From the IMG/VR virus record IMGVR_UViG_3300022758_000006, positions 1 through 6,494 of that record: a DNA stretch of 6,494 nucleotides, one strand, 5' to 3'. The translations under genes were made by a program, and so were the position numbers. Origin of the DNA: a virus. Under the pieces are notes generated by a model, which saw only the letters and a list, made by a program, of their open reading frames with translations, was not told where the DNA came from and did no database searches. Position 1 is the first letter of the stretch. Each line of letters begins with the position of its first letter. Below are positions 1 through 6,494 of the stretch, piece by piece.

Positions 1-127
1 AGTTTTTCGGCATAGGCAGAACCAATACCGCCATTCTTACGGGAAGCGAGCATAAACGTAGGATTCATACCTTTGGGAGCGCATTCGCGTTTACCCATAT
101 ATTTCATGACATAATTGATACCACCAT
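1..127. repeat. Terminal direct repeat, copy 1, identical to 6368..6494. It marks a circular 6367-nt genome linearised with a 127-nt overlap.
   Basis: Compared base by base: agtttttcggcataggcagaacc...catgacataattgataccaccat occurs at both window ends. The run of 5 T's at 3..7 matches 6370..6374, and both copies end in ccaccat. Confidence 0.9.
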
Positions 128-767
128 TGATAACAGGAACACAATAAGCAAAACCAATAGACCTAGTAACAGGTGATCCGTCAGGATTGTACTCACCAGT
201 AGGACGACGCCAGCAGCTTTCAATGAGTGTAAGCCGCGAGTATGCGGTTTCAAAGTTATCAGGGAAATTCCATAATATAATATGATAGTGAGGACGTTTA
301 GACCAGTGTCCATACTCAGAAACTGCAATATAGCGAAGATTATGAGAAATACCACGTCTATCAAGTTTGGTACGAAGACGTTTAAAAAAGAGTTGAATCT
401 CTTCCGGAAATACTCCGTTTTTCGGTAAGTGTTCATTGTTATAAGTAAGAGTTATAAAATAGGCTTGTTTATTAGAAGTGTACGACTCACAGAGGGCACG
501 AAAAGACCATTGTTGAGCTTTTTTTTCATTACAAAGAGCACATCTGTTACAAGGAACAATCAAGAACATAGGGAAAGTTTCACCAGTAGAAGGATTCACA
601 ATAGTATATTTATCAATATTGTTTTTATTAACATGATTCTTGTTCACATGGAGAACAGAACCGTGATATACTCCGGATGGCATAGTAAACGTACGATACT
701 TCTGTACCAGCTTAGAGGCATGTGGATGCCAAATTACTTTAGGGTCTTCACAGTAGATATTATTCAT
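1..767 (-). CDS. VP4: Replication initiation protein (Microviridae VP4/Rep, HUH rolling-circle endonuclease), N-terminal about 255 codons. The C-terminal part is the same reading frame continuing across the circular junction into 6367..5779. The left window edge truncates this copy.
   Basis: Translated by hand on the minus strand from ATG at 767..765: MNNIYCEDPKVIWHP...VPCNRCALCNEKKAQQWSFRALCES...YFITLTYNNEHLP...RPHYHIILWNF...INGGINYVMKYMGKRE. There is no stop between 839 and 1 in this frame (stop TAA at 842..840). From established knowledge, the gokushovirus VP4 N-terminus has the pattern C..P...PCG.C.GCR...WA.R...FITLTYDDEHLP. Motif I FITLTY lies at 441..458, motif II HYHIIL at 273..290 and motif III YVMKYMGK at 90..113. 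The ORF track missed this frame because it is incomplete at the window edge. Confidence 0.85.
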   Translation of the reverse strand, partial: MNNIYCEDPKVIWHPHASKLVQKYRTFTMPSGVYHGSVLHVNKNHVNKNNIDKYTIVNPSTGETFPMFLIVPCNRCALCNEKKAQQWSFRALCESYTSNKQAYFITLTYNNEHLPKNGVFPEEIQLFFKRLRTKLDRRGISHNLRYIAVSEYGHWSKRPHYHIILWNFPDNFETAYSRLTLIESCWRRPTGEYNPDGSPVTRSIGFAYCVPVINGGINYVMKYMGKRECAPKGMNPTFMLASRKNGGIGSAYAEK

Positions 768-893
768 AATAAATAGTTTTAGCGGACGGAAGCCGCACTT
801 TGGGCAAATCGTAACTTTTCCGGTGGAAATAATCAAAGATTAGAGGTGTGTCAGTTACTACATACTTATCAAGTTATAGCGGTACGATTTTGG
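768..893 (-). promoter_or_regulatory. Intergenic region upstream of Rep and downstream of the VP2 terminator; presumed Rep promoter region.
   Basis: About 125 nt of non-coding sequence between the terminator hairpin and the Rep ATG. It contains TA...TTTG-like elements (TACGATTTG, TAATCTTTG) but no exact match to the Bacteroidetes -7 consensus, and there is no SD before the ATG. Confidence 0.25.
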
Positions 894-926
894 AATAAAT
901 CGTGAAAAGCCGGAGGACATCCGGCT
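894..926 (-). terminator. Putative rho-independent terminator directly after the VP2 stop.
   Basis: Read on the minus strand after the TAA at 934..932: AGCCGGA-TGTCC-TCCGGCT (plus-strand positions 908..926), a perfect 7-bp GC-rich stem with a 5-nt loop. It is followed by TTTTCACGATTTATT. Confidence 0.5.
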
Positions 927-931
927 AATCA

Positions 932-2080
932 TTAACGAAATCCAATTGGAGACATAGACTTTCCAAGGAAACCACCTTTCTGCAAAGAAGTAGTAGCGCC
1001 AGCAAATTGACCGACAGCAAACGATAAGGAATTAACCCAAGTTGTAGCAACATTAGTAAAACGTTCGGTTGAATCCCAGTCTTTAGCCTGGTCAAAGTTA
1101 AACTTAGCATGCTGATTGGAAATATCAATACCAGTTTGCTTATACAATTCAGTCATAGTTTGTTCACTAGCTAACAATCCTTGTTTTTTCATCATATAAG
1201 TAGACGCATTCAGATTCATTACACGAGCCATTTGCGTAGCCATCATATCTTGCACTTCGGCCGCATTAAGAGCAATACGAGAATTACTCTCTTTCATTTC
1301 CTGATATGTTTTCTTACACAAAAGCTCAAAATCCTTAGAACGCAAATACCTATCAAACTTCATTTGGACAAGATTTTCACTTATTTGTGATTGTTGAGCC
1401 TTCATTGTATTAATACGCTCACGAGCTTCAGACATGGCAACATCAATTTCCTGAAGTTTCTTTGCAGCAACTTCGGCTTCAGTATGATTTAATTGTCCGA
1501 GCTCATGATTTACGTAAATAGTTGAATTGTTCAACTCGATATCACTTTCCGTACGAGCTTTGCGAAGCAAGTAGTCAGCCGTAAGTAAGCTTTCTTCAGT
1601 CTCTGTTTTCTTACTTTCGGAATTTGCTAAACGAGCTTGCGCAGCTTTCAACCCAGCATCAGCAGCGATTTGTGCAGTCTGTCCGTAAGTATTCGTAGGT
1701 ATCACATTGAATCGAGGTGTAGGAGCTTGCGCAGGAGCTTCAGGAGCAGTTGCATTTCCTACGTCACCACGAGAGTACATCAAATCCGGATTCAAACCGG
1801 CTTCTTTCAAACGTAGCATTTGCGCAGCAGGAGAATTATATGAGTTGTTTTTCTCATACATTTGCTCTATCCAAGCTTGTTGCGCCAAACGTTCTTCACG
1901 AGCGAATTTACTTTCACGCTCAAAGGCTTCGGCAGATGCCTTGCGGTTACTTCTGTTACCGAACCAGTTACCAATAGCGGAAATAGCAGCGCCACCAATA
2001 GCGCCAATAGCCGTACCGATTCCAGGAACAACAGAGCCAGCAGCAGCACCAGCGGCAGCACCAGCGGCAGGACTAGGCAT
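932..2080 (-). CDS. VP2: Minor capsid / DNA pilot protein (Microviridae VP2-like), 382 aa.
   Basis: The N-terminus is Gly/Ala-rich (PAAGAAAGAAAGSVVPGIGTAIGAIGG). It is followed by ...NSYNSPAAQMLRLKEAGLNPDLMY..., which resembles the conserved VP2 motif ...MSNTAYQR...KAGLNP.L.Y of microviruses. The middle of the protein is coiled-coil-like. The gene sits directly after the VP3-like gene: TGA of that gene, 2 nt, then ATG. Confidence 0.7.
   Translation of the reverse strand: MPSPAAGAAAGAAAGSVVPGIGTAIGAIGGAAISAIGNWFGNRSNRKASAEAFERESKFAREERLAQQAWIEQMYEKNNSYNSPAAQMLRLKEAGLNPDLMYSRGDVGNATAPEAPAQAPTPRFNVIPTNTYGQTAQIAADAGLKAAQARLANSESKKTETEESLLTADYLLRKARTESDIELNNSTIYVNHELGQLNHTEAEVAAKKLQEIDVAMSEARERINTMKAQQSQISENLVQMKFDRYLRSKDFELLCKKTYQEMKESNSRIALNAAEVQDMMATQMARVMNLNASTYMMKKQGLLASEQTMTELYKQTGIDISNQHAKFNFDQAKDWDSTERFTNVATTWVNSLSFAVGQFAGATTSLQKGGFLGKSMSPIGFR
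2036..2070. repeat. 12-bp tandem repeat gcagcaccagcg (about 2.7 copies) encoding the (AAAG)n N-terminus of VP2.
   Basis: 2043..2054 and 2055..2066 are identical, with partial units on both sides. Confidence 0.7.
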
Positions 2081-2082
2081 AA

Positions 2083-2544
2083 TCAGTTATTTTGAGGATT
2101 AATATACTTATCACCAAATTTCTTCTGACGAAGAACCTGAAGAGCCCTACGCTGGGAAGCTTTTTCCATTTCCCAAGCGGTAGCCATATCCATTTCACGA
2201 CGGAATTGCGGCTCTAAATTCCAAGAAGCGTCACCGTTAACGTCAATAAAATTTACGTTCATAGGAGAAACAGGAATACCACGTTTAGCCATTTCGGCTA
2301 CTTGTTGAGGTGTTAAACCTAGATTAGGTTTAGTTCTTTCAAAATCTTTTTGTACATCAAATTCACATGTTACAGATTTGTAATCCGGTTTTGTATTTCT
2401 AGCCATAATTGTAAAATTTAAAATTTTAATATTTATTTGTGCGTCCGAGCGGGCTTTCCGGCTCAAACATATCTTCGCTACGCTACGATACTCGCCTGCA
2501 ATCCCTGACGCACGCAACAAAGTTGCTATTAATTTGCGTTTCAC
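2083..2544 (-). CDS. VP3: Putative internal scaffolding protein (VP3-like). The maximal ORF is 153 aa. The more likely functional start is the ATG at 2406..2404, which gives 107 aa.
   Basis: The segment ...LTPQQVAEMAKRGIPVSPMNVNFIDVNGD... resembles the [M/I].R..RG[LI]P[LV] region of gokushovirus VP3 scaffolding proteins; this rests on remembered patterns, not a search. Its size and its position adjacent to VP2 fit. The N-terminal 46 codons of the long ORF run through a GC-rich hairpin region (2439..2513) and look non-protein-like. An AT-rich stretch sits just upstream of the 2406 ATG. Confidence 0.45.
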   Translation of the reverse strand: MKRKLIATLLRASGIAGEYRSVAKICLSRKARSDAQINIKILNFTIMARNTKPDYKSVTCEFDVQKDFERTKPNLGLTPQQVAEMAKRGIPVSPMNVNFIDVNGDASWNLEPQFRREMDMATAWEMEKASQRRALQVLRQKKFGDKYINPQNN

Positions 2545-2620
2545 GCAGAGGGAAAATACTTTTCCCTTTTAATCTTACGAAATTGCAAAGATAGGTATGC
2601 GCGCGCGACAAGTCCAATGA
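2439..2620. promoter_or_regulatory. GC-rich structured island inside the long intergenic region downstream of VP1. It holds several hairpins and a (GC)4-5 run.
   Basis: There is an inverted repeat gtgcgtc(2439..2445) / gacgcac(2507..2513). Two hairpins are present: gagcgggc-ttt-ccggctc at 2448..2465 and tgcgt-ttc-acgca at 2534..2546. A perfect 8-bp hairpin agggaaaa-tac-ttttccct at 2552..2570 is followed by tttt. The run atgcgcgcgcgac sits at 2597..2609. Confidence 0.5.
2549..2574 (+). terminator. Terminator-like hairpin plus T-run on the plus (non-coding) strand.
   Basis: AGGGAAAA-TAC-TTTTCCCT is followed by TTTTAAT on the given strand. No plus-strand gene precedes it, so it may block antisense transcription or act as a structural element in the ssDNA. 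Confidence 0.3.
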
Positions 2621-2621
2621 A

Positions 2622-2690
2622 CCTAGTACTAATAATTGATTAAATATTATAACAGAGTTCTAATATTTAACAATTATTACTACTAGAACC
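2622..2690. repeat. Long imperfect AT-rich palindrome of about 65 bp. The perfect 10-bp inner arms ttaaatatta(2640..2649) / taatatttaa(2661..2670) are separated by an 11-nt spacer; the outer arms cctagtactaataattga / caattattactactagaacc carry one mismatch and one 1-nt bulge.
   Basis: Reverse-complementing the right arm by hand gives ggttctagtagtaataattgttaaatatta, against the left arm cctagtactaataattgattaaatatta. Confidence 0.6.
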
Positions 2691-2758
2691 CTTGGAGCAA
2701 GTCGCACACACATGCCTAAAAGATGCAATGTCGGAAGAAAAAAGAAAAAATTATTTTC

Positions 2759-4960
2759 TTAATCTAGTCGCGGTATTGCAACACGGCTGATTGGTAATCG
2801 GGCAATCGCGTTAAACTTCACGTATCCGAAAATTTTATCCGTGTACTCCGTGACACTGAAAACCTGATTAACTGTATCAGAATCAACAAGTAAAAACTCC
2901 TGACCAAGTTGAGGTAATCCGGAGAACACACGAGACATAATGAAATTTTTCATGTTAGTACGGAACAAACCGTGTGCACTATCATACTTAGCAACATATT
3001 CATACCACGGACGTTGATACCCGAATGTTTTATTCAATTGGTCAGTGCTGTCATTTGCAACAATATTCATTGGGCAAATTTCCTTATACGTGACAGGTTG
3101 AAAACCAATACGGTCAAATTCCGGTTGATAGTGGTCAAGTAAACCATTGTATGTAAAATCTTTAGGTAACAATTGCGTATAAATAGGCACAGGAGTCACA
3201 GTTAATAAACCAATAATATAAGATTCCTCATCACAGAATACTTCAATATTATTAGACGTAGAACCATATACTCCGGCAATACCGGTTTTAGAGCCAAGAG
3301 CTTCGGCATACTGACCTTGAGAGCTAGCGCTCTGTTGGTCTACGGTCTGCTCAACTGTACGCATAGACAATTCACGAGAAATACCGCCAATAAATTCAGG
3401 CATAAGGAGTTCATCAAATCGAATATCAATATCCCAACGACCTTGCATGATTTGTTTATATGAAAAACCTTTACGCATGTTAAGTTCAAGGAATTTCTGA
3501 TAAGCATTAACATAACGAAGAGTCTCAATAGTAAAGCCAGAACCTTCAGTAGTAGCAAGGGCAGCGAGTTCCGCATACGAATTAATAGCGGTAACAGGAG
3601 TTTTTTCAGACACAGGATCATAATCAACGCCTACAAGACGCTCACCATCTTCAGAAACTTTATAAGATAATCCATACTTAGAGCCGTCTTCGTCAACAAG
3701 AACAGTTTGTTTTTGAACGGAGTAAGTTCCATCATCTGCACGAGTAACAACATCACCCATAACAAGACCAACGAGAGGAGCATTAGCACCTTGTTGAGGA
3801 TTCGGTACGGCAGTGGTCAAAAAATCACGCTCCCAATTACACTGACGAAGTTCATATAACGTAGTATCAGCACCACCTTTCATATTAGGCAGCCATTTGT
3901 TATAAACAGGACGACCATTAACTACAAAAGGATTGTTACGTACGTCACGATAGTATGCATTATACACAGATTCATAAGCGCGGAAACGATAAGCCAACAA
4001 ATGAGTATTATTCGGACGATTTTCAGTAGCAAACGGATATGTACTATAAACTACGTCATTTTGCAAAATATAATATGTATAAGTTACGTTGAAACTAATA
4101 TTAGCAAAACTAATAGGAGAGGCAACATTAGGAGCAGTAATGGCAACAAGCGGCGTACCTTGAATATTACCAAAGCTAGAGGGGTCAATAGATGAAATAC
4201 TAGCACCAACAACACCATCAGCAGACTTTTTAAACTCAATTGGCAAATCAAAACCATAAGTACTATCATCACCAAGAAAAACAAAATAACCTCTTGCACC
4301 GTCAAAAACTTCAGATTGACCACCATTAAGAGTAATATCTACGCCAACTTGAGAAACAGAAGCCGGAATAGCAGTAGAAGAACCAGCAGTATTAAAAATA
4401 ATAGTTTGAGTTCCATCAGTATTCAAAGAAGTAGTACATTGTTGAGAAGGGATACCTCCATCAGCACGAATACTATTCATAACATCAGATAAAACGGTAT
4501 CCGTAATAGCACGAGATTTGGCAGCACAAGGTTTATCAACAAGAGTAACAGTAGAAGAGATACGAGTTCCAAATGTAGGCAAACCTAAATAATCACCTAG
4601 TGTACCAGTGCGACACATTCGATTAAAACGAGACGAATCAGGCAAAATATATGGCTCTACCAAGTCATCACGGAAATTAGAAATGAAGTCGGAATAATCC
4701 TCCCACATGGAACGGAGAGTTACCTTGAAAAAATTAAGGCGAGCAAACATACGAGTTTGGACAGGAAATACCATAGGCATCAGCTCAAGACCGAACTCGG
4801 GATTAATACGAAGAGAGCCTTTTGCAGGAACAAGCTCACAAAATACCGGAGTAATACGACCAAAATTAGTGGTCAAATTATTCACATGAGACCAATCAAA
4901 CGAATTTACATCAATACGATTATTCGCATCAAATGTAGCGTCAAAAATGTTTTGTGCCAT
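2759..4960 (-). CDS. VP1: Major capsid protein VP1 (Microviridae F/VP1 family), 733 aa.
   Basis: The N-terminus ...NSFDWSHVNNLTTNFGRITPVFCELVPAKGSLRIN... matches the gokushovirus pattern S.FDRS....TTF..G.LIP....EVLPGDTF. DYLGLPT matches exactly, and ...YESVYNAYYRD... is like ...WNQYYRD.... The 733-aa length with a long Ser/Thr-rich central insertion is typical of alpavirus-like VP1. The start overlaps the stop of the upstream small ORF (TAATG). Confidence 0.92.
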   Translation of the reverse strand: MAQNIFDATFDANNRIDVNSFDWSHVNNLTTNFGRITPVFCELVPAKGSLRINPEFGLELMPMVFPVQTRMFARLNFFKVTLRSMWEDYSDFISNFRDDLVEPYILPDSSRFNRMCRTGTLGDYLGLPTFGTRISSTVTLVDKPCAAKSRAITDTVLSDVMNSIRADGGIPSQQCTTSLNTDGTQTIIFNTAGSSTAIPASVSQVGVDITLNGGQSEVFDGARGYFVFLGDDSTYGFDLPIEFKKSADGVVGASISSIDPSSFGNIQGTPLVAITAPNVASPISFANISFNVTYTYYILQNDVVYSTYPFATENRPNNTHLLAYRFRAYESVYNAYYRDVRNNPFVVNGRPVYNKWLPNMKGGADTTLYELRQCNWERDFLTTAVPNPQQGANAPLVGLVMGDVVTRADDGTYSVQKQTVLVDEDGSKYGLSYKVSEDGERLVGVDYDPVSEKTPVTAINSYAELAALATTEGSGFTIETLRYVNAYQKFLELNMRKGFSYKQIMQGRWDIDIRFDELLMPEFIGGISRELSMRTVEQTVDQQSASSQGQYAEALGSKTGIAGVYGSTSNNIEVFCDEESYIIGLLTVTPVPIYTQLLPKDFTYNGLLDHYQPEFDRIGFQPVTYKEICPMNIVANDSTDQLNKTFGYQRPWYEYVAKYDSAHGLFRTNMKNFIMSRVFSGLPQLGQEFLLVDSDTVNQVFSVTEYTDKIFGYVKFNAIARLPISRVAIPRLD

Positions 4961-5157
4961 TAAAAATGAGGCTTAATAGTTACTGAATCTACCTTTTGTT
5001 GGGTAGTTTGTTGAGAATCCTGTTTTGAATTTTGATTTTTCCAAAAAACAGACATAGACGCAGTACAGGACTGTACTGTAAGGGCAGTAATCACACCAAT
5101 AATAAATGTAGAAATCAGCTGTACAAGCTTAATCCACTGACTAGGAGTAATTTTCAT
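4960..5157 (-). CDS. Small membrane protein (65 aa) with an N-terminal signal-peptide/TM segment ending in ...LTVQSC (lipobox-like), followed by a Q/S/T-rich hydrophilic tail. Candidate lysis, spanin-like or superinfection-exclusion lipoprotein.
   Basis: The protein is MKITPSQWIKLVQLISTFIIGVITALTVQSCTASMSVFWKNQNSKQDSQQTTQQKVDSVTIKPHF. Its start overlaps the preceding ORF (ATGA) and its stop overlaps the VP1 start (TAATG), which indicates translational coupling. Confidence 0.5.
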   Translation of the reverse strand: MKITPSQWIKLVQLISTFIIGVITALTVQSCTASMSVFWKNQNSKQDSQQTTQQKVDSVTIKPHF

Positions 5158-5318
5158 AATTTTTCAAGAATTAACAAAACATCATAACCTAAATTAGCAT
5201 CCTGCAATTGCTTACGAAACCGTTCGGCAGTTGAAGGACGGTTGAAAATACCAATATTTATAAGAAACTCCTCATGAAGTGTTTCTCTTTTAATAAACTT
5301 TAAAACACCTTTATACAT
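5154..5318 (-). CDS. Small hypothetical protein (54 aa): MYKGVLKFIKRETLHEEFLINIGIFNRPSTAERFRKQLQDANLGYDVLLILEKL. The track ORF extends to 5471 (105 aa), but that N-terminal half overlaps the 73-aa ORF out of frame and looks like a hydrophobic artefact.
   Basis: The ATG at 5318..5316 lies 1 nt after the TAA of the upstream 73-aa ORF (TAAtATG). The C-terminal half has protein-like composition. The stop overlaps the next ATG (ATGA). Confidence 0.4.
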   Translation of the reverse strand: MYKGVLKFIKRETLHEEFLINIGIFNRPSTAERFRKQLQDANLGYDVLLILEKL

Positions 5319-5319
5319 A

Positions 5320-5541
5320 TTAATAGATTTCTTTATAAAAACGAACATGAAGAACGTTTTGGGTATTAAACAAACGACGAGCGTAAGCACGAGCATCATT
5401 AATAGACATTTGAGATTTCTTACGATACTCATAAGGTTTAAGACGTCCGGTTTCAGGATCACGCCAACCAATTTCGAAAATAAAAGTATATTTACTTATC
5501 ATTGCACAACTTGAAAGTTTTAAAACAATCAAGGCAAACAC
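5320..5541 (-). CDS. Small hypothetical basic protein, 73 aa. An alternative start at M14 (5502) gives 60 aa: MISKYTFIFEIGWRDPETGRLKPYEYRKKSQMSINDARAYARRLFNTQNVLHVRFYKEIY.
   Basis: The residue composition is diverse and protein-like, with charged residues. The gene is packed tightly against its flanking ORFs. Confidence 0.45.
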   Translation of the reverse strand: MFALIVLKLSSCAMISKYTFIFEIGWRDPETGRLKPYEYRKKSQMSINDARAYARRLFNTQNVLHVRFYKEIY

Positions 5542-5686
5542 CTAATATCTTACACTTAGTAGCCCTAGAAAAACACTTAGAAACAAGGATAGCGTCTTTC
5601 AAACTAATAGCTTTAACAAAAGTAAAATCATTAAGACCATTCTTATTAACATAAAAAATAATGTAAAAATCTGCAGTTTTATCCAT
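5492..5686 (-). CDS. Small hypothetical Cys-rich protein (64 aa): ...CFSRATKCKILGVCLDCFKTFKLC. Possibly a zinc-ribbon-like protein.
   Basis: It is the first ORF after the Rep stop (92-nt gap). Five Cys fall in the last 26 residues, including a C-x2-C pair. It would overlap the next ORF by 11 to 50 nt depending on which start is used. Confidence 0.3.
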   Translation of the reverse strand: MDKTADFYIIFYVNKNGLNDFTFVKAISLKDAILVSKCFSRATKCKILGVCLDCFKTFKLCNDK

Positions 5687-5778
5687 AACACATAAATTAA
5701 ATTAGTATTCCTTTTTCTTACACTACAAAGATAAGAATTCTTTTGTTAATAAAGTGTTAATCAAGCGTTAAATCTAGT

Positions 5779-6494
5779 TTAAATTTTCTCTTTTCTATAA
5801 TGTTTATTCATCTTCTCACGAACATCATAAGAAGCTTTTTTAAGATTAAGCTCCTCTCTCATAGACATTCGAGCATTGATAGCAGATTGTTGTAAAGAAT
5901 TCATTTGTAAGGATTTTTCATGCTTCAGGACTTGAGAAGAATCAAAGAATACAAGAGCGGTAGACAGGCAGTCAAGCGCATAACTAAATGCTTTATAATA
6001 CAAATCCTCATAAACAGTCTGTGAACAGAGTTGAGGAAGATAATACTTTATAAATGTATCATTTATAACAGTTTTGTAAGGATTATAATAAGGAGTTTTA
6101 CCAGTCATACGAACAAGGCGAAGATATTCTTCAGGATAAGTAAACTTAAAAGGAAGTTTGTATTGCTTATGGAGATAACGAGCAATTTCAAACCAGCGTA
6201 CAGTATCCTTAAAATACTTAATAAAATTAGAGTCATAACACATTGAAGTAGACGGCATAAACTTCATGCGGTAATAACGAGGTAACATTGTAGTCAATGA
6301 TTGTCCAGTATAAATATTAATAACAGACATATCACAAGTATCCGGCTGCTGTTCATAAAAAGCGCGAAGTTTTTCGGCATAGGCAGAACCAATACCGCCA
6401 TTCTTACGGGAAGCGAGCATAAACGTAGGATTCATACCTTTGGGAGCGCATTCGCGTTTACCCATATATTTCATGACATAATTGATACCACCAT
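5779..6494 (-). CDS. VP4: Replication initiation protein VP4/Rep, C-terminal part (the second copy of the junction region is included). The full gene is join(767..1, 6367..5779), about 451 aa.
   Basis: The 231-aa track ORF MKYMGKRE... is the in-frame continuation; its M at 6474 corresponds to position 107, inside motif III. Stop TAA at 5781..5779. Total 1356 nt, which is 451 codons plus stop. Confidence 0.85.
   Translation of the reverse strand, partial: GGINYVMKYMGKRECAPKGMNPTFMLASRKNGGIGSAYAEKLRAFYEQQPDTCDMSVINIYTGQSLTTMLPRYYRMKFMPSTSMCYDSNFIKYFKDTVRWFEIARYLHKQYKLPFKFTYPEEYLRLVRMTGKTPYYNPYKTVINDTFIKYYLPQLCSQTVYEDLYYKAFSYALDCLSTALVFFDSSQVLKHEKSLQMNSLQQSAINARMSMREELNLKKASYDVREKMNKHYRKEKI
6368..6494. 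repeat. Terminal direct repeat, copy 2 (same sequence as 1..127); assembly or concatemer overlap of the circular genome.
   Basis: Exact identity to 1..127 with offset 6367. Confidence 0.9.

Follow-up and report, generated by a model that had tools for sequence, protein, structure and literature searches.

A circularly permuted 6,367-nt microvirus genome of the large-VP1 Bacteroidales-provirus clade, most likely from a gut Bacteroidales phage

The window, the whole 6,494-nt stretch of viral DNA that was analysed, is the complement of the coding strand and carries eight minus-strand genes: Rep, four small ORFs, the capsid protein VP1 (733 aa), a 107-aa ORF (p107) and the pilot protein VP2. All ORFs that have a family match or show purifying selection lie on this strand, as the original prediction had held, and its layout of Rep, small ORFs, VP1, 107-aa ORF and VP2 is also correct. 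Purifying selection acts on all eight ORFs, with pN/pS values of 0.10–0.36 against 1.0–2.4 in wrong frames. The genome is AT-rich, as had been noted (G+C, 37.7%), and the claimed lack of SD sequences before any gene holds at eight starts: a scan of the 25 nt before six of them found no GGAG/GAGG/AGGA-type motif, and none precedes the remaining two (p107 and C60), which were read directly. The gene order had been regarded as non-canonical, but its core, VP4-VP1-VP2, is the normal microvirus order, and the full layout occurs in deposited relatives. All Microviridae except Pichovirinae keep this core (PMC3394797). Almost all Suborder III genomes read VP1-VP2-VP4, the position of VP3 alone varying (PMC9239249), and the VP1 and VP2 genes of Bacteroidetes proviruses are separated by exactly this ORF (PMC3091885).

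The Rep (VP4) gene is divided between the two ends of the window. Its 5′ part (1..767, minus strand) begins with an ATG at 767 and continues at 6367 into the 3′ part (5779..6367, minus strand), which ends in a stop codon at 5781-5779, giving a product of 451 aa (window 767..1 + 6367..5779). A 474-aa version from a TTG start is the mechanical maximum ORF and was corrected to this length. Rep matches the Microviridae profiles PF23343 (Pfam, 3e-18) and phrog_942 (PHROG, 1.3e-49), and its 5′ part contains the motifs of an HUH rolling-circle initiator: FITLTY (motif I), HYHIIL (HUH) and YVMKY (two-Tyr motif III). No family match to the C-terminal ~145 aa was found in the PHROG search. The pN/pS of Rep is 0.10.

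VP1 (2759..4960, minus strand) likewise matches Microviridae profiles (PF02305, 4.9e-43; phrog_514, 4e-83). A hypervariable insertion at about aa 135-330 (3971..4558, minus strand), outside the best Pfam stretch, is 0.33–0.67 identical to relatives, compared to 0.8–0.95 elsewhere in the protein, and presumably forms surface protrusion loops. VP2 (382 aa; 932..2080, minus strand) is identified as a DNA pilot protein by phrog_8689 (9.9e-20) and phrog_31272 (4e-13), with a pN/pS of 0.11. Its N-terminal segment is Gly/Ala-rich and glycine-zipper-like, the Gly-zipper Pfam match being weak. Directly after the VP2 stop, the sequence reads as a terminator-like hairpin, GCCGGA-TGTCC-TCCGGC followed by TTTT (905..925, minus strand), inside a well-conserved intergenic region (768-931; 0.91–0.94).

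The assignment of VP1, VP2 and Rep in the original prediction is upheld by these Microviridae profiles, while that of a VP3-like gene is not. The gene so labelled, p107 (2083..2406, minus strand), is conserved (pN/pS 0.25) and its family reaches Bacteroidales proviruses, and no matches to it were found in Pfam, PHROG or the PDB. Comparison with annotated microviral scaffolding proteins gave an hhalign probability of 0.15%, and the AF2 model has a pLDDT of 55. Because profile comparison found no homology, the VP3-like label is positional, and p107 is equivalent to the scaffolding gene by position only.

The four small ORFs, all on the minus strand, differ in conservation. B64 (64 aa; 5492..5686) is a variable, accessory ORF located where conservation is lowest in the genome (0.39–0.54), and its pN/pS of 0.36 derives from only 10 full-length relatives. 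C60 (60 aa; 5320..5502), which is called in relatives, and D54 (54 aa; 5154..5318) encode conserved small proteins, with pN/pS values of 0.30 from 47 relatives and 0.25 from 51, respectively. E65 (65 aa; 4960..5157; pN/pS 0.30) is a small lipoprotein-like protein in which an N-terminal hydrophobic helix precedes an invariant Cys (C31 in the alignment) in an S/A-C context. Genomes with no detectable similarity in VP1 carry it at 61–69% identity. It has 36 representatives among 1.84 billion searched and is a candidate lysis or exclusion protein. The intergenic region between Rep and these ORFs (5687..5778, minus strand) contains a second TATCTTTG at 5733-5726, a candidate Bacteroides -7 promoter box, and the equivalent place in a Bacteroides provirus (L016) is its attachment site.

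Conservation across the genome peaks in a noncoding stretch. Beginning 1 nt past the VP1 stop, a ~205-nt imperfect hairpin (2552..2758, minus strand) shows conservation of 0.94–0.98 and a DNA fold of -72.3 kcal/mol (z = -8.2). Compensatory changes occur in 37 of 79 pairs, 96.3% are paired compared to 41–50% in slid controls, and the + strand is the more stable one in all 64 copies. The 3′ arm holds ATTG-N21-TATCTTTG (2586..2618, minus strand), a Bacteroides-type -33/-7 promoter motif that occurs nowhere else on the coding strand (0.41 sites expected) and is retained in 63 of 64 distinct copies. Its -33 box reads ATTG, where the Bacteroides consensus is TTTG / TAnnTTTG (PMC7366714). After the hairpin comes a 39-nt core, CTCTGCGTGAAACGCAAATTAATAGCAACTTTGTTGCGT (2512..2550, minus strand), in which two mini-hairpins, GCGT-GAA-ACGC and GCAAC-TTT-GTTGC, flank AAATTAATA; the latter mini-hairpin shows a compensatory change from GCAAC/GTTGC to GCAAT/ATTGC. 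The core is 85–95% identical in microviruses with ~20% VP1 identity. A variable structured spacer (2439..2513, minus strand) has the 7-nt inverted repeat GTGCGTC...GACGCAC at its edges; some close relatives lack it, as L032 and L033 do, or have other sequence in its place.

What these elements do is less certain, and a cis-signal role is proposed. On the single strand that enters the cell, the 205-nt hairpin would form a double-stranded promoter, at which host RNA polymerase could make the primer for complementary-strand synthesis, in the manner of Frpo or the M13 minus origin. Once the genome is duplex, the promoter motif would drive p107-VP2 in the ordinary way. For the Rep nick site, the adjacent 39-nt core is the strongest candidate. 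In the M13/f1 minus-strand origin and the ssoA-type origins of rolling-circle plasmids, a long imperfect hairpin rebuilds host promoter boxes. The F-plasmid Frpo is a further precedent for a hairpin promoter (PMC9849209). These are functional analogues for the hairpin only: they share with it a place on the transferred or packaged strand, rebuilt host promoter boxes, orientation specificity and an exchangeable cassette (PMC9849209, for Frpo), whereas sequence similarity is nil, the hairpin boxes are of sigma-ABfr type and the function of the hairpin is putative.

It is quite possible, though less likely than not, that hairpin and core are instead purely transcriptional or post-transcriptional, acting as a duplex-DNA promoter plus structured 5′ leader of the downstream gene, as a terminator or 3′ stabiliser of the upstream mRNA, or as both, with no part in replication. 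The covariation and strand asymmetry fit an mRNA structure as well as a virion DNA structure, and the G-U pairs are compatible with both RNA and DNA. The element, which holds ATTG-N20/21-TAnnTTTG, is always intergenic, gene-oriented and directly upstream of a gene, namely p107 here, Rep in three relatives (L045, L046 and L048) and, in L047-like genomes, the pilot gene, whose ATG follows the end of the core by about 27 nt. However, a simple promoter would not require that a complementary copy of itself be preserved 100 nt upstream by 37 compensatory pairs, and nucleotide identity of 85–95% in the core across clades with such divergent VP1 proteins exceeds usual leader conservation. No U-tract was found after the hairpin, which does not follow VP1 in every genome and is therefore not just the capsid-gene terminator.

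Positions 1..127 are repeated exactly at 6368..6494, and these 127 nt are the longest exact match of the two ends in a repeat search; the unit is therefore 6,367 nt. The redundancy and circle size given by the original prediction are thus borne out, by the exact repeat and by Rep, which is restored over the junction. The first copy lies within the Rep coding sequence, and the second is the assembler overlap of a circular path (k = 127). In the circularised unit, one minus-strand ORF spans the junction, running from window position 836 to 1 and then from 6367 to 5779. Rep is unbroken at this point in two independently assembled or deposited relatives, which match it end to end: L007 (Logan SRR10479832_3528, an unannotated public contig; 99% over 451 aa) and ON840028 (Rattus norvegicus microvirus RnF02/con/MCP2; 97% over 451 aa). 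This continuity indicates a circular overlap and not the host-flanking duplication that had been named as the alternative. Exact terminal repeats in the contigs of relatives measure 127, 127, 55, 55, 98 and 24 nt. Standard de Bruijn k values include 127 and 55, so repeats of these lengths are assembler overlaps on circular paths.

Contigs assembled from metagenomes may represent a consensus of co-occurring strains, and the exact 6,367-nt sequence might then not exist as one molecule. Concatemeric strain chimeras do occur among the relatives, some of which are 8-11 kb contigs with two different strains joined head-to-tail, and both VP1 and the B64 region are mosaic among them. A chimeric or consensus origin nevertheless seems quite improbable here, given an identity to L007, an independent assembly of another run, that stays at 0.90–1.00 per 250 nt around the whole genome, junction included, without a block switch. 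Every ORF is intact, and ON840028 has the same length.

The same relatives bear on novelty. The original prediction suspected a poorly described lineage, a view at odds with more than 120 VP1 clusters (90%-identity clusters) at least 84% identical to the window protein, on 6.2-6.6 kb contigs. L007 is 95.2% identical over 100% of the genome, with scattered substitutions that make it borderline the same species; its proteins are 95–99% identical except B64 (84%). The nearest GenBank record, ON840028, has matching gene order, hairpin and core, with 97% identity in Rep, 91% in VP2 and 93% in p107. Its global nucleotide identity is about 82%, its B64 region differs, and the hypervariable insertion lowers the identity of its VP1 to only 70%. 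The record annotates the capsid gene only. Bajarodmic virus 65 (PQ006744) and Tortoise microvirus 1 (MK765551) share the layout VP1, hypothetical 107 aa, pilot, Rep and small ORFs, with 78% identity in VP1 and 68% in Rep; globally they are 74% and 64% identical to the window, respectively, and the Tortoise microvirus 1 VP2 is only 41% identical.

VP1 is 51–52% identical to proteins of Bacteroides/Bacteroidales proviruses and 24–25% to those of classical gokushoviruses, and a neighbor-joining VP1 tree places the window inside the provirus clade, in agreement with the earlier suggestion that it is nearer to Bacteroidetes alpavirus-like lineages than to 4.5-kb gokushoviruses. The window belongs to the large-genome, large-VP1 alpavirus-like group (Microviridae / order Petitvirales) and not to Gokushovirinae sensu stricto. 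A large gokushovirus in the strict sense is very unlikely, even though the only solved-structure matches of VP1 are gokushovirus-type capsids (8DES, 1.5e-19; 9CGM, 1.8e-17; phiX174 F is not matched) and Bajarodmic/Tortoise-type genomes sit near the ‘Gokushovirinae’ branch of a whole-genome tree (PMC13064476). Chp2, SpV4 and phiMH2K, to which the 24–25% applies, form a separate clade and have genomes of 4.4-4.6 kb compared to 6.4 kb, and searches of the window with Pfam, PHROG and hhalign gave no homologue of VP3 (PF09675-type) or VP5.

Within the alpavirus-like group, the BMV1-7 proviruses (proposed Alpavirinae; putative Family 5 of Kirchberger et al.), compared by description only, share with the window a genome of about 6.3 kb, VP1, VP2 and VP4 as the only recognisable genes, a two-Tyr Rep and a conserved ORF separating VP1 from VP2 (PMC3091885, PMC3394797, PMC9239249). 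In BMVs, however, that ORF has ~150 codons instead of 107, and Rep is immediately upstream of VP1, where the window has four small ORFs in between. The window also showed no dif-like attachment site. The Bacteroides phage phiHBP1 (PV598014), which has been reported to be the first microvirus of Bacteroidota in culture (PMC13064476), also has about 6.3 kb and the order VP1, small ORF, pilot and Rep, but its VP1 is only ~21% identical and falls in a different clade; it carries an M15 peptidase (PMC13064476) and lacks the hairpin and core.

The clustering of VP1 with Bacteroides/Bacteroidales proviruses and the lack of SD sequences make a Bacteroides host likely, a reading based on proviral relatives at about 50% VP1 identity together with translation and promoter signals. 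Bacteroidota account for 15 of 17 genome matches, and TAnnTTTG is enriched in the window (17 observed, 8.2 expected); Bacteroidetes are without SD sequences and use TTTG/TAnnTTTG promoters (PMC7366714). The provirus L016 (6,468 bp), flanked by 15-bp direct repeats on a 3.7-Mb Bacteroides contig, has the same gene order as the window. Such integration, and the occurrence of several relatives on 15-67 kb contigs, would suit an integrated provirus whose 127-nt repeat is a target or attachment-site duplication in a bacterial chromosome, but this can be dismissed with near certainty: the repeat lies inside the Rep ORF, the joined ends give an uninterrupted 451-aa Rep colinear with relatives, non-viral sequence is absent, 127 nt is an assembler k value with overlaps of 127 and 55 nt in relatives, and the attachment site of L016 falls outside Rep, in the gap before the small ORFs, with no good copy of its repeat found in the window. 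The window is thus very probably a complete, circularly permuted 6,367-nt microvirus genome of the large-VP1 Bacteroidales-provirus clade, most likely from a gut Bacteroidales phage.

The life cycle can be proposed from family knowledge (phiX174, gokushoviruses). By analogy, the packaged strand would be the coding-sense strand as single-stranded DNA, which VP2 would pilot into the cell and host enzymes would convert to the duplex. The two-tyrosine HUH Rep would nick the plus-strand origin and drive rolling-circle synthesis, and sixty VP1 copies would assemble, aided by a small internal protein for which p107 is the positional candidate. The genome adds one more, unexceptional relative to the viruses already present in public data, and its unusually conserved hairpin may be a replication or transcription start signal.

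The window begins and ends with the same 127 bases, the longest terminal match, and removal of one copy leaves a 6,367-nt unit. On the circularised unit the junction is crossed by a single minus-strand ORF, running from 836 down to 1 and then from 6367 down to 5779, whose first ATG at 767 gives a Rep of 451 aa. Rep is matched end to end, unbroken at the junction, by Logan contig SRR10479832_3528 (L007; 99% over 451 aa), by the nearest GenBank record, the rat microvirus ON840028 (97%), and by two related contigs, L004 and L005 (97%). Identity to L007 is also even round the whole circle (0.90-1.00 per 250 nt). Because Rep is colinear with independently assembled or deposited relatives and the L007 identity is even, the repeat is circular overlap, as the original prediction held, rather than a host-flanking duplication. 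Relatives' contigs carry exact end repeats of 127, 127, 55, 55, 98 and 24 nt; since de Bruijn assemblers use 127 and 55 as standard k values, the terminal redundancy is an assembler signature. Several public contigs of 8-11 kb (L004, L006, L039/L056, L074, L077 and L104) are head-to-tail joins of two different strains within this virus group, including two of ~10.9 kb from relatives in which the extra length is not host flank. Such chimeras could be mistaken for larger genomes or proviruses.

Eight genes are recognised, all on the minus strand: Rep (767..1 + 6367..5779; pN/pS 0.10), four small ORFs between Rep and the capsid gene, namely B64 (5686-5492, 64 aa, 0.36), C60 (5502-5320, 60 aa, 0.30), D54 (5318-5154, 54 aa, 0.25) and E65 (5157-4960, 65 aa, 0.30), VP1 (4960-2759, 733 aa, 0.30), p107 (2406-2083, 107 aa, 0.25) and VP2 (2080-932, 382 aa, 0.11). 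The ratios were computed against dozens of distinct relatives, only ten of them full-length for B64, and three incorrect frames gave 1.0-2.4. Because the ratios of 0.10-0.36 lie against 1.0-2.4 in the wrong frames, sequence comparison indicates that all eight ORFs are real genes, with B64 a variable accessory gene. Since every supported gene lies on the minus strand, the window shows the strand complementary to the coding one. The expected minus-strand placement of VP1, VP2 and Rep, the AT-richness (G+C 37.7%) and the absence of Shine-Dalgarno (SD) motifs, none of which lies within 25 nt upstream of the start of any gene, were all borne out. A 6,367-nt circle with eight genes on one strand agrees with the small one-strand circular genomes (4.4-6.5 kb) of Microviridae. 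The window contains no integrase gene, and a tRNA search of it found none.

Similarity of VP1 and Rep to Microviridae proteins, also foreseen, is evident in both Pfam and PHROG. VP1 matches Phage_F (PF02305, 4.9e-43, score 148 against a cut-off of 25 bits) and phrog_514 (4e-83), and its only solved-structure matches are gokushovirus-type capsids (chains of PDB 8DES and 9CGM). Rep matches PF23343 (3e-18) and phrog_942 (1.3e-49), with no match among solved structures. It carries FITLTY (motif I), HYHIIL (HUH) and YVMKY (motif III), motifs by which it is assigned as a Superfamily I HUH rolling-circle initiator with two tyrosines in motif III. The product of the gene downstream of the capsid gene, VP2, matches phrog_8689 (9.9e-20) and phrog_31272 (4e-13), both annotated as 'pilot protein for DNA ejection'. 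The five small proteins (B64, C60, D54, E65 and p107) gave no match in Pfam or PHROG. Within VP1, residues ~135-330 (3971-4558, minus) are hypervariable and mosaic, and a hypervariable stretch is expected from the surface protrusion described for the suborder (PMC9239249). VP1 of ON840028, the closest GenBank whole genome, is 70% identical to that of the window, against 78% for more distant genomes; this greater divergence in the closest genome suggests recombination in the VP1 surface loops.

The gene order had been thought unusual, a view that three papers and the deposited relatives do not support, the VP4-VP1-VP2 layout being the normal one. This order is kept by all Microviridae except Pichovirinae (Roux et al., PMC3394797), and Suborder III genomes are almost exclusively VP1-VP2-VP4, with a varying position of VP3 (Kirchberger et al., PMC9239249). 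Downstream of VP1, alpavirus genomes carry an unassigned ORF, possibly a VP3 equivalent (PMC3394797), and Bacteroidetes proviruses carry exactly such an ORF between VP1 and VP2 (Krupovic and Forterre, PMC3091885). The annotations of bajarodmic virus 65 and Tortoise microvirus 1 follow the order of the window: VP1, a 107-aa hypothetical protein, pilot, Rep and small ORFs. Compared with reference gokushoviruses (VP1-VP2-VP3-...-Rep), the window differs only in the place of the small ORF and in the four small genes from Rep to VP1.

The 'VP3-like' label for p107 holds for its position between VP1 and VP2 and finds no support in homology searches. Aligned by hhalign with annotated microviral scaffolding proteins other than the VP3 of Chp2 and phiMH2K, p107 reached a probability of 0.15%, and it has no match in Pfam or PHROG and nothing significant among PDB profiles (best E 0.051); its identification as VP3 is not supported. 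An AlphaFold model of p107 is unreliable (pLDDT 55.5). The p107 family reaches Bacteroidales proviruses. Many database entries start the gene upstream to give a 150-aa protein, whose equivalent in the window begins at a GTG (2544) inside a conserved 39-nt core (2512-2550). The stretch from this core to the ATG is indel-prone, poorly conserved and missing in some relatives, which argues for the 107-aa ATG start over the longer form. Between core and p107 lies a structured spacer of ~75 nt (2439-2513, minus) bounded by GTGCGTC...GACGCAC. L032 and L033 lack this spacer and have the core ~27 nt from the ATG; many relatives carry a different variant in its place. A portion of the spacer has matches in the 18.9-kb phage contig MT836100 and in a chicken microvirus on the opposite strand.

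Placement of the virus follows from its relatives. When one genome of each prokaryotic species was scanned by pattern, 17 loci encoding relatives of VP1 emerged, 15 of them in Bacteroidota assemblies. In a neighbour-joining tree of 39 VP1 sequences, distance-based and without bootstrap, the window groups within the clade to which all the Bacteroides and Bacteroidales proviruses found belong. VP1 is 51-52% identical to that of three Bacteroides proviruses (L015-L017), 24-25% to that of Chp2, SpV4 and phiMH2K, 19-22% to that of the group of the Bacteroides isolate phiHBP1 and 22% to phiX174 F. The predicted closeness to Bacteroidetes-associated alpavirus-like lineages over gokushoviruses thus agrees with the VP1 identities (51-52% to the proviruses against 24-25%). 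The reading of the window as a complete alpavirus-like microvirus genome is upheld. Membership in Gokushovirinae sensu stricto is very unlikely: VP1 lies in a clade apart from Chp2, SpV4 and phiMH2K, no VP3 or VP5 is recognisable among the small ORFs by Pfam or PHROG, and the genome is 6.4 kb against 4.4-4.6 kb in the references. Traits described for Alpavirinae and Bacteroidetes-associated microviruses (PMC3091885; PMC3394797) are present, namely a genome of ~6.3 kb, VP1, VP2 and VP4 as the only detectable proteins, and a conserved ORF between VP1 and VP2.

The host signals point the same way. TAnnTTTG is enriched in the window (17 occurrences against 8.2 expected), and Bacteroidetes lack SD sequences and use TTTG/TAnnTTTG promoters (PMC7366714), so both the missing SD motifs and the enrichment fit a Bacteroidota host. 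Scans of the window for sigma-70 promoters and intrinsic terminators did no better than on shuffles, as expected for such a host. From the proviral relatives in Bacteroidota, the VP1 tree, the lack of SD and the TAnnTTTG enrichment, the virus is assigned to a Bacteroidales-associated, alpavirus-like group, likened through published descriptions to the proviruses BMV1-7 that define the proposed Alpavirinae; we infer a Bacteroidales host. NCBI taxonomy has no 'Alpavirinae' entry, and no family assignment of the relatives was found in the supplements of PMC9239249. A second exact TATCTTTG, besides the one in the hairpin described below, stands at 5726-5733 (minus), in the intergenic region from Rep to the small ORFs, and is a likely promoter for the small-ORF/VP1 block. 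Immediately past the VP2 stop is a terminator-like hairpin, GCCGGA-TGTCC-TCCGGC and then TTTT (905-925, minus), and the VP2-Rep intergenic region (768-931) is highly conserved (0.91-0.94).

Among the proviruses, L016 of Bacteroides sp. f07 (NZ_BAABXI010000001.1, 7092-13574) occupies 6,468 bp of a 3.7-Mb contig, with a TPR gene next to gyrA on one side and a universal-stress-protein gene on the other. Its order is small ORFs, VP1, a 105-aa ORF, VP2 and Rep, and it encodes no integrase. It is flanked by a 15-bp direct repeat, ATAATGATTATTCCC, with the dyad core ATAAT-G-ATTAT, and ATCTTTGTAGTGT, which resembles TATCTTTG, stands just after its left attachment site. The best match to ATAATGATTATTCCC in the window has 3 mismatches and lies on the other strand, and a search of the window for the dif consensus gave nothing convincing. 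Microviruses of another clade, which includes phiHBP1 and is typified by L047 (VP1 ~580-590 aa), occur on contigs of 15-67 kb (L075, L106, L110, L120, L126, L129 and L135), which suggests that they also integrate into host chromosomes.

The lineage, predicted to be poorly described, turned out to be densely sampled. In the phage collection the nearest genome is ON840028 (Rattus norvegicus microvirus; 6,367 nt, with 89.5% identity across 87% of the query and ~82% globally), followed by bajarodmic virus 65 and Tortoise microvirus 1. In a large protein collection the best 120 VP1 matches are all clusters at least 84% identical, mostly on 6.2-6.6 kb contigs, so that there are at least 120 such clusters. 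The best whole-genome match, L007, is 95.2% identical over 100%, and assemblies labelled human gut metagenome supplied several of the relatives. On the strength of these close records, VP1 clusters and the Logan contig, the virus is assessed as a species-level variant in a heavily sampled, unclassified and largely unannotated gut microvirus lineage.

Conservation in the genome peaks in a noncoding stretch. Among nine complete relatives, 2760-2511, just after VP1, is conserved at 0.94-0.98, against ~0.8-0.9 for the genes. On the coding strand, 2758-2552 forms a single imperfect hairpin of ~205 nt, and the DNA fold of a 352-nt region reaches -72.3 kcal/mol (z = -8.2 against shuffles). In an alignment of 12 diverse copies the consensus has 79 pairs, 37 of which show compensatory double changes; 96.3% of the cells in that alignment are paired, against 41-50% with slid partners, and none of 500 shuffles reaches the observed values. 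The coding-strand form is more stable than its complement in all 64 distinct copies (mean 7.3 kcal/mol), a strand specificity due to conserved G-T pairs. These patterns point to a long imperfect hairpin maintained by selection on the coding strand only, which from the family would be the packaged strand. In 63 of 64 copies the 3' arm of the hairpin has ATTG-N20/21-TAnnTTTG (ATTG-N21-TATCTTTG in the window), a site with no counterpart elsewhere on the coding strand, with the -7 box at a conserved internal loop and the -33 box one base off the consensus of Bacteroides, the inferred host. The window has no exact copy of the full Bacteroides consensus TTTG-N17-23-TAnnTTTG, and one match to a version with a relaxed -33 box. 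Rfam, searched with the whole window at E<=1, returned only a chance snoRNA match of 22 bits, with no family for hairpin or core, and a literature search found no paper describing the element.

Downstream of the hairpin, the 39-nt core (2550-2512) forms two mini-hairpins, one with a compensatory C-G to T-A change. Microviruses with only ~20% VP1 identity carry it at 85-95% identity, upstream of Rep or of the pilot gene. Hairpin and core occur together in the group of the window, in provirus L016, in several more distant genomes and in a different clade (L045, L046 and L048), where they stand upstream of Rep and not downstream of VP1. The core also appears in L047, L050, L052, L057 and L062, and in L047-like genomes (VP1 ~20% identical) it stands alone upstream of the pilot gene. 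Twenty IMG/VR loci with the core are all on contigs of 4.2-8.2 kb, and those examined encode microvirus proteins; nearly all of 69 metagenome loci are demonstrably microviral, and the rest have a pilot gene or are short fragments. On two contigs of 23-28 kb (L091, 9690-10811; L112, 614-1761) the core is followed by a pilot gene, with no VP1 or Rep detected nearby, and they may be what remains of decayed L047-like proviruses. The core is a candidate Rep nick site or conserved leader. It resembles the phiX174 origin CAACTTG^ATATTAATAAC in short AT-rich words set in a different order, a lead only.

The main rival to the proposal made below, a purely transcriptional role for hairpin and core as promoter, structured leader or terminator, has clearly less than an even chance. 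The element always lies just upstream of a gene, an arrangement that this role would explain equally well. A Bacteroides invertible-promoter switch is rejected, as the whole region is one palindrome with strand-asymmetric pairing and no short repeats flank a segment. The core is not an attachment site, being internal in proviruses.

The proposal put forward here, tentatively and as a rather doubtful whole, is that the VP1-p107 intergenic region is a compact replication module in which the hairpin acts as a sigma-ABfr-type single-strand promoter priming the complementary strand and the core as the Rep nick site, with the module and, separately, E65 exchanged between clades whose capsids share ~20% identity. 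By analogy with the family, VP2 would enter the cell with coding-sense ssDNA, which the host would convert to duplex. The hairpin, folded on the incoming strand, would present a duplex Bacteroides promoter; because the template of this promoter would be the 5' arm, RNA polymerase would make an antisense RNA priming the complementary strand. On the duplex genome the same boxes would drive p107-VP2. Rep, as in the family, would nick the plus-strand origin and start rolling-circle synthesis, and VP1 and a small internal protein would assemble and the strand be packaged. A nick site in the core, beside the hairpin, would give f1-like clustering of origins, and the f1 intergenic region is comparable to the proposed module. 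In M13 the minus origin is a folded single strand that gives primer RNA for the complementary strand, and phiX174 and G4 likewise have their complementary-strand priming signals in the intergenic region that follows the capsid gene directly. Frpo is a single-strand promoter that primes the complementary strand (PMC9849209). M13 ori(-), Frpo and sso are long imperfect hairpins that rebuild host promoter boxes; the hairpin of the window is likewise long and imperfect, and may rebuild such boxes.

Aligned, E65 (4960-5157, minus) shows a basic N-terminus, a hydrophobic stretch of ~20 residues and then an invariant Cys that follows a Ser or Ala, which looks like the signal peptide of a small lipoprotein. 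Across microvirus clades it is better conserved than the capsid protein, with 61-69% identity in genomes where VP1 similarity is undetectable, and just 36 representatives of its family appear in a set of 1.84 billion proteins. A role in lysis or exclusion is a guess.

The genome by itself adds little, being one more species-level member of a very abundant clade. Its practical value lies in a clean annotation of eight genes, in evidence of selection on every small ORF and in the well-supported assignment of a Bacteroidales host. To our knowledge, next to nothing has been established on replication origins and promoters in gokushovirus- and alpavirus-type microviruses. The hairpin with its core is what deserves follow-up; together they offer precise, testable origin and promoter candidates. 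As hairpin, core and E65 are common to deep clades, sequence comparison shows cis-elements and a small lipoprotein gene apparently moving between microvirus lineages with a shared host. If the replication module is real, it would be the first origin region defined for microviruses other than phiX174, and its hairpin would be the first single-strand promoter proposed for Bacteroidota.

Follow-up and report, generated by a model that had tools for sequence, protein, structure and literature searches.

A Long Covarying Hairpin Next to the Capsid Gene of Bacteroides-Associated Microviruses, a Candidate Complementary-Strand Origin with Promoter-Like Elements

Introduction

Gut microviruses are among the most abundant phages of the human gut and are almost uncultured. 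Members of the Microviridae package the coding strand, and to our knowledge the step by which a microvirus converts its single-stranded DNA into a replicating duplex is known for phiX174 and G4 only; the G4 minus origin is a hairpin region near the capsid gene, with a CTG start. The sites that serve this step in the two phages, i.e., the phiX174 primosome site and the G4 primase origin, are intergenic hairpins beside the capsid gene that take the single strand to the replicative form (PMC9865509). They belong to the same family as the virus discussed here, but they are shorter than its hairpin, they are recognised by PriA or DnaG, and they are not promoter mimics. Conserved and covarying intergenic DNA hairpins have also been described in the reekeekee- and roodoodoo-microviruses, where they are tentatively regarded as minus origins (PMC9865509). 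Those hairpins measure 13-64 nt and are devoid of promoter content, whereas the one described below measures 207 nt, bears promoter-like elements, and is common to distant lineages.

Regarding the Ff phages (M13, f1, and fd), the host RNA polymerase holoenzyme makes the primer for complementary-strand synthesis, and in M13 this polymerase finds a promoter-like template in the minus origin (PMC7948647). The Ff ori(-) resembles the present element in that non-coding imperfect hairpins on the packaged strand carry promoter-like elements (PMC7948647). The two differ in other respects: they share no sequence similarity, Ff has two shorter hairpins instead of a single one of 207 nt, and the elements described here occur in the Microviridae, match the sigma-ABfr consensus and not that of sigma-70, and also appear placed to serve as a promoter of the replicative form.

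A related device is the Frpo of the F plasmid, a stem-loop that rebuilds the -35 and -10 boxes on single-stranded DNA and recruits RNA polymerase; with Frpo and the ssi sites of the F and ColIb-P9 leading regions, only one of the two strands forms the stem-loop, which is inactivated or changed upon conversion to duplex (PMC9849209). Frpo directs sense transcription of the leading-region genes from the transferred strand, and both its host phylum and its promoter consensus differ from those of the hairpin considered here. In the latter case, the single-stranded DNA is of mRNA sense, so that the product would be antisense and would serve as a primer.

Genomic Setting and Extent of the Element

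The window, i.e., the whole stretch of 6,494 nt that was analysed, is made up of a circular genome of 6367 nt and a terminal duplicate of 127 nt. All the genes of the window are on its minus strand, and for this reason the relevant strand is the reverse complement of the one that was read in the first-pass annotation. That annotation had drawn attention to an AT-rich palindrome of about 65 bp, located in the intergenic region downstream of VP1. Its position is borne out: the major capsid gene VP1 occupies positions 2759-4960 (minus), with matches to Pfam Phage_F (4.9e-43) and to the PHROG major head protein (4e-83), and the hairpin starts 1 nt past its stop codon (2759-2761, minus). The palindrome itself is real and folds beyond chance, but its extent had been set about 3-fold too small, because the whole imperfect hairpin, as delimited by DNA folding and covariation, covers ∼207 nt at 2552-2758 of the minus strand, the one that codes and is packaged. 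Similarly, the description as AT-rich suits the apical third but not the hairpin as a whole, which is not uniformly so and has CG/TG tracts at 2599-2607 and 2703-2712.

The hairpin forms the 5' part of a conserved non-coding module of 352 nt (2407-2758, minus) extending as far as the ATG of a 107-aa ORF (o107; 2083-2406, minus), the first gene of the o107-VP2 unit. An A/T-rich leader precedes this ATG (leader and ATG together, 2404-2438, minus), and relatives are annotated with the same start; a 153-aa ORF beginning with GTG (2083-2544) was rejected as over-extended, the real start being the ATG at 2406. A stop-free frame runs across the hairpin in one of 72 homologous copies, so that the element is non-coding in the other 71 and, as had been claimed, lies outside any real coding region. 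The GenBank "hypothetical protein" placed over the hairpin of Tortoise microvirus 1 was discarded on the same ground, its frame being open in that single copy only.

No tRNA or tmRNA was found, and covariance models of known structured RNA families (6S, riboswitches, and ribozymes) gave the hairpin no match near their gathering scores. The hairpin of the window had no match in Rfam at E <= 1, and the sole match among its relatives was to a plant miRNA precursor, meaningless at 37 bits against a gathering score of 245. The genome contains no comparable structure elsewhere, and within it the alternating CG/TG runs are confined to the 352-nt module.

Fold, Covariation, and Strand Asymmetry

The first-pass annotation had suggested folding both strands, and each of them folds well beyond chance: over 2552-2758, the minimum free energy of the DNA is -50.8 kcal/mol for the minus strand (z = -13.6) and -45.1 kcal/mol for the plus strand (z = -10.2). 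The 69-nt segment first noticed, 2622-2690, taken by itself gives -18.5 kcal/mol (minus, z = -9.8) and -14.1 kcal/mol (plus, z = -7.7), and none of 200 shuffles folds as well. This segment is the AT-rich apical third of the hairpin (minus) and does contain the perfect 10-bp inverted repeat reported earlier, with TTAAATATTA at 2640-2649 and TAATATTTAA at 2661-2670 flanking a loop of 11 nt (2650-2660). The apex is, at the same time, the most variable part of the element among homologues, and other lineages have (CG/TG)n-TTTC-(CG)n in its stead.

At the opposite end, the 5' base (2733-2758, minus) is composed of GAAAATAA followed by the poly-pyrimidine tract TTTTTTCTTTTTTCTTCC, and pairs with 2552-2577. 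Helices 1-3 of the hairpin are 96-99% paired, with double changes in the copies L005 and L006. Helix 4 is built by the 5'-arm base sequence CCGACATTGCA (2724-2734, minus), which would be the template arm in a single-stranded promoter model, and its partner at 2578-2588; it is 100% paired, and in the L017 lineage a change from ATTGC to AATGC is compensated by one from GCAAT to GCATT. The CGCGCGCGC tract of the 3' arm (2599-2607, minus) pairs with the TGTGTGTGCG tract of the 5' arm (2703-2712, minus), forming T·G wobbles.

About 99 copies of the hairpin were recovered from microvirus records of GenBank, from IMG/VR, from gut metagenomes, and from a prophage on NZ_BAABXI010000001 of Bacteroides sp. 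f07, the carriers being Bacteroides-associated microviruses. The pattern of the first viral scan was too strict, yielding 6 loci, and was relaxed twice afterwards. The set used for covariation comprises 72 non-redundant copies from about 11 hairpin lineages, and its RNAalifold consensus has 52 pairs, 30 of which show compensatory double changes, so that the comparison with relatives proposed in the first-pass annotation does reveal covariation. The pair cells of the 72 copies are paired in 98.8% of cases, compared to 87.2% after shuffling (0 of 500 shuffles reach the observed value) and to 42-51% in controls with slid partners, although such cell counts overstate the independent events because the copies share kinship. 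An example is the exchange of G-C for C-G (54 to 18) within CCAAG[G/C]GTT : GTT[C/G]ATTGG, which is conserved apart from this pair.

When the pair cells are read on the packaged/coding strand, 380 are G·T and 8 are A·C, in addition to two invariant wobble pairs, and the number of T·G wobbles is inflated by the C-to-T mutation bias of ssDNA viruses. The pairing of the hairpin is kept by selection, on the packaged/coding strand only; the compensatory changes and this asymmetry uphold the proposal that the hairpin is one of the packaged single-stranded DNA.

The asymmetry also bears on the possibility that the element works as duplex DNA, i.e., as an operator or cruciform, as the intrinsic terminator of VP1, as a packaging signal, or as a folded Xer/dif attP. 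The element is indeed palindromic, overlaps a promoter-like site, and has two strands that both fold beyond chance, yet the operator and the cruciform, which figured in the first-pass annotation, are contradicted by the 380 G·T against 8 A·C cells, since the complementary strand would bear hundreds of mismatches. As to a terminator, the stem is followed by AAGATTAAAAGGG instead of a T-run, and the terminator scan makes no call at the hairpin; a canonical, terminator-like GC hairpin with TTTT follows VP2. The packaging signal that had also been suggested found no support, and we know of no hairpin signal in the packaging of Microviridae. A folded attP of the CTXphi type was rejected because two proviruses, namely L063 and that of Bacteroides sp. 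f07 (L126), carry the hairpin uninterrupted and midway along their length, with their att direct repeats in other places, in agreement with the earlier judgement that a dif/XerCD integration site is less likely. The att direct repeats of L063, ACATA[A/T]TAATGATTATTCCC, are found at 3850-3869 and 10452-10471, 6602 nt apart, and the window has no match to this att core. On the strength of the strand asymmetry and the prophage structure, a duplex-DNA element is largely refuted and seems to us barely tenable.

A role in RNA calls for more attention. Since the packaged strand is of mRNA sense and no terminator lies between the VP1 stop codon and the hairpin, the covariation and the G·T asymmetry fit equally well an RNA hairpin carried by read-through VP1 transcripts, where it could act as a 3' stabiliser, as an RNase III processing site, or as an insulator between the capsid message and the downstream unit. 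As RNA, the hairpin folds at -90 kcal/mol (z = -12.3), and RNA accepts G·U pairs fully. However, a second lineage has its hairpin after small ORFs, not after VP1, and before Rep; a stabiliser needs neither ∼90 bp, nor a bubble conserved on one side, nor a fixed promoter spacing of 20-21 nt; and the Rfam search mentioned above gave no match for the hairpin. All considered, we deem a function in RNA unlikely.

Distribution and Exchange between Lineages

The hairpin is present in one copy per genome and in two contexts: one lineage has it behind VP1, and the other immediately upstream of Rep. The latter has a VP1 that is ∼22% identical and a Rep that is ∼33% identical over 90 aa, and its hairpin sits at a different genome position. 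Compared with bajarodmic virus 65, the element is 92% identical while the genome is 77% identical. An element that is more conserved than its genomes and common to a distant lineage is more readily explained if a host factor recognises it than if a phage protein does, and its sharing across lineages documents the exchange of non-coding modules among microviruses. At the corresponding site, bajarodmic virus 1122, a close relative, has an intergenic region of another kind, GC-rich and with several hairpins, and the hairpin described here is therefore one of several solutions and not a universal one.

The patchy distribution, the two unrelated genome contexts, the different cassette at the same site in a relative, and the coming and going of the Flavo-1-like domain described below would suit a horizontally moving non-coding cassette, either MITE-like or a recombination module, whose function for the phage would be limited to carrying a promoter. 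Two scans of 185,579 species genomes returned 0 and 1 true matches, the one being a prophage; host genomes had no copies of the block 3' of the hairpin, and the phage database held no similarity outside microviruses. A MITE or other mobile inverted-repeat element was rejected on the basis of these scans and of the single copy per genome. Against a moving cassette of any kind there are, in addition, the lack of a target-site duplication and the many compensatory changes, which reflect a strong purifying selection on pairing that is unexpected for a passenger, and this explanation is very unlikely.

Promoter-Like Elements in the 3' Arm

The primary sigma factor of Bacteroidota, sigma-ABfr, has a consensus of TTTG at -33 and TAnnTTTG at -7 (PMC7366714). 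The 3' arm of the hairpin contains ATTG (2615-2618, minus), a look-alike of the -33 element (consensus TTTG), placed 20-21 nt upstream of TATCTTTG (2586-2593, minus), which matches the TAnnTTTG of the -7 element and whose A-n-C-T-T core falls in an internal bubble of the hairpin. Taken together, ATTG-N20/21-TA[T/C]CTTTG fits the sigma-ABfr consensus except for the first base of the -33 element, with the host of this genome assigned indirectly. The spacer between the two elements is 21 nt in 65 of the 72 copies and 20 nt in the other 7. TA and TTTG never change, also among 22 copies retrieved without the use of the motif, in which a single n position differs between copies (TC or CC); in 81 metagenome loci, part of this invariance follows from the search itself, the pattern of which demanded the motif.

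The two elements differ in their state within the folded DNA, the probability of being paired reaching 0.98-1.0 for the TTG of the -33 element and dropping to 0.05-0.18 for the A-n-C-T-T core of the -7 element, with flanks of at least 0.86. The bubble is conserved on one side, the mean column entropy being 0.84 on its 5' side (columns 45-60) versus 0.40 on its 3' side (columns 191-203).

Outside the hairpin, scans of genomes and metagenomes gave 29 matches to the pattern, mostly intergenic, 13 of which lie within 250 nt of the start of a co-oriented ORF; in the 185,579 species genomes, 14 of the 15 non-hairpin matches are in Bacteroidota. In the window, the ORF start lies 180 nt downstream of the promoter-like elements, a distance that is 60 nt in L028. 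Transcription of duplex DNA alone would conserve a promoter motif, so that its presence is no proof of a single-stranded role. A second TATCTTTG occurs in the intergenic region between Rep and o64 (5726-5733), where there is no hairpin (z = +0.7).

A sigma-70 promoter at the apex (TTGTTA-N16-TGtTATAAT, 2673-2646, 10/12) was considered and rejected, the apex being non-conserved and replaced by CG/TG repeats in other lineages. Sigma-70-like sites number 19, compared to 20.4 in shuffles, i.e., they are not in excess.

Proposed Origin and Its Implications

A long stem-loop with -33/-7 elements and an unpaired -7 core has the anatomy of an Frpo-type element, by analogy and not by homology. Frpo has mismatches at its -10 region, to which the -7 bubble of the hairpin is a parallel. 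The fold of the packaged strand, its conservation, and the host-type promoter look-alike in one arm suggest that the element probably starts second-strand DNA synthesis, and we infer that a complementary (minus)-strand origin is the best functional reading of the hairpin. That this origin is built as a single-stranded promoter mimic, after the manner of the M13 ori or Frpo, is a reasonable possibility that we place somewhat short of an even chance.

Such an origin could work as follows. Once the viral strand has entered its Bacteroidota host, 2552-2758 would snap into the long hairpin, the 3' arm of which would display the non-template promoter elements, with ATTG and the spacer as duplex and the TAnnTTTG core pre-melted in the conserved bubble, while the 5' arm would act as the template. 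The host RNA polymerase holoenzyme would then bind as if to an open promoter, and a short RNA, antisense to the 3' end of VP1, would leave the base of the hairpin and be extended by the host replicase, turning the single strand into the replicative form. In the duplex state, the same -33/-7 elements would be an ordinary promoter of the downstream unit, namely o107-VP2 in this genome and Rep in the other lineage. This scheme predicts that the polymerase binds the hairpin, that it primes synthesis there, and that the elements act as a promoter in the single-stranded as well as in the duplex state. The wider idea, that one set of sigma elements serves two DNA states (priming on single-stranded DNA and an mRNA promoter on the duplex) in a cassette exchanged between distant microvirus lineages with Bacteroidota hosts, is conceivable but doubtful.

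Were it true, no complementary-strand origin would have been defined earlier in the Microviridae beyond the phiX/G4 group, and the hairpin would be the first single-stranded-DNA promoter of sigma-ABfr type. If the promoter-mimic reading holds, RNA-polymerase-primed origins would have arisen in the Microviridae as well as in the Inoviridae and plasmids. The hairpin would also be a natural pre-melted substrate for the study of the unusual sigma factor of Bacteroidota, a compact part for ssDNA vectors in Bacteroides, and a marker of the host phylum for metagenomic microviruses. In any case, it is a sequence-defined candidate for the conversion of single-stranded DNA into duplex, for which the cultivable lysogen Bacteroides sp. 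f07 offers a handle.

Small Hairpins and the Flavo-1-Like Domain

The long hairpin is followed, on its 3' side, by three small ones. The first, H1 (GGGAAAAGTATTTTCCC; 2550-2566, minus), overlaps the long hairpin at its base, and its local fold and the extension of the long hairpin are therefore alternative pairings; its GGG/CCC becomes GAG/CTT or AAG/CTT in other lineages. Next come a conserved CTG and the mini-hairpin H2 (GCGTGAAACGC; 2536-2548, minus), closed by a G-N-A triloop. Mini-hairpins with this triloop are unusually stable DNA hairpins. H2 reads GCGTGAAACGC in 60 copies and GCGCGGAGCGC in 16, with T-A exchanged for C-G, and its loop is GNA in 81 of 82. Then AAATTAATA leads to H3 (GCAACTTTGTTGC; the two together at 2514-2535, minus), with GCAAC/GTTGC in 71 copies versus GCAAT/ATTGC in 9. 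The three small hairpins are absent from L028 and L110, which keep the big hairpin, and they are therefore dispensable. A Rep nick site or plus origin was considered at AAATTAATAGCAAC, which resembles the AT-rich spacer of the phiX174 origin, and was rejected, since L028 and L110 lack this block and the loops of the hairpins show no conservation.

These three covarying hairpins, with the conserved CTG and the G-N-A triloop, are what would be invoked for a complementary-strand origin primed by the host in another way, either through a PriA primosome of the phiX174 kind or through primase as in G4; in that case, the 3'-arm promoter would have an unrelated function in the duplex and overlap by chance. 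Single-stranded DNA phages need a minus origin, which in phiX174 and G4 lies close to the capsid gene, in an intergenic hairpin region (PMC9865509). The small hairpins are, however, dispensable as just described; the long hairpin has no match, in sequence or architecture, to the phiX174 and G4 sites and no likeness to known PriA or primase sites, which are of ∼50-140 nt versus 207; and priming of this kind leaves unexplained why the -7 core is unpaired and conserved on one side. The analogy to phiX174 and G4 drawn in the first-pass annotation receives no positive support from the hairpin itself, the anatomy of which points to a promoter mimic primed by RNA polymerase, and priming through PriA or primase is quite unlikely.

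Between these small hairpins and the leader lies an optional structured domain at 2439-2513 (minus), closed by GTGCGTC/GGACGCAC, that is a variant resembling Flavo-1 (RF01705), a motif restricted to Bacteroidota. In relatives, the adjacent domain fits the Flavo-1 consensus almost base for base, scoring 39.1 bits in L001 and 30.1 bits in L010 against a gathering score of 42; the copy of the window, which carries an insertion, was not detected with RF01705. Genomic matches to Flavo-1 have been reported in both orientations relative to transcripts (PMC9723704). The domain is missing in L013 and L015, and where it is present its closing stem covaries, as GCGTC/GACGC, GTGTT/AACAC, or GGCTT/AAGCC.

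Genome Organization

The sequence corresponds to a microvirus genome that is circular and 6367 nt long; 127 nt are duplicated at the two ends of the window (positions 1–127 and 6368–6494). The closest GenBank record is the Rattus norvegicus microvirus ON840028 (87.7% identity). The duplicate, which derives from circular assembly, splits the Rep ORF when the window is read linearly. All genes are carried by the minus strand, which is therefore the coding strand; in Microviridae the packaged strand is the coding strand, so here it is the minus strand. On it lie several small ORFs upstream of VP1, VP1 itself (4960→2759, 733 aa; Pfam Phage_F, 4.9e-43; PHROG major head protein, 4e-83), a 107-aa ORF (2406→2083), the DNA pilot protein VP2 (2080→932), and Rep (451 aa; PF23343), which begins at 767 and passes through the origin to 5779. 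A 153-aa ORF with a GTG start (2083–2544), produced by mechanical listing, was discarded as an over-extension of the 107-aa ORF, whose start is the ATG at 2406. Directly 3' of the VP2 stop, a canonical terminator-like hairpin, AGCCGGA-tgtcc-TCCGGCTTTTC (905–927, minus strand), closes the unit formed by the 107-aa ORF and VP2; it was overlooked by the built-in terminator scan because its T-run is short.

Extent and Folding of the Hairpin

The region between VP1 and the 107-aa ORF contains one imperfect hairpin of about 207 nt, which starts 1 nt beyond the stop codon of VP1 and extends to 2552. Folded as DNA, it reaches −50.8 kcal/mol (z = −13.6) on the minus strand and −45.1 kcal/mol (z = −10.2) on the plus strand, and as minus-strand RNA −90 kcal/mol (z = −12.3). 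The first-pass annotation had described a palindrome at 2622–2690, and this segment does fold beyond chance (z = −9.8 on the minus strand, −7.7 on the plus strand), but its extent had to be revised, as it is only the tip of the longer hairpin; the perfect 10-bp inverted repeat with an 11-nt spacer noted within it was recovered at 2640–2649 and 2661–2670. The minus strand folds better because TGTGTGTGCG (2703–2712) pairs with CGCGCGCGC (2599–2607) through T·G wobbles.

Alternating (CG/TG)n runs of at least four repeats are found at 2599–2607, 2703–2712, and 2508–2516, and nowhere else in the 6.4-kb genome. At least one such run occurs in 65 of 72 aligned hairpins, mid-stem in the lineage of the window and at the apex in most others; the tract, an alternating purine–pyrimidine sequence that is Z-prone and CpG-rich, is thus kept while its position shifts.

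Copies, Contexts, and Module Variants

By BLAST, the intergenic region is more similar to its relatives than the genomes as a whole: 94.5% versus 88% for ON840028, 92% versus 77% for bajarodmic virus 65, and 79% versus 74% for Tortoise microvirus 1. The element is also present in Dulem virus 256 and bajarodmic viruses 849 and 585, which otherwise have almost nothing in common with the window (VP1 about 22% identical or undetectable, Rep about 33% over 90 aa), and there it lies directly upstream of Rep, not 3' of VP1. With pattern scans of IMG/VR, metagenomes, and species genomes added, true copies total about 99, separated from chance matches by a clean gap in folding energy (−38 to −60 versus −9 to −36 kcal/mol). 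The order VP1, hairpin, 107-aa ORF is found for at least 55 copies, and the hairpin precedes Rep in 24.

The last domain of the conserved module (2407–2758) is a near-match to Rfam Flavo-1 (RF01705), with 39.1 bits in the relative L001 (3110–3169, minus strand) and 30.1 bits in the relative L010 (3506–3573, plus strand), against a gathering score of 42; the window's own copy (2439–2513, minus strand), which has an insertion, was not detected against RF01705. This domain is optional, being missing in L013 and L015 and minimal in Dulem virus 256, and its two inner variants are shuffled among genomes. It is the only part of the module kept in bajarodmic virus 1122, a close relative with a different, GC-rich multi-hairpin region after VP1 (L130, 2272–2644), where G/C runs and a CG/TG hairpin replace the AT-rich hairpin and TAnnTTTG is absent. 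The hairpin studied here is therefore one of several solutions, and the region in bajarodmic virus 1122 may play an equivalent part in another host or with another priming system.

Two 8200-nt records, L008 and L039, hold two non-identical module copies 6382 nt apart with different Flavo-1-like variants, and look like more-than-unit-length assemblies joining two co-occurring strains. The Rep of Dulem virus 256 (L004, 217–1907) is a two-piece join in GenBank with two overlapping frames, hence a frameshift or a sequencing error.

Selection on Pairing and Strand

Selection was assessed on 72 non-redundant copies that represent about 11 visibly distinct hairpin lineages, with the apex, which MAFFT did not align structurally, omitted from the covariation count. 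RNAalifold gave 52 consensus pairs, 30 of them with compensatory double changes. Counted over related sequences, whose pair cells are not independent events, 98.8% of cells are paired, versus 87.2% when partners are shuffled (none of 500 shuffles came as high) and 42–51% with partners slid by 1–3 columns; the covariation score is 0.350, versus 0.146 in shuffles and 0.06 or less when slid. Even in the most conserved internal segment, CCAAG[G/C]GTT : GTT[C/G]ATTGG, one pair changes from G-C to C-G in 18 of the 72 copies. That the element is a passenger mobile cassette is unlikely given this strong selection on pairing, its single copy per genome, and the lack of host-genome copies apart from one prophage.

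Because a stop-free frame crosses the hairpin in just one of the 72 copies, we conclude that it does not encode a protein. The "hypothetical protein" that GenBank shows there for Tortoise microvirus 1 (L003, 3139–3432) is spurious, its frame being open in a single copy.

Of the 3719 pair cells, 3294 are Watson–Crick, 380 are G·T or T·G wobbles, 8 are A·C or C·A mismatches, and the remaining 37 fall into other classes; two wobble pairs are invariant. Since every wobble becomes an A·C mismatch on the complementary strand, the ratio of 380 to 8 indicates selection on the viral (coding) strand only, although C-to-T mutation bias in ssDNA viruses would raise T·G counts, so that the ratio is not purely selective, and the asymmetry is equally expected of viral ssDNA and of sense RNA. 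It argues against the earlier suggestion of an operator or a cruciform in duplex DNA, and the operator reading was rejected on this ground; a terminator was rejected because no T-run follows the stem, and a packaging signal because no hairpin of that type is known in Microviridae.

A role as RNA in read-through VP1 transcripts would agree with the mRNA sense of the hairpin and with the absence of a terminator between it and VP1. We regard it as less likely, as it leaves unexplained the one-sided bubble and fixed spacing described below, as well as the Rep-proximal context.

Promoter-Like Elements in the 3' Arm

The primary sigma factor of Bacteroidota, sigma-ABfr, recognizes a −7 element TAnnTTTG and a TTTG near −33 (PMC7366714). 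The 3' arm contains TAnnTTTG (2586–2593) within CCTA[T/C]CTTTGCA, which is invariant, as is an ATTG (2615–2618) 21 nt upstream of the −7 element in 65 of 72 copies and 20 nt in the other 7; because the metagenome and genome scan patterns demanded ATTG and CCTAnCTTTGCA, this invariance holds by construction from L033 onward, and the unbiased evidence is the subset of 22 sequences retrieved without the motif, which also keep it. Further observations would also fit a Bacteroidota promoter signal. In the window, TAnnTTTG occurs 17 times (8.2 expected), 14 of them on the coding strand. In a scan of 185,579 species genomes, the composite pattern gave 15 non-hairpin matches, 14 of them in Bacteroidota; the non-hairpin matches of both scans (n = 29) are mostly intergenic, 13 having a co-oriented ORF start within 250 nt. 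Ahead of the downstream ATG the DNA is A/T-rich and has no Shine–Dalgarno sequence, as is typical of Bacteroidota.

Mean pairing probabilities from partition-function folding of all 72 copies are 0.98–1.0 for the TTG of the −33 look-alike and 0.66, 0.18, 0.11, 0.05, 0.14, 0.16, 0.86, and 1.0 along the −7 element T-A-n-C-T-T-T-G, after which the bases are paired again. The bubble is one-sided in sequence: mean column entropy is 0.84 on its 5' side (columns 45–60) versus 0.40 on its 3' side (columns 191–203), where the CCTA[T/C]CTTT columns are essentially invariant. Its 5' side lacks the motif complement, so there is no divergent promoter on the other strand. The folded viral strand thus presents a duplex −33, a duplex spacer of variable but covarying sequence, a pre-melted −7 core, and a duplex downstream, a predicted layout like that of an open promoter complex.

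A second exact TATCTTTG (5726–5733, minus strand), in the intergenic region that separates Rep from the small ORFs preceding VP1, is a likely second promoter; folding found no hairpin around it (z = +0.7).

Proposed Mechanism and Related Systems

The promoter elements on the 3' arm point away from the apex, so that the 5' arm would be the template and transcription would proceed out through the base of the hairpin, across the poly-T tract and into the 3' end of VP1. Such an RNA would be antisense, not a message, and correctly placed as a primer for making the complementary strand. In the duplex form, these elements would point toward the 107-aa ORF and VP2 (in the other lineage, toward Rep) and would serve as the ordinary promoter of that unit; the hairpin thus possibly serves two purposes. 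We infer each of these steps, from the binding of polymerase through priming to promoter activity. Recognition by a host enzyme, not a phage protein, would explain why lineages with very different Rep and capsid proteins have the element in common.

The same promoter-like layout in folded ssDNA is described for the M13 minus-strand origin, where RNA polymerase makes the primer on a promoter-like template (PMC7948647), and for Frpo of the F plasmid, a stem-loop reported in PMC9849209 (citing Masai and Arai 1997) as rebuilding −35/−10 boxes on ssDNA and recruiting RNA polymerase. By analogy, the hairpin would be an ssDNA origin or ssDNA promoter, of a kind known elsewhere, in a new family and with a different sigma type. 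Covarying conserved hairpins in microvirus intergenic regions have been tentatively tied to minus-strand initiation (PMC9865509), but these measure 13–64 nt and have no promoter content, whereas the present one spans about 207 nt and bears a promoter-like sequence. Our literature search found no description of this element; the word "hairpin" is absent from the two papers that describe Bacteroidetes proviruses (PMC3091885) and Alpavirinae, where the sole "palindrom" refers to dif sites.

An origin recognized by PriA or primase is rather improbable. It would draw on three small hairpins 3' of the large one, each covarying: H1 (GGGAAAAGTATTTTCCC), H2 (GCGTGAAACGC in 60 copies versus GCGCGGAGCGC in 16, 81 of 82 loops being G-N-A), and H3 (GCAAC/GTTGC in 71 copies versus GCAAT/ATTGC in 9). 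A CTG is conserved just before H2, an arrangement that we take to be reminiscent of G4-type origins; however, L028 and L110 keep the large hairpin without H2 and H3.

The H1 bases can form a local stem or instead pair with the distal GAAAATA/poly-T tract (2550–2577 with 2733–2758), which lengthens the long hairpin. The MFE and centroid structures disagree on this point, and changes in the H1 region of bajarodmic viruses 849 and 585 preserve both pairings, which may form a switch between the ssDNA form and an mRNA leader.

Host and Integration

A 14.8-kb human-gut contig (L063) contains a complete provirus flanked by gyrA/TPR genes and, at its opposite end, by Usp/TPR-SH3/BatD genes, and its junction recurs at 98.4% identity in the isolate genome Bacteroides sp. 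f07 (L126, NZ_BAABXI010000001), which offers a cultivable handle on this virus group. At each end of the provirus is a 20-nt direct repeat, ACATA[A/T]TAATGATTATTCCC, the two copies lying 6602 nt apart (L063, 3850–3869 and 10452–10471). These repeats contain the palindrome AATAAT-G-ATTATT and agree with the dif-like att sites reported for microvirus proviruses of Bacteroidetes (PMC3091885). The hairpin is intact in the middle of the provirus, with the att repeats elsewhere, so it is not the attachment site; the attP reading was rejected, in line with the first-pass view that an integration site was less likely. The same insertion site is seen in several metagenome contigs (L036). We infer the host of the window genome from the promoter type and the related prophages.

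Just upstream of VP1, a 65-aa ORF (4960–5157, minus strand) has a signal-peptide-like N-terminus and a lipobox-like ...TVQSC, with no match in Pfam or PHROG. In the distant lineage, where VP1 identity is about 22%, this ORF reaches 61–69% identity, which makes it a second module common to distant lineages.
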